Below, piece by piece: positions 1-11,289 of a stretch of 11,289 bases of DNA. The notes beneath the pieces are model-generated. The model was not told where the DNA came from. It was given only the letters and a program-made list of their open reading frames with translations, and did not search any database. How positions within the stretch are numbered: the first letter of the stretch is position 1; each line of letters opens with the position of its first letter. Location of the stretch: IMG/VR virus record IMGVR_UViG_2645728091_000014, positions 1-11,289 of that record; one strand, written 5' to 3'. The DNA is from a virus (Duplodnaviria; Heunggongvirae; Uroviricota; Caudoviricetes). The position numbers were made by a program, and so were the translations under genes.

Positions 1-249
1 ATGCGCACACAGGTTGTATTGCAAAAATGGGGTAATAGCATTGCCCTTCGACTAACGGGAAACCTTAAAACCGTTCCGGGTTTTTCAGTGGGTGATATCG
101 TCAACGTTGAAATTAGTGAAAAGGGGCTTTTTGTAGAAAAGCCTGCACGCCGTCGCCTGAGTGAAGCCGAATTACTCGCCGGGATAACGCCAGTTACAGC
201 GCACGCGGACGAAATTGCCCCCCCATTCAATGAGGAGGTTGATTACTGA
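1..249 (+). CDS. MazE/PemI-family antitoxin (SpoVT/AbrB-type)
   Basis: 82-aa ORF starting with ATG at base 1. N-terminal K-W-G-N-S-x-A-x-R motif is typical of MazE/PemI/ChpS antitoxins. Stop TGA (247-249) overlaps the ATG of the downstream toxin gene (TGATG). Confidence 0.8.
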   Translation: MRTQVVLQKWGNSIALRLTGNLKTVPGFSVGDIVNVEISEKGLFVEKPARRRLSEAELLAGITPVTAHADEIAPPFNEEVDY

Positions 250-593
250 TGTTTGTACCTAAGCGTGGTGATATTTGCTGGCTGGATTTTGAGCCGCAGA
301 AAGGAAAAGAGATCGGAAAGTATCGCCCGGCACTCATACTGTCCCATGAGCAATATAACCGACTCACCGGGCTTGTCATATGCTGCCCCATAAGTACGAG
401 CATACGAAATGCTCCCACAGAAGTTCCGGTAACAAATCTGGACGCCCCCAACGTTGTAGCAACCACACTCATTCAAACCCTTGACTGGCGTCAGCGGAAA
501 GCGCGCTTAATCACAGAGGCAGAAGATGGGGTATTTAATGATGTGCTTGAAAGAGTCATTACCCTGATTGGCGGAGAGCATCTGCTTAAGTAA
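249..593 (+). CDS. MazF/PemK-family mRNA interferase toxin
   Basis: 114-aa ORF with the family-typical N-terminus (P-x-R-G-D-I-x-W-L-D-F-E-P-x-x-G-x-E-x-G-x-x-R-P-A-L-I-L-S), comparable to MazF/ChpBK/PemK. Start overlaps the antitoxin stop. Confidence 0.85.
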   Translation: MFVPKRGDICWLDFEPQKGKEIGKYRPALILSHEQYNRLTGLVICCPISTSIRNAPTEVPVTNLDAPNVVATTLIQTLDWRQRKARLITEAEDGVFNDVLERVITLIGGEHLLK

Positions 594-597
594 AAGG

Positions 598-615
598 AGG
601 GCTGAGAAGCCCTCA
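598..615. terminator. GC hairpin between convergent genes (possible bidirectional terminator)
   Basis: GAGGGCT (598-604), loop GAGA, AGCCCTC (609-615), lying between the toxin stop and the stop of the minus-strand 423-aa ORF. The T-tract is weak on both strands. Confidence 0.35.
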
Positions 616-636
616 ACGTTACCGGAAATTTCCTTG

Positions 637-1908
637 CTATTCTTTCCAGTCAATCCCATCCAGTAAGCACCCTGCTTCATATTGCCCCACCACCCAGTCA
701 AGGTTACAGGACTCATAGAACGCGAGGCGATTATACTGAGGCTCGTTTTTTACCAGGCCACGAACGGAACCACGCTGCCAGTACAGACACAGATTGGCAA
801 GAGGTGTGATCAATACAGCATTGTCCGGGAAAAATGGAACGGTCACAGCCGGGAGATTCCCCAGAACAGGATTTTTAATGATTTCCTCGTTAAGCAAAAT
901 TTCCTGATTCATCTGCGATGGATCAAGACGGTTTATCAAAGGCCATTGCTTACGGACCAGCGTATTGTGACTGCATACGGCCACAATGCCTTCCTGCCAC
1001 TGTTCATCAATCATGGATTGCCAGGCATCCAGAACGAGCGCATCTATCGTATGGTGTGTACCGCGTGTATTACTTTTCGGTGATGAAACAGAAAGGCCGC
1101 TGATAACCCTTCCCGCCGCTTCATTTCGAAACTTCTGCAACCAGCCCACGCCGCAATCATCACGCCCCGGATATGTTCCGGGATCTGATGTATCGGCATA
1201 GTGCGTACCGTTAAAACCAATCTGAATCAAATCCAGCCATTTCCGGCGTTCAAAAGCAGCCCGTGCGCTTCCTTCAAGACCGTTTGCGGATGCGTGAGCA
1301 TCAACATTGTCGTAGTTCAGCGCAAAATCAAAATTAACCTGCTCGCAGCGGTAGCCCCTTGAAACCAGTGAATGCGCCTGTAGTGGCGAACGGCGCGCGT
1401 GAGACGGTGATGTGCGTGCCAGCGGCCCCGAAGCGTCTACCAGCACAACCCGACCTGATATATCCGTAACAGGCACGGGAGTTATTTCAGCAAGGAAATT
1501 TGCCTGCCATCCACTGGCAAGCGTTGCACTCTGGCGGGGAACAGGCTCAACTTCTGATGAATAGCGCGCAGTGTCATCGGAAAAGTGCAAGTCCTTCGGA
1601 TGCTTTCCGGTTATCGACTCGATAGCGAGATTGAAAGCTATCTGAGACTGTTGATTTCGTTGTGACACAACAGAACCAGCAGTGCGATTATAACGCTCAA
1701 TGCCGTTGTTATTGCCCTCACCGTTTGCAGAATGCAGGGTGTGAAGCTCGAGTTCGCGCTCCAGTTTTTGATATTCATTGTCCAGGGCGCGACGGGTTTC
1801 ATCGCTTATGCCTGCTGTATTTGCTTTCAGGCGATTCCGGGACATTGATCCCCTGAGTCGGCTCACTATATCAGCGACGTGCAAATGTGGAATGTTCAGA
1901 CCGCCCAT
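637..1908 (-). CDS. hypothetical protein ORF2 (423 aa), function unknown
   Basis: Long minus-strand ORF. Preferred start is the ATG at 1908-1906, which overlaps the TAA stop of ORF1 (minus-strand TAATG) and is preceded by GGGGGTGG. The track's 470-aa version starts at 2049 and would overlap ORF1 by 141 nt. No Walker A, CxxC or other motif recognised by eye. Confidence 0.7.
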   Translation of the reverse strand: MGGLNIPHLHVADIVSRLRGSMSRNRLKANTAGISDETRRALDNEYQKLERELELHTLHSANGEGNNNGIERYNRTAGSVVSQRNQQSQIAFNLAIESITGKHPKDLHFSDDTARYSSEVEPVPRQSATLASGWQANFLAEITPVPVTDISGRVVLVDASGPLARTSPSHARRSPLQAHSLVSRGYRCEQVNFDFALNYDNVDAHASANGLEGSARAAFERRKWLDLIQIGFNGTHYADTSDPGTYPGRDDCGVGWLQKFRNEAAGRVISGLSVSSPKSNTRGTHHTIDALVLDAWQSMIDEQWQEGIVAVCSHNTLVRKQWPLINRLDPSQMNQEILLNEEIIKNPVLGNLPAVTVPFFPDNAVLITPLANLCLYWQRGSVRGLVKNEPQYNRLAFYESCNLDWVVGQYEAGCLLDGIDWKE

Positions 1909-2618
1909 TACTGCCACCCCCGGCAGAGTTCTCTGCCCTCCGCAAGGTCGCGCATTTTTTCTGAATTCTGTCGCGCTGCGCTCCATTGTACAGGTGAAGG
2001 GGCGCTCCTGATTGCGCAGCTTACTGAATCCGGGAGTTTCTCCGGGCAATAACGCAGCGGGCTGGAGGTGTCGCTTTCGGTATCGTTAATCCGGCCGCGA
2101 ATCATCCCGACACTTTCAGCAGTATCTGCCGCTTTCAGTGTTTCGCATATTTTCTTTTCTGCGTTATACAGCGGCTGGCCAAGCAGCTCACATAAACCAC
2201 GAATCAATAACAGAACAGGGGTCAGCTCGTTAATCAGTTCGGGAAGTGCTTTTGCAAATATCTCTGCCCGCAACTTATTATCAATACTTTCGTAAGCACA
2301 ACCAGCCTCTGCCGCGTTATAACGACACTCCAGTAGCCTGATGCGCGCCTCATCATGCAGCACCCGCAGACGCTCAAGATTTTCTCGCGCCACACCCGCC
2401 TGAATGGATAATTTCGCGGAGGCTTCCGTTTTTACTCCCAGCGCAGACAGGATTGAGTTCTGCCAGTCACGATCGAGAGACTCCAGTTCCCCTTTCGTCT
2501 GTTCGATAGTCGCTTCCAGATTGGTGACTAATGATTCCTGTTCACTGAGTTTTGCCCTGGCAGTATCAAACCGTGCTTTACATACCTGATGTTCGGCGCT
2601 TGCCTGAGTTATATCCAT
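1908..2618 (-). CDS. hypothetical protein ORF1 (236 aa), predicted helical; possibly Psu-like
   Basis: ATG at 2618-2616 preceded by AGGAG with a 6-nt spacer. N-terminal half is rich in heptad-like charged/Leu segments. Weak resemblance to my recollection of P4 Psu (N-terminal FDT, central A-L-x-P-E-L...E-L-T), unverified. Confidence 0.7.
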   Translation of the reverse strand: MDITQASAEHQVCKARFDTARAKLSEQESLVTNLEATIEQTKGELESLDRDWQNSILSALGVKTEASAKLSIQAGVARENLERLRVLHDEARIRLLECRYNAAEAGCAYESIDNKLRAEIFAKALPELINELTPVLLLIRGLCELLGQPLYNAEKKICETLKAADTAESVGMIRGRINDTESDTSSPLRYCPEKLPDSVSCAIRSAPSPVQWSAARQNSEKMRDLAEGRELCRGWQ

Positions 2619-2627
2619 TATTTGCTC

Positions 2628-2728
2628 CTGTAATACATTTTTTACTTACGCCGATTTTTTCCATATTGCGTAATACATTCCAGCCGATTTTGTTCTCGTA
2701 ATACGCTCACAATACTGTTGTATTACGC
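2628..2728. promoter_or_regulatory. divergent control region with four GTAWTAC heptamers
   Basis: GTAATAC at 2630-2636, 2670-2676 and 2698-2704; inverted GTATTAC at 2720-2726. Lies between the starts of ORF1 (minus) and the RHH gene (plus). The ORF1 ribosome-binding site abuts the first copy. Confidence 0.45.
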
Positions 2729-2782
2729 TTTCTTATATCGCGGGTGTTAAATCCCGGCATAAACAATCAGGGAGGCAACACG

Positions 2783-3016
2783 ATGAAAAAACAAAAGAAA
2801 ATGCGATGCGTATTACGCTGTATTCGTATCCCGCACGAAATCGACCATAAAATAAATCAGATGTGTGAGGACAGAGAGATGAACTACTCCCAGTGCGTCA
2901 GAATGTTTATCAGTCAGGGAATTAAGGCCGGGGAAACGCAGGAAGAAGACCGTGACGGGCGCAATGTGGCGGGGGATGTGTGGGCCTGGGCAAATGACCA
3001 GAACCACACGACGTAA
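2783..3016 (+). CDS. putative ribbon-helix-helix (Arc/CopG-like) DNA-binding protein
   Basis: 77-aa ORF from ATG 2783 preceded by GGGAGG with a 7-nt spacer (the track's 2744 start is a GTG without an RBS). Residues VLRCIRIP then two helices (EIDHKINQMCEDREM, NYSQCVRMFISQG) fit the beta-strand/helix/helix pattern of Arc/MetJ/CopG repressors. Confidence 0.55.
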   Translation: MKKQKKMRCVLRCIRIPHEIDHKINQMCEDREMNYSQCVRMFISQGIKAGETQEEDRDGRNVAGDVWAWANDQNHTT

Positions 3017-3066
3017 TACAGCAATAACGCAGCCGGTCACACTCGCTGGCTGTGTTATACAAATCA

Positions 3067-3249
3067 CTATGAAGTTTTCGCCTTCCTGCGCTTAGTGATG
3101 CGTACAAACGACTCAAGCGTACAAAAACAAGCCCCACACTCAATATTATTGCACTGGTAATACGTTCTGTAGATGTTTTGTTCGTGTTCTTCCAACGAAC
3201 GACCACGGGTGCGGGCTGAAGCGCCACAGGCCGGGCAAGGGAAAGACAT
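3067..3249 (-). CDS. ogr: Ogr/Delta-family zinc-finger late-gene transcription activator
   Basis: 60-aa ORF with C-P-x-C...A-R-T-R...Y-x-C-x-N-x-x-C...F-x-T-x-E-S, matching the Cys4 pattern and spacing of P2 Ogr / P4 Delta. AGGAG 6 nt upstream of the ATG. Confidence 0.8.
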   Translation of the reverse strand: MSFPCPACGASARTRGRSLEEHEQNIYRTYYQCNNIECGACFCTLESFVRITKRRKAKTS

Positions 3250-3283
3250 ATCACGCTCCTCTTACTGGTGTGAAATTTAACCT

Positions 3284-3289
3284 ATTATA
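3284..3289 (-). promoter_or_regulatory. candidate -10 hexamer (TATAAT on minus strand) for ogr
   Basis: Perfect TATAAT on the minus strand about 35 nt upstream of the ogr ATG. No convincing -35 at 17 bp, so activator dependence is possible. Confidence 0.3.
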
Positions 3290-3610
3290 TCTTCCGCCGC
3301 CTCCTCTGGCTGTATCAAATAAACCCGCAGCAGTCGCCGCGTATTACGCACGGGCGCACCGTTCTCATGCTCACTCGTCACATTCCCCGTATCAGTTCTC
3401 TCTTGCCGTAAGAACGGCTCTGGCTGGCGATAAAACTAACCCGGTCGGGCATTCCCGCAGCCTTTAGCGAAAATGTCATTTACCCCCTGAAACGCGTGCT
3501 GTTCCCCCGTCACCTGCGCGCGAAAAACTCACCGTTTTTTGTGCACGCACGAAATCGCCCTCCGGGCGCGCCAGTACTGGGCCGGATGGGCAAAAAGTTA
3601 CTCTAAAAAA

Positions 3611-3637
3611 TTGTGCAAATTTGTGCACTTTTGTGCA
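3611..3637. repeat. three direct TTGTGCA repeats at exact 10-bp phasing
   Basis: TTGTGCA at 3611-3617, 3621-3627 and 3631-3637; a fourth copy at 3539-3545. Two copies extend to the palindrome GTGCAC. Confidence 0.6.
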
Positions 3638-3862
3638 GATGAACAATAGCGTCAAAAAGAGTGCTTTTGAGAGATTTTTTATGGCAACTGCGCCGCGTGT
3701 ATTACGTTTTTTACCATCCCCGCCGTGCATGTACATACTTCATTTTCTGCCAAACAACAGGGCAACTCCCCGTGACTGACAGCCCCAAAAAATCAATGAT
3801 TAATGTTGCATTTTTGTTAGAGATTAGACCAGTTGTTTTGGGGCTCTGCCTCATAATCCGGT

Positions 3863-4179
3863 GGGGGGTGCGCAAAGCGGTTACAACGGTTACAACAGTT
3901 AAAAACACAACTTAACAGTATGATTTTAATGGATATTGTTTGTAACCGCTTTGCGGTTACACTGCGGTTACAACGGTTACAGGTTTCAAAAAGCACTTTA
4001 TTATCAATCAATTAAAAACTTAACCTGTAACCGCCTGTAACCTAACAAAACGGTTACATGTAACCGCGTTGTAACCGCTTTTGTAACTCATCCGACCAGT
4101 TATAATATATTGATATATAATACAAAAATAAGTAATTCTAAATTTGTAACCGTTGTAACCGCTTTGCGCATCCCCCCCC
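3863..4179. repeat. iteron array bounded by a perfect 27-bp inverted repeat; putative ori/crr-like or att-arm region
   Basis: 3869-3895 (TGCGCAAAGCGGTTACAACGGTTACAA) is the exact reverse complement of 4144-4170, extended by G6 (3863-3868) / C8 (4172-4179). At least 13 GGTTAC/GTAACC hexamers lie between, as direct repeats (3878-3895, 3953-3981, 4024-4043) and palindromes (3941-3961, 4051-4066). An AT-rich stretch sits at 4100-4143 and an IHF-like WATCAANNNNTTR match at 4002-4014. Confidence 0.6.
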
Positions 4180-4366
4180 AAACTTTAGCGCGACCCTTTA
4201 AAATGTTAATTAAACTCACTTACTCTGTCTCATTCTCATTAACTCTCTGTGATTAAAATGTATCTCGTCATTATTTGACTCTTTCTGATAATCAGGGGGC
4301 AAAAAATTGATGGCGGCACCACTGCAATATGGCCACCATTGCATTGCCGTTACCGTTGGTTCTGGC

Positions 4367-4397
4367 CAACAAAAAAGGTCAGCGGGAAACTGACCTC
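4367..4397 (-). terminator. rho-independent terminator downstream of int
   Basis: Stem GGTCAG (4377-4382) / CTGACC (4390-4395) with 7-nt loop. On the minus strand it is followed by TTTTTGTT, 30-60 nt after the int stop. It is also T-rich on the plus side. Confidence 0.6.
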
Positions 4398-4425
4398 TTT
4401 TGCTGTGAATGTAGCGTTCTGCGGG

Positions 4426-5430
4426 TTACTCTGCTGGCTCTTTTTCTTCGATGATCACTATGTTGGCTACCGGGTTAAATCTCATGGCATCTGCCAGATA
4501 ATCCGGTGCAAAATGTGCGTATGCCATAGTCTGCTGAATTGTCGCATGCCCAAGGATTTTTTGTAGCGCAAGAATGTTGCCACCGTTCATCACAAAGTGA
4601 CTGGCGAATGTATGCCGCAATACATGCGCAGCCTGCCCCCTCGGTAAATCGGGTTTTATTTTTTTTAATGCCCGGCAAAACTCTCTATACTTCACATCAA
4701 ACAGTCGCCCGGTTTCTTTTGTTTTTACGGCATCGCATATTTCCTGCGACACAGGCACCGTTCTTTTTCTACCGTTTTTGGTTTCCAGAAACGTTATTCT
4801 ATTATGAACTATTTGCTCTCCATGCAATCTGCTGGCCTCACTCCAGCGGGCTCCGGTACATAGACACAAGAGCGCAACCCTTCGTTGATCTCCATTCAGC
4901 CCGTCAAGCAACAATGTGACCTCGTTTTTTGATAAAAAGGCCATTTCCCGCTGCTTTACATAAAGAACAGGAATACCACGAACCGGATGCTCTGCATCCC
5001 ACAAACCGATCTTTTTCAGGGCTGTAAACATCCCCGATAATCTGTTCATGTATCTGTTTGCTGAGGACGGCTTTAATCCTTCCGCAATTTTCTGCGATCG
5101 CCATGCAATGATTTTTAATTTGTCGAGTTCTACCGCAAACATGTCAGCTCCAAGCTCATTAATAATTTTGCCAAGCTGCTGTTTATCCGTGTTTGCCTTT
5201 CGCCTGTGCTGACCGTGATAAACCCACCACAATTCCAGTAAATCGCTAAGCGTTCTCCGGTCGCGATAGCCCTGTATAAACTCGCGCTTTTCGGCGTTCG
5301 CTATGATGTACCGTTCAGTTGCTGTAGCTATCGATTTTTTGTCAAATATTCTTCTGATGCGCTTCCCTTTACGTCCGCATGGCCTGATATCGAGCAGCCA
5401 CCGCCCATCATGCATCTTTCTGATCGGCAT
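4426..5430 (-). CDS. int: tyrosine recombinase / phage integrase (P2-type)
   Basis: C-terminal H-x-L-R-H-T...L-G-H...Y catalytic motifs. N-terminus (DGRWLLDIRPCGRKGKRIRRIFDKKS) resembles P2/186-type integrases. Preferred ATG at 5430 lies 2 nt after the primase stop with AAGGAGG upstream; the alternative ATG at 5466 adds 12 aa. Confidence 0.9.
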   Translation of the reverse strand: MPIRKMHDGRWLLDIRPCGRKGKRIRRIFDKKSIATATERYIIANAEKREFIQGYRDRRTLSDLLELWWVYHGQHRRKANTDKQQLGKIINELGADMFAVELDKLKIIAWRSQKIAEGLKPSSANRYMNRLSGMFTALKKIGLWDAEHPVRGIPVLYVKQREMAFLSKNEVTLLLDGLNGDQRRVALLCLCTGARWSEASRLHGEQIVHNRITFLETKNGRKRTVPVSQEICDAVKTKETGRLFDVKYREFCRALKKIKPDLPRGQAAHVLRHTFASHFVMNGGNILALQKILGHATIQQTMAYAHFAPDYLADAMRFNPVANIVIIEEKEPAE

Positions 5431-5432
5431 GT

Positions 5433-8102
5433 TTAACGCCCCTCCTTGTAACTGAATATCCGGCATTTCAGTACTTCCGGCTCTCTGGCCTCGGCGACCC
5501 CTCTTCCGGCGTTTGCCTGTCTGGAGACCTCACTACGAATGGTTTTGCGGCCTGTCAAAGGTCGGGAACGTCCTGCTCCGAGCAACTCAATCATTTCGCG
5601 GTCAGTGCGGATCTCCACGCGGTGAATAGCGGCAGCCTGTGCCAGTTGCGGAATACTGATAGCAATCCCCTCGCGGCATCCCTTGCCGTAGTGGTTTACA
5701 CCGTATTTTGTTATGCCGTCCAGGAAGTCGAACGCCTCCCAGAACTCCATCACTTCCGGTAAATCAGCCGCCGCCGCTTTAACCTGCGCTGTTGCCATTT
5801 GTTCCAGTTCCAGACATGTGGCATCAAGCCATTCATCTGGGATATCAATAACGCATTTCAGCGCCCTGACCAGCGCGATAAGTTGTGCGTGATTTTTGGC
5901 GATGCGGGGATGGCGAATATTTTCGCATCCGCAAAGGCGTTCCGTTTCAACTGGAGATACTTCCAGGAACGTTTGCATAATCGCCCGTTCCTGACTTGCC
6001 GCCCGGTGAATAAACCCAGATACCTTCTCGACGGGGTAAAGTTCCAGCCGTCTCGCCGCCAGGCGGGTATCAGGTGAATGGCGTTTTTTATCGGTGTATA
6101 TGCGTATCAGGCGCTCAATAATTGCCGGAGAGGCGTTTACCCGCGCATTCTGCGCAATCACGATAGCGCCCTTAAAATCCGGATCATAGGTGTTGTTATT
6201 GTTGGCCTTAACACCACGAACGCCGATACCACCGCCGTTATAGAGACTTTTCAGGTTATCGAAGTCAAACGCACCTCTTTTTTGCGCATTGTCTCCCCGG
6301 TCCGCTTCAATCAGAACAACAGGTAATCCGGCGACCTGTCCAAAGGTGCGCTTCCAGCCCGCCTCTGATCCTTTGGTTGGATCAACGCCTTCATAGTTGT
6401 CACGACCGCACAGCCGCCAGCAAAAATCAATCAGTGTTGATTTACCCGTTCCGGGCTCCCCGGTGACTTCAAGGAAGGGGAAGGATTCTTCTTTATCCCG
6501 GATTTGTTCGCTGAACAGGGAGCCCAACCAGAAAGCCAGGGTAATAATTCCCTTTTCACCAAAAGCCAGCCAGAGATCTTCCACCCAGGACGCTGTAAAT
6601 TCATCCGGTTTTTTGTAGTTAATCTGTAATGTGGGTTTTTCGCTTAATGGTTTTGCGTTTATGCCATCAATTTCAAAATAATCCTCATCATTGATTTCAT
6701 AAGTTTTACCCTTATAAACGGCAATATCATTAAACAGCCATGCCCCAATTCCCTTGTTGTATCCGATAAAATCCTGACCAATAACCTCTTTTATTGCGGG
6801 AAGGTCATTTTTTATTAATGCGTCAAGCTGCGTAGTCGTTCCGGTATAAATACCGCCTTTTGCCACGTGCAGCAGGCGTTTTTTAAATTCAGATGAGGAT
6901 GTTAATTGTCCTGATGTAAAGGTGTTTTTCACCGTAGCACCATCCGGGAATGTAACGCGGAAGTAATACCATGCTTCATCCGTGTCATTGTTTCGAATGT
7001 AATAAAGCGGCACTGGGTTACAGTTTGCGATTTCTTTTACAGCACCGGATTCCTTAAGTGCAATTTTGCGCGCTTCGTCTTCGTCAACATTTCGCTCATT
7101 AATGACACGCTCAACAGCCTTCATATGGCGCTCAATGTCCAGCTTGAACCAGAAAACACGGTTATCAAAAGTAAAATGAAATTCCTTCCGCTCACGAAAG
7201 GAAAACATTATTAGTGCCTTATCTCTTGGAGATTTCGCCAGCAATAAATCACCGTAATAACGGTATCTTTTCACATCATGGCCACGCAGCTTTCCGGCGA
7301 TGTGTAAATCATTCCAGTCGCGTTTATTGCTGTTTTTACCCGGTAACGCCGCCGCCGTTCTCCAGCCGTCTTCGGCGCTGCGTTCTGCATGTTTTTTCGC
7401 GTAACGTTCACCCGCACGCCCGTTATCCAGGGCCCACACAATAACCGGACGGGGATTATCTCCGCACAGCTTCGCCAGCTCTTCCAGCGCCTTATCAGGG
7501 TAGTTCACGGCAGACATGACAGAAACGGCCGCAATGCCATTCTGGTTAAGGCTGATGGCATCAAAGATGCCCTCACAAATCCAGATTTCTTTGGCCTTGC
7601 TTAAATCTGCTCCCGGATAAGCCCACCACAACCCCTTGTAGCTGCCGGAAAAATTCGCCTTGCGCGCGAAGCGTCCCGGTCGGTCTATGATGCGCTCCCA
7701 CCACACGCCGTCAGCCAGCGTAAAACGCACAGTAGCGGCCTGTTCGCCGTTTTCCTTGTCCTGGTATCGCTCCTGAGTAAATGCGCCCTTCAGTGGCCCC
7801 ACAGCAATATTGCGCGCTTCCTGAAGATAAGCTGCCGCCGCTGCATATGGCTCATCTTTCGTGCTGATATAACGATCTGACCATGATGAAAACACATCCG
7901 GGTAAAGTTCTTTGGTCAGCAGGTCTATACCGCATTTATTTTCGCGCCCACAGTGTACGATGTACGGCCTTTCAAGGCTGGTAAACAACTCTTTCTTTCC
8001 ACATTGCGGACAAACACCATACCGGAGGTAGTTATTTTCTTCTTTGAAGTTGTAATCACGGATAAGACGGTTAATAATCTCTTTTCTGATGTCAGATTTC
8101 AT
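5433..8102 (-). CDS. alpha-like DNA primase-helicase (zinc-binding N-terminus, TOPRIM primase, SF3/D5-type helicase)
   Basis: N-terminal C-P-x-C...H-C...C zinc motif, TOPRIM-like E-G-I-F-D-A and L-D-N-G-R-A-G, and Walker A G-E-P-G-T-G-K-S-T. Preferred ATG at 8102 with GGAG 8 nt upstream; the track start at 8126 is a GTG inside a hairpin. Confidence 0.9.
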   Translation of the reverse strand: MKSDIRKEIINRLIRDYNFKEENNYLRYGVCPQCGKKELFTSLERPYIVHCGRENKCGIDLLTKELYPDVFSSWSDRYISTKDEPYAAAAAYLQEARNIAVGPLKGAFTQERYQDKENGEQAATVRFTLADGVWWERIIDRPGRFARKANFSGSYKGLWWAYPGADLSKAKEIWICEGIFDAISLNQNGIAAVSVMSAVNYPDKALEELAKLCGDNPRPVIVWALDNGRAGERYAKKHAERSAEDGWRTAAALPGKNSNKRDWNDLHIAGKLRGHDVKRYRYYGDLLLAKSPRDKALIMFSFRERKEFHFTFDNRVFWFKLDIERHMKAVERVINERNVDEDEARKIALKESGAVKEIANCNPVPLYYIRNNDTDEAWYYFRVTFPDGATVKNTFTSGQLTSSSEFKKRLLHVAKGGIYTGTTTQLDALIKNDLPAIKEVIGQDFIGYNKGIGAWLFNDIAVYKGKTYEINDEDYFEIDGINAKPLSEKPTLQINYKKPDEFTASWVEDLWLAFGEKGIITLAFWLGSLFSEQIRDKEESFPFLEVTGEPGTGKSTLIDFCWRLCGRDNYEGVDPTKGSEAGWKRTFGQVAGLPVVLIEADRGDNAQKRGAFDFDNLKSLYNGGGIGVRGVKANNNNTYDPDFKGAIVIAQNARVNASPAIIERLIRIYTDKKRHSPDTRLAARRLELYPVEKVSGFIHRAASQERAIMQTFLEVSPVETERLCGCENIRHPRIAKNHAQLIALVRALKCVIDIPDEWLDATCLELEQMATAQVKAAAADLPEVMEFWEAFDFLDGITKYGVNHYGKGCREGIAISIPQLAQAAAIHRVEIRTDREMIELLGAGRSRPLTGRKTIRSEVSRQANAGRGVAEAREPEVLKCRIFSYKEGR

Positions 8103-8115
8103 ATATAAAACTCCA

Positions 8116-8145
8116 CCCCACTGCACCTTTTGCAGTGGGGTTTTT
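8116..8145 (+). terminator. perfect 10-bp GC hairpin plus T-run in the primase 5' leader
   Basis: CCCCACTGCA (8116-8125), loop CCTTT, TGCAGTGGGG (8131-8140), then TTTTT (8141-8145) on the plus strand. On the minus strand the stem is followed by UGGAGUUUUAUAUAUG, which contains the primase RBS and start. Confidence 0.45.
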
Positions 8146-8150
8146 ATTAA

Positions 8151-8450
8151 TTACTCGTTACTTATTGCTTTGGCAATCCCGGCGGTTTCGGCACTATGCC
8201 ATGAAAAAATTCCGCCAGAAGTATGCATTCCTGACTTAATCGCTCGTAATTCCCGATAAAGAATGTTAGTTAATGATTCCATTTCATTAATTTGCACTGG
8301 CATTCTCTCACTGGTATTAATTTCACCTGTCAATGCTGAAAGGAGCGCAATAACATTTATTACATCTTCAAGATTCTCAATGGAATCTTCCGTGAAAAAA
8401 CCAGCGTATTCTTTTTTGTATATATTGCGGATATTCTGATTTTCAGACAT
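8151..8450 (-). CDS. hypothetical protein (99 aa), AT-rich
   Basis: ATG at 8450 preceded by GGGGAG with a 5-nt spacer. Visibly more AT-rich than the flanking primase and small-ORF block. Confidence 0.5.
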   Translation of the reverse strand: MSENQNIRNIYKKEYAGFFTEDSIENLEDVINVIALLSALTGEINTSERMPVQINEMESLTNILYRELRAIKSGMHTSGGIFSWHSAETAGIAKAISNE

Positions 8451-8517
8451 AAAAACTCCCCGACCCGTTAAGATCGAAATATAAATTTAATTCAGTTATC
8501 AGTTGGTAATTCGGGAA

Positions 8518-8736
8518 TCAGGCGGAAAGCTGCGTCACCTTCAACGCTTTGAAATGTGTCATTCCCAGCTCTTCCAGCCCTTCGGCTGCGCGGCGTATGG
8601 CTTCGCCCGGTCCCGTTCCGTATACCGTTGCATGTGCATGTTTGGTTAACCCACGTTTATTAACGGCATAACCCAACACAAAGAAACGTTTTTCACCACT
8701 GCCATTATTTTTACGGGATATTGAACGGCTTTTCAT
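8518..8736 (-). CDS. hypothetical small protein (72 aa)
   Basis: ATG 8736-8734 overlaps the TGA stop of the upstream ORF (ATGA), indicating translational coupling. Confidence 0.5.
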   Translation of the reverse strand: MKSRSISRKNNGSGEKRFFVLGYAVNKRGLTKHAHATVYGTGPGEAIRRAAEGLEELGMTHFKALKVTQLSA

Positions 8737-8921
8737 TTCTTCACCTTTAGCACTGATGCTGTGAGTTCTTCTTCTGGCAATTGATATTTCGGCGCAATTT
8801 CTTCCGTATACCTGATAGCATCCCTTGCCGCTTTTCCTTTTGATTTATATTTACGTATCGTGTAGAAGTTTTCTTCCTCTCCTGTTACCACATTACGCAA
8901 TTTAATATGAATCTCGTACAT
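8733..8921 (-). CDS. hypothetical small protein (62 aa)
   Basis: Preferred ATG at 8921 is preceded by GGAGGGG and sits 2 nt after the TAA stop of the upstream ORF. The track version starts 10 codons earlier at 8951. Confidence 0.5.
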   Translation of the reverse strand: MYEIHIKLRNVVTGEEENFYTIRKYKSKGKAARDAIRYTEEIAPKYQLPEEELTASVLKVKK

Positions 8922-8923
8922 CG

Positions 8924-9106
8924 TTACCCCTCCATGATTTTTACTGCGCATTTGTGGGTTAATCGCCCCTGTTTGTCATTGCGGGAATATGCCATACGAC
9001 AGGCATCACGCCATGCATCGTCATAAGTCGGATATTCCCAGGAATGAATCATCTGGCGAACGTCGCCGTTCTGGTAGTTAATCAGGGTGATAAGGAGCTT
9101 AAACAT
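8924..9106 (-). CDS. hypothetical small protein (60 aa)
   Basis: Preferred ATG at 9106 is preceded by GGGAGG about 7 nt upstream. The track's 86-aa version (start 9184) has no RBS. Confidence 0.5.
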   Translation of the reverse strand: MFKLLITLINYQNGDVRQMIHSWEYPTYDDAWRDACRMAYSRNDKQGRLTHKCAVKIMEG

Positions 9107-9272
9107 GGCACGCCTCCCGGACACGGATACGGGCAACAAAGACCAGACGGGATGCCGGAAGCATGGCGCGCGCTTCGCGCTCACTGGCAGCGGTAACGGT
9201 ATGAAGGCGAATATTTTTACCGTGGCACTGCATAAAGCGCCAGATAAAATCAGGGCGTGTTGATATAGCCAT
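9099..9272 (-). CDS. hypothetical small protein (57 aa), possibly Icd-like
   Basis: ATG at 9272 preceded by AAGGAG. The track's 175-aa extension to 9626 is low-complexity and lacks an RBS. The E-R-E-A-R ... L-V-F-V-A-R-I motif pattern resembles my recollection of Icd-like proteins in P4-like prophages, unverified. Confidence 0.4.
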   Translation of the reverse strand: MAISTRPDFIWRFMQCHGKNIRLHTVTAASEREARAMLPASRLVFVARIRVREACHV

Positions 9273-9629
9273 TTTGGCGGCTCCTTGATTAAGTTTACGG
9301 AGTCTCGCCAGCACGCTGCTAAACATGGTGGCGGGACGTAACAGGGTTAGCAGACTGGCAATCAAGGAACCAGCGAGCGCAAAGGCTCCCCCATTACGCC
9401 CCGCCATAATACGGGGTAGGGTGGAATTACGGGCACAAAAAAACCGCATTACGGAAATATAGCGGCTACCCGCTTGATTGTTCAGGCTGCTAAACCCGGC
9501 ACCCGCTTTATGAGGTGCGGGCAAACGATACGCCATGACAAAAAAGCGAGTCAAGCAATATTGCAAATTATTTTTGCTCACTTGCGCTGAGTGATTGATT
9601 TTAAAGAGTAAAAAAGCCATAATCATTTC

Positions 9630-9720
9630 TGCCTATTACTTCTTATTGCTGACTTTAGGTGCATTAAATGCACATCCTTGACTGGTTGGCTCGCTAGCTT
9701 CAGCGAGCTTCTTTTTTTTT
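9630..9720 (+). ncRNA. candidate ~90-nt plus-strand small RNA, antisense to the minus-strand operon leader
   Basis: Plus-strand TTGATT (9595-9600), 17-bp spacer, CATAAT (9618-9623), then a GTGCATT/AATGCAC hairpin (9659-9673) and a terminator hairpin with T-run (9689-9720). No plus-strand ORF of note. Confidence 0.25.
9689..9720 (+). terminator. intrinsic terminator oriented on the plus strand
   Basis: GCTCGCT (9689-9695), loop AGCTTC, AGCGAGC (9702-9708), then TTCTTTTTTTTT (9709-9720). On the minus strand the A-run precedes the stem, so it is not a minus-strand terminator. Confidence 0.5.
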
Positions 9721-9820
9721 GCTCTGCTGCCAGTACTTGGCCTCCTTCCCCCACATGTAGCAATACGTTCAGATCAGTAAGTTTTGCCACCCAGTGATGG
9801 ACGCAATAAACCACCAACGC

Positions 9821-10141
9821 TTATTCAACTCTGGCGCTACCGGATTCTCTCTCCCTTTTCTTTTTGGCGTTTTCGTATGGGTTATTCACTTTGGCAATAA
9901 CTGGCGGATTACGTAGCCACCACAAAACATCACTTAACAGCCAGGTACATGAGCAACGCCCCAAAGAGTGACGAGGAGGAAAAGCACCGATCTTCTCCAG
10001 TTCCCAGCGGCGGGAGCGTGAAAGCGTGGTCATTTTTTTACACTTCTCTTCCCTGATGCGTTCTTCGCAGTCAAAGCCATACTCGGCGAGTATGGTGCGG
10101 CGCTGTTCTGGAGTTGGTGGAATGAATGCGGATTGAGTCAT
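9821..10141 (-). CDS. alpA: AlpA/Vis-family phage transcriptional regulator (excisionase-like HTH)
   Basis: 106-aa ORF. The segment L-S-R-S-R-R-W-E-L-E-K-I-G-A-F-P-P-R ... W-L-L-S-D-V-L-W-W-L matches the AlpA HTH pattern. Confidence 0.8.
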   Translation of the reverse strand: MTQSAFIPPTPEQRRTILAEYGFDCEERIREEKCKKMTTLSRSRRWELEKIGAFPPRHSLGRCSCTWLLSDVLWWLRNPPVIAKVNNPYENAKKKRERESGSARVE

Positions 10142-10202
10142 ATTTCCCCCTATGTTTCTGAACTTTCGGGGGAGATTTTTGTTTTACGGAGTTTTGAAAG
10201 CA

Positions 10203-10239
10203 AGTATTAAAGGTCTTATTAAGATGCTTGCTGGTCTTA
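10203..10239. repeat. two 15-bp direct repeats 21 bp apart in the alpA upstream region
   Basis: GGTCTTATTAAGATG (10203-10217) and GGTCTTACTGAGATG (10224-10238), 13/15 identical, overlapping the 3' end of the 350-aa ORF. Confidence 0.35.
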
Positions 10240-11289
10240 CTGAGATGATGCTTTAATCCATCTTGATATAGTACTTTTATCAAAGCGCATATTGAGTCCT
10301 GCCTCTCTTGCTTCCGCGGTCAATATATCAGCAAGTTTTACCGGATTGTTTTCGAGTTCTTTATAATGAATAACAAGCATCGCACGAAAAAAATCCTTCA
10401 TTGTTTTAGATAATCGTTCTATATTGTTTTTATTGGTGCATATGTCTTTCTCTCCATCCTCAGAACTTAATATATTGTTACCCGCACACAAATATAAAGT
10501 ATCTGCCAATGGATTAACATAATCTTTTCTTAACTCGCTATTGGAGTTTGTAGCATTTTGTATTTTTAAAAAATCATTCTTTAAGATATATAAATCACCA
10601 ATATCAAAAGAAACATCCTCAGTAACAATTAGTCCTATATGTATATCAACGTCAGAAGCAATTATAATATTGCTATTAATTATTCGGTTGGCTTTAAACT
10701 TCTTATTAAAATCATAGTTGGCAAAAAAACTTCCCCCCAAAGCGAAAATGCCGCCTATTTCAACAAAATACTTATGGTATTTTTCTTGAATACCTTTAAA
10801 TACTGGTGGCACAACTGCCACAGCTCTTTCATCCGTTGCTATTCGATATACACTATATATGTGATAATTTTCCCCATAATATACCCCCCTGTTATAATAA
10901 TTTAACAAAGCAAATGCAGTATCAATTGCTATGTCACCAAATTTGGGCGTTACATATGAATGACTTAGAGATTCGCACATTGAATCAAATATAATTCTCG
11001 ACTTGGTTTTTATATAATTAAAACCATGGTGTTCTGCCGCCCTTTCTGAAATGGCATCAAGATCAGATAACCGTGATTTACACGGTTCTGAATCCATAAA
11101 CTTACGCAGACAATCGAAATTAACCACATCTTTTTCATCTGGGATATTTAATACTCCATATGCAGATTCAATTTTTATACAAATACGAATGCAGCCTGTC
11201 ACAGCCCAATGAATAAGATCGTCAATATCGCAGTCTAATAACTTTGCCGCGCGCTCAATAGGATAGTAATCTCTTAGTGGTAACGTCAT
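10237..11289 (-). CDS. hypothetical protein (350 aa), AT-rich, HTH-like segments at both termini
   Basis: ATG is the last three bases of the window, so the true start may lie upstream. N-terminal Y-P-I-E-R-A-A-K-L-L-D-C-D-I-D-D-L-I-H-W and C-terminal A-D-I-L-T-A-E-A-R-E-A-G-L-N-M-R-F-D-K-S-T-I-S-R-W-I-K look like helix-turn-helix elements. A weak G-G-S ... S-D-V-D-I stretch was noted. Confidence 0.65.
   Translation of the reverse strand: MTLPLRDYYPIERAAKLLDCDIDDLIHWAVTGCIRICIKIESAYGVLNIPDEKDVVNFDCLRKFMDSEPCKSRLSDLDAISERAAEHHGFNYIKTKSRIIFDSMCESLSHSYVTPKFGDIAIDTAFALLNYYNRGVYYGENYHIYSVYRIATDERAVAVVPPVFKGIQEKYHKYFVEIGGIFALGGSFFANYDFNKKFKANRIINSNIIIASDVDIHIGLIVTEDVSFDIGDLYILKNDFLKIQNATNSNSELRKDYVNPLADTLYLCAGNNILSSEDGEKDICTNKNNIERLSKTMKDFFRAMLVIHYKELENNPVKLADILTAEAREAGLNMRFDKSTISRWIKASSQ

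Follow-up and report, generated by a model that had tools for sequence, protein, structure and literature searches.

A Sid-like protein and a diverged P2-family capsid protein homolog encoded side by side in a probable P4-like phage satellite

The window considered here is a stretch of 11,289 nucleotides from a virus of the Caudoviricetes (IMG/VR record IMGVR_UViG_2645728091_000014, positions 1 to 11,289). Its minus strand carries two adjoining genes, ORF1 and ORF2. Both proteins could be identified with good support: ORF2 encodes a diverged homolog of the P2-family major capsid protein, and ORF1 a protein with the fold and architecture of the P4 protein Sid, probably as its remote homolog. 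With a probability of roughly 0.6, the window covers the greater part of a P4-like phage satellite of ~13 kb that is integrated at hpt, and ORF1–ORF2 is its capsid-morphogenesis operon. The satellite would thus probably possess a matched scaffold and own-capsid module, and use portals and tails of the helper to form small heads specific to the satellite. The relevant features, in window coordinates, are the following:

1..593: AbrB/MazE-like gene and PemK/MazF toxin gene, adjoining the pair
597..614, minus strand: terminator-like hairpin GAGGGCTTCTCAGCCCTC followed by a T-rich run, directly 3' of the ORF2 stop codon
637..1908, minus strand: ORF2, 423 aa, with its ATG at 1908..1906
637..1653, minus strand: ORF2 core (aa 86–423), diverged P2-family major capsid protein homolog, HK97 fold
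1042..1107, minus strand: equivalent of the gpN sir loop (ORF2 aa 268–289), aligned to the Sid-binding site of gpN
1654..1908, minus strand: ORF2 N-terminal extension (aa 1–85), a helix-turn-helix hairpin (aa 11–61) and a disordered linker
1908..2618, minus strand: ORF1, 236 aa, putative external capsid scaffold of Sid/Psu fold (AlphaFold, Foldseek, hhalign)
2630..2816: operator-like GTATTAC/GTAATAC repeat cluster, with copies at 2630, 2670, 2698, 2720 and 2810
2691..2711, minus strand: candidate Ogr/Delta-type late-promoter activator site, TGT-N12-AGA then ACAAAA, 93 nt upstream of the ORF1 ATG
2783..3016, plus strand: divergent gene for a putative RHH-like regulator of 77 aa, part of the conserved module
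3067..3249, minus strand: Ogr/Delta-type zinc-finger late activator of 60 aa (Pfam PF04606, E=3.7e-11)
3472..3638: cos-like non-coding segment, a candidate packaging site designated from position and conservation rather than from mapped ends

The ORF2 product, in which inspection by eye had found no assignable motif, is readily placed by profile searches and structure prediction. It matches Pfam PF05125 (Phage_cap_P2) with E=3.1e-73 and 247.2 bits (cutoff 27) over profile positions 26–327 of 327, and PHROG_70 with E=2.6e-77. It is 36% identical to the phage 186 T protein over the full length of T and 35–40% identical to helper-type capsids, and a phmmer comparison with P2 gpN (7jw1_A) gives E=1.6e-56, the match beginning at gpN residue 32, the maturation cleavage point; the counterpart of gpN residue 31/32 in ORF2 is near residue ~118. 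The top Foldseek matches are 7jw1 chains A–D and the phiRSA1 capsid (TM 0.70–0.78), the best of them gpN chain 7jw1_B (E=1.6e-26, TM 0.75), so that the closest HK97 fold is that of gpN; RefSeq already labels ORF2 as a P2-family major capsid protein. However, ORF2 falls below the cutoff of TIGR01551 (133.6 versus 219.65 bits), an NCBIfam equivalog whose cutoff signifies the same function as phage capsids and which is passed by the 186 T protein (312.6) and the P88 capsid (256.6). The satellite capsids form a single clade (100/100 bootstrap), which is as diverse as the sampled phage capsids and keeps full-length ORFs and synteny across five genera. Moreover, ORF2 lies outside any phage head operon: gpO scaffold-protease, portal and terminase genes are absent from the island and from seven related islands, and the island holds no tail gene either.

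In a Ccm-like alternative, the ORF2 product would not form shells by itself. It would co-assemble with the helper capsid protein, for instance as special ORF1-binding hexamers or as poisoning subunits, redirecting helper capsid size and/or blocking helper heads. The precedent is Ccm of SaPIbov5, which acts in this manner on phage phi12; it is a capsid homolog 23% identical to that of its helper, which enters small capsids and still needs the helper capsid protein (PMC6893505); the degree of identity of ORF2 to helper-type capsids and its failure at the equivalog cutoff would also fit a specialised, non-standard shell protein. Nevertheless, ORF2 retains the fold of its family in full, along with the invariant core residues, and is always paired with a Sid-like scaffold, while no sequence feature tells mixed from pure shells. 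This alternative seems, on balance, rather unlikely.

Ahead of the capsid core, ORF2 carries a hairpin–linker extension that is absent from phage capsids. AlphaFold predicts helices at residues 11–29 and 36–61 with pLDDT 84–93, and residues 63–83 fall below 50. Most of the satellite clade keeps the motif MxFxxRIKxxIxRN...ENxKLExEL in this region, and every satellite capsid has 71–210 residues ahead of the FLxxI motif, against 48–54 in phages. The extension nonetheless varies widely in length and is nearly missing in P0027 and P0022, so it may not be an essential scaffold. Its origin as a captured gpO C-terminus was ruled out, given that neither BLASTP nor hhalign against three gpO-family proteins revealed similarity to gpO scaffolds; in one Klebsiella phage, tblastn joined scaffold and capsid into a single piece because both genes lie in the same frame.

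The sir loop is the site of Sid binding on gpN (PMC7552001), and its equivalent in ORF2 has also changed. Four of the five P2 sir positions differ (M184I, D206T, Y207H, L221M), and the loop, at 22 aa, is 7 aa shorter than that of P2 gpN; 186-type capsids have 29 aa here, and P88 has 26. Loop deletion was rejected as a hallmark of the satellite clade, where the loop measures 20–26 aa, since P88-type phages have 26 aa; only the opening motif V-x-(S/D/G)-G-(L/F)-S-V, mostly VxSGLSV, is conserved clade-wide. Loss of the C-terminal tail was likewise discarded as a hallmark, since several phages have short tails too.

The helical character that the sequence-only reading ascribed to ORF1 is borne out by a confident AlphaFold model (pLDDT 93.3), which is all-helical and consists of a long helical hairpin (residues 3–58 and 65–146) followed by short helices. 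Structure prediction and profile comparison both lead to a Sid-type fold. A Foldseek search of the PDB (350,542 chains) returned P4 Sid (7jw1_E) as the top match and Psu as the third, and hhalign aligned the ORF1 family collinearly with the Sid family over 99 columns, extendable to 216, with a probability of 76% (E=2.3e-5). The relationship is remote: identity to Sid is ~19%, a plain HMMER profile scores the Sid sequence at E=7.2, and tblastn of ORF1 against 50,697 phage records found no match. The ORF1 model agrees with the Sid fold, in which about 240 aa make up a ~100 Å stem of two helices, a region for dimerisation, a linker and, at the C-terminus, a helix that binds the capsid. ORF1 W52 and G61 align with Sid W59 and G67, and ORF1 S208-P-x-Q211 aligns with Sid T219-P-x-Q222, inside the gpN-contacting residues 219–224; the [ST]-P-x-Q motif at this position hints that ORF1 may bind capsid hexamers and redirect assembly to T=4. 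The genomic context is also that of a Sid, namely a P4-like satellite with delta adjacent and a putative Ogr/Delta-type late promoter. A gpO identity of ORF1 was rejected (hhalign probability 0.2% against a 186 gpO homolog; BLASTP not significant).

It had been suggested that ORF1 might be a divergent Psu-like protein. The Sid/Psu fold behind that suggestion holds, but profile and architecture point to Sid and not to Psu. If ORF1 were Psu-like, it would act as a capsid decoration protein and Rho antagonist, with ORF2 as a separate downstream gene, as could be argued from the homology between Sid and Psu themselves (PMC7552001) and from the lack of a separate psu gene throughout the family. Yet neither ORF1 nor five of its homologs match Pfam Psu (PF07455) at E<=10, whereas P4 Psu scores 1.3e-88; hhalign gives 0.1% for Psu against the value for the Sid family quoted above. 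The length and long stem of ORF1 fit Sid (244 aa) and not Psu (190 aa), and ORF2 is not independent, since all the islands examined have the two genes as a pair. A Psu-like function is therefore improbable.

ORF1 and ORF2 are real genes under purifying selection and not chance ORFs, with dN/dS of 0.13–0.34 and intact reading frames in diverged copies. The ORF1 stop codon TAA (1910..1908) and the ORF2 ATG overlap by one base as TAATG, as noticed from the sequence alone and as confirmed by the coordinates and by RefSeq, where the same two CDSs are annotated with the same limits in copies of the region identical to this one. However, the junction in relatives measures −8, −8, 0, +17, +19 and +19 nt; only tight operon linkage is kept and not the overlap, so obligate translational coupling, or obligate co-expression as it was put, overstates the case.

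The pair occurs in 7/7 related islands of E. coli, Salmonella, Klebsiella, Erwinia and Pectobacterium, with variable cargo slots on both sides. It is always preceded by an Ogr/Delta gene, a small gene of RHH-like type, an activator site of the late-promoter type and a cos-like segment. Each satellite-type capsid gene examined has an ORF1 homolog upstream. The pair is thus the conserved core of the element and not accessory cargo, contrary to the initial placement as an operon of unknown function in an accessory region; it shows no DNA-level similarity to phages. Comparison of the loci further shows a module of cos-like site, Ogr/Delta, RHH-like regulator, Sid-like gene and capsid gene that is co-inherited and kept across Enterobacterales satellites. 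ORF1, ORF2 and Ogr co-diverge (r=0.93–0.97, Mantel p~6e-4), and the alpha primase does not; since Ogr co-diverges as well, the co-divergence of ORF1 and ORF2 could come from linkage alone.

The conservation of the pair bears on two further explanations. If the pair were anti-phage cargo of the satellite, the capsid homolog could serve as a decoy or as a sensor, or both proteins together as an effector of abortive infection. Satellites do carry defence hotspots (PMC9122126; a 2026 bioRxiv preprint), toxin–antitoxin genes adjoin the pair, and any capsid-directed hijack cuts helper yield too. However, the pair is invariant amid turnover of the true cargo on its flanks, which is the reverse of what a hotspot does, and it is connected with a late-promoter element and with a cos-like site. 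A known defence system was ruled out with PADLOC-DB v2, in which ORF2 has no match and ORF1 just a weak JetC coiled-coil match (E=0.0015) that is not significant. A defensive function is accordingly very doubtful; of the proposal that the pair is anti-phage or helper-manipulating cargo, the helper-manipulating satellite pair survives and the cargo and defence parts do not. A decaying remnant of a P2-like prophage head operon, as might be imagined from the phage-capsid origin of ORF2 and the lack of all other head genes in the island, is scarcely credible given that both genes are intact and under the constraint noted above, that a diverse clade keeps them full-length and syntenic across five genera, and that ORF1 is not gpO-like. 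The sequence-only reading had named homology of both proteins to known structural families as the finding that would count against it, and this is essentially what emerged, although the outcome is still more interesting than an ordinary structural gene pair.

The sequences upstream of ORF1 are consistent with late, Ogr-type control. The neighbours described earlier are all in place, with the toxin–antitoxin genes on one side and the divergent ORF and the Ogr_Delta gene, 450 bp upstream of ORF1, on the other. A T(G/C)T-N12-ACA element lies 89–122 nt upstream of ORF1 in 7/7 homologs, followed by ACAA in all except L015. An exact TGT-N12-ACA is absent near ORF1 in the window, which has only the one-mismatch version; L008 and L015 match the activator element exactly. 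The Klebsiella, Erwinia and Pectobacterium versions nearly equal the site upstream of the P88 scaffold–capsid operon, and a match of this kind is also given, at −96, by the B-protein site annotated in phage 186.

The repeated operator-like motifs reported upstream of the pair are strongly over-represented: the window has 11 copies of GTATTAC where 1.02 would be expected, a count reached in 0/200 shuffles. Besides the cluster listed above, copies lie at 3013, 3157 and 3341; one copy adjoins the ORF1 Shine–Dalgarno sequence, and the Salmonella relative has the motif at corresponding places. The divergent gene exists as described, and its product has an RHH-like pattern by eye, R.(I/V)R(I/V)P.(E/P)LD..I...YS..V, found in 7/7 islands; its assignment as an RHH regulator is less firm, the sole profile match being a weak VapB-antitoxin.

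The cos-like segment links the satellite to a particular group of phages. P88, 500465-2 and 30 further phage records have, beyond their portal gene, a non-coding gap to which it is ~81% identical, the EC958 prophage has it at the same place, and it lies just upstream of Ogr in 9/9 related loci. It is thus common to the satellite and P88-like Peduoviridae and constitutes a candidate cos. A P2/P4-type cos was rejected, since neither the P4 cos junction nor the complete P4 sequence gave a blastn match, and the P88-type segment was found instead. The strain carrying the window has no P88-like resident prophage; other strains, for example ETEC4070 (NZ_CP122676), have the cos-like segment in two copies.

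The island as a whole measures ~12.95 kb. The 5' end of hpt appears to be its att site, and a search for tRNA genes at both ends found none. Profile searches identified AlpA, a Toprim primase and Ogr_Delta within the window, which also contains a C4/CI-type immunity RNA and isrK; a P4-type integrase (Arm-DNA-bind_3 and Phage_integrase) flanks it, just outside. The element consequently has the integrase, AlpA-type regulator, alpha primase and delta of a P4-like satellite. The P4-like core used by SatelliteFinder comprises int, alpA, alpha, epsilon/Ash, sid, delta and psu (PMC10085698). Here psu is absent, sid is represented solely by the remote homolog ORF1, and no Ash or Derepression domain was found in the window, although relatives L004, L015, L016 and L017 carry one or both. 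With 4/7 components recognisable, the element is probably missed by the published models, judging from their description (PMC10085698), and such satellites are probably overlooked by current detection because the models require sid and psu.

These observations suggest the following course of events. During late development of a P88-like helper of the P2 family, an Ogr-type activator, from the satellite or the helper, would fire the promoter upstream of ORF1. ORF2 subunits would polymerise on helper portal and scaffold-protease complexes, while ORF1 dimers would connect ORF2 hexamers, with trimerisation via the long stems, in the manner of Sid on gpN; a contact between ORF1 and ORF2 is postulated solely by analogy with Sid and gpN. 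The ORF1 cage could then force a small shell, probably T=4, fitting a ~13-kb genome, and the helper protease could cut off the ORF2 N-terminal extension as a built-in scaffold or propeptide. Finally, the helper terminase would package the satellite via the shared cos, and helper tails would finish the particle. With a capsid protein of its own for its scaffold to recognise, the satellite would have no need of the Sid-binding loop of the helper capsid and, therefore, would be insensitive to helper sir-type escape mutations. More tentatively, and at somewhat less than even odds, the lineage may have internalised a helper capsid gene, so that a co-evolving scaffold–capsid pair builds its own small heads and the helper gives only portal, protease, terminase and tails.

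The way in which P4 Sid redirects capsid size is a textbook example of molecular piracy. In the review literature, Sid-like proteins are not known beyond P4-type elements acting on the helper capsid protein, and no description of a Sid relative combined with an own capsid protein in a satellite was found in the literature, whose coverage was incomplete, so that novelty is provisional. If the proposal is true, independence from the helper's Sid-binding loop would be a new strategy in the helper–satellite arms race, with the own-capsid pair as a built-in answer to sir-type escape mutations. It would also suggest that a scaffold of the Sid type is able to act on a capsid protein dedicated to it, the ORF2 hairpin serving as internal scaffold, and would offer a natural minimal two-gene system for studying triangulation-number control by an external scaffold. 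Moreover, satellites probably missed by current detection models would come to light, and the module would be a compact candidate for engineering small transducing particles.

Among known systems, the closest is P4 Sid with P2 gpN (PDB 7JW1; Kizziah, Rodenburg & Dokland 2020, PMC7552001). ORF1 has the fold, size, hairpin stem, linker and C-terminal helices of Sid and shares with it [ST]-P-x-Q at the capsid-contact position; ORF2 has the fold and family of gpN; and P4, like the element described here, is a satellite with an adjacent Ogr/Delta gene and a late-type promoter element. However, P4 takes its capsid protein from the helper only, whereas this satellite encodes its own diverged copy. 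The gene order is delta–RHH–sid-like–capsid and not sid–delta–psu, P4 has the psu gene lacking here, and the cos-like site and promoter resemble those of P88-like phages and not those of P2 or P4. PLE TcaP of Vibrio cholerae (PMC10002752, PDB 8G1R) is also a satellite external scaffold that forces small capsids, but it is unrelated in sequence and targets the helper's own coat protein, and PLE has no capsid gene.

Ccm of SaPIbov5 and the capsid-like genes of PmCI172 and EcCICFT073 (PMC6893505) are likewise satellite-encoded, diverged HK97-fold capsid homologs implicated in satellite-sized heads. Nevertheless, these elements are PICIs with another capsid family and without a Sid-like external scaffold partner, and Ccm requires the helper capsid protein (PMC6893505). 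The cfPICIs (PMC10085698) have their own capsid protein, as here, and take tails from the helper, but they carry a full head module (capsid, protease, portal, adaptors and terminases), whereas this element has only capsid protein and scaffold, with no portal, protease, adaptor or terminase of its own, together with P4-type replication and immunity functions and an Ogr gene. If the proposed reading is true, the lineage would be an evolutionary intermediate between P4, without a capsid gene, and the capsid-forming PICIs with their full head module, and thus a bridge between P4-like elements and capsid-forming islands.

ORF1 and ORF2, both on the minus strand, are present as the sequence-only reading described them, with a TAATG at 1910..1906 in which one base is common to the ORF1 stop TAA and the ORF2 ATG, and identical copies in RefSeq are annotated as exactly these CDSs. 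The overlap, read as a sign of obligate co-expression, holds in the window and is not kept among relatives, where the junction varies between -8 and +19 nt. The reported neighbours, namely toxin-antitoxin genes, an Ogr_Delta gene, a divergent small ORF and a repeated GTATTAC motif, are all present.

Features of the window
1..593, plus strand: AbrB/MazE-like gene and PemK/MazF toxin
637..1908, minus strand: ORF2, 423 aa
1908..2618, minus strand: ORF1, 236 aa
2711-2691, minus strand: activator-type site, TGT-N12-AGA then ACAAAA
2783..3016, plus strand: divergent 77-aa ORF, RHH-like
3067..3249, minus strand: Ogr_Delta zinc finger
3472-3638: cos-like non-coding segment
3860-4180: iteron-rich, origin-like region
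4426-5466, minus strand: second tyrosine recombinase (Int_N and Phage_integrase), 346 aa
5433-8126, minus strand: alpha primase
9324-9518, minus strand: C4/CI-type antisense RNA (74.7 bits for C4) and isrK (52.1 bits)

ORF2, to which no function had been assigned by eye, is a P2-family capsid homolog. It matches Pfam PF05125 (P2-family major capsid; E=3.1e-73) and PHROG_70 (E=2.6e-77), its residues 86-419 cover the whole of the phage 186 capsid protein T with 36% identity, and its residues 119-419 align to residues 32-340 of the P2 capsid protein gpN in PDB 7JW1 (E=1.6e-56); gpN is also the best fold match of its AlphaFold model (pLDDT 80; E=1.6e-26, TM 0.75-0.78). ORF2 is not an ordinary phage capsid gene. 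With the NCBI equivalog model TIGR01551 it scores 133.6 bits, below the cutoff of 219.65 bits that the 186 and P88 capsids pass, and its clade, made up of 359-497-aa Enterobacterales proteins, is split from phage capsids with 100/100 bootstrap. The FLxxI motif is preceded by 71-210 residues in every clade member versus 48-54 in phage capsids, and the extra N-terminal part of ORF2 comprises a confident helix-turn-helix hairpin (aa 11-61) and then a disordered, hypervariable linker. In the E. coli relatives P0019 and P0021 the hairpin-to-core linker is expanded by low-complexity Ser/Ala/Thr/Pro-rich repeats, up to 210 residues preceding FLxxI in some relatives. At the equivalent of the sir loop, the gpN site bound by the P4 protein Sid, the clade has its own motif, V-x-(S/D/G)-G-(L/F)-S-V, mostly VxSGLSV, and ORF2 differs from gpN at four of five sir positions.

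ORF1 has no Pfam or PHROG match and no tblastn match in phages, and it does not match gpO, the P2-type scaffold-protease. Its family is very small: 1.84 billion representatives, searched exhaustively with HMMER, yielded only 17 relatives. The very confident AlphaFold model (pLDDT 93.3, pTM 0.78) consists of a long two-helix hairpin (3-58, 65-146) and then short helices, and Foldseek against 350,542 PDB chains ranked P4 Sid (7jw1_E) first and Psu third, with E=0.058; the best structural matches of ORF1 and ORF2 are thus both found in one PDB entry, the P4 procapsid. Moreover, the ORF1-family profile (15 members) aligns with the Sid-family profile (18) with a probability of 76% (E=2.3e-5), collinearly and extending to 216 columns. 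The most strongly conserved residues fall together, ORF1 W52/G61 with Sid W59/G67, and the invariant ORF1 S208-P209-x-Q211 is aligned to Sid T219-P220-x-Q222, which belongs to the part of Sid touching the gpN sir loop (residues 219-224). ORF1 is thus most likely a remote homolog of Sid, with the statistics being weak, as is usual for helical hairpins (HMMER, ORF1 against Sid, E=7.2 only).

E. coli has an exact copy of the window in the hpt-gcd interval, and 80% or more of it is present in 43 of 5426 complete genomes. By its size and by its replication and immunity functions the element is a P4-like satellite, since the island of ~12.95 kb, bounded by a 25-nt imperfect repeat of the 5' end of hpt, encodes a P4-type integrase (Arm-DNA-bind_3 and Phage_integrase) just outside the window's right end, AlpA and a Toprim primase, carries a C4/CI-type RNA and an origin-like region, and lacks genes for portal, terminase, tail and lysis. 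In the origin-like region, ~16 copies of CGGTTACA, in both orientations, surround an AT-rich core (4095-4140), with 36-nt inverted repeats as boundaries (3860-3895 and 4144-4179); this array probably serves the alpha primase as origin or crr. The locus at 9324-9518 looks like the P4-type CI immunity RNA locus; it lies inside an ORF annotated as 'Icd-like' (9099-9626), a protein call that may be partly or wholly spurious. The interval from the immunity region to the primase holds four small minus-strand ORFs (8151-9184) that have no Pfam or PHROG match, and a 350-aa minus-strand ORF between AlpA and the integrase (10237-11289), which has a 353-aa counterpart at the same position in the E. coli island L006, has none in Pfam, PADLOC or NCBIfam. 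An epsilon/Ash or Derepression domain, present in relatives, is not detectable in the window's island.

Seven further islands were compared, from two other E. coli lineages, Salmonella, two Klebsiella variants, Erwinia psidii and Pectobacterium. All seven keep the order alpha primase, variable slot, cos-like segment, Ogr/Delta, small RHH-like ORF, ORF1 homolog (237-242 aa), long capsid homolog, variable slot and island end. The first slot holds a second recombinase, HicAB, AIPR, DUF4238 or nothing; the window's recombinase gene overlaps the end of the primase gene, in an island that already has a P4-type integrase. The second, which follows the capsid gene and adjoins the island end (window 1-593, plus strand, and islands L004, L015 and L016), is a second cargo site with MazEF (window, Salmonella), UDG (Klebsiella), Hok (another E. 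coli lineage) or GmrSD and type I R-M (Erwinia). It is these slots that form the genuine accessory regions, not the ORF1-ORF2 pair that had been regarded as accessory cargo. Compared pairwise, the identities of ORF1, ORF2 and Ogr rise and fall closely together (r=0.93-0.97, Mantel p~6e-4), a correlation that linkage alone could explain and that is no proof of physical interaction, while those of the primase are uncorrelated with them (r~0.05); the morphogenesis module thus makes up a single evolutionary unit shuffled onto different replication backbones. Primase types compared across L004-L017 differ greatly, the window and Pectobacterium primases being 54% identical to each other and ~20% to the rest, which, as Ogr, ORF1 and ORF2 co-diverge, indicates modular recombination between the replication and morphogenesis halves.

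Upstream of every ORF1 homolog, at 89-122 nt, lies a T(G/C)T-N12-ACA element, exact in two islands and followed by ACAA except in one, which matches the P2/186/P4 late-promoter activator sites in form and position; a comparable match, at -96, is obtained for the annotated B-protein site of 186 pV, and P4 Psid holds exact copies. In Klebsiella, Erwinia and Pectobacterium it reads TCTGGCC-N5-CTTACAACAAAAGC, a near-match to the site upstream of the P88 scaffold-capsid operon. GTATTAC occurs 11 times in the window versus 1.0 expected, one copy abutting the ORF1 ribosome-binding site, and the RHH-like protein probably uses the repeats as its operators. A P2/P4-type cos is absent. The segment at 3472-3638 is ~81% identical to a non-coding segment just past the portal gene in P88-like Peduoviridae, occurs in 32 phage records and ~1100 E. 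coli genomes (e.g., the EC958 prophage) and is kept upstream of Ogr in 9/9 related loci. In P2-type genomes, cos lies at this position just beyond the portal gene. A RefSeq 'hypothetical protein' (3476-3736, minus strand) without family match overlies this segment and is probably not a real gene. Given the common cos-like segment and the near-matching head-operon site, P88-like phages are the likely helpers.

We propose that ORF1-ORF2 would be activated late by an Ogr-type protein and that ORF2 would build a shell on portal and protease complexes supplied by the helper, the helper protease cutting off its N-terminal extension; the ORF2-gpN alignment begins exactly at the gpN cleavage point. 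ORF1 dimers, trimerising as Sid does, would bridge hexamers and impose a small head, probably T=4, fitting the ~13-kb genome, which the helper terminase would package via the shared cos. A satellite owning a capsid protein that its scaffold recognises would no longer depend on the sir loop of the helper. As the chief alternative, ORF2 could co-assemble with the helper capsid protein, as in the precedent of the SaPIbov5 capsid homolog Ccm (PMC6893505). A defence decoy is disfavoured, as is the suggested Psu-like ORF1, which matches neither the Psu Pfam model nor the Psu sequence. A remnant of phage genes is also disfavoured, as both genes are intact between diverged copies of the island and under purifying selection (dN/dS 0.13-0.34) and the ORF2 clade holds as much internal diversity as the sampled phage capsid set.

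The ORF2 family is already annotated in RefSeq. In the searchable literature, incompletely checked, no description was found of a P4-like lineage pairing a Sid homolog with a dedicated, diverged P2-family capsid, of a Sid-like and capsid pair replacing sid/psu, or of such a pair wired to a P88-type cos-like site and late promoter. The Dokland review reports no obviously Sid-like proteins in phages, and the Sid structure paper (PMC7552001) states that the existence of the Sid/Psu fold outside P4 elements is unknown. Satellite-encoded capsid homologs are known from Ccm, PmCI172, EcCICFT073 and cfPICI, and external scaffolds from Sid and TcaP.

Follow-up and report, generated by a model that had tools for sequence, protein, structure and literature searches.

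The closest described relatives of the arrangement reported here are Arc and Mnt of Salmonella phage P22 (immI), small RHH-type proteins that are encoded beside divergent promoters and that repress an adjacent operon as well as themselves through palindromic operators located in core promoters. Arc, as a dimer of dimers, occupies a single 21-bp operator, and in the Arc-operator structure Gln9 and Asn11 contact bases. A second precedent is the Omega repressor (pSM19035/pSM22095, inc18 family), which places one RHH dimer on each 7-bp unit WATCACW. Several promoters carry differing numbers and orientations of these units, such that one small protein coordinates several operons. Late gene expression in P2 and P4 is controlled by Ogr/Delta, which acts at TGT-N12-ACA at -55, and neither element is known to us to place a repressor on its late promoters as well. 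Finally, phage-inducible chromosomal islands encode master repressors, such as Stl of SaPI, that silence the satellite until a helper is present. Stl is a helix-turn-helix protein that controls excision and replication and is relieved by helper proteins.

The window analysed in the current study, a stretch of 11,289 nucleotides, represents an E. coli P4-like satellite of P2-type phages. The element carries AlpA, a toprim primase, an ogr/delta gene, a flanking integrase, a C4/isrK RNA and a P2-type cos. The SatelliteFinder definition of the P4-like type comprises int, alpA, the alpha primase, delta, sid, psu and epsilon, and neither sid nor psu was recognized by Pfam or PHROG matches in the 236-aa protein or the other scanned ORFs. 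In the place of these capsid-size genes is a gene for a P2-family major capsid protein (637..1908, minus strand; PF05125, E = 3e-73), whose product is 35-40% identical to its counterparts in 186, PSP3 and their relatives. P4 itself has been described as having no capsid and tail genes (PMC9122126). The capsid gene is the second gene of the late operon, and directly upstream of it is the first, which codes for a 236-aa coiled-coil protein (1908..2618, minus strand) that matches nothing in Pfam or PHROG. This position is conserved in sister elements, and from position alone one might guess at a role in capsid assembly. We found no paper on this satellite type or its regulator in the searchable literature, and the group deserves attention for its P2-family capsid gene.

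A first-pass annotation of this DNA had listed eight copies of GTAATAC/GTATTAC in the interval 2628-3705, and all eight are present where it had placed them (2630, 2670, 2698, 2720, 2810, 3013, 3341 and 3699). The count itself needs to be raised, as a ninth copy at 3157-3163 within ogr had been missed, and the single copy reported for the rest of the window (near 1066) becomes two, at 1067 and 6963. The claimed enrichment over chance holds up well: the interval contains nine copies where 0.13 are expected (20,000 first-order Markov simulations; Poisson P ~2.5e-14), and no 1,078-bp stretch in 5,000 simulated whole windows had more than three. Against shuffled sequence, the 11 copies in the whole window compare with a mean of 1.04 (standard deviation 0.98, maximum 5; 200 dinucleotide-preserving shuffles). 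GTAATAC/GTATTAC is the top 7-mer of the region by count, and the enrichment carries on to 8- and 9-mers, with six copies of CGTAATAC and four of GCGTAATAC in the region and none in the rest of the window. The identical 11-mer GCGTATTACGC is indeed present at both 2808-2818 and 3339-3349, and it is a perfect palindrome about its central base. GTAWTAC is the core of a longer site, the 9-bp palindrome YGTAWTACR (YGT-AWT-ACR).

Four copies (2630, 2670, 2698 and 2720) are located, as had been noticed, in the 164 bp that separate the divergent 236-aa gene and a small gene, and the corresponding candidate operators, O1 to O4, would fill this probable control region. Operator O1 (2629..2637; TGTAATACA) lies immediately against the Shine-Dalgarno sequence of the first late gene, and would reside in the 5' UTR of the late operon that encodes the 236-aa and capsid proteins. 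The predicted operator O2 (2669..2677; CGTAATACA) is estimated to lie at about -22 to -30 from the late transcription start, a distance taken by analogy with the annotation of P2 pO, and would therefore occupy the late core promoter. Operator O3 (2697..2705; CGTAATACG) falls within the 12-bp spacer of the putative Ogr box described below, and is confined to the lineage of the window when compared with sister satellites. The remaining site of this group, O4 (2719..2727; TGTATTACG), appears to coincide with the -35 of the promoter that serves the small gene itself.

Three more predicted operators are found outside the divergent region. O5 (2809..2817; CGTATTACG) is inside the small gene, where it spans codons 10-12 (Val-Leu-Arg). 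The same codons, GTA-TTA-CGC, are also used in two Salmonella elements (L010 and L031) and are absent from types C and D of the sister elements introduced below. O6 (3340..3348; CGTATTACG) forms the centre of a perfect 11-mer approximately 67 bp upstream of the likely ogr transcription start, and O7 (3698..3706; TGTATTACG) is located 60 bp past the last TTGTGCA repeat of cos. Two copies of the motif are not counted among the operators. One (3012..3020; CGTAATACA) overlaps the stop codon of the small gene and appears to be weak or dispensable, whereas the other, inside ogr (3156..3164; GGTAATACG), matches the 7-mer only and not YGT..ACR, and its function is uncertain.

Natural variation within E. 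coli separates these sites from their surroundings. Among 16 distinct E. coli variants, 107 of the 685 non-coding positions (16%) vary, compared with one of the 54 operator positions, a T to C change (hypergeometric P = 8e-4). This points to purifying selection on the predicted operators. Neither O1 nor O4 is changed in any variant, and O5 shows a single Y-to-Y change. The 9-mer of O6 is unchanged while flanking positions on both sides vary, and O7 forms an invariant island (3699-3711) within a stretch that is 54% variable. The copy at the stop codon is destroyed by a G to A change in 6 of the 16 variants, and the copy within ogr is unchanged among them but is part of a coding sequence.

Embedded among the operators is a predicted Ogr/Delta activator box for the late promoter (2694..2711, minus strand), which reads TcT-N12-ACA with TTTTGT before it. 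This box has one mismatch to TGT-N12-ACA, of which there is no exact copy in this region. It aligns with the exact or one-mismatch TTTTGTTGT-N12-ACA/AGA of all sister satellites, and also with the nearly identical gpO-gpP box of a P2-like prophage. The annotated activator site of P2, centred 55 bp from the pO start, is itself imperfect. The locus resembles P2 and P4 in having an Ogr/Delta gene, an aligned box, and an equal distance to the first late gene (84 bp from box to ATG, versus 83 bp in the P2-like prophage). It differs in that the Ogr box, which is separate from the 9-bp palindromes and lies between operators, is flanked and, in the window, interrupted by the predicted operators of a second protein.

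The second protein is proposed to be the 77-aa product of the small gene (2783..3016, plus strand), an annotated CDS with a good Shine-Dalgarno sequence and homologues at the equivalent place in all sister satellites. It has no Pfam match at E <= 0.01, no PDB sequence match and no PHROG match. When Pfam matches up to E <= 10 are considered, 4 of 10 family members match CopG_antitoxin (best E = 0.04) and others match RHH_5, RHH_9, RelB and TraM, all of them below the curated cut-offs, with E values for the RHH assignment of 0.02-0.15. The AlphaFold2 monomer model (pLDDT 66) contains helices at 18-31 and 35-51 and an extra helix at 62-76, and the N-terminal segment 9-16 is modelled as a short helix and not a strand, in a monomer where an RHH strand would form only in the dimer. 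The best Foldseek matches of this model are to Arc, whose chains rank first, and to CdbA, TacA, TraM and ORF56, all with E > 0.6. An hhalign comparison with Arc is likewise not significant, but it places IRIPHE over LRWPRE in the strand register. The predicted fold is compatible with that of an RHH protein, and if this register is correct, the analogy suggests that the variable strand residues of the 77-aa protein correspond to Gln9 and Asn11 of Arc, and its invariant Arg to Arg13. If its role is as we propose, a function can be assigned to a group of small proteins that neither Pfam nor PHROG covers.

Comparison with sister satellites provides much of the evidence for a link between this protein and the palindromes. 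Word-indexed searches for homologues of the 77-aa and 236-aa proteins returned almost exclusively close E. coli relatives, and the sister elements were instead reached via the capsid protein. An apparent 52% homologue in L002 was set aside, given that the fragmented genes of L002 suggest the same locus in an assembly with many errors. Scans of viral contigs with single alleles found nothing, a search with a three-sequence alignment of alleles produced few loci, and type D DNA had no match in complete E. coli genomes. The layout of ogr, a small RHH-like gene, a gene for a protein of ~240 aa and the capsid gene is common to the sisters from Salmonella, Klebsiella, Pectobacterium, Erwinia and E. 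coli.

The first-pass annotation had counted a lack of conserved motif positions in homologous elements as evidence against its reading, and the opposite was found. Intergenic identity between the window and Salmonella L010 is only 54%, and yet 9-bp palindromes are kept at corresponding positions: at the late-operon ribosome-binding site, in the putative late core promoter, on the predicted -35 of the regulator, upstream of ogr and beyond cos. Relative to the ATG of the regulator gene, the palindromes are at -154, -114, -86, -64, +26, +557 and +915 in the window, and at -157, -113, -63, +23, +573, +677 and +930 in Salmonella L010. Two elements obtained only after the rule had been derived (L031 and L033) follow this pattern too. 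The position of O1 is occupied by a 9-bp palindrome in Salmonella, Klebsiella, Erwinia and one other sister element, and by none in Pectobacterium L028 or E. coli L012. The site aligned with O2 is TGTAATACA in type B elements and TGTCAGACA in type D. Each of the seven loci of types B and C has GATAAT, or in one case GACAAT, exactly 17 bp past the last 6 nt of the operator with which O4 of the window aligns, although the window's own -10 is less distinct. Beyond the TTGTGCA triplet, a YGT-N3-ACR site is found at a distance of 58-62 bp in six elements. Predicted operators upstream of ogr recur in types B and D at variable distances, and the centres of these ogr-upstream sites are ~-54 to -87 from a conserved -10 that they do not overlap.

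Moreover, the palindrome centre and the small protein's N-terminal strand change together. The strands VLRCIRIP and VLRT[LM]RIP accompany GTAWTAC; VLRA[VL]RIP accompanies TGTATAACA (GTATAAC centre) in Klebsiella, Pectobacterium and Erwinia; and IRRTIRIP accompanies TGTCWGACA (GTCWGAC) in an E. coli element at the same hpt site, with this last type D being represented by one locus with three sites. Where the strand has Arg in place of Leu, the symmetric positions 4 and 6 of the palindrome have C:G in place of A:T. The residues that co-vary with the variable bases sit at alternate positions of the strand. RHH dimers read short symmetric or repeated sites by placing a two-stranded sheet in the major groove, and the natural allele series GTAWTAC, GTATAAC and GTCWGAC offers a compact system for examining how a DNA-binding beta-strand could read bases. 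The cos-distal sites depart from a strict allele rule (TGTATTACA in type C L029 and TGTATGACA in type D L012), and no repeated palindrome was found with type E alleles. The Ogr alleles co-diverge with the small protein as well, and therefore co-variation and phylogeny alone cannot single out the RHH-like protein.

Taking these data together, we consider it likely that the GTAWTAC palindromes are operators, each of which probably accommodates one dimer of the neighbouring 77-aa RHH-like protein. The first-pass annotation had proposed a shared regulator, most simply this protein, and the conserved positions, the co-variation with the strand and the near-invariance of the sites in E. coli all speak in its favour at the level of sequence. 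We infer that the protein represses and does not activate, and the placement of one site against a Shine-Dalgarno sequence and of another 17 bp before a conserved GATAAT fits a repressor. The latter site falls on the -35 of the regulator's own predicted promoter, as expected for an autoregulated repressor. Occupied sites would keep the morphogenesis genes of the satellite silent, would probably damp ogr, and would cause the regulator to repress its own gene. Expression would then follow once repression is lifted and the Ogr box is engaged by its activator, supplied by either helper or satellite. The switch itself is of an ordinary kind, and the wiring diagram is testable: a P2-dependent satellite would silence its own capsid genes and couple them to the late activator of its helper.

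The arrangement differs from its precedents in several respects. The single 21-bp operator of Arc contrasts with some seven dispersed single 9-bp palindromes, 22-90 bp apart and extending out to 0.5-0.9 kb, and the 77-aa protein has no significant sequence similarity to Arc and has an extra C-terminal helix that bears a conserved Trp. The heptads of Omega form contiguous arrays in the setting of plasmid copy number and partition, whereas the units here are isolated palindromes and the setting would be satellite morphogenesis. The analogy with Stl is functional only, as the predicted fold differs and the target here would be the capsid and ogr module.

A more ambitious proposal is that the small protein and its palindromes are the central switch of a so far undescribed family of satellites that parasitize P2 and code for a capsid protein of their own. 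We regard this extended proposal as tentative and on balance doubtful. It would include specificity types, into which regulator-operator pairs have diversified by a simple strand code. One strand residue would be Leu where palindrome positions 4 and 6 are A:T and Arg where they are C:G, and the next residue to face outward (Cys, Thr or Ala) would correspond to the outer and centre bases. If true, co-resident satellites would obtain non-cross-reacting control in the manner of heteroimmunity. Because O3 is inside the Ogr box, the repressor would compete directly with Ogr in the lineage of the window, and a helper signal might be received by the C-terminal helix that contains the Trp.

It is unlikely that the palindromes are instead bound by the satellite's own Ogr/Delta-like zinc finger (3067..3249, minus strand; PF04606, E = 3.7e-11; also annotated in RefSeq), using them as compact TGT...ACA sites for autoregulation and late activation. 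The palindrome ends are TGT/ACA-like, as are the halves of the Ogr box, and ogr, which is convergent with the regulator gene, is always adjacent and has alleles that co-diverge with the motif types. A perfect -10 (TATAAT; 3284..3289, minus strand) is located ~35 nt upstream of the ogr ATG, and by eye a -10-like hexamer (TATAAT, TAATAT, ATAATA, TAGAAT, GATAAT or CATAAT) is at a comparable short distance in all eight elements in which ogr was identified. The centres of some ogr-upstream sites are ~-54 to -67 from this conserved -10, a distance suitable for an activator. However, the same region has a separate box of the canonical type, almost identical to that of the P2-like prophage, and several sites are where an activator would not act, such as those at the Shine-Dalgarno sequence and the divergent -35, and this weakens the case for Ogr. 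In addition, the half-sites in the window's lineage are mostly CGT and not TGT, and the variable bases track residues at the DNA-contacting positions of RHH proteins.

Similarly improbable is binding by another trans-acting factor, such as a helper-phage protein, the AlpA-like protein or the 350-aa protein, with the small protein having a different job. Satellites commonly sense helper proteins, and the departure of the cos-distal sites from the allele rule would be accommodated. However, a 16-kb stretch of the P2-like prophage has only two scattered copies of GTAWTAC, and the conserved pairing of sites with the promoter and first codons of the small gene points to that gene. A host factor is ruled out by the two E. 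coli elements that share the hpt site and carry different palindromes. Among the proteins of the element, the primase and the second integrase are excluded as binders. The motif is unchanged between elements with different primases (toprim/DUF927 in L010, D5_N in L031), and in elements that have no second integrase. A cluster with no regulatory function at all, produced by chance, composition, coding artefact or duplication, is very improbable, since the three copies in coding sequence (2810, 3013 and 3157) and the loss of that at 3013 in some variants are outweighed by the cluster probability (P ~2e-14), by sites that stay invariant while their surroundings vary and keep their positions across genera, and by flanks whose unrelatedness leaves duplication unable to explain the copies.

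Two other possibilities were rejected. The segment between the identical 11-mers is not invertible, given that all 55-57 E. coli copies of the element are collinear and in a single piece. A terminase or cos function for the motif is opposed by the distance of most sites from cos and by the sparse copies in the P2-like prophage. The cos region itself (3472..3638, minus strand) includes a 19-mer resembling a cohesive end (3496-3514), which is identical to P2 cosL at 14 of 19 positions, and three TTGTGCA repeats at 3611-3637. This stretch is matched at ~83% identity in ~400 E. coli genomes, with no feature annotated there, and at the one locus inspected the match adjoins the portal gene of a P2-like prophage. 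The element also carries P4-type C4/isrK RNA immunity.

The motif GTAWTAC occurs 11 times in the 11,289-bp window, compared with a mean of 1.04 and a maximum of 5 copies among 200 dinucleotide-preserving shuffles, which bears out the enrichment proposed in the first-pass annotation. All eight coordinates that it listed between 2628 and 3705 are correct, although it overlooked a ninth copy in that interval (at 3157), and the single copy that it reported elsewhere is actually one of two (1067 and 6963). First-order Markov simulations predict 0.13 copies for this 1,078-bp interval (Poisson P ~2.5e-14), and simulated whole windows never carried more than 3 copies in any segment of equal length. 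No 7-mer is more frequent in the interval than GTAATAC/GTATTAC, and the enrichment reaches beyond these seven bases: CGTAATAC is present six times and GCGTAATAC four times in the interval, and neither appears in the rest of the window. Therefore, the sites are better described as 9-bp palindromes of the form YGT-AWT-ACR. The identical 11-mer noticed earlier at two sites is a perfect GCGTATTACGC at both 2808-2818 and 3339-3349. We designate seven putative operators as O1 to O7 (2629-2637, 2669-2677, 2697-2705, 2719-2727, 2809-2817, 3340-3348 and 3698-3706).

The window is identical to the region between hpt and gcd in E. coli 600468, and represents a P4-like integrative element, with an integrase gene at its boundary just outside the window. 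Its P2-family major capsid gene (637-1908, minus strand; PF05125, E = 3e-73) encodes a protein with only 35-40% identity to the capsid proteins of phages 186, PSP3 and their relatives, and with an N-terminal extension of ~120 aa. Upstream lies the gene for a 236-aa coiled-coil protein (1908-2618, minus strand) that gave no match in Pfam and PHROG searches, followed by the gene for a 77-aa ribbon-helix-helix (RHH)-like protein (2783-3016, plus strand), the Ogr/Delta zinc-finger gene (3067-3249, minus strand) and a P2-type cos region (~3472-3638). The latter includes a 19-mer (3496-3514) that matches P2 cosL at 14 of 19 positions and three copies of TTGTGCA (3611-3637). About 400 E. coli genomes match the cos stretch at ~83% identity, with no feature annotated there, and at the one locus inspected it adjoins the portal gene of a P2-like prophage. 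A RefSeq ‘hypothetical protein’ (3476-3736, minus strand) spans cos and is probably not a gene.

An alignment of 16 distinct window-type sequences from E. coli genomes, metagenomes and IMG/VR reveals that 107 of 685 non-coding positions are variable, compared with only 1 of 54 in the six non-coding operators (hypergeometric P = 8e-4). The sole exception affects the Y of O7, which is T or C. Both flanks of O6 change while its 9-mer is kept, and O7 forms an invariant island (3699-3711) amid a stretch with differences at 54% of positions. Six of the 16 sequences have lost the copy at 3012-3020, which overlaps the small-gene stop codon and is probably dispensable, and the copy at 3157, inside ogr, matches the 7-mer only.

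With the 77-aa and 236-aa proteins as queries, sequence searches recovered almost only close E. coli relatives. Relatives of the capsid protein form a distinct clade with 40-52% identity in Salmonella, Klebsiella, Erwinia, Pectobacterium and E. coli, whose scores far exceed those of true P2-like phage capsids. Nearly all of these sister contigs share the layout of ogr, an opposite-strand small gene, a gene for a 237-244-aa protein and the capsid gene; ogr is placed differently in two loci (L030 and L032), and in L032 it is downstream of the capsid gene. The small proteins are homologous to that of the window, with the common pattern xSVLRxxRIPHELDxxI...YSxCV...W. A clade of capsid-encoding satellites (L010-L012 and L028-L034) spans the Enterobacterales.

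Counted relative to the ATG of the small gene, the operators of the window are at -154, -114, -86, -64, +26, +557 and +915, and those of the Salmonella satellite L010 are at -157, -113, -63, +23, +573, +677 and +930, even though the two control regions are only 54% identical when aligned. As L031 and L033 were retrieved only once L010 had revealed the pattern, they constitute a forward test, and their operators lie at -160, -114, -64, +23, +188, +598, +715 and +954, and at -157, -113, -63 and +670, respectively. The first-pass annotation had made its proposal depend on conserved motif positions in homologous elements, and such positions are kept in all three satellites.

The palindromes also vary with the allele of the small protein, as typed by the residues just ahead of a conserved Pro. 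Type A (CVLRCIRIP; the window and E. coli) is accompanied by CGTAWTACG and TGTAWTACR, type B (SVLRT[LM]RIP; Salmonella) by TGTAWTACA, and type C (SVLRA[VL]R[IV]P; Klebsiella, Pectobacterium and Erwinia) by TGTATAACA, and by TGTCATACA beside the Shine-Dalgarno sequence. Type D (SIRRTIRIP), represented by the single E. coli locus L012 at the same hpt site, has three copies of TGTCWGACA, one of which falls exactly on O2 of types A and B in the alignment. In types C, D and E, the control regions hold no GTAWTAC beyond one stray copy, and the general form of the site is YGT-N3-ACR. By analogy with Arc, residues 2, 4 and 6 before the Pro presumably face the DNA. Residue 2 is an invariant Arg, and the GT/AC bases of the palindrome are likewise invariant. 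Allele differences reside at residues 4 and 6, and a Leu-to-Arg change accompanies A:T to C:G at symmetric palindrome positions 4 and 6. Distal sites do not in every case conform to the allele rule, which recombination at cos could explain. Type E (L030 and L032) is a shorter RHH-like variant ([YW]RGIRVP, 59-65 aa) found with exact TGT-N12-ACA boxes; a repeated palindrome was looked for in these two loci and not found. In the window, a type C-like palindrome, TGTTATACA, lies at 3052-3060 between the convergent regulator and ogr genes.

These sequence comparisons favour the small protein as the putative binder. The alternative that Ogr binds the palindromes is less favoured, although ogr is never absent and diverges in parallel with the small protein, so phylogeny does not tell the two apart. 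Four points favour the small protein. First, in all satellites a separate Ogr box, TTTTGTTGT-N12-ACA/AGA, is flanked by the operators at -113 and -64. It is almost the same as cTTTTGTTGTaagaaaacagtcAGAaca, found between the gpO and gpP genes in a P2-like prophage, and is 84 bp from the first late gene, versus 83 bp in that prophage; in P2, 55 bp separate the pO start from the centre of the activator site annotated upstream of it. The candidate box in the window (2688-2711) reads TTTTGTTcT-CGTAATACGCTC-ACA, with one mismatch and with O3 in its spacer. Second, a 9-bp palindrome fits one RHH dimer. Third, half-sites of type A are mostly CGT rather than TGT. Fourth, site placement suits repression rather than activation: O1 abuts the Shine-Dalgarno sequence, and O4 occupies the -35 position of the predicted small-gene promoter, with exactly 17 bp between its last six bases and a downstream GATAAT or GACAAT in 7/7 type B and C loci. 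No clear -10 for this promoter was seen in the window. A host protein is excluded, as the palindromes differ between two E. coli elements that share one chromosomal site. The primase and the second integrase are also excluded, as the same motif is present in elements with different primase modules and in elements with and without the second integrase.

The evidence is consistent with an RHH fold for the small protein, although no individual test reaches significance. Pfam matches for the family (CopG_antitoxin, RHH_5, RHH_9, RelB and TraM) are all sub-threshold, two helices follow an N-terminal segment in a structure model (pLDDT 66) that also has a third, C-terminal helix, and the best Foldseek matches (Arc, CdbA, TacA, TraM and ORF56) all have E > 0.6. 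A PDB sequence search gave no match, and an hhalign comparison with Arc was not significant.

If P2 geometry applies, late transcription would start at ~2647, which would place O1 at about +11 to +19, O2 at -22 to -30, O3 (within the Ogr box) at -50 to -58, and O4 at -72 to -80, where it would double as the -35 of the divergent promoter. From these positions, we infer that the small protein would repress both its own gene and the late operon (236-aa protein and capsid), and in the lineage of the window would also compete with Ogr. RHH-type autorepressors with palindromic operators are familiar from Arc/Mnt, omega and CopG. A -10 element is conserved ~35 nt upstream of ogr in eight elements with an identified ogr (TATAAT at 3289-3284, minus strand, in the window). 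The centres of the ogr-upstream operators are 54-87 bp away from this element, which none of them overlaps, and in six elements the cos-distal, O7-type site is 58-62 bp beyond the TTGTGCA triplet. These ogr-upstream operators and O7 could be auxiliary operators, looping partners or roadblocks.

The small-protein family has no entry in Pfam or PHROG, and the literature searched yielded no paper on this family or on P4-like satellites with a P2-family capsid gene; P4 is described as lacking structural genes (PMC9122126). We believe that the finding gains from the unusual satellite that hosts it and from a natural, clean allelic series in which regulator and operators co-vary.

The module is found in 57 of 5,426 complete E. 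coli genomes. A second chromosomal site is also occupied by the element; its location in E. coli GF60 differs (near upaE), and therefore the satellite moves. At this locus (L005), an IS21-family element (9805-12112) is inserted between ogr and cos. Elsewhere in the window are a toprim primase gene, an AlpA-like gene, a 350-aa gene and, directly downstream of the primase, a second tyrosine recombinase gene (4426-5430, minus strand), additional to the flanking integrase and missing from some sister elements (L010, L028 and L029). Between cos and this recombinase is a field of GCGGTTACA iterons (3860-4180), dense as GCGGTTACA(A) in both orientations. The field is probably either an origin used by the primase for replication or the target of the second recombinase, and its counterpart in L012 (7558-7761) is made up of GGTGTAACA iterons. 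C4 antisense RNA and isrK (9324-9531, minus strand; Rfam, 74.7 and 52.1 bits) constitute P1/P4-type RNA immunity and reside inside an ORF annotated as Icd-like. Finally, the end of the element downstream of the capsid gene carries variable cargo and looks like a defence or addiction hotspot, with MazEF in the window (1-593), L010 (11450-12033) and L031, a UDG-family protein in L011 (11576-12082) and L034, and GmrSD plus a type I restriction subunit in L029 (8109-13308).

Follow-up and report, generated by a model that had tools for sequence, protein, structure and literature searches.

The stretch of DNA analysed here (the 'window'; 11,289 nucleotides) represents most of an island of ~13 kb that lies between hpt and gcd in E. 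coli; we see this island in 57 of 5426 complete E. coli genomes, always in the chromosome and in copies that are 96–100% identical. Reading from left to right, the island carries a MazEF-type toxin–antitoxin pair, a P2-family major capsid gene, a gene for a 236-aa protein, a small plus-strand gene, an ogr/delta-like gene (here 'ogr60') and an iteron field; these are followed by an Int_N-type tyrosine recombinase, a Toprim alpha-type primase, small ORFs, an Icd-like ORF with immunity RNAs, an AlpA-family gene and an AT-rich ORF of 350 aa. A terminal tyrosine integrase, at the gcd end of the island, falls outside the window.

The ogr60 gene and its promoter region

The ogr60 gene (3249..3067, minus strand) is an ATG-initiated, 60-aa ORF that encodes a single-domain Cys4 zinc-finger protein, MSFPCPACGASARTRGRSLEEHEQNIYRTYYQCNNIECGACFCTLESFVRITKRRKAKTS (Ogr60). 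The first-pass annotation had assigned a Cys4 protein of this length to the Ogr/Delta family, with alignment to the family profiles proposed as a check. Run as such, Pfam Ogr_Delta (PF04606) matches at 43.2 bits (gathering threshold 26.3; E = 3.7e-11) over profile positions 2–46 of 47, and PHROG 603 ('transcriptional regulator') is also matched; the ligands C5, C8, C33 and C38 take up the CxxC...CxxxxC spacing of Ogr/Delta, in full agreement with the assignment. In our alignments C5, C8, R15, C33, C38 and F42 are invariant across Ogr60, P2 Ogr, both halves of P4 Delta, the Ogr of the P88-like phage 500465-2 and five satellite homologues, with all of the family-conserved residues of Ogr60 falling within residues 1–51. 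The NCBIfam equivalog for Ogr (NF007241 / PRK09678) scores 29.7 bits, far under its cutoff of 116, making Ogr60 a member of the Ogr/Delta family but no strict orthologue of P2 Ogr. The same protein is held in RefSeq as WP_001514397.1, labelled 'ogr/Delta-like zinc finger family protein'; taken by itself, Ogr60 is an ordinary, already annotated member of its family, and it is the setting of the gene that is the point of interest.

The annotation had also raised the prospect that the short ORF might be a truncated pseudogene fragment, which is not what we see. The 90%-identity cluster containing Ogr60 holds 76 distinct sequences, from E. coli, E. albertii and other Enterobacteriaceae (one member being present on at least 1000 contigs), and every listed member is 60 aa long; a length so fixed across the cluster argues against a one-off truncation. 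Four chromosomal copies of ogr60 (96–100% identity) all keep the start, stop and Cys codons, the ribosome-binding site and the upstream TATAAT, and by a rough count differ by about five synonymous and about five nonsynonymous changes, too few to judge selection. As homologues in related elements span 64–98 aa, Ogr60 sits at the short end of the natural range, its C-terminus being shorter than that of every homologue compared.

This short C-terminus gives some footing to the idea that Ogr60 is an interference factor, occupying the late-promoter boxes of a helper phage without productive activation and so skewing expression towards the satellite; satellites do commonly interfere with their helpers. 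Set against this, the residues conserved across active family members are all found in the retained 1–51 core, P2 Ogr with a truncated C-terminus reportedly keeps its activity (the C-terminus of Ogr being said to be dispensable for activation), and the satellite, encoding none of the portal, terminase, tail and lysis products, needs those of its helper. We consider interference most improbable, and favour Ogr60 as a productive activator.

In keeping with its earlier description as a stand-alone gene, ogr60 is monocistronic, with a small convergent gene standing between it and the operon for the 236-aa and capsid proteins. The Shine–Dalgarno sequence AGGAG (3256..3260, minus strand; 6 nt before the ATG), as read from the sequence, is a strong ribosome-binding site. 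A perfect TATAAT hexamer (3289..3284, minus strand, the coding strand of ogr60), 34 nt upstream of the gene and unchanged in four E. coli variants, confirms one half of the earlier description of a near-consensus –10 belonging to the gene; the other half is less secure, with no acceptable –35 element 16–18 nt further upstream (TTGATA is 23 nt off) and the site going uncalled in a sigma-70 promoter scan. The hexamer is, besides, common in the window (11 copies against 7.6 expected, with 22 of 200 shuffles reaching 11). At best, then, this is a candidate –10-only promoter, for which the hexamer is real but weak evidence. Downstream of ogr60 we found no convincing intrinsic terminator.

The neighbouring Sid-like and capsid genes

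Continuing in the direction in which ogr60 is transcribed, the next gene, past the small convergent one, is that for the 236-aa protein (2618..1908, minus strand). The first-pass annotation had seen no recognisable sid-like gene, and conventional searches are indeed blind to one here: BLASTP and tblastn comparisons with P4 Sid, P4 Psu and all phage records return nothing significant (E = 0.99 for P4 Sid by BLASTP), whilst Pfam, PHROGs, NCBIfam and PADLOC yield only spurious coiled-coil matches. A word-indexed profile search with the family finds close relatives only, and the family profile run against PDB sequences meets Sid only at E = 7.2. An exhaustive HMMER search gathers 17 representatives (E <= 0.001), the full-length ones being mostly 239–253 aa, close to the 244 aa of Sid.

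A different picture emerges from profile–profile and fold comparison. Aligned by hhalign, a profile of 12 members of this family and a profile of 21 Sid-family proteins match with a probability of 77.7% (E = 1.9e-5; score 41.6), in a collinear fashion (columns 36–140 on 40–144); against this score, 60 block-shuffled Sid alignments reach 15.6 +/- 2.2, with a maximum of 20.9, and a reversed alignment 11.5. An hhalign comparison of the family with P4 Psu gives a probability of 0.2%. With a single sequence as input, the AlphaFold2 model is too poor to use (pLDDT 50), and we worked instead with the model built from the 12-sequence alignment (pLDDT 93.3), which is all-helical; Foldseek places P4 Sid (7jw1_E) first among PDB entries for this model (probability 0.98, TM 0.47, E = 0.058) and Psu third. 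No single one of these lines is decisive, because helical bundles attract many matches; together they support the 236-aa protein as a remote member of the Sid/Psu superfamily, and the gene missed earlier can in our view be called 'Sid-like'.

The stop codon of the Sid-like gene is overlapped by 1 nt by the start of the second gene of the operon (1908..637, minus strand), which encodes a P2-family major capsid protein of 423 aa (Pfam PF05125, E = 4e-73). Its product is 40–51% identical to the capsid proteins of other satellites as against 35–40% to those of the phages 186, PSP3, P2 and P88; on this comparison, satellites appear to have carried the gene for a long time rather than captured it recently. 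Phage gpN lacks the N-terminal extension, of varying length, that the satellite capsid proteins have, the one encoded in the window running to ~65–110 residues.

Turning to related loci (designated here by L numbers), a Sid-like gene is directly followed by a Phage_cap_P2 gene in eight of the nine: the window itself, L005, L008, L013, L019, L020, L021 and L022, the exception being a short metagenomic contig, L010. Seven loci have an intact Ogr_Delta gene within ~1 kb, of 60 aa in the window, 84 in L008, 75 in L013, 64 in L019, 98 in L020 and 77 in L021, with two genes in tandem (72 and 64 aa) in L010. Most of the loci with the module also share a P4-type backbone of primase, Int_N recombinase and AlpA/HTH_17. 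The Sid-like proteins of the different lineages are only 24–40% identical, and the persistence of the module across such distances speaks for long-term selection. In a Salmonella element (L005, L006) ogr is cut short by an in-frame TAA at codon 6, which falls between its first two Cys codons; ogr is therefore dispensable in at least one lineage, and the Sid-like/capsid operon there must use another activator, most simply that of the helper.

The earlier annotation had read the locus as activating helper late operons without any P4-style redirection of the capsid. That reading does not hold, given the Sid-like and capsid genes downstream of ogr60 and their adjacency in the related loci, and the earlier interpretation as a whole is supported only in part. 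Capsid hijacking would seem to exist here, though of an unusual kind.

Satellite backbone, control sequences and the cos region

The description of the element as satellite-like, on the other hand, is upheld by its remaining genes. An alpha-type primase/helicase (5433..8126, minus strand) has a Toprim domain and a weak Pfam match to DUF5906, with homologues in related loci matching Zn_Ribbon_Prim, Toprim and DUF927; the iteron field (3860..4180; 12 GGTTACA/TGTAACC copies, arrayed both directly and inverted) is a probable ori/crr-like target of this primase. In the region of the Icd-like ORF, for which NCBIfam has an Icd-like domain, Rfam places the P4-type immunity RNAs, C4 antisense RNA and isrK, at 9324..9518 on the minus strand (RF01695, 74.7 bits; RF01394, 52.1 bits; both above gathering). 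An AlpA-family regulator follows (9821..10141, minus strand; Pfam PF05930, E = 3.3e-7), and these features, together with the terminal integrase, make up a recognisable P4-type set. The relatives L008 and L013 have Phage_ASH or Derepression matches; the small ORFs at 8151–8951 of the window gave no matches in profile searches. A psu homologue, which the annotation had suggested looking for, was found neither by Pfam or PHROG searches of the main ORFs scanned in the window nor by hhalign of the 236-aa family, the neighbouring slot being filled by the capsid gene.

Members of the Ogr/Delta family switch on sigma-70 late promoters by way of a TGT-N12-ACA dyad whose centre lies near –55, making contact with the alpha subunit of RNA polymerase (and thus sensitive to rpoA109); in the P2 record, activator sites lie ~55–58 nt upstream of the late transcription starts. 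The window has no exact TGT-N12-ACA near ogr60 or the Sid-like gene, and the sole match, at 10890, is unrelated, such that the candidate box, TGTGAGCGTATTACGAGA (2711..2694, minus strand), has to be judged by positional comparison with relatives. This box, a TGT-N12-AGA dyad, departs from the consensus at one position and has its centre 84.5 nt before the Sid-like ATG; in context it reads TGTGAGCGTATTACGAGA-ACAAAA, or TGT-N12-AGAACAAAA, and is the same in four variants. Exact TGT-N12-ACA boxes, extended as ...ACAAC(AAAA), are found 82–92 nt upstream of the Sid-like start in L008, L005 and L013, and an exact box lies 81 nt upstream of the start codon at Psid of P4. Read as its reverse complement, the box in the window is TCT-N12-ACA, a form seen in the late promoters of P88, whose two divergent late control regions carry TCT-N12-ACAACAAAA. 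Saying this, boxes with one mismatch occur at chance frequency (8 in 1.4 kb against 6.8 expected), so that it is positional homology that has to carry the argument. A weak –10, AAAAAT (2659..2654), would place the box at –55.5, with a late transcription start predicted near 2647. No comparable Ogr-type box precedes ogr60 itself.

The intergenic DNA around these genes also contains a second motif. Nine GTAWTAC heptamers (2630..3705) form a candidate operator for a regulator encoded by the element; over the whole window there are 11 against 0.94 expected, a number reached in none of 200 shuffles. One of them, a GTAATAC, has its centre ~67 nt upstream of the start (near 3277) that the TATAAT of ogr60 would predict, and two flank the candidate late box. 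Given this distribution, and the recurrence of the motif positions in L005, L012 and L013 (but not in L008, L010, P2 or P88-like genomes), Ogr60 might be supposed to have changed its specificity, binding GTAWTAC in place of TGT-N12-ACA and regulating only the control region of the satellite's own ogr, CopG-like and Sid-like genes. We regard this as distinctly unlikely: L005 keeps its motif cluster despite its ogr pseudogene, which argues against Ogr as the binder and points to another protein; L008 and L010, both with an intact ogr, lack the motif; and helper genomes show no enrichment for it. As a helper late-promoter motif GTAWTAC was likewise rejected, being enriched in neither the P2 nor the Gemsvirus genome.

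One such other binder could be the product of the small gene that separates ogr60 from the late operon (2783..3016, plus strand; 77 aa), convergent with the former and divergent from the latter. Homologues sit at the corresponding place in L005, L013 and L008. The protein has only weak CopG/VapB matches (E = 0.04 and 0.005), with one source calling a member of its cluster 'CopG family', and is probably a ribbon-helix-helix/CopG-like regulator; gene and heptamers together are candidates for a circuit that would keep the ogr/Sid-like/capsid module silent. For Ogr60, we keep to the TGT-N12-ACA-type dyad as its predicted target.

Some 230 nt upstream of ogr60 lies a cos-type packaging region of ~170 bp (3472..3638, minus strand), with three TGCACAA repeats and the sequence GGTGACGGGGGAACAGCAC (3514..3496), which shares 14 of 19 positions with the P2 cohesive end. 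In a distant blastn search against phages, non-coding DNA of P88, vB_EcoM-569R5, 500465-2, 520873, a prophage of E. coli SE11 and relatives matches this region at 77–81% identity across ~167 nt; in P88 and the SE11 prophage the matching DNA sits just beyond the portal gene, the location of cos on the P2 map. The related satellites L005 and L013 have kept the region. An 86-aa ORF annotated across it (3476–3736) has no homologues in PHROG or NCBIfam searches and is probably spurious. A cos homologue, another feature that the annotation had proposed searching for, is present in P88-type form; a search for the P2 and P4 cos junctions in the window, L001, L005, L008 and L013 met just chance-level 10–14-mers.

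As judged from sequence comparison, the region would mimic the cos of P88-like helper phages. The closest phage homologues of Ogr60, at 49–51% identity, are those of P88, 500465-2 and 520873, the very phages that share the cos region. Since the cos is 81% identical to that of P88-like phages, with no P2/P4 cos match, the helper is more likely to be a P88-like peduovirus than P2 itself. P88-type cos sequences occur in 1173 of 5426 complete E. coli genomes. A copy of the satellite type (>=90% identity) is present in 56 genomes, 39 of which have a further copy of this cos type as compared with 20.8% of the remaining genomes (odds ratio 8.7, p ~8e-15, for genomes that are phylogenetically non-independent and second copies counted without individual inspection). 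The host genome of the window's own copy has no second P88-type cos, and no resident helper is therefore evident there.

It is at this point that a less favourable account of the locus needs to be considered, namely that the island is cryptic and in decay and Ogr60 a relic that no longer regulates anything, its ORF surviving only since the element is young. The rarity of the island and the near-identity of its copies would fit, as would the Salmonella pseudogene, the imperfect late-promoter box, the lack of a co-resident helper cos in the window's host and the label 'prophage remnant' that one source gives to a member of the Ogr60 cluster. Decay, however, is hard to square with the condition of the genes: ORF length, Cys codons, ribosome-binding site and TATAAT are intact in every copy of ogr60 examined, and the primase, integrases, Sid-like and capsid genes of the island are all full-length. 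The order of ogr, Sid-like and capsid genes, moreover, is kept across lineages whose Sid-like proteins have diverged as far as described above, and a second P88-type cos is enriched in satellite-bearing genomes. On balance, we hold an inert Ogr60 to be unlikely.

Proposed mechanism and comparison with known systems

The reading that we prefer, with a probability of roughly 60%, is that Ogr60 is a functional, minimal late-gene activator of the Ogr/Delta type, in a P4-like satellite prophage that has P88-like peduoviruses as its helpers. What the comparisons above establish is the family membership, integrity and conservation of ogr60, the helper-type cos region, the shared order of ogr, Sid-like and capsid genes, and where Ogr-type boxes lie in relatives; DNA binding and activation by Ogr60, the identity of the responding promoters and any part played by the satellite capsid protein in particles we infer. 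On derepression, or in the presence of a helper, Ogr60 would bind TGT-N12-ACA-type dyads near –55 of late operons with weak promoters, with the helper's own Ogr homologue doing likewise at the same dyads, in parallel to the action of Ogr and Delta in P2 and P4. The morphogenetic and lysis operons of the helper, and the late operon of the satellite, would then switch on, the latter yielding the Sid-like helical protein and the satellite-specific P2-family capsid protein. Meanwhile, the alpha-type primase would replicate the satellite genome from its iteron origin, for packaging by the helper terminase via the mimic cos site, into heads that may contain, or take their shape from, the satellite capsid and Sid-like proteins.

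A broader proposal, which we put forward tentatively and with less than even confidence, is that the island belongs to a P4-like satellite lineage, one that we have not found described, which parasitises P88-like peduoviruses in E. coli, Salmonella and related enterobacteria. Here, a module of ogr, Sid-like scaffold and the satellite's own diverged gpN-type capsid would replace sid-delta-psu and build or seed small, satellite-specific capsids; Ogr60 and helper Ogr would be interchangeable, and the GTAWTAC/CopG-like circuit would hold the module off. It is, at least, plausible to see in the genes around ogr60 a new form of P4-type piracy. In the literature searched, where coverage is incomplete and absence of evidence is all that a null result amounts to, we found no description of a P4-like satellite with a P2-family capsid gene.

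How does this arrangement compare with that of its better-known relatives? P2 Ogr (72 aa) and the Ogr of P88-like phages (Xuanwuvirus/Gemsvirus) have, like Ogr60, a single Cys4 domain of the same Pfam family and their own transcription unit; Ogr60 is 30–32% identical to the former (depending on the alignment) and 46–51% to the P88-like homologues. It differs from these in being encoded by a satellite, in its length of 60 aa, with a tail of just 9 residues after the core, and in its location, which is beside cos instead of closing the tail operon. P4 Delta (166 aa; sid-delta-psu operon) is, like Ogr60, a satellite-encoded protein of the Ogr family whose gene lies beside one of Sid type, and the distance from the Psid box of P4 to the Sid-type start is matched in the relatives of the window. 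Delta, however, is a tandem fusion of two Ogr-like domains, made from inside the operon that it activates, whereas Ogr60 has one domain and is monocistronic, outside the operon.

What defines P4-like satellites is sid-delta-psu together with dependence on the helper's capsid protein, and Sid is regarded as a P4-specific invention without obvious relatives. The late operon of P4 includes psu, with a cos of P2/P4 type; in the window, the Sid-like gene is followed by a capsid gene, no Psu was found, and the cos is of P88 type. Sid itself, the external size-determining scaffold of P4 (PDB 7JW1), and Psu (PDB 3RX6) are only ~12–19% identical to the 236-aa protein, and the gene for the latter, unlike that of P4 Sid, is translationally coupled to a satellite capsid gene. 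What sets the locus apart is this coupling of a remote Sid relative to a capsid gene owned by the satellite, beside a helper-mimicking cos and under an apparent late promoter of the Ogr type.

Among the PICIs, cfPICIs carry a fuller set of head and packaging genes; the window, having only capsid and Sid-like genes on a P4-type backbone, falls outside the cfPICI class. Capsid homologues encoded by satellites have been described in SaPIbov5 (Ccm), in PmCI172 (a capsid-like protein; PMC6893505) and in the cfPICIs (PMC10085698), all of which, like the window's island, hold a homologue of the major capsid protein of the helper. Those elements have lambdoid, siphovirus or Mu-like helpers, in contrast to the P4-type backbone, and the P2-family capsid paired with a Sid-like protein, seen here. 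The core of P4-like satellites has been set out as seven components, integrase, Delta, AlpA, Alpha primase, Sid, Psu and Epsilon (Ash) (PMC8628076, PMC10085698); from this scheme the island has the integrase, Delta/Ogr, AlpA and primase, but neither Psu nor a cos of P2/P4 type. It would count, by the published scheme, as an incomplete P4-like variant, with a backbone that fits, Psu absent, a remote Sid and another type of cos (PMC8628076, PMC10085698). Should the module prove functional, it would follow that P4-centred detection models may miss such satellites or class them as incomplete. It would further define a P88-like helper range (a cos type present in ~21% of complete E. coli genomes), supply an intermediate stage in how Sid and Psu arose in evolution, and extend to the P4 world the strategy of PICIs in which the satellite brings its own capsid protein.

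Heptamer repeats around ogr

The window contains 11 copies of the heptamer GTAATAC/GTATTAC, where 0.94 would be expected; nine of them are clustered around ogr, the neighbouring gene for a 77-aa CopG-like protein and the promoter of the Sid-like gene (window 2630–3705; copies at 2630, 2670, 2698, 2720, 2810, 3013, 3157, 3341 and 3699). Similar positions are seen in L005, L012 and L013, relatives from Salmonella and E. coli; we found no copies at comparable positions in the related locus L008, the metagenomic contig L010, P2 or the P88-like phages. Our foremost candidate for the protein that binds these heptamers is the CopG-like protein.

Packaging, replication and recombination

The region of cos homology is overlapped by an 86-aa open reading frame on the minus strand (window 3476–3736), annotated in RefSeq as a ‘hypothetical protein’; a search for homologues of this frame returned none, and it is probably not a true gene. 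A query with window positions 3460–3650 found the P88-type cos sequence in 1173 of the 5426 complete E. coli genomes, so phages that could serve as helpers, or other satellites with this type of cos, are common.

Beyond this lies a field of iterons, GCGGTTACA(A)/TTGTAACCGC, in dense direct and inverted arrays (window 3860–4180), set in AT-rich DNA and flanked by ogr/cos on one side and a recombinase gene on the other. It holds 12 of the window's 15 copies of GGTTACA/TGTAACC, among them an inverted pair of 36 nt with 94% complementarity; we believe that the field probably serves the alpha-type primase, either as an origin of replication or as a crr-like site. The flanking gene (window 4426–5466, minus strand) encodes a second tyrosine recombinase of ~330 aa, with Int_N and Phage_integrase domains; it directly adjoins the primase gene, is additional to the terminal integrase beside gcd, and is kept next to the primase in most related loci, including L005, L008, L019 and L020.

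Immunity region and island ends

Window positions 9324–9518 (minus strand) are an RNA immunity region of the P4 type: Rfam matches to C4 antisense RNA (score, 74.7 bits) and to isrK (52.1 bits) both fall here, within a frame annotated as Icd-like. At the hpt end of the island sits a MazE/PemK-type toxin–antitoxin pair (window 1–593, plus strand). Beside AlpA, in DNA of 31% GC, is a 350-aa open reading frame (window 10237–11289, minus strand) for which Pfam, PHROGs, NCBIfam and PADLOC gave no match. Both are likely to be accessory cargo; the equivalent slots of related islands hold different toxin–antitoxin pairs.

Capsid and ogr genes compared with P2 and P4

The satellite capsid proteins (window 637–1908, L005, L008 and L013), 345–497 aa in total length, carry N-terminal insertions of widely different lengths (alignment A7) that are absent from phage gpN, the major capsid protein; these may be scaffold-like, delta-domain-like or targets for a protease.

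In the Salmonella relative, ogr is a pseudogene (VFPCP*CGSSART..., TAA at codon 6; L005 8373–8582, L006 4629–4838); despite this, the element still has a TGT-N12-ACA box without mismatches, and both its Sid-like gene and its capsid gene are intact. In the metagenomic contig L010 (1291–2555), two separate Ogr_Delta genes in tandem, encoding 72 and 64 aa, immediately precede a Sid-like gene, an arrangement that resembles an unfused version of the two-domain Delta protein of P4.

Follow-up and report, generated by a model that had tools for sequence, protein, structure and literature searches.

Phased TTGTGCA repeats in a cos-homologous region shared by a P4-like satellite and P88-like phages: a candidate terminase recognition array

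The initiation site of phage lambda, cosB, is on the side packaged first and carries the elements R3, R2 and R1 for the small terminase subunit gpNu1, together with the IHF site I1, with a further element, R4, across cosN. Bending by IHF is required for lambda cosB. P2 is packaged from its Q end. A 55-bp core has been described for the cos site of P2 and P4 (Ziermann & Calendar 1990, as cited in PMC3931495, PMC5694545 and PMC9122126), and, according to one analysis, P4-like satellites are homologous to P2-like phages nowhere but in cos (PMC9122126).

The DNA examined here (the window, meaning the whole stretch of 11,289 nucleotides that was analysed) is a P4-like phage satellite of E. coli and is 99.9% identical to an E. 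coli chromosomal island located between hpt and gcd (Table 1). No terminase-like ORF was recognised among the PGAP names for the island or by Pfam searches with 10 window ORFs. The original prediction had placed a set of phased repeats in about 1.2 kb lacking a protein gene between int and ogr. The absence of a supported gene from 3250 to 4425 stands, as the 86-aa ORF called there by PGAP was rejected (see below), but the ‘int’ in question is a second, P88-int-like recombinase, and the terminal integrase of the island lies outside the window.

Table 1. Coordinates of the features discussed, numbered from the first nucleotide of the window.
Feature	Positions	Strand	Remarks
mazEF	1-593		
P2-family major capsid gene	637-1908	-	Pfam
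236-aa ORF	1908-2618	-	
90-aa ORF	2744-3016	+	
Ogr/Delta zinc-finger gene	3067-3249	-	Pfam
Gene-poor stretch, ~1.2 kb	3250-4425		no supported gene
Segment compared with helper consensus	3471-3510		satellite identity 0.88
86-aa ORF (PGAP)	3476-3736	-	spurious
cos-homology region, satellite and P88-like helpers	3495-3637		blastn, P88 whole-genome comparison, multi-genus alignment
Left conserved block GCTGTTCCCCCGTCACCTGCGCGCG	3498-3522	+	almost unchanged among helpers and satellites from many genera; resembles P2 CCGTCA..GCGCGC
cosN, candidate A	3523-3541		positional homology to P2; assumes 19 nt as in P2
Segment compared with helper consensus	3533-3551		satellite identity 0.89
Copy 0, TTGTGCA	3539-3545	+	T-run before it
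GC-rich centre, short palindromes	3546-3592		sequence lineage-specific, length conserved; ends in semi-conserved GGGC.G.A.GGGCA
Segment compared with helper consensus	3552-3586		satellite identity 0.34, no indels
Segment compared with helper consensus	3605-3637		satellite identity 0.97
A6 tract	3605-3610	+	directly before copy 1; read from sequence; information digits 8-9 of 9 (109 sequences)
Copy 1, TTGTGCA	3611-3617	+	information digit 9 of 9 throughout
Copy 2, TTGTGCA	3621-3627	+	information digits 9,9,9,9,9,9,8
Copy 3, TTGTGCA	3631-3637	+	right-hand border of cos homology
Tyrosine recombinase	4426-5430	-	Pfam
Large primase	5433-8126	-	
C4/isrK-type RNA	9324-9518	-	followed by icd-like and HTH genes
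Terminal integrase	outside window		adjoining gcd

Several other features of the island were recorded. The tyrosine recombinase gene lies directly downstream of the primase gene, is 74% identical in the DNA of its 3' part to the P88 integrase gene (4466-4626 versus P88 133-293), and is kept in related satellites at ~53% amino-acid identity. The major capsid protein of the satellite (423 aa, with PF05125 over residues 120-419 and an N-terminal extension of ~120 aa) is only 35% identical to P88 gpN; to our knowledge, classical P4 has no capsid gene. Upstream of the capsid gene, the same operon encodes the 236-aa protein, which has no Pfam match, and satellites of other genera keep both proteins. 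The mazE/mazF-type toxin-antitoxin pair, located at the end of the island nearest hpt, is reminiscent of the defence/accessory hotspot described in P4-like satellites (PMC9122126), but the capsid operon and ogr separate it from cos. GGTTACA(A/C)(C/G) iterons, pointing either way, are densely clustered at 3860-4180, and a 36-nt inverted repeat with 94% complementarity (3860-3895 and 4144-4179) encloses them. Given its position beside the genes for the recombinase and primase, this cluster is probably a replication element of the ori/crr kind; its iterons differ in sequence from those of P4 itself. The octamer GTATTACG occurs seven times, counting both strands (2669, 2697, 2720, 2810, 3012, 3341 and 3699), compared with 0.3 expected and with no such count in 200 shuffles. 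The sites are grouped near the 90-aa ORF, upstream of both the capsid operon and ogr, and immediately right of cos, and the octamer is a candidate operator of a satellite regulator.

The repeats themselves had been described as three copies of TTGTGCA at exactly 10-bp spacing, with a fourth about 70 bp upstream, presenting sites on one face of the helix. The coordinates and spacing of the three copies (3611, 3621 and 3631) were confirmed, the fourth (copy 0) begins 72 bp upstream of copy 1, and the placement on one face agrees with the exact 10-bp period found in every relative. All four copies lie on the plus strand, and TTGTGCA occurs nowhere else in the window. The count alone is ordinary for this window (2.6 expected; at least four in 52 of 200 shuffles). 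The trio, in turn, is the sole triple of any 7-mer with a period of 9-12 bp, and no triple of this kind arose in 3000 first-order Markov simulations of the window.

To locate related DNA, positions 3480-3800 were used as the query of a sensitive blastn search against 5426 complete E. coli genomes. Matches at ~80% identity were obtained in 1173 genomes, nearly all covering only query positions 1-159 (window 3480-3638). Overall, the similarity in E. coli begins at ~3471 and stops at the end of copy 3, in target DNA that is unannotated. In two E. coli examples, the match lies just past the portal gene of a P2-like prophage, before variable genes and a replication endonuclease gene. Matches in the phage collection (P88-like phages of Xuanwuvirus, the Enterobacter phage phiT5282H of Novemvirus and a Klebsiella element) are likewise always downstream of the portal gene. 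According to the P2 reference map, cos in the P2 family lies in this interval, bounded by portal gene Q and by the variable region that precedes gpA.

Comparison of the whole P88 genome with the window gave the same region as the main match (3478-3637, 81%), in line with what PMC9122126 describes for P4 and P2. The only other matches were two short ones, in the 3' part of the recombinase gene and in a 27-nt stretch of the RNA region, and clusters of TTGTGCA occur in the P88 genome only at cos. We conclude that the repeats almost certainly belong to a region homologous to helper cos, and that this region is very probably a functional cos. The 27-nt stretch (9492-9518, in the isrK/C4-type RNA region) is 92.6% identical to P88 5028-5054, beside the P88 ‘derepression protein’ gene, and may be an antisense target or a satellite-helper immunity element. 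In one P88-like prophage (L064; IMG/VR UViG 2681813261_000011), cos is interrupted after CCCCCGTCACCTGG by a sequence starting GGTAATGACTCCAACTTATTGATAGTG, which we take to be the end of IS1; an IS1-like insertion at this place would inactivate cos.

The region shares several properties with the cos of P2 and P4. In the helper it occupies a non-coding stretch that closely follows the 3' end of portal gene Q and precedes a variable hotspot, and it constitutes the DNA segment common to a terminase-less satellite and its helper. As in P2, a GCGCGC preceded by CCGTCA lies on the Q side, and in P2 this sequence abuts the cohesive end. The homology also ends on the far side in both systems with an A/T-rich run followed by TGCA, which is TTTTAATGCA in P2/P4 and TTGTGCA in the P88-type family. 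There are differences, however: neither the 55-bp core of P2/P4 cos nor its 19-nt end GGCGAGGCGGGGAAAGCAC (GGCG(A/T)GGCGGGG...) has detectable homology in the region. A blastn-short comparison of the P2 and P4 cos junctions with the window gave only chance-level matches of 8-13 nt, and at E<1e-3 the window and P4 show no similarity in nucleotide sequence. Moreover, the segment common to satellite and helper spans ~143-167 bp, compared with ~55 bp, and it includes a triple phased repeat and a fourth copy that P2 and P4 lack.

The terminase subunits of P88 are themselves diverged from those of P2, with only 37% identity for gpM and 44% for gpP. A separate cos specificity would fit both this divergence and the lack of a P2/P4 core in the window. 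Given these two differences, sequence comparison points to a different type of cos that would serve a different group of helpers, namely P88-like Peduoviridae (Xuanwuvirus, Novemvirus and relatives).

Conservation was assessed with two scans whose anchors are independent of the repeats, and all statements on conservation rest on them. The anchors TTTACCCCCTGAAAC and TTCCCCCGTCACCTGCGCGC gathered cos regions from 75 and 110 unique related sequences, respectively. With the first anchor, copies 1 and 2 were found to be exact in all 75 sequences, copy 0 in 72 and copy 3 in 57. Variants of copy 3 comprise TCGTGCA (a T-to-C change at position 2; 14 of 75), TTGTGCG, TCTTGCA and TTTTGCG, and among metagenome contigs copy 3 is exact in 75 of 98. 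With the second anchor, the array was found in 109 of 110 sequences, with a period that is always exactly 10 bp. Copies 0 and 1 are 72 bp apart in 107 of the 109, with 71 bp in the two exceptions, and the 72-bp distance recurs in 91 of 98 metagenome contigs. This spacing holds even though the intervening 35 bp are just 34% identical between satellite and helper, and the satellite-type GC-rich centre occurs in only 56 E. coli genomes.

The consensus of the right-hand block is CGTTCAAAAAAATTGTGCAAATTTGTGCACTATTGTGCAGTAAA, with information per position (scale 0-9) of 34388899999899999999869999998665978999710001. In these 109 sequences TTGTGC is near-invariant (9 of 9), the 3-bp spacers score 5-8, and values fall to 0-1 right after copy 3. 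Among helpers, column conservation is 0.98 over 3605-3637 and drops to 0.48 at 3638. The same border is seen in a diverged satellite (L133), which is ~96% identical to the window from the ogr gene to 3637 and ~45% identical, with indels, past that point. Four elements are conserved across genera: the left block GCTGTTCCCCCGTCACCTGCGCGCG, a T-run followed by GTGCA (3535-3545), GGGC.G.A.GGG.A.AAA (~3578-3596), and A6-7 followed by the triple repeat (3603-3637). At the level of sequence, this conservation shows that the repeats exceed chance, and they form the outermost and most strongly conserved module of the region. As in a lambda-type cosB, multiple copies of an element are conserved as a motif (four copies, with spacings of 10, 10 and 72 bp).

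The original prediction regarded the pattern as typical of cooperative regulator binding. The part of this proposal that concerns protein recognition is retained, since the motif is kept while the spacers are free, but the part that concerns regulation or transcription is not. If the array were an operator for a helper or satellite transcription factor (Cox/Apl-type, Ogr/Delta, AlpA or RHH-like) that switches satellite genes, three direct repeats at 10 bp, located upstream of the minus-strand ogr-like gene, would be a fitting architecture. P4 itself carries three direct repeats with a 10-bp period, the ori ‘type 2’ repeats CACTTAAAGT/CATTTAAAGC/CACTTAAAGC (P4 9176-9205), which match the P2 Cox box TTAAAG(N)CA, and P2 Cox binds direct repeats phased at ~10 bp at P4 P_LL. 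The two arrays are thus alike in lying in a satellite and in having a helper protein as reader, although in the present case that reader is a candidate. They differ in motif (TTGTGCA is unrelated to the Cox box, TTAAAG.CA in P4) and in place, as the P4 Cox boxes lie at P_LL/ori rather than at cos. The helper counterpart of the P4 Cox boxes would be the C/cox switch, and in P88 neither this switch (1451-1578) nor the late promoters have a TTGTGCA cluster.

Similar considerations apply to Ogr/Delta. Late promoters activated by these proteins have a TGT-N12-ACA dyad ~55 bp upstream of the promoter. This dyad is absent from 3480-3700, its one occurrence in the window being at 10890, and a scan of both strands of the same interval gave no sigma-70-like promoter. 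Furthermore, what follows the array on its right varies among helpers, with genes in either orientation, and there is therefore no common regulated gene. The array is also kept in helpers that lack the regulators of the satellite. Thus, the locus has the properties of neither a Cox/Apl-type operator array nor an Ogr/Delta-activated late promoter, and the proposal that Ogr, AlpA or the RHH protein binds the repeats is left unsupported. A search of P2-like helpers for the phased motif, which had been suggested for DNA upstream of late operons, did find it, but at cos beside portal gene Q. We consider an operator function improbable.

Two further explanations would make the repeats incidental or assign them to replication. 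PGAP calls the 86-aa ORF in some genomes, and a pattern scan identified GTGCA-N6-TGCAC followed by Ts, which is terminator-like on both strands, as might be expected if the region were coding, a terminator or a structured RNA. The ORF was rejected on several grounds: it has no Pfam match and is absent from the annotation of other genomes, the diverged satellite L133 has lost 30 nt of its N-terminal half and shows no conservation there, and its C-terminal half is homologous to unannotated, non-coding helper cos DNA. A period of 10 bp is not a codon period and is incompatible with an amino-acid repeat. The RNA folds no better than shuffled sequences (z of -0.24 and +0.10), and Rfam gave no match at the array region. 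This explanation is extremely unlikely.

Alternatively, the repeats might be part of a replication origin, as DnaA-box-like elements or auxiliary iterons beside the GGTTACA cluster at 3860-4180. The array is ~225 bp from this cluster, and copy 1 with its spacer (TGTGCAAAT, read from the sequence) agrees with the reverse DnaA box TGTGNAWAA in all but one of 9 positions. This resemblance is confined to one of the three copies, however, and helper cos sites, around which there are no iterons, keep the array. In addition, the DNA between array and iterons is unconserved even inside the satellite family. A role in replication therefore seems very remote.

We favour the hypothesis that the TTGTGCA repeats are terminase recognition elements analogous to cosB, which is likely but well short of certain. 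The array would then be the docking site of the packaging enzyme of the helper, and it is probably this rather than a gene-regulation switch. Under this hypothesis, a satellite in which no terminase is recognised would carry a ~143-bp copy of helper cos for the purpose of being packaged. The three copies, in the same orientation and on the same face of the helix, together with copy 0 across the GC-rich centre, would be the sites recognised by helper terminase. The helper encodes a small subunit of the gpM type (PF05944) and a gpP-type large subunit with an N-terminal HTH; this small subunit, this HTH or the two together would be the reader. Several protomers might bind along one face of a duplex bent by A/T tracts, much as at the R sites of lambda cosB, and thereby place the nuclease at a fixed distance, such that cosN would be nicked. 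With all four copies pointing the same way, the array could also fix the direction of packaging. Phased units on the same face with free spacers, a partner at a fixed 72 bp across a centre of variable sequence but constant length, and an abrupt stop in conservation are the features that an array for multiple protomers of a packaging enzyme would be expected to show.

The analogy with lambda cosB has limits. In both cases several copies of a short element, a candidate recognition element in the present region, lie beside the nick site, with a further copy on the opposite side, and bent DNA is presumed. However, lambda R sites are 16 bp long, are in mixed orientation, have no 10-bp period and need IHF, whereas the units described here are 7 bp long, strictly direct and exactly 10 bp apart, with no IHF-like site seen by eye. 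If the P2 direction of packaging applies, the array would be on the last-packaged side, and it may then function in the recognition of cos on circles or in termination, and not as a strict cosB. A host factor or another helper factor may instead read the motif.

In an alternative explanation, the array belongs to cos but is read by a DNA-bending accessory factor of the host or helper, or acts simply as curved DNA, with the terminase making its contacts elsewhere, for example at 3498-3522. Phased A/T tracts (A6, A3T3 and T4) alternate with the motif at roughly helical spacing, which suggests intrinsic bending and is favourable to this alternative, as is the fact that the block at 3498-3522 is as conserved as the array and the precedent of IHF at lambda cosB. 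Curvature alone, though, would not hold G, T, G and C invariant while spacer bases drift, and neither an IHF-like consensus (WATCAANNNNTTR) nor a CRP site (TGTGA-N6-TCACA) was seen by eye in the block. We regard this alternative as unlikely, and recognition by terminase remains the preferred reading.

The P2/P4 junction sequences place the P2 nick one base after GCGCGC, followed by the 19-nt end, and the homology to P2 (CCGTCA..GCGCGC) would put the top-strand nick of the present region at 3522|3523. The contigs L272 and L328, which come independently from metagenomes, begin at positions equivalent to 3522 and 3523 of the window. Contig ends also occur elsewhere: three at 3558-3560 and one at 3575 fall in the GC-rich centre, a rival position for cosN, whereas those at 3603/3604 and 3622-3646 coincide with the edges of the conserved block and look like branch points of assembly graphs. 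The start of the virion-derived GenBank record LR595891 (P88_4B11; equivalent to 3592|3593) was considered as a mapped cos end and rejected, as its nucleotide 1 was picked relative to reference genomes. Our best guess is that cleavage occurs just to the right of GCGCGC(G), at ~3523-3541, with the GC-rich centre as the alternative. If the P2-like position holds, copy 0 would straddle the second nick, and the triple repeat would be ~70 bp away, on the side that corresponds to the right arm common to P2 and P4.

The array is distributed beyond E. coli. A pattern scan of one genome per species, which by design selects on copies 1 and 2, gave 73 matches, with ~69 estimated by chance and ~50 judged unrelated. 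Approximately 23 of the 73 are genuine, with a third copy and copy 0 in register, and almost all of these are from Enterobacterales. Helpers with the array, recognised by portal, large terminase and gpA genes nearby, were found in Salmonella, Citrobacter, Pantoea, Mixta, Kosakonia, Enterobacter, Klebsiella, Erwinia and Izhakiella. Satellites with the array were found in Kluyvera, Erwinia dacicola, Apirhabdus, Izhakiella and an Escherichia species, as well as on a 12.2-kb contig. The related satellites have the gene order of the window (capsid, hyp236, ogr, cos, int346, primase), with proteins that are only 28-59% identical. In Izhakiella australiensis, a satellite and a helper are both present and have the same cos pairing.

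Two observations were made in the course of this survey. The sequence QAKE01000006.1 (L170/L183; 12,723 bp, from a Bacillota MAG bin) carries the cos array twice, 12,207 bp apart, along with primase, int346, ogr and capsid genes, and it is probably a circular satellite of 12.2 kb with a terminal overlap that was assigned to the wrong bin. In three Klebsiella helpers (L130, L176 and L197), a second TGTGCA lies 9-10 bp downstream of copy 0 (TTTTTGTGCACTTTGTGCAG), giving a short phased pair on the left side.

Taken as a whole, we lean towards a broader proposal, held with less assurance than terminase recognition itself: that the array marks a second cos specificity group of Peduoviridae, composed of a terminase pad of direct repeats at 10 bp and a partner copy 72 bp across cosN. 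This group would have been taken up by P4-like satellites that encode a capsid, and it, rather than the P2/P4 55-bp core, would set the pairing of satellite and helper across Enterobacterales. Such a group is not described in the literature searched, in which the repeat sequence was not found either.

The general picture of satellite biology is unchanged by this proposal. In practical terms, GCTGTTCCCCCGTCACCTGCGCGCG, N88 and three TTGTGCA at 10 bp form a signature for locating cos, at places where annotation is blank or shows a spurious ORF. The scope takes in a satellite lineage with its own capsid gene as well as the P88-like prophages, and approximately one-fifth of complete E. coli genomes contain the cos of these prophages. 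The locus also offers a tractable system for learning how a P2-type terminase gauges the distance to its cut site. Because a satellite spreads only with helpers whose terminase accepts its cos, the type of cos sets who parasitises whom, and the array is a compact and easily mutated candidate for the determinant of this satellite-helper specificity.

Follow-up and report, generated by a model that had tools for sequence, protein, structure and literature searches.

A putative replication origin in a P4-like satellite of Escherichia coli whose iterons co-vary with the tail of a phiCTX-type primase-helicase

Introduction

The alpha protein of P4, a satellite of P2-like phages, unites a Toprim primase and a P-loop helicase with a C-terminal region for origin recognition, which is a winged helix (PMC2777425; PDB 1KA8). 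The P4 genome, whose repeats we read from NC_001609, holds two repeat clusters, ori and crr, which lie 4.5 kb apart, and a 120-bp direct duplication. The crr cluster follows the alpha terminator directly; its octamers occur in both orientations, and the first two are spaced 9 bp apart. In PICIs, as drawn in Fig. 2 of PMC6092414, origins are found immediately 3′ of the initiator gene (pri-rep) and comprise iteron sets flanking AT-rich DNA; allelic initiator-origin pairs are also described there.

A further repeat-rich region is the R3 region of phage phiCTX (NC_003278, positions 35100-35390), located between attP and cosR. It spans about 290 bp and holds 12 GGTAAT hexamers in both orientations, the first pair being 9 bp apart. 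Its terminal inverted pairs are separated by 244 nt, and two IHF sites are annotated within it. The phage also encodes a primase, orf37, at a distance of 4.4 kb. The GenBank record gives the R3 repeat region no function, and our search of the accessible literature for an origin or for an experimental characterization of the phiCTX-type primase/R3 family found nothing.

Here, we analyze 11,289 nt of viral DNA (IMG/VR record IMGVR_UViG_2645728091_000014, positions 1 to 11,289), hereafter referred to as the window. Our focus is on a dense array of short repeats at positions 3860-4179, which is very probably the replication origin of a P4-like satellite with a phiCTX-type primase-helicase.

Results

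A chromosomal island of the E. coli ST131 strain 2019_APHA, integrated between hpt and gcd, matches the window at 99.9-100% identity. The order along the island is a MazEF-like pair, a P2-family major capsid gene, an Ogr/Delta gene, the stretch 3472-3638 and the array, followed by a tyrosine recombinase, an 889-aa primase, small ORFs, a C4/isrK-type immunity RNA region, an Icd-like gene and AlpA. Judged by this gene content and order, the window is therefore a P4-like satellite residing in the E. coli chromosome. The integrase of the element itself, 399 aa long, is encoded outside the window at the gcd end. Pairs of the repeat TTGATACAC are present at both element ends (10553-10580 and 23264-23290 of the complete element, L001), and these are probably the arm-type sites of this end integrase.

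Several other features of the satellite deserve mention. At the hpt-side element end, positions 1-593 (+) encode a MazE/AbrB antitoxin and a PemK/MazF toxin. The major capsid protein of the P2 family is encoded at 637-1908 (-; Pfam E = 4e-73), and upstream of it follows a gene for a 236-aa protein without assigned function (1908-2618, -). Neither Sid nor Psu was detected in the satellite, and the possession of a capsid gene of its own, which is unusual for a P4-like element, suggests a capsid-forming satellite. Homologues also occur in L007 and L008, which are satellites of Klebsiella and Enterobacter. The stretch 3472-3638 resembles the end regions of Xuanwuvirus/P88-like phages at 77-82% identity and presumably represents cos; no match to the P2 cos 19-mer consensus was found within 3 mismatches, and three TTGTGCA repeats follow the presumed cos (3611-3637). 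At 9324-9531 (-), Rfam models detect a C4 antisense RNA (74.7 bits), isrK (52.1 bits) and, weakly, the a1/b1 target, marking a P4/P1-type RNA immunity region that overlaps the Icd-like ORF. Finally, positions 10237-11289 (-) encode a 350-aa protein adjoining the end integrase, which is conserved in sister satellites and has no match in Pfam or NCBIfam.

The tyrosine recombinase gene, int2 (4426-5430, -), sits between the primase gene and the array and is not part of the proposed origin. Its product has 334 aa (start at 5430) rather than 346 aa; it shares 81% identity with the integrase of P88-like Xuanwuvirus phages, the very phages whose end regions resemble the stretch 3472-3638, and ~51% with P2 Int. 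Because the 399-aa integrase and the TTGATACAC pairs occupy the element ends, we classify int2, by sequence and position, as a second, internal recombinase of helper-phage type. The first-pass annotation had spoken of an integrase; the recombinase encoded next to the array is this helper-type enzyme and not the integrase of the element. Judging from the translation, int2 seems to keep its catalytic motifs (R, H-x-x-R and Y) unimpaired. In sister satellites, int2 alleles are 50-55% identical, while their flanks (the primase end and the spacer 4180-4430) are 84-100% conserved. No attP for int2 was found. The array was considered as a candidate and rejected: it is internal in int2-type prophages, the spacer 4180-4430 is conserved to 84-100% while int2 alleles are ~51% identical, and the region does not resemble the Xuanwuvirus att regions. 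It may be that int2 acts on the att sites of the helper. A hairpin at 4376-4396, between int2 and the array, was scored by the terminator scan on the + strand; we read it as a terminator closing the primase-int2 transcript, since its T-run follows on the - strand.

Turning to the array itself, the features that the first-pass annotation had described, namely, a perfect 27-bp inverted repeat with G6/C8 tracts, at least 13 GGTTAC/GTAACC hexamers, some 250 bp of enclosed DNA, an IHF-like site and a very AT-rich segment, were all recovered at the coordinates given there and go far beyond chance. The perfect core of the inverted repeat, TGCGCAAAGCGGTTACAACGGTTACAA, lies at 3869-3895 and 4144-4170 and is flanked by G6 (3863-3868) and C8 (4172-4179). 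Our repeat search extends it to arms of 36 nt (3860-3895 and 4144-4179), which are 94% complementary and have 248 nt between them. Positions 3879-4160 contain exactly 13 hexamer copies within 282 bp; over the entire window there are 16, compared to 3.9 ± 2.1 expected, and 0 of 200 shuffles reach this number. The real repeat unit is CGGTTACA, to which 12 of the 13 hexamers extend, and degenerate copies are seen at 3897 (AGTTAA), 3982 (GGTTTC) and 4083 (GTAACT). Within blocks, iterons start 8-15 bp apart. Instead of one AT-rich segment there are three (3896-3941, 76% AT; 3982-4026, 76%; 4089-4143, 80%; window, 54%), and the IHF consensus WATCAANNNNTTR occurs twice, at 4002-4014 (+) and 4103-4115 (-). 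No DnaA box was found in the array region, nor any structured RNA or tRNA, and a promoter/terminator scan within the array yielded nothing convincing, including no convincing outward promoter.

Read from left to right, the array opens with the left terminal arm (3860-3895), consisting of a G-run, GCGCAAAGC and two direct CGGTTACA iterons 9 bp apart, a module that is kept in all aligned relatives. It is followed by AT-rich spacer 1 (3896-3941), which holds an invariant ATGAT, and by iteron block A (3942-3987), with one reverse CGGTTACA (3942) and three forward ones (3955, 3966 and 3975) in addition to the degenerate GGTTTC. AT-rich spacer 2 (3988-4026) carries the first IHF-consensus site, which is also kept in L002, L004 and L005 and at an annotated phiCTX IHF site. 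Iteron block B (4027-4088) comprises reverse copies at 4027, 4037, 4060 and 4071, a forward copy at 4052 and the degenerate GTAACT. The AT-richest segment (4089-4143; 55 bp), which is primase-proximal and contains the second IHF-consensus site, is our candidate for a DNA-unwinding element. The right terminal arm (4144-4179), a mirror image of the left arm, ends in C8. The terminal G-run and CGGAAA-like motif (3860-3878 and 4161-4179; GCGCAAAGC in the window) are conserved whatever the iteron core, and among E. coli lineages the variable bases of this motif agree between both arms.

Of 5426 complete E. coli genomes, 66 contain the array, each at a single locus and always inside this satellite; across these 5426 genomes, no copy was located on a plasmid. 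All of the 60 matches listed out of these 66 are single colinear pieces, and no inverted isolate was seen among them. Comparison loci were fetched by primase from species-representative genomes and IMG/VR. In 36/36 loci analyzed, which include E. coli, Klebsiella and Enterobacter satellites as well as Providencia, Proteus and Escherichia P2-like phages, a ~300-bp architecture accompanies the phiCTX-type primase. The shared layout runs from a G-run, CGGAAA and two direct iterons through an AT-rich spacer, mixed iterons and a second AT-rich spacer to further mixed iterons, a third AT-rich spacer, two inverted iterons, TTTCCG and a C-run. Downstream of homologous primases of 52-56% identity, this same layout is seen in Providencia/Proteus P2-like prophages, in Klebsiella/Enterobacter satellites and in Escherichia phage ESSI2_ev239, and it recurs in the R3 region of phiCTX. 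An alignment of 10 arrays has as its invariant positions the T.ACA of ~11 iterons, the terminal CGGAAA/TTTCCG and a few spacer bases, with the other spacer positions varying. All 36 arrays have the same polarity with respect to the primase gene, even though they are 66-74% identical to their own reverse complement.

While orientation is fixed, the distance to the primase gene varies. The array starts 137-270 bp past the primase stop codon in 17/36 loci and within 470 bp in 21/36. The int2 gene intervenes in 13 E. coli-type loci; in L007, L008, L046 and L095, the array starts 0.8-1.4 kb past the stop codon, with an accessory gene in the gap in L007 and L008. In one E. coli variant (L005), the array comes between the primase gene and int2, and five of the 36 array-bearing loci have no int2-like gene at all. 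In ESSI2_ev239 and phiCTX, several kilobases separate the primase gene from the array, which is found between the int/att region and cos. Of the window proteins, the primase alone has a homologue in each of the six comparator loci. An instructive case is L006, an integrated P2-like prophage with an int2-type integrase at the prophage end beside host ahpF and with portal and terminase genes further on: its array is intact, internal and 5 kb from int, so that the array is not the attP of this integrase family. A 6-mer scan of more distant Pseudomonas, Burkholderiales and metagenomic loci mostly found no comparable array, the exceptions being phiCTX and possibly L011. As far as sequence comparison goes, this distribution shows one replication module, the phiCTX-type primase with its putative origin, exchanged between P2-like phages and satellites.

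Two Providencia prophages contain more than one array. In L017 (8830-9375), a full CGTTACA array is accompanied by a GGTTACA mini-array, which is shortened but retains both terminal modules, and L009 (8770-9690) has partial GGTTACA, full CGTTACA and full GGTTACA arrays in tandem. The primase tails of both prophages are of the CGTTACA type. These extra arrays may be recombination relics or decoys.

The primase-helicase gene of the window (5433-8102, -) encodes an 889-aa protein of the phiCTX orf37 type with Toprim and P-loop motifs. Its ATG start at 8102 agrees with RefSeq and with all homologues, as opposed to the GTG at 8126 (897 aa) of the mechanical ORF. The protein is 41% identical to the primase of phiCTX, 44-45% to those of Ralstonia RSY1-like phages and 52% to that of ESSI2_ev239. 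A tblastn search against phages matches phiCTX-type primases, not P4, and in an hhalign comparison with P4 alpha the Toprim domain alone matches (89 columns, probability 69%). The helicase class is weakly indicated by a DUF5906 match (E = 0.005) that is below the Pfam cut-off. No homology to solved structures was found for the primase sequence. An AlphaFold (AF2) model of the last 200 aa (pLDDT 87.9) predicts four long helices followed by a beta-alpha-alpha-beta-alpha-beta subdomain; the underlying alignment is shallow, since a homologue search with the C-terminal 260 aa gave 10 proteins, mostly fragments, and a separate 85-aa model was too poor for use. When compared with solved DNA-binding folds, including that of P4 alpha (1KA8), the subdomain gave no significant match, so its predicted role in DNA binding rests on the co-variation described below.

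The iteron core varies by lineage, changing at every copy together (e.g., GGTCAC throughout L004 and L029), and with each core go particular states of two to four residues in the primase's last beta-strand. GGTTACA, found in the window and most loci, goes with E-V-x-K at the four x positions of the tail motif P-x-x-x-x-C-W; these residues are D-T-L-K for GGTCACA (L004 and L029), D-V-L-R for CGTTACA (L009, L017 and others), E-V-Q-H for CATTACA (L007 and L008), D-T-F-R for C[GA]TCACA (ESSI2_ev239) and S-T-V-K for the GGTAAT of phiCTX. In 36/36 enterobacterial loci with a located array, the core type agrees with the primase tail without exception; these loci amount to about five independent contrasts because many of the concordant loci are close relatives. 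In the window primase, the co-varying residues are R873, E876, V877, L878 and K879. They fall within codons 873-883 (REPEVLKCRIF; 5454-5486, -), which end in the last predicted beta-strand (residues 877-883), and in the AF2 model they mark the start of the last strand of the C-terminal subdomain. The terminal CGGAAA/G-run motif shows no variation with the iteron core.

The resolution of this association differs between groups. Among 886-aa Providencia-type primases, which are up to 98.4% identical, 11 GGTTACA and 6 CGTTACA proteins are separated only by columns 870, 873, 875 and 876. In the E. coli clade, GGTTACA and GGTCACA primases are told apart by 26 columns, among them 876 (E to D) and 877 (V to T). 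The pairing of V to T with a T to C change at base 4 recurs in two unrelated lineages, as does the pairing of K to R with a G to C change at base 1. Both recurrences hold at gene-to-array distances of 0.2, 1.2 and 7 kb, which argues against pure physical linkage. In Providencia, where only ~200 bp separate the tail codons from the array, the association may partly reflect linkage within a single recombination block. Together, these patterns suggest that primase-array recognition can be read from sequence comparison, and we infer that the primase would be the initiator that binds the array.

How does the locus compare with the systems described above? With R3 of phiCTX, the window shares an array of similar length (~300 bp), about a dozen hexamers in both orientations with a first pair 9 bp apart, terminal inverted pairs at nearly the same distance (248 nt versus 244), the orf37-type primase and a neighborhood in the order int, spacer, array, cos. 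It differs in its core (GGTTAC versus GGTAAT) and in the distance to the primase gene. On these features, the array is a member of the phiCTX-type primase/R3-repeat family.

The likeness to P4 is more limited. The first-pass annotation had drawn an analogy to alpha, ori and crr. Shared with P4 are the satellite lifestyle, the Toprim primase with P-loop helicase and a putative C-terminal origin-recognition region, and the crr-like layout with its first pair 9 bp apart (PMC2777425; reference 15 of PMC8628076). The part of the analogy that fails is the relationship of the primase, which is of the phiCTX orf37 type with similarity to alpha detectable in the Toprim domain only, and the number of clusters, which is one in the complete element L001. 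The P4 octamer TGTTCACC resembles TGTAACCG of the window; the type 1 octamer as such is absent, the window unit being CGGTTACA (TGTAACCG). There is no counterpart of the 120-bp direct duplication, and unlike P4 the window array is near-palindromic with G/C-run ends. Since the octamer differs, alpha homology is limited to Toprim and there is a single cluster, the array is, on present sequence evidence, not a member of the P4 ori/crr system. The 17 arrays 137-270 bp past the primase stop codon sit where P4 crr and, as depicted in Fig. 2 of PMC6092414, PICI origins do. The layout also matches PICI origins in its iteron sets around AT-rich DNA and in the existence of allelic initiator-origin pairs. 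PICIs differ by their initiator family, and the array described here comprises four iteron groups with three AT-rich spacers between them and has terminal inverted modules that are strictly conserved.

Discussion

A cluster of short repeats well above chance, adjacent AT-rich DNA and a co-inherited, cis-linked initiator gene are the attributes of an iteron origin, and all three are found at this locus. The proposal that the array would be an iteron-type origin served by the neighboring primase-helicase, already put forward in the first-pass annotation, is the best supported of the readings considered. It gains support from the strict co-occurrence of array and primase, their fixed polarity and the co-variation of iteron core and primase C-terminus, to which the anatomy of the array and the concerted change of its iterons can be added.

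If the array is the origin, the C-terminal subdomain of the primase (residues ~810-889) would bind the ~13-16 CGGTTACA iterons, arranged as two mirror-image terminal pairs and two internal blocks of mixed orientation, with the last beta-strand reading the variable iteron bases. IHF would bend the AT-rich spacers. The bound primase might then melt one of these spacers, most likely the 80%-AT segment at 4089-4143, load itself as the helicase and prime synthesis. The near-dyad layout would suit two oppositely oriented hexamers and hence bidirectional theta replication after excision of the satellite. A comparable layout is known from the origins of SF3 helicases (SV40 large T, papillomavirus E1), where short dyad initiator sites beside AT-rich DNA suit a double hexamer; the likeness is one of analogy only.

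Several other readings of the array have to be weighed. It could be a primase-bound cis element of the P4 crr kind, that is, an enhancer with copy control by handcuffing or titration and not the start site itself. In relatives, the array lies directly downstream of the primase terminator, as does crr, which likewise has two direct iterons 9 bp apart and mixed orientations, and the partial arrays of other specificity in L009 and L017 resemble titrating copies. We nevertheless judge this improbable: a single iteron cluster in the whole element leaves no second site to serve as ori, and the array has AT-rich segments and IHF-type sites of its own. A role of the hexamers as att arm-type sites, be it for int2 or for the element's own integrase, was among the alternatives named at the outset. 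The arm-binding-type N-terminal domain (Int_N) of int2, the location of the array ~250 bp downstream of int2, which is the attP position in P2-type phages, and the phiCTX order of int, attP, R3 region and cos would all fit. This alternative is contradicted by integrated satellites and prophages, in which the array is internal: the element between hpt and gcd has its 399-aa integrase at its end and TTGATACAC pairs at both ends, and Providencia prophages with an int2-type integrase keep the array intact, as described for L006. Moreover, arrays are present in loci without an int2-like gene, int2 alleles differ by ~49% between loci with identical GGTTACA iterons, and in phiCTX the attP region, with its R1 and R2 repeats, is annotated apart from R3. 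We therefore regard arm-type sites as very unlikely.

A long perfect inverted repeat beside a tyrosine recombinase also brings to mind an invertible switch of fimS-like size, with int2 flipping the 248 bp between the 27-36-bp repeats, all the more since the arms keep matching each other though the outer sequence differs between E. coli lineages. We rejected such an inverton given the colinearity of the 60 of 66 E. coli matches listed and the same polarity toward the primase in 36/36 arrays over deep divergence; the inverted repeat is also present in loci without an adjacent recombinase, and the scan found no convincing outward promoter, leaving a switch hardly plausible. Binding of another protein, such as the late activator Ogr/Delta with its TGT...ACA half-sites, a partition protein or host factors only, could account for the invariant T.ACA/TGT.A bases, and Ogr/Delta genes are common in P2-like phages and satellites. 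Ogr/Delta sites have the spacing TGT-N12-ACA, however, whereas head-to-head iterons give TGT-N15-ACA or an abutting ACATGT; Ogr was undetected in 3/6 comparators, no par genes are present, and the co-variation maps to the primase tail, so we give this idea barely any credence. Finally, the terminal inverted repeats and small size had raised the possibility of a MITE-like insertion or transposon remnant. A check for multiple copies found one locus per genome in the 66 of 5426 E. coli genomes, never on plasmids and always in this satellite, which excludes it; the array is, in addition, always linked to the primase, with a conserved internal architecture. The chance of such an origin for the segment is negligible in our estimate.

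Returning to the replication origin as the preferred reading, one can speculate on its specificity. Residue 877 (V/T) might correspond to base 4 (T/C) of the iteron and residue 879 (K/R/H) to bases 1-2 (GG/CG/CA); such a switchable recognition code could define replication-specificity (incompatibility) groups common to P2-like phages and their satellites, with the foreign arrays of L009 and L017 acting as decoys that titrate a rival primase. We hold this extended scenario to be rather unlikely as a whole. If it were true, origin specificity would be a weapon in phage-satellite conflict.

In terms of principle, our analysis adds nothing new, iteron origins with primase-helicases being known already from P4 and PICIs. 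Its main added value would be a readable initiator-iteron specificity code and a replication module that appears common to P2-like phages and satellites. It assigns a putative function to a conserved noncoding block of a common E. coli satellite lineage and provides a short list of candidate specificity residues and bases, which may be of use for designing orthogonal origin-initiator pairs or for predicting the incompatibility of co-resident elements. By homology, the origin reading would extend to the R3 repeats of phiCTX and to the equivalent regions of many P2-like prophages.

Follow-up and report, generated by a model that had tools for sequence, protein, structure and literature searches.

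The alpha and int genes of P4 lie next to each other on the same strand, 710 bp apart, with the alpha terminator (t-alpha), crr and attP between them; according to PMC8628076, the att site alone lies between alpha and int on the circular map. The C-int lysogeny operon of P2/P88-like phages (Peduoviridae; genus Xuanwuvirus and relatives) ends with int, the 3' end of which extends into the arm repeats of attP; P88-like phages have the P2 gene order, with cox followed by C-int-attP. Cox is the repressor of Pc, which controls C and Int, and also the directionality factor for excision (PMC3936717). In the locus analysed here, a P2/P88-type integrase gene directly follows the primase gene of a P4-like satellite. 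The original prediction had concluded that this architecture is distinct from that of P4, and the two layouts indeed differ, although the premise on which it relied, that int and alpha of P4 are not adjacent, was imprecise.

The window (the whole stretch of 11,289 nt that was analysed) is part of a 12.9-kb satellite island in Escherichia coli that is inserted at the 5' end of hpt and bounded by a 24-nt att repeat; among 5426 complete E. coli genomes, the site is empty in 5354 and the primase-int pair is present in about 71. A P4-type integrase with Arm-DNA-bind_3, Phage_int_M and Phage_integrase domains is encoded at the island edge, 17 nt past the right end of the window (L001 23306-24505), and arm-like repeats are found on both sides of the att core beside it; this edge Int is 22% identical to P4 Int (E 2e-17). 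Of the SatelliteFinder core of P4-like satellites (int, psu, delta, sid, alpA, epsilon/ash and alpha), the island has, besides the edge Int, AlpA (PF05930, phrog_2790) and Ogr_Delta (PF04606); it also carries a P2-family capsid gene. No Pfam or PHROG match to the Psu, Sid or derepression families was detected among the window ORFs, and the 99-aa ORF located before the primase gene, which was considered as an epsilon/derepression homologue, is not detectably related to these proteins in profile-profile and Pfam comparisons. The primase contains Zn-ribbon, Toprim and P-loop primase-helicase domains (Pfam matches to Toprim_2, 7e-13, and Toprim_3), matches phrog_1139, “DNA primase”, over its full length (5.8e-297), and is 41-52% identical to the primases of P2-like phages of the phiCTX/RSY1/ESSI2_ev239 type. 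It is not an orthologue of P4 alpha; the similarity is at the motif level, with only the Toprim and Walker motifs in common. The coordinates of the relevant features are given in Table 1.

Table 1. Features of the primase-int region, in window coordinates
Feature	Position	Strand	Details
Origin-like iteron field	3879..4160	none	13 GGTTAC/GTAACC hexamers and an AT-rich block
cos site, P88-like helper type	3472..3638	none	82.6-83.1% identity to four Peduoviridae records
Intrinsic terminator	4369..4396	minus	GGTCAG..CTGACC + T6; closes the primase-int unit
P2/P88-family tyrosine integrase, 334 aa	4426..5430	minus	Int_N (PF24624) 9.5e-24, Phage_integrase (PF00589) 7.8e-20
Satellite-type C-terminal tail of the integrase	4429..4494	minus	ADAMRFNPVANIVIIEEKEPAE; common to all alleles
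Swappable int core	4658..5381	minus	up to 8100, nucleotide homology between the otherwise collinear satellites is lost only here
Primase-int coupling junction	5428..5447	minus	SD AAGGAGG 5447-5441, TAA 5435-5433, 2-nt spacer, ATG 5430-5428
Primase/Toprim ORF (889 aa)	8102-5433	minus	ATG 8102, TAA 5435-5433; RefSeq gene call identical
GC-rich hairpin, 11-bp stem	8115..8141	minus	directly before primase SD and ATG; terminator- or attenuator-like

Both junction features proposed originally, the 2-nt gap and a ribosome-binding site of int within the 3' end of the primase gene, are borne out (minus-strand sequence ACAAGGAGGGGCGTTAAACATG): the spacer is AC (nucleotides 5432-5431), and the SD lies 10 nt before the int ATG, within the final primase codons (K-E-G-R-stop). 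The int ORF, with its stop codon at 4428-4426, is identical to the RefSeq call; an alternative in-frame ATG at 5466, upstream of this start, has no SD, and the N-termini of phage Ints align to the start at 5430. The same TAA-2 nt-ATG junction with the same SD recurs in 13 further loci representing five int types and two genera, including a Yersinia element (10673/10676) whose primase is 78% identical, so that the junction cannot be put down to chance in a single sequence. In a fourteenth further locus (C25), an ATGA overlap replaces the 2-nt gap. As is typical of coupled operon genes, the two genes are on the same strand, a few nucleotides apart, with the SD of the second inside the first and no terminator-like site seen between them; a consensus scan, which is a weak method, detected no minus-strand promoter-like site in the 4209-9484 region, including the whole primase gene. 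The arrangement thus places int where it could be co-transcribed with the primase gene and translationally coupled to it.

The terminator that had been predicted after int is present as well: the hairpin (4396-4376) begins 29 nt past the int stop and is followed by TTTTTT on the minus strand. It is kept in all E. coli loci, and the Yersinia locus (L025) has another hairpin with T6 in the same place. The proposal that int is expressed with the replication module can be sustained in part, in that the layout suits co-transcription and the terminator ends the unit, but the 5' end of the operon is uncertain given the hairpin before the primase SD. This strong hairpin delimits the primase-int unit on its 5' side, and its position, albeit not its sequence, is kept in L012/L022, L025 and the int-less Salmonella loci L027 and L029. 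Because only 12 nt separate the hairpin from the primase ATG, transcription of the primase must cross it, and it may limit the expression of both primase and int. Beyond the int terminator, which is directly followed by a conserved tandem repeat (4314-4347), the iteron hexamers are concentrated in the origin-like field, with only 2 in the other 10.1 kb; the arrangement is analogous to the alpha-t_alpha-crr order of P4.

The Salmonella relatives L027 and L029/L030 encode a homologous primase (56-60% identity) and have no int after it: the primase stop is followed by a terminator after about 40 nt in L027, by the same iterons after about 200-350 nt, and by the origin within about 350 nt in both L027 and L029/L030. 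Like the E. coli satellite, these loci have an edge P4-type Int, a hairpin before the primase and GGTTACA iterons, along with an AlpA or CI-like regulator and a helper-derepression/ASH protein; L029/L030 additionally share the P2-family capsid gene and Ogr. Thus, the int gene located between primase and terminator (hereinafter, internal int) represents an insertion in one branch of these satellites.

The internal Int matches the P2 integrase structure 5c6k over residues 49-322 (E 5.4e-80) and is 81% identical to the Int of Chuche/P88_4B11/PhiR44_2 and 51% identical to P2 Int; no significant similarity to P4 Int was found. At the DNA level, homology with P88-like int (74.5% nucleotide identity) extends from the ATG to 4487, and the flanks show no similarity. 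These comparisons indicate that internal int is of helper-phage, P2/P88-type, origin. An alignment of five satellite alleles and four phage Ints shows that the catalytic R, K, HxxR, H and nucleophile Y are present in all of them, within the motifs GARWS, TKNGK/R, HVLRHTFA, LGH and MxYAHF. The ORF is intact in all 15 loci with complete sequence, and in another copy a deletion has cut int short and taken out ori and cos. Between satellite int copies, dN/dS is 0.056-0.08 (0.08 at dS 0.34), which indicates that the gene is under purifying selection. The satellite tail stands in place of the phage tail, whose coding DNA bears the attP P-arm repeats, and all satellite alleles have a 12-residue acidic C-terminal extension that is not found in phage Ints. 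A PADLOC search with Int and its neighbours gave no match except for Toprim-level matches of the primase, so that a known defence system is not supported.

The gene after the primase had been taken for the integrase of the element. This is not the case: the boundary role belongs to the P4-type edge Int with its core and arm repeats. Mapping of the att site against the unoccupied locus, suggested originally as a check, yielded a single att pair, at hpt with the edge Int, and none for internal int. With a different edge integrase, the same satellite is inserted at tRNA-Arg and retains internal int, and in all seven inspected copies for which the flanking genes were read, the site is the one expected from the edge integrase, regardless of the internal allele. 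The insertion site (hpt or tRNA-Arg) follows the edge Int and not the internal allele, and internal int does not serve as the integrase of the satellite. A tandem or composite structure, in which int334 would form the border of a second island, was considered and rejected: there is no att in the 2-nt gap, the same gene set is present in the int-less Salmonella relatives, and one att pair together with the empty site accounts for the whole island.

Integrases of the P2/HP1 type are accompanied by a cognate attP, with core and arm-type repeats, beside the gene; none was found beside internal int. The arm repeats of the phages (TGTCCACGCA / TGTCCAT) lie at the 3' end of phage int and begin where the satellite-phage homology stops (4487). 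A motif search of the window for the phage arm motif and a blastn search of the islands with small words for the P88-type attP both returned chance-level matches only. No non-coding segment co-varies with the int allele, all non-coding DNA being kept between satellites with different alleles. By these searches, the island contains no cognate attP for the internal Int, and this bears directly on the possibility that the gene is a second integration module of the satellite itself, allowing insertion at another chromosomal site, e.g., the attB of the helper. In favour of such a module, internal int is intact and under selection, its product is complete, N-terminal arm-binding domain included, and dual integrases have been noted around P4-like elements (PMC10085698, PMC8628076). 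Nevertheless, with neither a cognate attP nor an arm motif or phage attP match in the islands, no co-varying non-coding segment, and all seven inspected copies at the site of the edge integrase, we consider such a module improbable.

Comparison of the satellites reveals repeated replacement of the integrase within a conserved background, with primases 97-99% identical and Ints only 47-58% identical. There are at least four E. coli int alleles, and a fifth type is present in Yersinia. Three of the E. coli alleles each have their nearest relative in a different P88-like Int type (81%, 89% and 77% identity), no phage Int comes close to the fourth (2-1 type; 58%), and the Yersinia allele is nearest to the Int of SEN4/SEN5 and phiT5282H (77%). 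The cos site points in the same direction, with long blocks identical between the satellite and the matching phage records; in phage 569R5, the stretch that matches cos is unannotated and is found about 0.9 kb downstream of gpQ, the portal gene. Each of the four phage records with a match to the satellite cos encodes an Int that is the closest one known for one of the satellite alleles. At 77-89% identity, however, the same DNA specificity as in the known phage Ints would not be guaranteed. The source genome shows no other P2-like int, the match being to one place only, so that no helper is resident there. Two or more int-like places were found in 18 of the 29 genomes with the window allele, against 36% of all genomes with any, a crude contrast that is confounded by second satellites and phylogeny and carries no weight here.

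The pattern of replacement also bears on two further possibilities. A replication-associated recombinase could resolve satellite multimers near the origin into monomeric circles for packaging, in accord with predicted co-expression with the primase, the adjoining iteron field and the tandem repeat behind the terminator. Identity among the alleles, however, is only 35-50% across the arm-binding, core-binding and first catalytic segments, next to neighbouring DNA that is 94-96% conserved, so that one fixed site cannot fit all of them; moreover, P2-type integrases are heterobivalent enzymes rather than resolvases, and the int-less relatives have the same origin. Multimer resolution is therefore very improbable. 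Alternatively, internal int might be a passenger of no use to the satellite, located in an accessory hotspot downstream of the primase; gene conversion with the int of P2-like prophages in the same cell would then be all that keeps it intact and diversifies it. P4-like elements are reported to have a minor cargo hotspot between primase and att (PMC13586616), relatives without int exist, the exchange breakpoints fall in conserved int codons, and one copy is truncated. These observations have to be weighed against the dN/dS of 0.06-0.08 between satellite copies, the intact ORF in 15 of 15 complete loci, and the SD and 2-nt coupling that are kept through every allele replacement and in Yersinia. 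Repeated replacement via short homology patches is also unlikely to be fixed without selection, and we regard a mere passenger as hardly probable. Part of the allele exchange as such might be due to gene conversion with prophages in the same cell and not to selection.

The explanation that we favour, with a probability of roughly 0.4, is that internal int is an accessory, helper-derived integrase that would be co-expressed with the primase and would act in trans on the att sites of a matching helper, preferentially in the direction of excision. Under this scenario, a Peduoviridae (P2/P88-type) int ORF would have entered these capsid-encoding P4-like satellites in the ancestry of their E. coli/Yersinia branch, between the primase stop and the terminator and with the phage attP left behind, and the int core would since have been exchanged repeatedly, as suggested by the affinity of three of the four E. 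coli alleles to the Ints of different P88-like phages. Readthrough transcription and translational coupling would then provide Int together with the primase during the replication and transfer programme. As the satellite contains no cognate site, the most likely targets of Int are the att sites of the matching helper, on which it would act in trans. Because the C-int operon is shut off by Cox, Int would be limiting after derepression, and the satellite Int, together with the helper Cox, could excise the helper prophage. P4 is able to exploit an unexcised helper, which counts against a clear benefit of helper excision. Related satellites manage without int, an observation that likewise counts against action in trans on the helper.

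The same allele matching and missing attP would also be expected if the helper-type Int interfered with the helper, by occupying its att sites or co-assembling with its Int and thereby blocking or misdirecting excision or integration. The outcome would be that helper late genes are on and helper genomes remain unpackaged, or that the helper is unable to lysogenise. The 12-residue acidic extension could be relevant here, as multimerisation of P2/HP1-type integrases involves the C-terminus. A reduced helper yield is common with satellites (PMC10085698), which also speaks for interference. However, the catalytic residues are all kept under strong purifying selection and would not be needed by a pure blocker, and as far as ..FNPVA the tail is of the usual kind for this family, P2 Int being alignable up to residue 322. 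Thus, interference appears unlikely. More generally, and tentatively, an exchangeable “helper-matched integrase cassette”, consisting of a helper Int copy that has lost attP and is translationally coupled to the satellite primase, might let the satellite drive (or veto) the site-specific excision or integration of P2/P88-like helper prophages, bypassing the shortage of Int caused by Cox; we view this broader proposal as possible but doubtful. A further factor specific to the helper, varying together with the int cassette, may be encoded by the neighbouring 99-aa gene, which is variable and lies upstream of the primase.

If the cassette proposal is correct, no earlier case of a recombinase that a satellite encodes and directs at the genome of its helper would be known. 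The known routes by which satellites control helpers are anti-repressors, late-gene activators, capsid-size factors and packaging proteins; a helper-type Int that is kept without an att site and changes along with the Int types of the helpers would extend this control to helper integration or excision, and would offer a testable answer to the question of how satellites exploit poorly inducible P2-like prophages. For annotation, the implication is that an integrase beside the primase must not be used to delimit such islands or to predict their att site. The pattern of allele swapping provides a compact natural experiment on integrase specificity.

Like P4, the island has a leftward operon that ends in a Zn-ribbon/Toprim/P-loop primase and is followed by a terminator and crr-like iterons; it also shares with P4 the AlpA/Vis-type and Ogr/Delta-type regulators, a helper-type cos and a same-strand integrase downstream of the primase. 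In P4, however, the integrase behind the primase is P4's own, whereas here the satellite's own integrase and attP are at the island edge, and the gene behind the primase encodes a P2-type Int, 2 nt away and without attP; furthermore, the primase is not of the alpha type, the island has its own P2-family capsid gene, and Psu and Sid were not found. With the P2/P88-like phages, internal Int shares the family, the length and the Int_N and catalytic domains, but unlike Peduoviridae int, the satellite gene follows the primase, has a different tail and lacks attP. In the literature searched, no description was found of a satellite with an integrase gene of the type that its helper has. The nearest functional parallels are genes that act in trans to manipulate the helper, i.e., satellite functions tuned to the regulation or recombination of a given helper. 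The epsilon and delta genes of P4 act in trans on the helper in this manner, and the Ogr/Delta homologue encoded here is of the same kind. In PLE, the dependence is reversed, with the satellite integrase employing a helper directionality factor, the ICP1-encoded PexA.

The satellite primase and the gene behind it, encoding a 334-aa integrase of the P2/P88 family (hereafter internal int), are separated by only 2 nt on the minus strand (ACAAGGAGGGGCGTTAAACATG), as the original prediction stated; the coordinates were read directly, the RefSeq annotation agrees, and the junction is confirmed as real and conserved. The primase is found in about 71 of 5426 complete E. coli genomes, and both genes are annotated in every listed match that spans the junction. 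Nine IMG/VR contigs contain the junction: eight combine the TAA-2 nt-ATG arrangement with an intact int, and the ninth has the same junction and ends within int. The gap is identical (2 nt) in a Yersinia element and is replaced by an ATGA overlap in the E. coli satellite C25. The K_EC180 copy (8351-9050 of satellite locus L008) is decayed and immobile: a deletion extends from int codon ~208 into ogr, leaving int truncated, with ori and cos lost.

The predicted ribosome-binding site and terminator were also found. A Shine-Dalgarno sequence, AAGGAGG (7-base match, 5447-5441), lies within the final primase codons, 10 nt 5' of the int ATG, and the int stop codon is followed on the minus strand by 29 bases, a hairpin (4396-4376) and a T6 run. 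Consensus scans, which are weak evidence, detected neither a terminator between primase and int nor a minus-strand promoter-like site across the whole primase gene. The internal int is positioned for expression coupled to the primase. Directly downstream of its terminator is a tandem repeat (GCAATGGTGGCC / GCAGTGGTGCC, 4314-4347) that is conserved across int alleles.

Coordinates of the satellite features (positions in the window, or in L001, the window with its chromosomal flanks)
Feature	Position	Strand	Remarks
MazE/MazF (PemK) toxin-antitoxin pair	1-593	plus	att-proximal end of island
P2-family major capsid homologue, 423 aa, preceded by 236-aa ORF	637-2618	minus	
cos-like site	3472-3638		82.6-83.1% identity to four Peduoviridae records
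Iteron field	3879-4160		13 GGTTAC/GTAACC hexamers and AT-rich block
Internal int ORF	ATG 5430, stop 4428-4426	minus	read in window; same coordinates in RefSeq, identical chromosome
Primase-int spacer	5432-5431 (2 nt)	minus	read directly
Primase ORF	ATG 8102, TAA 5435-5433	minus	read in window; same coordinates in RefSeq, identical chromosome
99-aa ORF	8151-8450	minus	directly upstream of primase; no family match
350-aa ORF	10237-11289	minus	between edge integrase and AlpA
att repeats (24 nt)	L001 11715-11738, 24664-24687		hpt start; empty-site comparison
Arm-like repeats ATATTGATACACnnATTGATACAC	L001 11800-11823, 24516-24539		both sides of core in circular form

A strong minus-strand hairpin (8141-8115) lies 12 nt 5' of the primase ATG and abuts the primase Shine-Dalgarno sequence; its position is conserved in other lineages, int-less relatives included, where its sequence is unrelated. 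Because almost no space for a promoter is left after this hairpin, transcription of primase and int must cross it. A second terminator-like hairpin (8458-8479, minus strand) is located 5' of the 99-aa ORF, and the two hairpins together suggest regulated readthrough into primase-int. Between satellites whose primases are nearly identical, the product of the 99-aa ORF is 31-98% identical; across 13 loci, its identity tracks that of Int (Mantel rho 0.38, p about 0.02) more than that of the primase (rho 0.20, p about 0.15), which is a lead, not a result. This ORF lies where the Salmonella relatives have the derepression/epsilon gene, to which it shows no detectable homology.

E. coli chromosomes match the window at 100% identity; seen with its flanks, the window is the inner part of an island that lies between hpt and gcd. 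A 24-nt direct repeat (CATTACTTCTACA..ATGTTTCAT), corresponding to the first codons of hpt, encloses 12,949 bp. In the comparison with an unoccupied locus, proposed at the outset for mapping the att site, the joined outer flanks form an uninterrupted sequence in 5354 of 5426 E. coli genomes; the 24-nt repeats are therefore the att sites. Insertion into the first 24 nt of hpt cuts this gene off from its original upstream region. The satellite's own integrase (edge Int, 399 aa, with Arm-DNA-bind_3, Phage_int_M and catalytic domains) is encoded 17 nt past the right end of the window and is distantly related to P4 Int; together with the att core and the arm-like repeats, it constitutes a complete integration module. 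Thus, the original prediction that the element's own integrase belongs to the replication operon holds for the junction but not for the identity of the enzyme, which is a second integrase. The M15-type int allele accompanies a 403-aa edge Int at hpt and a 420-aa edge Int at tRNA-Arg, and three other alleles are all found at hpt, so the location of the island is not determined by the internal int.

The internal Int consists of Int_N and catalytic domains, matches the solved P2 integrase (E 5e-80) and shows no significant similarity to P4 Int; it belongs to a different family from edge Int. It shares 81% identity with the integrases of three P88-like phages (Chuche, P88_4B11 and PhiR44_2) and 51% with P2 Int. 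The DNA similarity to the phage (74.5%) begins at the ATG and ends at 4487, with none in either flank. In these phages, the C-int operon, which lies opposite cox, ends with int, whose final codons run into tandem TGTCCACGCA repeats; these recur after ~270 bp, as would be expected if they were attP arm sites. In the satellite gene, the likeness stops ~11 codons before these repeats and is replaced by a tail of its own; the phage arm motif occurs in the window at chance level only, and nothing in the islands matches the phage attP regions. A second integrase could be viewed as another integration module for the satellite itself or as a resolvase; both possibilities are contradicted by specific results.

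The satellites represented by the window, M15, C25, 2-1 and ETEC4067 are collinear, with 94-96% nucleotide identity, and up to position 8100 the int core (~4658-5381) is their sole non-homologous segment; in four of the five, the primases are 97-99% identical and the internal Ints 47-58%. The closest phage Ints are those of P88_4B11, Chuche and PhiR44_2 for the window-type allele (81%), vB_EcoM-569R5, 705R2 and Entero_P88(23) for the M15/ETEC4067 type (89%), phage P88 for the C25 type (77%), and SEN4, SEN5 and phiT5282H for the Yersinia enterocolitica satellite (77%); the 2-1 type has no close phage (58%). Four phage records in a 50,697-record collection match the satellite cos, and all four carry the closest known Int of some satellite allele. 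Int is exchanged among types closest to the integrases of phages with the same cos as the satellite. Two satellites with 91%-identical primases carry 2-1 alleles that are 99% identical, indicating that int cassettes also move between satellite lineages; between loci L012 and L022, int (99%) and the 99-aa ORF (97%) are far closer than the primases (91%), so either the two genes flanking the primase move as a pair or the primase was the part exchanged. The catalytic residues and the satellite-type tail ADAMRFNPVAN... are kept in every allele, and dN/dS between satellite copies is 0.08 (dS 0.34) and 0.056, a constraint at least equal to that on the primase. A neutral passenger gene is contradicted by such specific results; the internal int is intact, selected, of the helper family and without a cognate site in the satellite.

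The internal Int may act in trans on helper att sites. In P2, Cox directs excision and represses Pc, which controls both C and Int (PMC3936717), and the cox, C-int-attP layout of the P88-like phages is the same; a helper prophage that has been derepressed is therefore expected to have too little Int, and the satellite could supply it for excision. The main rival is interference, whereby the internal Int would block helper excision or lysogeny, and it fits the same data as supply for excision.

The satellite also encodes an AlpA/excisionase-type regulator and an Ogr/Delta zinc finger. The capsid homologue is ~35% identical to 186/P2-type capsids, with an N-terminal extension of ~70-120 aa past the phage-capsid alignment; no description of this family was found in the papers searched. 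The preceding 236-aa ORF has no family match and might encode a scaffold; the pair is also present in Yersinia and Salmonella relatives. The cos-like site shares long identical blocks with vB_EcoM-569R5; the phage match is ~0.9 kb downstream of gpQ, the portal gene, and the RefSeq "hypothetical protein" overlapping it (3476-3736) is probably spurious. The iteron field, with 13 hexamers against two in the other 10.1 kb, is a probable origin common to the Salmonella relatives. P4-like satellites carry their cargo or defence genes at the att-proximal end; the MazE/MazF pair located there has no PADLOC match. The satellite at tRNA-Arg (L007) lacks the 350-aa ORF, which has no match in Pfam, PHROGs or PADLOC.

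The Salmonella relatives, with primases 56-60% identical, contain edge Int, regulator, derepression/ASH protein, hairpin and primase, and L029/L030 additionally carry Ogr and the capsid gene; an int behind the primase is absent from all of them. L027 has a terminator after the primase, and both loci (L027 and L029/L030) have the same GGTTACA iterons within ~350 nt of the primase stop, as in the P4 order alpha-t_alpha-crr. The internal int is an insertion in the E. coli/Yersinia branch, where its ORF separates the primase stop from the terminator. A helper-type integrase in a satellite was not found described in the literature; given the incomplete coverage, this amounts to absence of evidence and no more. 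In circular P4, int and alpha are parted by the att site alone, and fewer than 1% of integrated P4-like elements have an integrase beside alpha, which is ascribed to neighbouring elements (PMC8628076); a minor cargo hotspot is reported between primase and att (PMC13586616). The better-supported reading is that the satellite represents a new P4-like variant with a coupled, attP-less, helper-matched integrase cassette. It resembles P4 in lifestyle and in an edge Int that reads away from the att core, as P4 int does, and differs from it in having no detectable Psu, Sid or epsilon and a primase that is not an alpha orthologue.

Follow-up and report, generated by a model that had tools for sequence, protein, structure and literature searches.

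The window, 11,289 nucleotides of DNA with a GC content of 46.5%, is by its gene content a P4-like phage satellite integrated in the chromosome of E. coli. E. coli 600468 has an island, located between hpt and gcd, that matches it at 100% over the stretches compared. The ORFs encode AlpA, a Toprim primase and integrases (Pfam/PHROG), with a tyrosine recombinase (the second integrase, int2) coupled to the primase, as well as an Ogr/Delta zinc finger and a homolog of the P2-type major capsid protein. Two RNAs are recognised, a C4/cI antisense RNA (Rfam RF01695, 74.7 bits) and an isrK-like RNA (9324–9518). C4/cI RNA immunity, AlpA, an Ogr/Delta regulator, a primase-type replication gene and an integrase, by which P4-like satellites are defined, are all present. 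No Pfam or PHROG match to sid, psu or epsilon is found among the ORFs of the window, the P2-type major capsid homolog being present instead, and the element belongs to a satellite branch that has no recognisable sid, psu, epsilon or cnr. Every gene from 4426 to 11289 lies on the minus strand. In P4, the gene order is ORF88(AlpA)-cI-epsilon-orf151-ORF106(cnr)-alpha. The region described here may be part of the early, immunity-controlled operon of the satellite, a reading that belongs to the overall explanation developed below, to which, taken jointly, we give an even chance.

The primase gene (5433–8102, minus strand) encodes a Toprim primase-helicase-like protein (Pfam Toprim_2 and Toprim_3; phrog_1139 DNA primase, 6e-297). 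Its initiation region (8100–8114, minus strand) consists of the SD sequence GGAG at 8114–8111, a U-rich spacer and the ATG at 8102–8100. PGAP calls an 889-aa Toprim protein from the same start in the identical E. coli record, and the primases of relatives begin with MK(S/H/P). The first 900 nt of the gene are at least 94.7% identical across the close carrier genomes. Upstream of the primase, across a gap of 48 nt, lies ORF99 (8151–8450, minus strand), which runs from the ATG at 8450 to the TAA at 8151, encodes 99 amino acids and has the SD sequence GGGGAG at 8456–8461. A 67-nt intergenic region (8451–8517) precedes it, with a small hairpin (8458–8479) abutting this SD. A consensus scan, which a weak or activator-dependent promoter could escape, found no sigma-70-like site on the minus strand in 8451–8517. 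Apart from the regions of 67 and 48 nt that flank ORF99, the operon has no sizeable intergenic region.

ORF99 truly codes for a protein: there are 51 clusters of homologous proteins in E. coli and Salmonella (55–99% identity), the indels between homologs are multiples of three, and pN/pS is 0.51. The protein is acidic (pI 4.85). The family is small and unannotated, with only 14 representatives among 1.84 billion proteins; searches of Pfam, PHROG, NCBIfam and PDB gave no match for ORF99, and Pfam gave none for any family member. Two conserved motifs are located at the ends of the protein, YxGFFTE..LxDVIN in the N-terminal part and SLxNILYREL..IKSGMHxSGGIFSW in the C-terminal part. The gene is AT-rich, with 37.0% GC (GC3 32%) compared to 49.3% (GC3 50%) for the primase, a difference that had already been pointed out in the initial annotation of this DNA. 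Low GC is not peculiar to ORF99, since ORF62 (38%) and a 350-aa ORF (33.6%) of the window are similarly AT-rich. Nearly all alleles of the family have 33–39% GC (the Serratia copy has 42.5%), and the AT-richness is therefore an old trait.

The alleles of ORF99 differ strongly from each other. In an alignment of nine elements, mean pairwise nucleotide identity is 46–75% inside ORF99 and 91–97% in the flanks, with the minimum at 8324–8268 within the gene. ORF99 has a pS of 0.53 and a pN of 0.27, while pS is approximately 0.15 in ORF72 and the primase N-terminus. Mean pairwise identity in the 67-nt spacer before the gene remains at 94%, with only 36–60% identity between the ORF99 alleles next to it. 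The variable centre comprises residues 33–58, includes a 5-aa indel and is located between the conserved N- and C-terminal motifs; pN/pS in codons 33–58 is 0.77, against 0.51 for the whole gene. N-terminal, central and C-terminal types are combined differently among alleles, giving a mosaic. The high pS together with the near-identical flanks indicates that the alleles are old and have been shuffled between otherwise near-identical satellites. We regard the high pS as the product of old alleles and recombination rather than as proof of positive selection; overall, purifying selection keeps the gene. Within the early operon of the satellite, ORF99 is thus the hypervariable, fast-diverging gene. 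Its recombining cassette is bounded by the conserved 67-nt spacer upstream and by the start of the primase. In the AF2 model (pLDDT 74), ORF99 is a helical hairpin with two long helices (21–42 and 54–73), and the variable block with its 5-aa indel maps to the predicted tip, where helix 1 runs into the loop and helix 2 begins. Fold searches with the model returned generic helical matches only. Our best guess, held with low confidence, is that ORF99 is a putative partner-specific binding protein directed against a variable helper-phage or host factor.

The region upstream of the primase has a match in 66 E. coli genomes, and 71 genomes are hit by the N-terminal primase query, 67 of them over most of its length. 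A scan of the genome contigs with the primase N-terminus gave a single locus. The slot before the primase is filled in all of the more than 30 relatives fetched, and every PGAP-annotated relative has a gene of ORF99 size (99–101 aa) there. Two distant loci, L008 and L009, encode ORF99 homologs (33–41% identity) directly upstream of the primase, with orthologs of the small ORFs 60/62/72 before the homolog and an orthologous int2 after the primase. Wherever the context could be recovered, down to 33% identity, the family holds the last position(s) before the primase. The primase itself is of a different type (Zn-ribbon/DUF927) in L009 and L034. As the slot is filled in every relative fetched, the distant homologs are syntenic, nearly all alleles are AT-rich and a promoter-like site is missing upstream in the scan described above, the genomic comparison argues for long residence of ORF99 in the operon and does not support a recent insertion.

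In some elements, the slot is occupied by a homolog of P4 epsilon. In L006 (E. coli KCJ3K291), the slot gene encodes an 87-aa protein that matches PF25738 ('Derepression') at 6e-20; P4 epsilon itself matches this family at 9e-51. The L006 primase protein is 60% identical to that of the window. The small ORFs are 84–94% identical between L006 and L009, and the slot gene and the primase differ. Further epsilon genes are located directly before the primase in L036–L040. Strict mutual exclusivity of ORF99 and epsilon was considered and rejected, as the Serratia elements L039 and L040 carry both, with an ORF99-like gene next to epsilon. This co-occurrence indicates that the two are not simple functional substitutes. 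Profile–profile comparison (hhalign) of ORF99 with the epsilon family gave a probability of 0.17%, and the same comparison with P4 Cnr (DUF5375) gave 0.1%. P4 ORF106 itself matches PF17345 at 3e-63.

The GC-rich stem-loop (8115–8141) is located between the ORF99 stop and the primase SD. The arms at 8116–8125 (CCCCACTGCA) and 8131–8140 (TGCAGTGGGG) form 10 perfect pairs around a 5-nt loop, and A8115/T8141 adds an A-U pair. The stem is 14–38 nt upstream of the primase ATG and touches the SD. Its folding energy is −24 kcal/mol on either strand (z −4.4 for minus, −5.4 for plus), and none of 200 shuffles folds as well. Directly after the stem on the plus strand, antisense to the genes, is the T-run TTTTTATTA (8141–8149), with TTTTT at 8141–8145 and then ATTAAT; on the sense strand, the A-tract AAUAAAAA precedes the stem. 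In a lenient scan of 4000–11289 that accepts both strands, the stem is the top terminator-like site on both. The T-tail score at the stem is 3.96 antisense and 0.49 sense. The initial annotation had described a strong, perfect 10-bp hairpin abutting GGAG 14–38 nt before the primase ATG, with its T-run on the opposite strand, and the measurements agree with this description throughout. No Rfam family is found at the hairpin site, including a local relaxed search. The SD region of the primase has a probability of being unpaired of 0.26–0.68 in the predicted ensembles, so that SD and AUG are only partly occluded and direct occlusion of the primase start by the hairpin is predicted to be modest. 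The hairpin was also considered as a replication origin; this was rejected, as the iteron cluster CGGTTACAA (at least 10 copies) sits elsewhere, at 3860–4180.

Every locus examined has a GC-rich stem-loop separating the primase from the last small gene. The fetched relatives contain at least five unrelated stem sequences, which we typed A to E by the 5' arm: A (CCCCACTGCA) in the window and its close relatives; B (CCCCCCCTGTA) in L003; C (AGCGCCG) in L006, L008, L009, L012 and L039; D (GCCGCCA) in L034; and E (GCGCCGC) in L036 and L042. Type A shows compensatory double changes at two pairs, with 93% of cells paired. The hairpin is kept with an epsilon homolog upstream (L006, L036 and L039) and with a differing primase type (L009, L034 and L036), which shows that it is not part of ORF99. 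We conclude from this conservation and covariation that the hairpin is in all probability an independent element, selected as a structure. In canonical P4-like elements, no hairpin is present between cnr and alpha; a conserved A-rich tract, a 12-bp hairpin and the SD CAGGAG are instead located after orf151, at the start of the cnr-alpha replication module. The early 1.3-kb P4 transcript presumably ends near this hairpin.

Polarity was measured on each strand as a decaying T-tail score after the stem. Types A and C score 2.9–4.5 antisense and 0.15–0.5 sense, and type B scores 1.1 antisense and 0.15 sense. Only type E is reversed (0.12 antisense, 1.57 sense). A distance of 25 nt between SD and stem (L009 and L012) does not abolish the antisense asymmetry, and the A-tract directly adjoins the stem in types A, C and D. 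In the sense RNA, the SD intervenes between the stem and the U's, which would make the stem at best a weak terminator on that strand; with the tail UGGAGUUUU so poor as a U-tract (0.15–0.5), a role as a sense attenuator may be negligible. The opposite polarity of type E (L036 and L042) means that one common function would have to act on the sense RNA or else differ between lineages.

A weak candidate for an antisense promoter, TTGTAA-17-AATAAT, is located on the plus strand at 8050–8078, in primase codons 9–18 and about 37 nt before the hairpin. Sites at the same position are TGGTAA-17-TATGAT in L006, TTGTAA-17-TACAAT in L008 and TGGTAA-17-TATAAT in L039, and a TATAAT-containing site also occurs in the unrelated primase of L009. 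L036 has no antisense promoter-like site (score 2.6). In four of the five lineages, the promoter-like sites rank in the top 0–4% compared with the rest of their own gene. The score of the window site is reached by 40 of 500 local shuffles and by 104 of 500 synonymous resamplings and is not significant; that of L006 is reached by 185 and 241 of 500, and that of L008 by 10 and 12 of 500 (approximately 2%). The candidate −10 arises almost automatically from the codons of an Ile-Ile dipeptide, and composition together with the Ile-Ile and Asp-Tyr codons largely accounts for the promoter-like site of the window. The geometry of the predicted antisense RNA would combine an intrinsic-type terminator on the plus strand with a transcript that spans the primase SD and AUG.

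The explanation we favour, with the balance about even, is that a resident, fast-evolving gene (ORF99) and a separate, conserved boundary stem-loop make up what would be ordinary operon architecture for such a satellite. ORF99 would be a small binding protein, the specificity-determining tip of which tracks a variable helper-phage or host partner; in sister elements, the P4 epsilon helper-derepression protein takes this slot. The hairpin would act as a boundary element where the replication module (primase and second integrase) begins. In the sense mRNA, where the adjacent U-tract is missing, it would be a leaky terminator at best, or a stabiliser of RNA 3'/5' ends, with the consequence that the small early genes would be expressed differently from the primase and integrase. 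On the antisense strand, it would be a canonical intrinsic terminator that efficiently keeps transcripts coming out of the primase 5' end from running into the early/immunity region. The earlier suggestions that the hairpin could gate primase expression or stop antisense read-through are plausible.

The initial annotation had called the composition of ORF99 consistent with an inserted moron. Under this explanation, ORF99 and the hairpin would be an AT-rich autonomous cassette that entered recently between the small-ORF block and the primase and brought its own terminator. The composition (37% GC, GC3 32%), the two sizeable intergenic regions on either side of the gene, the change of slot content between the ORF99 family and epsilon in some relatives and the cassette-like recombination of the ORF99 segment between conserved flanks are all in keeping with it. 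We nevertheless hold it to be very improbable, as no relative has an empty slot, the distant homologs (33–41% identity) are syntenic and mostly equally AT-rich, and the consensus scan found no promoter-like site upstream of the gene. Nor do gene and hairpin behave as a unit when compared across relatives, because the hairpin stays when epsilon fills the slot or the primase type changes. Conservation of both ORF and hairpin in all relatives, with uniform composition, had been named as what would speak against an insertion; both are conserved in the relatives, but the composition is not uniform. A different alternative accepts ORF99 as resident and makes it a Cnr-like replication regulator that would bind the primase/initiator and would not be directed at helper or host. 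Cnr reportedly binds alpha and limits replication. ORF99 is similar in size and occupies the position that cnr (ORF106) has in P4, directly upstream of alpha. We consider this role doubtful and place it clearly above the insertion. ORF99 shows no homology to DUF5375/Cnr (hhalign 0.1%), and its alleles are highly diverse next to a primase N-terminus of at least 94.7% identity, which fits poorly with a primase-binding protein; moreover, one ORF99 class is combined with either N-terminal variant of the primase, and members of the family also precede primases of unrelated types. The cnr family itself lies between epsilon and alpha in 90% of P4-like elements (PMC8628076).

Two further alternatives concern the hairpin. 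According to one, which we think unlikely, the stem-loop would act only on the sense transcript, through processing, stability or translation. An RNase E site in the A/U-rich tract could be combined with a protective 5' hairpin for the primase mRNA, or the stem could protect the 3' end of the upstream segment, and the A-rich tract would incidentally produce the antisense U-tract. The arrangement of GC hairpin, SD and U-rich spacer is indeed repeated before ORF99 (8458–8479), before its homologs in L008 and L009 and before the first gene of the replication module in canonical P4-like elements. The hairpin in the sense RNA is also the only feature common to all lineages, type E included, and SD and AUG are not strongly occluded. 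What an exclusively sense role leaves unexplained is the A-tract that adjoins the stem in types A, C and D, even with the SD 25 nt away (L009 and L012). This tract is the U-tract of the opposite strand, and the other alternative is built on it: a cis-antisense RNA of approximately 60 nt, transcribed from the candidate promoter in primase codons 9–18 (−10 at 8073–8078) and ending at 8141–8149, would be fully complementary to the primase SD and AUG and would throttle translation, thereby setting copy number or timing of the satellite and substituting for Cnr in cnr-less satellites. The antisense U-tract is canonical in nearly all lineages (2.9–4.5 against 0.15–0.5 sense), and a promoter-like site occurs at the same place in four diverged Toprim-primase lineages, with a TATAAT in L009 as well. 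L036, the sole lineage that has no antisense U-tract, also has no antisense promoter-like site, and the cnr-alpha junction of the cnr-carrying canonical P4-like elements is free of a hairpin. However, measured against shuffles and synonymous resampling, the promoter signal lacks significance (L008 alone comes to about 2%), the −10 follows from the Ile-Ile dipeptide, no Rfam family is found at the site and relatives do not conserve a 5' stem of the putative RNA. We treat such an RNA as a tentative and rather unlikely proposal. A combined reading, in which the antisense RNA would replace the Cnr protein in a cnr-less branch and ORF99 would be a new allele-specific, helper- or host-targeting family in the epsilon slot, is likewise unlikely.

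An AT-rich small gene next to a terminator is a tempting signature of foreign insertion, and the present case illustrates that it can belong to a long-resident, fast-evolving gene. Within the early operon of this satellite, ORF99 stands out as the one gene with old, recombining alleles. Such an allele pattern is expected for a protein that faces a variable helper phage or host factor, which would make ORF99 a cheap experimental target for satellite–helper specificity. The hairpin adds a conserved stem-loop, now defined, where the replication module of P4-like satellites begins, and its antisense polarity raises the question of RNA-level control of satellite replication. Current understanding would change only if the antisense RNA or the specificity role of ORF99 proved true.

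Among known P4 proteins, epsilon (PF25738) resembles ORF99 as a small early-operon protein (approximately 90–100 aa) of a P4-like satellite, and its homolog occupies the exact ORF99 slot in L006 and L036, with a hairpin of this kind and then the primase after it. The two differ in that there is no sequence or profile similarity between them (hhalign 0.17%), in pI (9.25 for epsilon, 4.85 for ORF99) and in the presence of both genes together in Serratia elements. P4 Cnr (ORF106, DUF5375) is likewise about 100 aa and is encoded directly upstream of the primase gene, but has no homology to ORF99, and the cnr-alpha spacer is 14 nt long and has no hairpin.

The hairpin shares with intrinsic bidirectional-type terminators a GC-rich stem of 10–11 bp, a short loop, an A-tract on one side and a U-rich tract on the other. 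It departs from them in that the U-run on the gene strand is separated from the stem by the SD (UGGAG), so that only the antisense orientation is canonical, and in its location between co-directional operon genes instead of convergent genes. The macromolecular synthesis operon of E. coli reportedly contains a terminator, T1, between rpsU and dnaG. Classically, T1 has been read as holding primase expression below that of the upstream gene. Both are terminator-type hairpins just upstream of a primase gene within an operon; T1, however, terminates on the sense strand, where the U-tract of the window hairpin is poor. Plasmid countertranscript RNAs, such as CopA of R1 and the RNAI/ctRNAs of the pT181 and pLS1 families, control rep genes. 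The window resembles these systems in having a canonical terminator antisense to the leader and ribosome-binding site of an initiator gene, a candidate promoter a few tens of nucleotides away and a predicted RNA of approximately 60 nt over SD and AUG. Unlike theirs, the RNA of the window is a putative one, and its candidate promoter does not stand out statistically from shuffled or synonymously resampled sequence.

The stretch upstream of ORF99, the 99-codon gene in the slot before the primase gene, is more constant than the gene itself. The 67-nt spacer at 8451-8517 on the minus strand is 94% conserved, whereas the adjacent ORF99 alleles share 36-60% identity. A small hairpin in the spacer adjoins the ribosome-binding site of ORF99. 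The window shares the layout hairpin-GGGG-UUUUAUG with L008 and L009, which carry distant ORF99 homologs before the primase, but the stems differ. In the Serratia elements L039 and L040 (1934-2574), an ORF99-family gene of 94 aa is followed at once by a homolog of epsilon (the P4 helper-derepression protein family), a hairpin and the primase. This order may be ancestral, with either gene lost later elsewhere.

Of the two tyrosine recombinases in the island, the one at 4426-5430 of the window (minus strand) is coupled to the primase stop and is kept in nearly all relatives for which that region was recovered; the other, an arm-binding integrase, is located at the gcd-proximal end, outside the window (18407-19606 of L001, the identical-looking E. 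coli record). Immediately downstream of the primase-coupled recombinase gene lies a dense iteron cluster (3860-4180) with at least ten copies of CGGTTACAA(C), both direct and inverted, in surroundings of 36-40% GC. The cluster is probably the replication origin of the satellite. The PGAP coordinates of L001 are offset by 1 nt from the window below ~3250, with no offset above 4426; this implies a 1-bp indel between the two sequences, which is probably located in the iteron region.

A P4-type RNA immunity region (9324-9531, minus strand) underlies the ORF annotated as 'Icd-like'. It matches the C4/cI antisense RNA (74.7 bits) and an isrK-like RNA (52.1 bits), and the match to the a1/b1 target is sub-threshold. 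In the relatives L004, L016, L017 and L036, a capsid gene immediately precedes the Icd-like region, an arrangement that suggests a rearranged or permuted module order. In the window, the homolog of the P2-family major capsid protein (637-1908, minus strand; PF05125, 4e-73; phrog_70) has an N-terminal extension of ~120 aa. Pfam and PHROG searches of the window's ORFs gave no homolog of sid or psu.

Both ends of the window carry further genes. A MazE/MazF-type toxin-antitoxin pair (1-593, plus strand) occupies the hpt-proximal end of the island. At the opposite side, between AlpA and the outer integrase, a 350-aa ORF (10237-11289, minus strand) has a GC content of 33.6% (GC3 26%) and is without a match in Pfam, PHROG and NCBIfam. 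The contents of this interval vary between relatives, and the ORF may have an accessory or defence role.

Canonical P4-like satellites have a conserved 12-bp hairpin (GTGCGTAT..ATACGCAC) 3' of orf151, at 7305-7439 in P4 (L014) and also in L043-L115. An A-rich tract lies before the hairpin; after it come, in order, a CAGGAG ribosome-binding site, an ORF, cnr and alpha. The ORF of P4 is short; in other P4-like satellites it is ~85 aa long and may correspond to the '75-aa family' of PMC8628076.

Follow-up and report, generated by a model that had tools for sequence, protein, structure and literature searches.

The interval 9273-9820 of the window (the whole stretch of 11,289 nucleotides that was analysed) was identified, with a probability of roughly 0.88, as the immunity control region of a P4-like satellite, which would act from the minus strand through RNA-based immunity of the type known from P4 and P1. 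This reading was the best explanation, and it is grounded here on homology, layout, complementarity and co-variation; the processing of the RNA, the termination of transcription and the role of translating a long reading frame are proposed by analogy with P1 and P4. The original prediction for this interval was that a plus-strand antisense RNA would cover the leader of the replication operon, analogous in principle to the immunity RNAs of P4 (CI) and P1 (C4). RNA-based immunity of this kind was indeed present, as homology rather than as analogy, but the predicted strand and place were wrong, with the C4/CI-type RNA lying on the minus strand at 9411..9324.

The window was 100% identical to the region between hpt and gcd of E. 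coli 600468 (NZ_CP025849), and the ST131 strain 2019_APHA likewise has this sequence at 100% identity. Genes for a primase and a P2-family capsid protein are present in the element, as well as an ogr/delta-like gene. The element, integrated between hpt and gcd of E. coli, corresponds to the 'hpt PICI' group of satellites. This group is already on record, and matches of the C4 and isrK profiles to relatives of CI and seqA have already been reported for Gram-negative PICIs (PMC10111431). The upstream neighbour of the control region is a minus-strand gene (9821..10141) for an AlpA/Vis-family regulator of 106 aa, the product of which matched Pfam PF05930 Phage_AlpA with 30.5 bits (cut-off 21); RefSeq labels this gene as an HTH or AlpA-family regulator. 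The gene starting at 9272 was rejected as alpA because its 57-aa product matches an Icd-like profile and the AlpA-family gene is the one at 9821..10141. The primase gene (5433..8126) lies downstream of the leader. A late-promoter box of the Ogr/Delta type (TGT-N12-ACA) was absent from the gap, and its sole match in the window was at position 10890. A search of species genomes for relatives with the 57-aa Icd-like protein returned 600 pattern matches, of which 0 were confirmed.

The Rfam scan of the window gave two strong minus-strand matches within the interval, to C4 and isrK, and none on its plus strand. Upstream of both lies the operon promoter, TTGACT-18-TATCGT (9525..9554, minus strand), from which transcription is predicted to start near 9518. 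This promoter aligned with that of P7, showed the lowest diversity in the region (0.018) and is the analogue of P4 PLE and P1 P51. The first element of the leader (9437..9518, minus strand) is of the seqA/IsrK/a1b1 type and matched the full Rfam RF01394 isrK model with 52.1 bits (gathering score 50), the match starting 7 nt past the -10 box, as it does in P4. The element contains the targets b1 (9494..9487) and a1 (9480..9473), with 9499..9473 as the span of the first target, followed by a hairpin and seven U; its 3' end is GCGGUUUUUUU. The c4-a1b1 model (Rfam RF03163) reached 29.5 bits at 9531..9479, largely the stretch matched by isrK, which is under its gathering score of 46.7; P4's own seqA, at 44.1 bits, is also slightly under that score.

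The second element is a C4/CI-type immunity RNA (9324..9411, minus strand) that matched Rfam RF01695 with 74.7 bits (gathering score 45; E 1.7e-13) over model positions 1-87 of 87. Its fold was predicted at -45.8 kcal/mol, and the 3' GCCACCA motif and an acceptor-like stem are visible in the sequence. The RNA carries two loops, a' (9369..9359) and b' (9353..9347), and it is followed by a second target, the analogue of a2b2 and seqC (9278..9323, minus strand), in which b2 occupies 9323..9316 and a2 occupies 9291..9278. The a' loop pairs over 14 nt with a2 and over 8 nt with a1, and the b' loop pairs over 7 nt with both b1 and b2. Moreover, a2 contains the Shine-Dalgarno sequence AAGGAG (9286..9281) of the Icd-like gene (9099..9272, minus strand), 8 nt ahead of its ATG at 9272. 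This gene, the first translated gene of the leader, encodes a product of 57 aa that matched NCBIfam NF033153 phage_ICD_like with 56 bits (curated cut-off 25).

The control region was compared across 31 related loci, drawn from genomes of E. coli, from viral contigs and from metagenomes; the length of the leader was identical in all of them. The triplets a1/a'/a2 and b1/b'/b2 co-varied three ways in 30 of the 31 loci, with seven a-alleles and two b-alleles. Cognate pairing of loop and target extended over 7-11 nt in 30 of 31, and pairing across alleles was mostly weaker; the exception was a metagenomic locus (L052), in which the a' loop mismatches its own targets. Loop and targets are known to change in step between the hetero-immune phages P1 and P7 as well. 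The co-variation is strong evidence for selection on the predicted RNA-RNA contacts. By this comparison, no fewer than 7 x 2 immunity specificities, interchangeable with one another, are carried by these satellites. They form a natural collection of orthogonal pairs of RNA repressor and target, which also indicates mutual exclusion among co-circulating satellites.

In P4, the arrangement PLE - seqA - CI RNA - seqC - kil, nested in eta, has the same order and strand logic as the window. The same Rfam models match both in the same order behind the same type of promoter, with 74.9 bits in P4 and 74.7 bits in the window for C4 and with 60.8 and 52.1 bits, respectively, for isrK. Furthermore, the short first gene in each case is the end of a long frame begun upstream of the promoter at clustered ATGs, with an AlpA/Vis-family gene upstream and the primase downstream. 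The nucleotide sequence of the control region, however, is closer to P1 and P7, and P4 was not among the blastn matches. The first gene also differs, being Icd-like; BLASTP gave no alignment of the Icd-like protein with P4 Kil, so that the analogy with kil is positional only. The Icd-like gene may be regarded as the counterpart of P1 icd and P4 kil by its position.

The immI operon of P1 and P7 (P51 - a1b1 - c4 - a2b2 - icd - ant) was closer in sequence than P4. Positions 9314-9499 share about 80% nucleotide identity with the c4 region of P1, P7, SJ46 and RCS47, and the P7 record annotates this region as c4. The P7 leader could be aligned colinearly over the whole distance between the promoter and the icd start; the promoter, b1, C4 and b2 were conserved, and a 19-mer of b1 was identical. 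The sequences b1, b' and b2 are the same as in P1 and P7, and a' of the window differs together with a1 and a2, just as it does between those two hetero-immune phages. In both systems a2 covers the ribosome-binding site of icd, and the first gene is Icd-like. Unlike in P1 and P7, the controlled genes downstream are satellite replication genes and not the antirepressor gene ant, and there is no C1 operator upstream in the window.

The isrK - orf45 - anrP locus of Gifsy-1 in Salmonella (IsrK sRNA, STnc1160) offers a further comparison, in that the first leader element of the window matches the full isrK model and ends with a hairpin and a U-run. IsrK is a structural homologue of P4 seqA, and the short IsrK of Gifsy-1 activates translation in trans (PMC4825925). 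By analogy, the isrK-type element of the window could also yield a short terminated RNA beside the read-through mRNA. Nothing in the window points to such trans activation, and the downstream genes differ.

The RNA elements are overlaid by a nested reading frame that resembles eta of P4. This eta-like frame (9099..9626, minus strand) begins ahead of the operon promoter at ATGATTATG, which gives a length of 175 or 173 codons, then spans the RNA elements in phase with the Icd-like gene and ends as that gene. Over the 118 codons ahead of the icd ATG its stop count is 0, whereas the two alternative frames have 7 and 10. All 32 loci compared, which comprise 28 distinct sequences, keep this frame open. 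The start ATGATTATG was present in all loci but two, which have ATAATTATG, and a stop codon was located 2-5 codons upstream in 31 loci. A check on the P4 sequence showed that kil (65 aa) is likewise the end of a frame, eta of 197-199 aa, which begins from ATGATGATG upstream of PLE. Since the frame is open in every locus, has no stops where the other frames have 7 and 10, and follows a design like that of P4, the stretch 9273-9626 is both RNA-coding and kept translatable. The statement that the interval holds no credible ORF was correct for 9627-9820 and incorrect for 9273-9626, which lies in this 175-codon frame. In P7, by contrast, the open stretch ahead of icd amounts to only 11 codons, so that an eta-like extension is lacking.

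According to the summary of Forti et al. (1999) in PMC10111431, the termination that depends on immunity is prevented in P4 when eta is translated on transcripts coming from the late promoter upstream. The start of eta in P4 overlaps the stop codon of vis. In the window, unlike in P4, 195 nt of non-coding DNA with a plus-oriented terminator separate the stop of alpA from the eta-like start, so that translational coupling of the P4 style is impossible here. RefSeq has a CDS from 9620 to 9099 for a 173-aa 'Icd-like protein', of which the Icd-like domain comprises residues 125-167 only, and no RNA. The reading of the locus is corrected here for about a hundred E. coli genomes: a C4/CI immunity RNA and both of its target sites are present instead, together with a 57-aa Icd-like gene and a read-through frame of the eta type. 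The two minus-strand RNA elements of Rfam classes and the eta-like frame inside the interval had also been overlooked in the original prediction.

In the proposed switch, the constitutive promoter 9554..9525 would initiate the leader at about 9518. The leader would carry, in this order, the a1/b1 target with a weak terminator (IsrK/seqA, to 9437), the C4/CI RNA of about 88 nt and the a2/b2 target. In P1 and P4, the C4/CI RNA is excised by RNase P, and by analogy with these systems the C4 RNA would be excised from the leader. The two loops of the C4 RNA would bind both targets, which would block the translation of icd and cause premature termination; the downstream replication genes, including the primase gene, would then be off both in the resident element and in an incoming element of the same specificity. 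The long frame 9626..9099, like eta of P4, would override this termination if ribosomes translate it on transcripts that read through from alpA.

The plus-strand promoter-terminator pair on which the original prediction was built genuinely exists in the sequence of this satellite lineage; it is not part of the P4-type switch and stands back to back with the operon promoter. All three of its motifs were recovered. The sigma-70-like promoter TTGATT-17-CATAAT (9595..9623, plus strand; TTGATT at 9595-9600 and CATAAT at 9618-9623) has 9 of 12 consensus matches and a predicted start near G9631, and matches of that quality numbered 21 in the whole window compared with 18.3 +/- 3.7 in shuffles, which is chance density. 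The small hairpin at 9659-9673 (-6.4 kcal/mol, z -1.8) is also a perfect palindrome of the DNA, GTGCATTAAATGCAC, which may serve as a small hairpin in the RNA of either strand or as a protein-binding site. The strong plus-oriented intrinsic terminator ending at 9720 (9688..9720) consists of GGCTCGCT-AGCTTC-AGCGAGCT, then TC and nine T; its stem-loop (9688-9709) has 8 pairs, of which 5 are G-C, and a folding energy of -12.8 kcal/mol (z -2.5). This terminator was above chance, ranking third of 31 terminator-like sites in the window, with 13.3 +/- 3.3 such sites expected in shuffles. The overall fold of the 93-nt candidate RNA was unremarkable (z -1.07). At permissive settings, Rfam returned chance-level matches only on the plus strand (16.9 and 15.8 bits; gathering score 41), and a literature search for the hairpin and terminator sequences found no paper.

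Comparison of the related loci showed that two unrelated bodies follow the plus-strand promoter: a window-like body of 88-91 nt (type A) and a body of 67-70 nt (type B; loci L004, L005, L015, L016, L019, L053 and L062) that abuts the stop codon of a capsid gene. Both end in plus-oriented terminators 67-91 nt past the predicted start (-12.8, -16.6 and -19.9 kcal/mol; z -2.5 to -4.3), and on the minus strand there is no U-tract after the 9688-9709 hairpin or after the type B hairpin. The conservation and covariance of the two hairpins, proposed earlier as a check on the RNA, gave a divided answer. The 8 pairs of the terminator stem were all invariant in 11 distinct relatives, with variation in the loop and in the length of the T-run (6-9), but there were no compensatory changes; because the stems never vary, they provide no co-variation evidence either way. 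The palindrome was kept in type A loci with changes in the loop only, and was replaced in L051; its diversity was 0.034, compared with 0.14-0.15 in the flanking non-coding DNA. In type A, the 3' half of the putative RNA (9658-9709) had a pairwise diversity of 0.03-0.05, like the flanking genes, compared with 0.14-0.15 in the next 100 nt, and the 5' part was among the more variable stretches (0.10). Both hexamers were present in 31 of 31 loci sharing the operon promoter, even though 9 of the 16 spacer positions compared are different in the two body types. This conservation needs no promoter, because the hexamers overlap the eta-like start codon and coding sequence: read on the other strand, the -10 box CATAAT is the ATTATG that includes the start codon, and conserved eta-like codons contain TTGATT. 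The comparison of loci hints at a plus-strand RNA of about 90 nt, but this evidence is confounded. The chances that the pair yields a discrete transcript appear about even, and a regulatory role may be given a chance of about one in four.

That this pair makes an antisense RNA of about 90 nt which itself serves as the immunity or replication repressor on the operon leader, in the manner of P4 CI or P1 C4, is very improbable. The motifs exist and the region is conserved among relatives; however, the unit is situated upstream of the operon promoter 9554..9525 and clear of the leader that starts near 9518, so that its product would have no overlap with the constitutive leader. Moreover, a true C4/CI homologue with co-varying targets is already present in the leader on the opposite strand. 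The claim that the plus RNA lies over the leader was therefore not borne out, and the predicted pairing with the leader was no better than random, since the fraction of shuffles that did at least as well was 0.69 with the window-like body and 0.37 with the type B body. Action of the plus RNA in trans on the leader, an idea taken from a UCCUUGA motif shared opposite a2, was likewise rejected because the duplex energies were no better than those of shuffled sequences; this motif does not follow the a-allele, and the sequence of the plus unit is constant across the a/b immunity alleles and unlinked to them. Even less credible is the proposal that 9623-9817 is simply coding, with either a 64-aa ORF on the minus strand or a 28-aa hydrophobic ORF on the plus strand (9595..9681, MILKSKKAIIISAYYFLLLTLGALNAHP) as a real gene. 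Both ORFs are present in the window, the TGA of the 64-aa ORF overlaps the eta-like ATG (ATGA), and the 28-aa peptide resembles a small membrane toxin. Against this, the 64-aa ORF, named in the original prediction as a possible conserved protein that would make the region coding, did not prove to be one: its frame is shifted by indels of 1-3 nt, in the T-run as well as at other places, between 19 and 89 codons are open ahead of ATGA, its N-terminal halves are unrelated among relatives, and it has no Pfam or NCBIfam match. It was rejected as a gene because it is frame-shifted or truncated in relatives. The 28-aa ORF starts with a TTG inside the -35 box and thus upstream of the predicted transcript start; in type B it meets a stop after 14 codons, its substitutions mostly change the amino acid, and no family was matched. 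As a type I toxin-like peptide it was rejected, being neither conserved nor provided with a usable start inside the transcript.

Two further readings deserve more weight. According to one, which comes close to an even chance, there is no discrete regulatory RNA: the promoter match would be a by-product of the eta-like start, the terminator would be an insulator or the remnant of a lost divergent cassette that stops antisense transcription into alpA or the capsid gene, and the palindrome 9659-9673 would be a binding site for a protein on the DNA. The other, doubtful but deserving consideration, is that the unit encodes a real small RNA (from about G9631 to 9720, or about 68-70 nt in the second body type), cis-antisense to read-through from alpA or a capsid gene; lying over the eta-like ribosome-binding site and the region upstream of it, this RNA would lower the translation of eta and keep termination and immunity effective. 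The chance-level promoter statistics and the confound of the start codon favour the absence of an RNA, as do the comparatively variable 5' part and the palindrome, a perfect one at the DNA level in which changes are confined to the centre. Furthermore, the invariant stems argue neither way, and the unremarkable fold without an Rfam match lends a small RNA no help. A remnant, however, would not be expected to retain a strong terminator in two unrelated sequence versions or to hold 9658-9709 at the conservation of coding DNA, and these same observations, together with the retention of the hexamers beside a diverged spacer and the lack of a minus-strand U-tract after either hairpin, speak for a small RNA. 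The predicted 5' end of this RNA matches, as its complement, the eta-like ribosome-binding site AGG 9634..9632, but in type B the predicted overlap ends just short of the ribosome-binding site. P4, with its overlap of vis and eta, also lacks the feature. A scan of 29 distant C4 loci, all sharing the b1 19-mer, gave only 3 with a divergent terminator-like site upstream of the promoter, and in L028, the sole one of the three that was closely examined, this site lies inside the terminase coding gene. The near-absence of a divergent terminator in these distant loci indicates that the plus-oriented feature is lineage-specific. More distant E. coli satellites bear on both readings, since they have a divergent gene of the YlcI/YnfO family at the same position; for the reading without an RNA they provide relatives with a protein-coding divergent unit and terminators just before the 3' end of alpA, but no trace of a YlcI/YnfO gene was found in the interval.

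The place of a plus-strand transcript, if one is made, can be stated from its coordinates. A plus RNA transcribed from about G9631 would be antisense to AGG 9634..9632 and to the 90 nt upstream of the eta-like start. Sequences complementary to it occur only on read-through transcripts from alpA, and from this location we infer a possible role in limiting the translation of eta. Small cis-antisense RNAs are found in other phage control regions, such as sar of P22 against ant and OOP of lambda against cII. The unit of the window, if transcribed, would be similar to these in yielding a terminated plus RNA of 70-90 nt from a promoter that faces the operon, with complementarity to a translation-initiation region. 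It differs from them in that there is no relation in sequence and in that the candidate target, the eta-like frame, would be met on read-through transcripts alone. Should the plus-strand unit prove real, antisense control would be linked here to the translation-dependent anti-termination known from P4.

It is conceivable, though rather unlikely, that the satellite lineage added a second layer of RNA control to the P4-type immunity, in the form of a plus RNA antisense to the eta-like ribosome-binding region that arose by the twofold replacement of a divergent YlcI/YnfO-type gene with unrelated non-coding bodies. If true, the plus RNA would gate the translation-dependent bypass of termination and would decide whether read-through from alpA or the late genes starts replication. 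In the distant E. coli satellites concerned (L065, L066 and L068), which combine AlpA and Icd-like genes, the YlcI/YnfO-family gene is plus-oriented and located between alpA and the Icd-like/C4 module, as is the unit of the window, and plus-oriented terminators precede the 3' end of alpA. Unlike the unit of the window, those units encode proteins of 59-101 aa. The presence of these genes at the same spot and in the same orientation argues that divergent transcription there is an old, ancestral feature of these elements.

The region from position 9099 to 9620 is represented in RefSeq by a single coding sequence, a 173-aa "host cell division inhibitor Icd-like protein", which spans both the C4 and the IsrK-type RNA elements. 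About 100 E. coli genomes in RefSeq carry the same annotation at the equivalent position, and no RNA features were annotated by RefSeq at this locus. The Icd-like domain was found to be confined to the last 57 codons of the 173-aa RefSeq coding sequence.

Positions 9577-9583, which separate the back-to-back promoters, form a hypervariable patch 5-7 nt long that was present in at least eight versions among 28 sequences. This patch alters two residues of the eta-like frame (VS, AS, SR, AR, SH, HR, YR or LH), and it could constitute a further specificity determinant or an operator. In more distant E. coli AlpA-Icd satellites, a gene for a small YlcI/YnfO-family protein lies divergent from the Icd-like/C4 module, as found in the compared loci L065 (2350-2529), L066 (2343-2648) and L068 (2340-2519). 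The N-terminus of this protein has a ribbon-helix-helix-like look (MAT..KNAKSQ.TTVR.P), and the protein could be a regulator of the immunity promoter region.

In the metagenome contig OLHG01004078 (L052), the a' loop (CUCUGAC) is mismatched to its own a1 and a2 targets (AAUCAAG); the b' loop, in contrast, agrees with b1 and b2. The C4 region of this contig is possibly recombinant, with its immunity disrupted or changed. The Erwinia tracheiphila locus (L036, 2180-2623) carries a tandem pair of C4 copies with an isrK element in between. The int-alpA RNA motif (RF02996), which was not found in the window, is present in two further C4-bearing loci, L024 (7635-7702) and L035 (897-969).

The strongest hairpin of the whole window, with 11 pairs of which 7 are G-C, was found at 8115-8141, between the ORF at 8151..8450 and the start of the primase gene (8102 or 8126). 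T-runs occur on either strand of this hairpin, which could act as a bidirectional terminator or as an attenuator ahead of the primase gene. Immediately downstream of the primase gene lies a second integrase-like gene (4426-5466, 346 aa), which is additional to the tyrosine integrase gene that adjoins gcd just beyond the window. For the capsid gene (637..1908), a dedicated minus-oriented terminator is present at 614..597. The end of the element is occupied by a MazE/MazF-like pair (1-593), and no other gene set lies on the plus strand. A 350-aa ORF (10237-11289), located between alpA and the integrase, was without a match in Pfam or NCBIfam; it is variable across relatives, in which differing protein accessions occur at its position.

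Follow-up and report, generated by a model that had tools for sequence, protein, structure and literature searches.

X, an exchangeable gene family between integrase and alpA in P4-like phage satellites and a possible allele-specific regulator of alpA

A gene that lies between the integrase gene and alpA of a phage satellite in Escherichia coli, here called X, is a real, conserved and uncharacterised part of satellite regulatory modules, in which a regulatory role for it is plausible. Comparison of alleles at the DNA and protein level indicates that X is a swapped cassette, always of the same family. We tentatively propose, with a confidence somewhat short of even, that X is a DNA-binding protein that regulates alpA in an allele-specific way and has an exchangeable sensor domain. 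The gene is a concrete candidate for the helper input to alpA, being conserved, located directly before alpA, and swapped together with phased sites and part of the promoter.

In the 11,289-nucleotide stretch of DNA that we analysed (the window), X corresponds to ORF350, a complete coding sequence on the minus strand (10237..11289) with an ATG start and 350 amino acids plus a stop codon, and it has the same bounds as the RefSeq CDS WP_001492714.1. The X ATG is the last base of the window (11289). The upstream DNA was taken from the record of E. coli strain 600468 (NZ_CP025849.1; locus L001), which is 100% identical to the window over positions 9700-11289. In L001, the integrase TAA lies 16 nt and an in-frame TGA 12 nt before the X ATG, and thus X truly starts at position 11289 and does not belong to any larger protein. 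The original prediction, which had called a 350-aa ORF at the window edge and asked for the sequence to be extended upstream, was therefore correct in its limits, and no continuation into a larger protein was found in L001. At 33.6% GC (GC3 25.9%), X is also, as predicted, far more AT-rich than the primase/integrase core: the adjacent integrase gene has a GC content of 42% and the second integrase gene of the island one of 46%, while alpA, the primase and capsid genes and most others lie at 49 to 52%. Other X alleles are likewise AT-rich (35% GC). At the composition of X, about 7% of random codons would be stops, and arithmetic from this composition puts the probability of 350 codons without a stop near 1e-12, which excludes a chance ORF. 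The gene is intact in 29 to 30 complete E. coli genomes, and pN/pS among near-identical alleles is approximately 0.2, based on small counts (4 to 7 nonsynonymous versus 6 to 9 synonymous differences). A blastn search in "distant" mode with the DNA encoding the X N terminus gave matches in 30 of 5,426 genomes; this search recovers the present allele class alone and not the whole family.

The element carrying X is a P4-like or PICI-like phage satellite. The window comprises most of a ~12-kb island between hpt and gcd in E. coli, whose minus strand encodes, in order, a P4-type integrase (just outside the window), X, AlpA, an Icd-like ORF, small ORFs, a primase, a second integrase, an ogr/Delta protein, and a 236-aa protein followed by the capsid protein. 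The position of X immediately upstream of alpA had been noted before and was borne out: alpA occupies 9821..10141 on the minus strand, and its product, of the regulator/excisionase type, matches Pfam Phage_AlpA (E=3e-7) and PHROG 2790, "excisionase and transcriptional regulator" (E=5e-30). The Icd-like ORF (9099-9626, minus strand) encloses a C4 antisense RNA (9324-9411, minus strand, 74.7 bits) and an isrK element (9437-9518, minus strand, 52.1 bits), which is the arrangement of P4 CI/seqA-type RNA immunity, so that the region downstream of alpA probably gives the island RNA-based immunity. Integrase, alpA and primase genes are co-oriented and followed by captured late genes, and C4/isrK is present, as in P4-like elements and Gram-negative PICIs. 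These elements are organised in four zones, namely integration (int and AlpA), Bro/immunity RNA (C4/isrK), replication, and late functions (PMC10111431), and the assignment of the element follows from the fit of the island layout to this organisation. The island probably exploits P2-type helpers, and a relative carries a protein with a P4-type "Derepression" domain.

Several further features of the island were noted. The Toprim primase (889 to 897 aa, PHROG 1139) is directly followed by the second tyrosine recombinase (Int_N plus Phage_integrase, 334 to 346 aa; 4426-5466, minus strand); the two ORFs overlap or abut, and the position of the recombinase is kept in five other loci (L002, L003, L004, L022 and L024). 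The P2-family major capsid gene and the preceding gene for the 236-aa protein form a two-gene module (637-2618, minus strand) that also occurs in L003 (12038-13976), L021 (7517-9505) and L023 (7506-9460). In some relatives this module lies directly after alpA and not at the distal end, and it has thus been shuffled. The capsid protein has an N-terminal extension of approximately 120 aa past the family profile, and the 236- to 295-aa protein encoded before it is possibly a scaffold. A MazE/MazF toxin-antitoxin pair (1-593, plus strand; compared with L003 4173-5644) is located at the hpt-proximal end of the island and is replaced by a Hok/Gef gene and a gene for a 169-aa hypothetical protein in other island alleles; this end behaves as the true slot for accessory genes or cargo. 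A stretch of approximately 700 bp (3737-4426) separates the ogr/Delta region from the second integrase gene; it has no annotated gene and a GC content of 39 to 40%, and is a candidate origin or other non-coding element.

The gene order int, X, alpA, all on one strand, was found in 11 of 11 distinct X-family members examined, which represent at least three island types. The 11 members cover three E. coli allele classes at gcd, Salmonella-type gcd islands and metagenomic contigs, and they include an island type with Ash, AAA_25, SSB and a small terminase subunit as well as an island whose VapE-like primase adjoins a type I restriction system. All integrases beside X in these 11 members are of the P4 type with an Arm-DNA-bind_3 domain. 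Where the two genes are co-oriented and close-packed, as in most members, X starts 3 to 27 nt past the integrase stop codon. An unrelated gene in the X slot was not found among the relatives examined. The fixed order, with the same family always in the slot, indicates that X is a core module with exchangeable alleles. The suggestion in the original prediction that X might be cargo or a moron did not hold, since a homologue of X occupied the slot in all 11 members and no unrelated gene did so.

Full-length homologues of X were found, and they constitute a previously undescribed family. An indexed search of 5.8 billion proteins returned three relatives, and an exhaustive HMMER search with a small profile returned approximately 253 cluster representatives (50% identity clusters) at E <= 1e-3, of which approximately 30 were full-length (290 to 380 aa). 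Every source name among the relatives was "hypothetical protein", and none had a precomputed Pfam domain. Profile searching of genome contigs with a narrower family alignment recovered two loci. The whole protein matched no family in Pfam, PHROGs, PADLOC or NCBIfam; its N- and C-terminal fragments alone gave no Pfam match even at E up to 10, and 47 family members searched against Pfam gave scattered single matches, none below E=0.006. There was likewise no match to the PADLOC-DB 2.0 defence models at E up to 1, to PDB sequences with either the single protein or, subsequently, the family profile, or to 50,697 phage records by tblastn with ORF350, and a literature search for six RefSeq accessions of the family returned no mention. 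Clear homology to a characterised phage regulator, which the original prediction had raised as a contrary outcome, was thus not encountered in these searches. The novel P4-borne defence systems described in PMC13586616 were considered as relatives of X and set apart by their domain descriptions, which show no resemblance to it.

X alleles of about 25% identity occur in islands that otherwise agree at approximately 100%, and this exchange is evident when L001 is compared with locus L002. The two are approximately 100% identical over nt 1-1000 of the integrase gene, fall to 35 to 45% DNA identity (22 to 50% protein identity) across X, and return to 97% DNA identity from approximately 40 nt before the alpA ATG, with the boundary of the swapped cassette at the alpA -10 hexamer; the AlpA proteins are identical (WP_000194274.1). 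The separate acquisition of X that had been predicted from its composition is borne out by these figures, with 97 to 100% identity in the flanks against 35 to 45% in X itself. Exchange also takes place within the gene. In islands with near-identical flanks, the central domains of X are 20 to 31% identical between alleles. Among alleles that share the same type of downstream site (described below), the C-terminal 62 aa are 53 to 98% identical, while the centres are 25 to 31% identical (50% in the closest pair); between alleles of different site types, C-terminal identity is 12 to 52%. The combination of like C termini with unlike centres indicates that the centre of X is exchanged independently of its ends. 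We also observed that the last ~200 nt of the integrase gene (L001 16607-16800, just outside the window) diverge along with X, with 74 to 90% identity between L001 and L002, and that the 3' end of the L003 integrase gene is closer to L001 (80 to 89%) than is the rest of that gene (70 to 82%). This divergence of the integrase 3' end could mark the recombination breakpoint or stem from a functional coupling.

Defence loci, too, are marked by rapid swapping between satellites that are otherwise identical (PMC13586616), and X could be a single-gene anti-phage protein acting by abortive infection or interference, with a centre that senses a phage component and HTH domains that autoregulate or bind phage DNA. 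We consider this unlikely. The low GC content of X, its position next to the integrase gene, and the swapping of its alleles between otherwise identical islands all match the pattern reported for defence loci of P4-like satellites, in which many genes of unknown function have proved protective (PMC13586616), and the island does carry other accessory modules (MazEF, Hok/Gef). X, however, has no PADLOC match, no recognisable effector domain and no catalytic motif. Its slot never holds another system, unlike true hotspots, and the main P4 defence hotspot is located elsewhere, between int and psu-delta-sid (PMC13586616). Moreover, X is embedded in the integration and regulation zone and has its own paired sites before alpA.

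The architecture of X was examined with AlphaFold, which gave a pLDDT of 86.5 and a pTM of 0.71 with a 47-sequence alignment of the family, compared to a pLDDT of 34 with a 3-sequence alignment. In the model, residues 8-48 form a strand, two helices and a beta-hairpin, residues 52-250 a centre that is helical and alpha/beta, residues 267-289 a disordered linker, and residues 295-348 a C-terminal three-helix domain. The N-terminal winged-HTH-like domain (residues 1-50; 11140..11289, minus strand) is the most conserved part of the family, with the commonest residue reaching approximately 80% per column in the 47-sequence alignment and the pattern M-x-LPLR-[DE]-[YF]-YP..RAA.LL.C..DD..HWA..G.I; this domain is net acidic. 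The C-terminal HTH-like domain (residues 290-350; 10240..10422, minus strand) has predicted helices at 295-308, 316-329 and 338-348 and the conserved pattern ..NPxKLA..L..EA...G....F.K.T[IV]S.W[IL]K. The domain carries a net basic charge, and its several types are co-inherited with the downstream site type. In the model, both end domains are HTH-like at the fold level only; no sequence-profile match of X to Phage_AlpA, HTH_17 or MerR was obtained. X is also not an AlpA homologue, a candidate identity that was rejected on the basis of an hhalign probability of 0.4% against the AlpA alignment and the lack of a Pfam match.

The linker (residues 267-289; 10423..10491, minus strand) is predicted to be disordered (pLDDT < 50) and is indel-rich in the family alignment. 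The central helical and alpha/beta domain (residues 53-265; 10495..11133, minus strand) is highly variable between alleles, with the commonest residue at 15 to 35% per column in the 47-sequence alignment and with G180, L233, K237, D239 and F240 as its only conserved points. The small number of conserved polar residues argues against an enzyme. A structural or sequence relative of the central domain was looked for and none was detectable. The picture of HTH-like ends around an unassignable centre, drawn earlier from the single sequence, thus agrees with the model. The accompanying hint of a nucleotidyltransferase-like fold, based on a G-G-S ... S-D-V-D stretch, failed on both counts: G185 is kept in 16, G186 in 5, S187 in 6, S212 in 5, D213 in 8 and D215 in 8 of the 47 aligned sequences, V214 is outside the six commonest residues at its position, and a search for a nucleotidyltransferase alpha/beta fold found none.

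Two direct-repeat sites lie around the end of X, upstream of the inferred alpA promoter. Site 1, CATCTCAGTAAGACC (10233..10247, minus strand), overlaps the X stop codon, and site 2, CATCTTAATAAGACC (10212..10226, minus strand), ends 8 nt before the inferred alpA -35 hexamer. The L001 pair is 15 nt long, 87% identical (13/15) and spaced 21 nt start to start. Taken alone, this pair is not significant in shuffles (p 0.24), and its weight comes from a spacing and position that are common to other loci. In 10 of 13 loci, the best 11-mer pair has the 21-nt spacing, with its members at -103 to -106 and -82 to -85 from the alpA ATG; the site length across loci is 11 to 15 nt. Seven of these 10 loci have perfect copies (11/11), which score above at least 995 of every 1000 shuffles, and the copies are near-palindromic in four of the seven.

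The sequence of the sites varies with the allele of X. Sites of the form GCTAA(A/T)TTAGC accompany the X C-terminal type ..DTITNWLK, and sites of the form GCTTA(A/T)TAAGC accompany ..DTVSRWMKED. The site CTTAATAAGAC accompanies the types ..NTVSNWLKES and, in the window, ..STISRWIKASSQ; in L001, this core matches site 2 only, at up to one mismatch. Because the sites differ between X cassettes while AlpA in L001 and L002 is identical, the site sequence tracks the X allele and not AlpA. The C-terminal coding region adjoins the sites, and the co-variation of C-terminal type and site type may therefore be the result of linkage alone. Two helical turns apart, fixed relative to the promoter and travelling together with X, the paired sites are nonetheless candidate cognate binding sites, in that they look as such sites would.

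Downstream of site 2 is an inferred weak sigma-70 promoter for alpA (10175..10203, minus strand), composed of TTGCTT (10198-10203), a 17-nt spacer and AAAAAT (10175-10180), which fell below threshold in a consensus promoter scan. At the same position, TTGnnn, a 17- to 18-nt spacer and (A/T)AA(A/G)A(T/A) are present in 10 of 13 loci, with site 2 ending 8 to 9 nt before. The site centres lie at approximately -51 and -72 from the inferred alpA start. The alpA leader can form a hairpin (10145..10173, minus strand; dG -12.1 kcal/mol, z -5.05) in which an anti-SD UCCCCC pairs with the Shine-Dalgarno GGGGGA. Of 13 loci evaluated per sequence, 10 have a hairpin with z < -2.6 in the 41 nt that precede the alpA ATG, and its arms vary (CCCCC/GGGGG, GCCUCAU/AUGAGGC, UCUCCAC/GUGGAGG and UGCUCC/GGAGCA); RNAalifold on a MAFFT alignment of the leaders, which was poor, gave no structure. 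The inferred -10 hexamer directly precedes the anti-SD arm, so that a transcript begun at this promoter would lack the arm while an int-X read-through transcript would contain it.

Together, these elements suggest how X could act as an allele-specific regulator of alpA. X would be made from the integrase operon and would bind the two cognate sites, probably via its basic C-terminal HTH domain. Its occupancy 8 to 9 bp upstream of the weak promoter would then set whether AlpA is expressed. The SD-sequestering hairpin would keep int-X read-through transcripts silent for AlpA translation, such that only transcripts begun at the regulated promoter would yield AlpA, the activator/excisionase with which the satellite cycle begins. 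The fast-diverging centre of X may serve as the input module for a helper-phage or cellular signal, and different X alleles would accordingly confer different induction or immunity specificities. The fixed module, the cassette swap, the paired sites, the co-inheritance of C terminus and site, and the two HTH-like ends count in favour of a regulator. The positions of the site centres off the promoter, unlike classical repressor operators, and the net acidic character of the N-terminal domain, the most conserved part of X, count against it. With centres at approximately -51 and -72, the sites appear to suit an activator better than a repressor.

AlpA sets off excision and replication in Gram-negative PICIs and P4-like elements. 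A more specific form of the proposal, which we regard as doubtful, is that X is the helper-sensing switch of a large Gram-negative satellite group, its centre binding a helper-phage protein and thereby altering occupancy of the sites. Satellite induction would then be coupled to a specific helper, and allele exchange would direct the satellite towards new helpers. The Gram-negative PICI cycle has AlpA as its activator, and helper phages switch on alpA (PMC6092414).

The location of the sites bears on two further explanations. Extra copies of the perfect site pairs were searched for in the L002, L004 and L007 islands, near int and elsewhere, and none was found beyond the position before alpA. 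One explanation would have X assist the P4-type integrase as an accessory factor, affecting directionality, target choice or architecture, with a Xis-like N-terminal winged helix that binds att-arm DNA or the integrase. The distance of 3 to 27 nt between X and int, the constant association with Arm-DNA-bind_3 integrases, the apparent resemblance of the modelled N-terminal fold to MerR/Xis domains and the divergence of the last ~200 nt of int with X would all suit such a factor. We think it improbable, however, given that AlpA is already the excisionase in these elements (PMC6092414, PMC10111431), that exact site pairs are absent near int and the island ends in the three loci searched, and that the extreme diversity of the X centre would be left unexplained.

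The other explanation is that X is a DNA-binding hijacking factor that acts on helper or competing phages, its variable centre being matched to different helpers. Models for such a factor are PLE CapR, which represses a helper gene, and P4 epsilon, which derepresses P2. The satellite does have P2-directed functions (an ogr/Delta zinc finger and a P2-family capsid gene, with a P4-type derepression protein in a relative), and the allelic diversity and HTH-like domains of X would be in keeping with this role. But the identifiable cognate DNA elements lie inside the island only, before alpA, in the three loci searched, and ORF350 has no homologue in the 50,697 phage records, and we judge hijacking to be very improbable. 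A role for X at the alpA promoter is the best-supported reading. If it is correct, the identity of the X allele would predict helper specificity, which would be useful for satellite ecology and for the engineering of PICI-based delivery vehicles. If X is instead a defence gene, it would be a single-protein system not described before, with a fold that is likewise new. Either way, the family merits a Pfam entry and a solved structure.

Among known systems, one in a like position is the uncharacterised gene yfjH of the E. coli K-12 cryptic prophage CP4-57, which lies between intA and alpA. YfjH and X are alike in size (approximately 320 to 350 aa) and in occupying the int-alpA interval of a P4-type element, but yfjH is on the opposite strand, and homology between the two was rejected (hhalign probability 0.9%). 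EcCIMP1_002, the int-alpA gene of a characterised PICI, was considered as a counterpart and set apart by size alone, being far shorter at approximately 10% of the size of UvrB (PMC11773190). AlpA and P4 Vis (Phage_AlpA, HTH_17) are neighbours of X in the integration zone, and the first 50 residues of X take up a possibly comparable small winged helix in the model; unlike these proteins, X has 350 aa and two further domains and is not a member of their family.

The lambdoid immunity cassettes resemble X in that a protein, its presumed sites and the -35 region are exchanged together, with boundaries in conserved flanks. They differ in their protein family and in the layout of their sites, as the two sites of X are phased at 21 bp and lie upstream of the promoter, and immunity proper in the X island is probably RNA-based (C4/isrK). 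The Stl (Rpr) proteins of SaPIs and PICIs likewise adjoin int at the regulatory end of the satellite and combine an HTH with a highly divergent region, which in Stl binds the partner (PMC6092414). Great allelic diversity between otherwise similar islands is common to Stl and X, and both are proposed gates of the island cycle. X has no sequence or fold similarity to Stl, contains two HTH-like domains, and has its candidate sites upstream of the promoter and not over it. Stl is transcribed divergently from the genes that it controls, whereas X shares its strand with int and alpA in every locus, which counts against an Stl-like logic. X belongs to neither the Stl nor the repressor-operator cassette families, and its likeness to them would be one of functional analogy.
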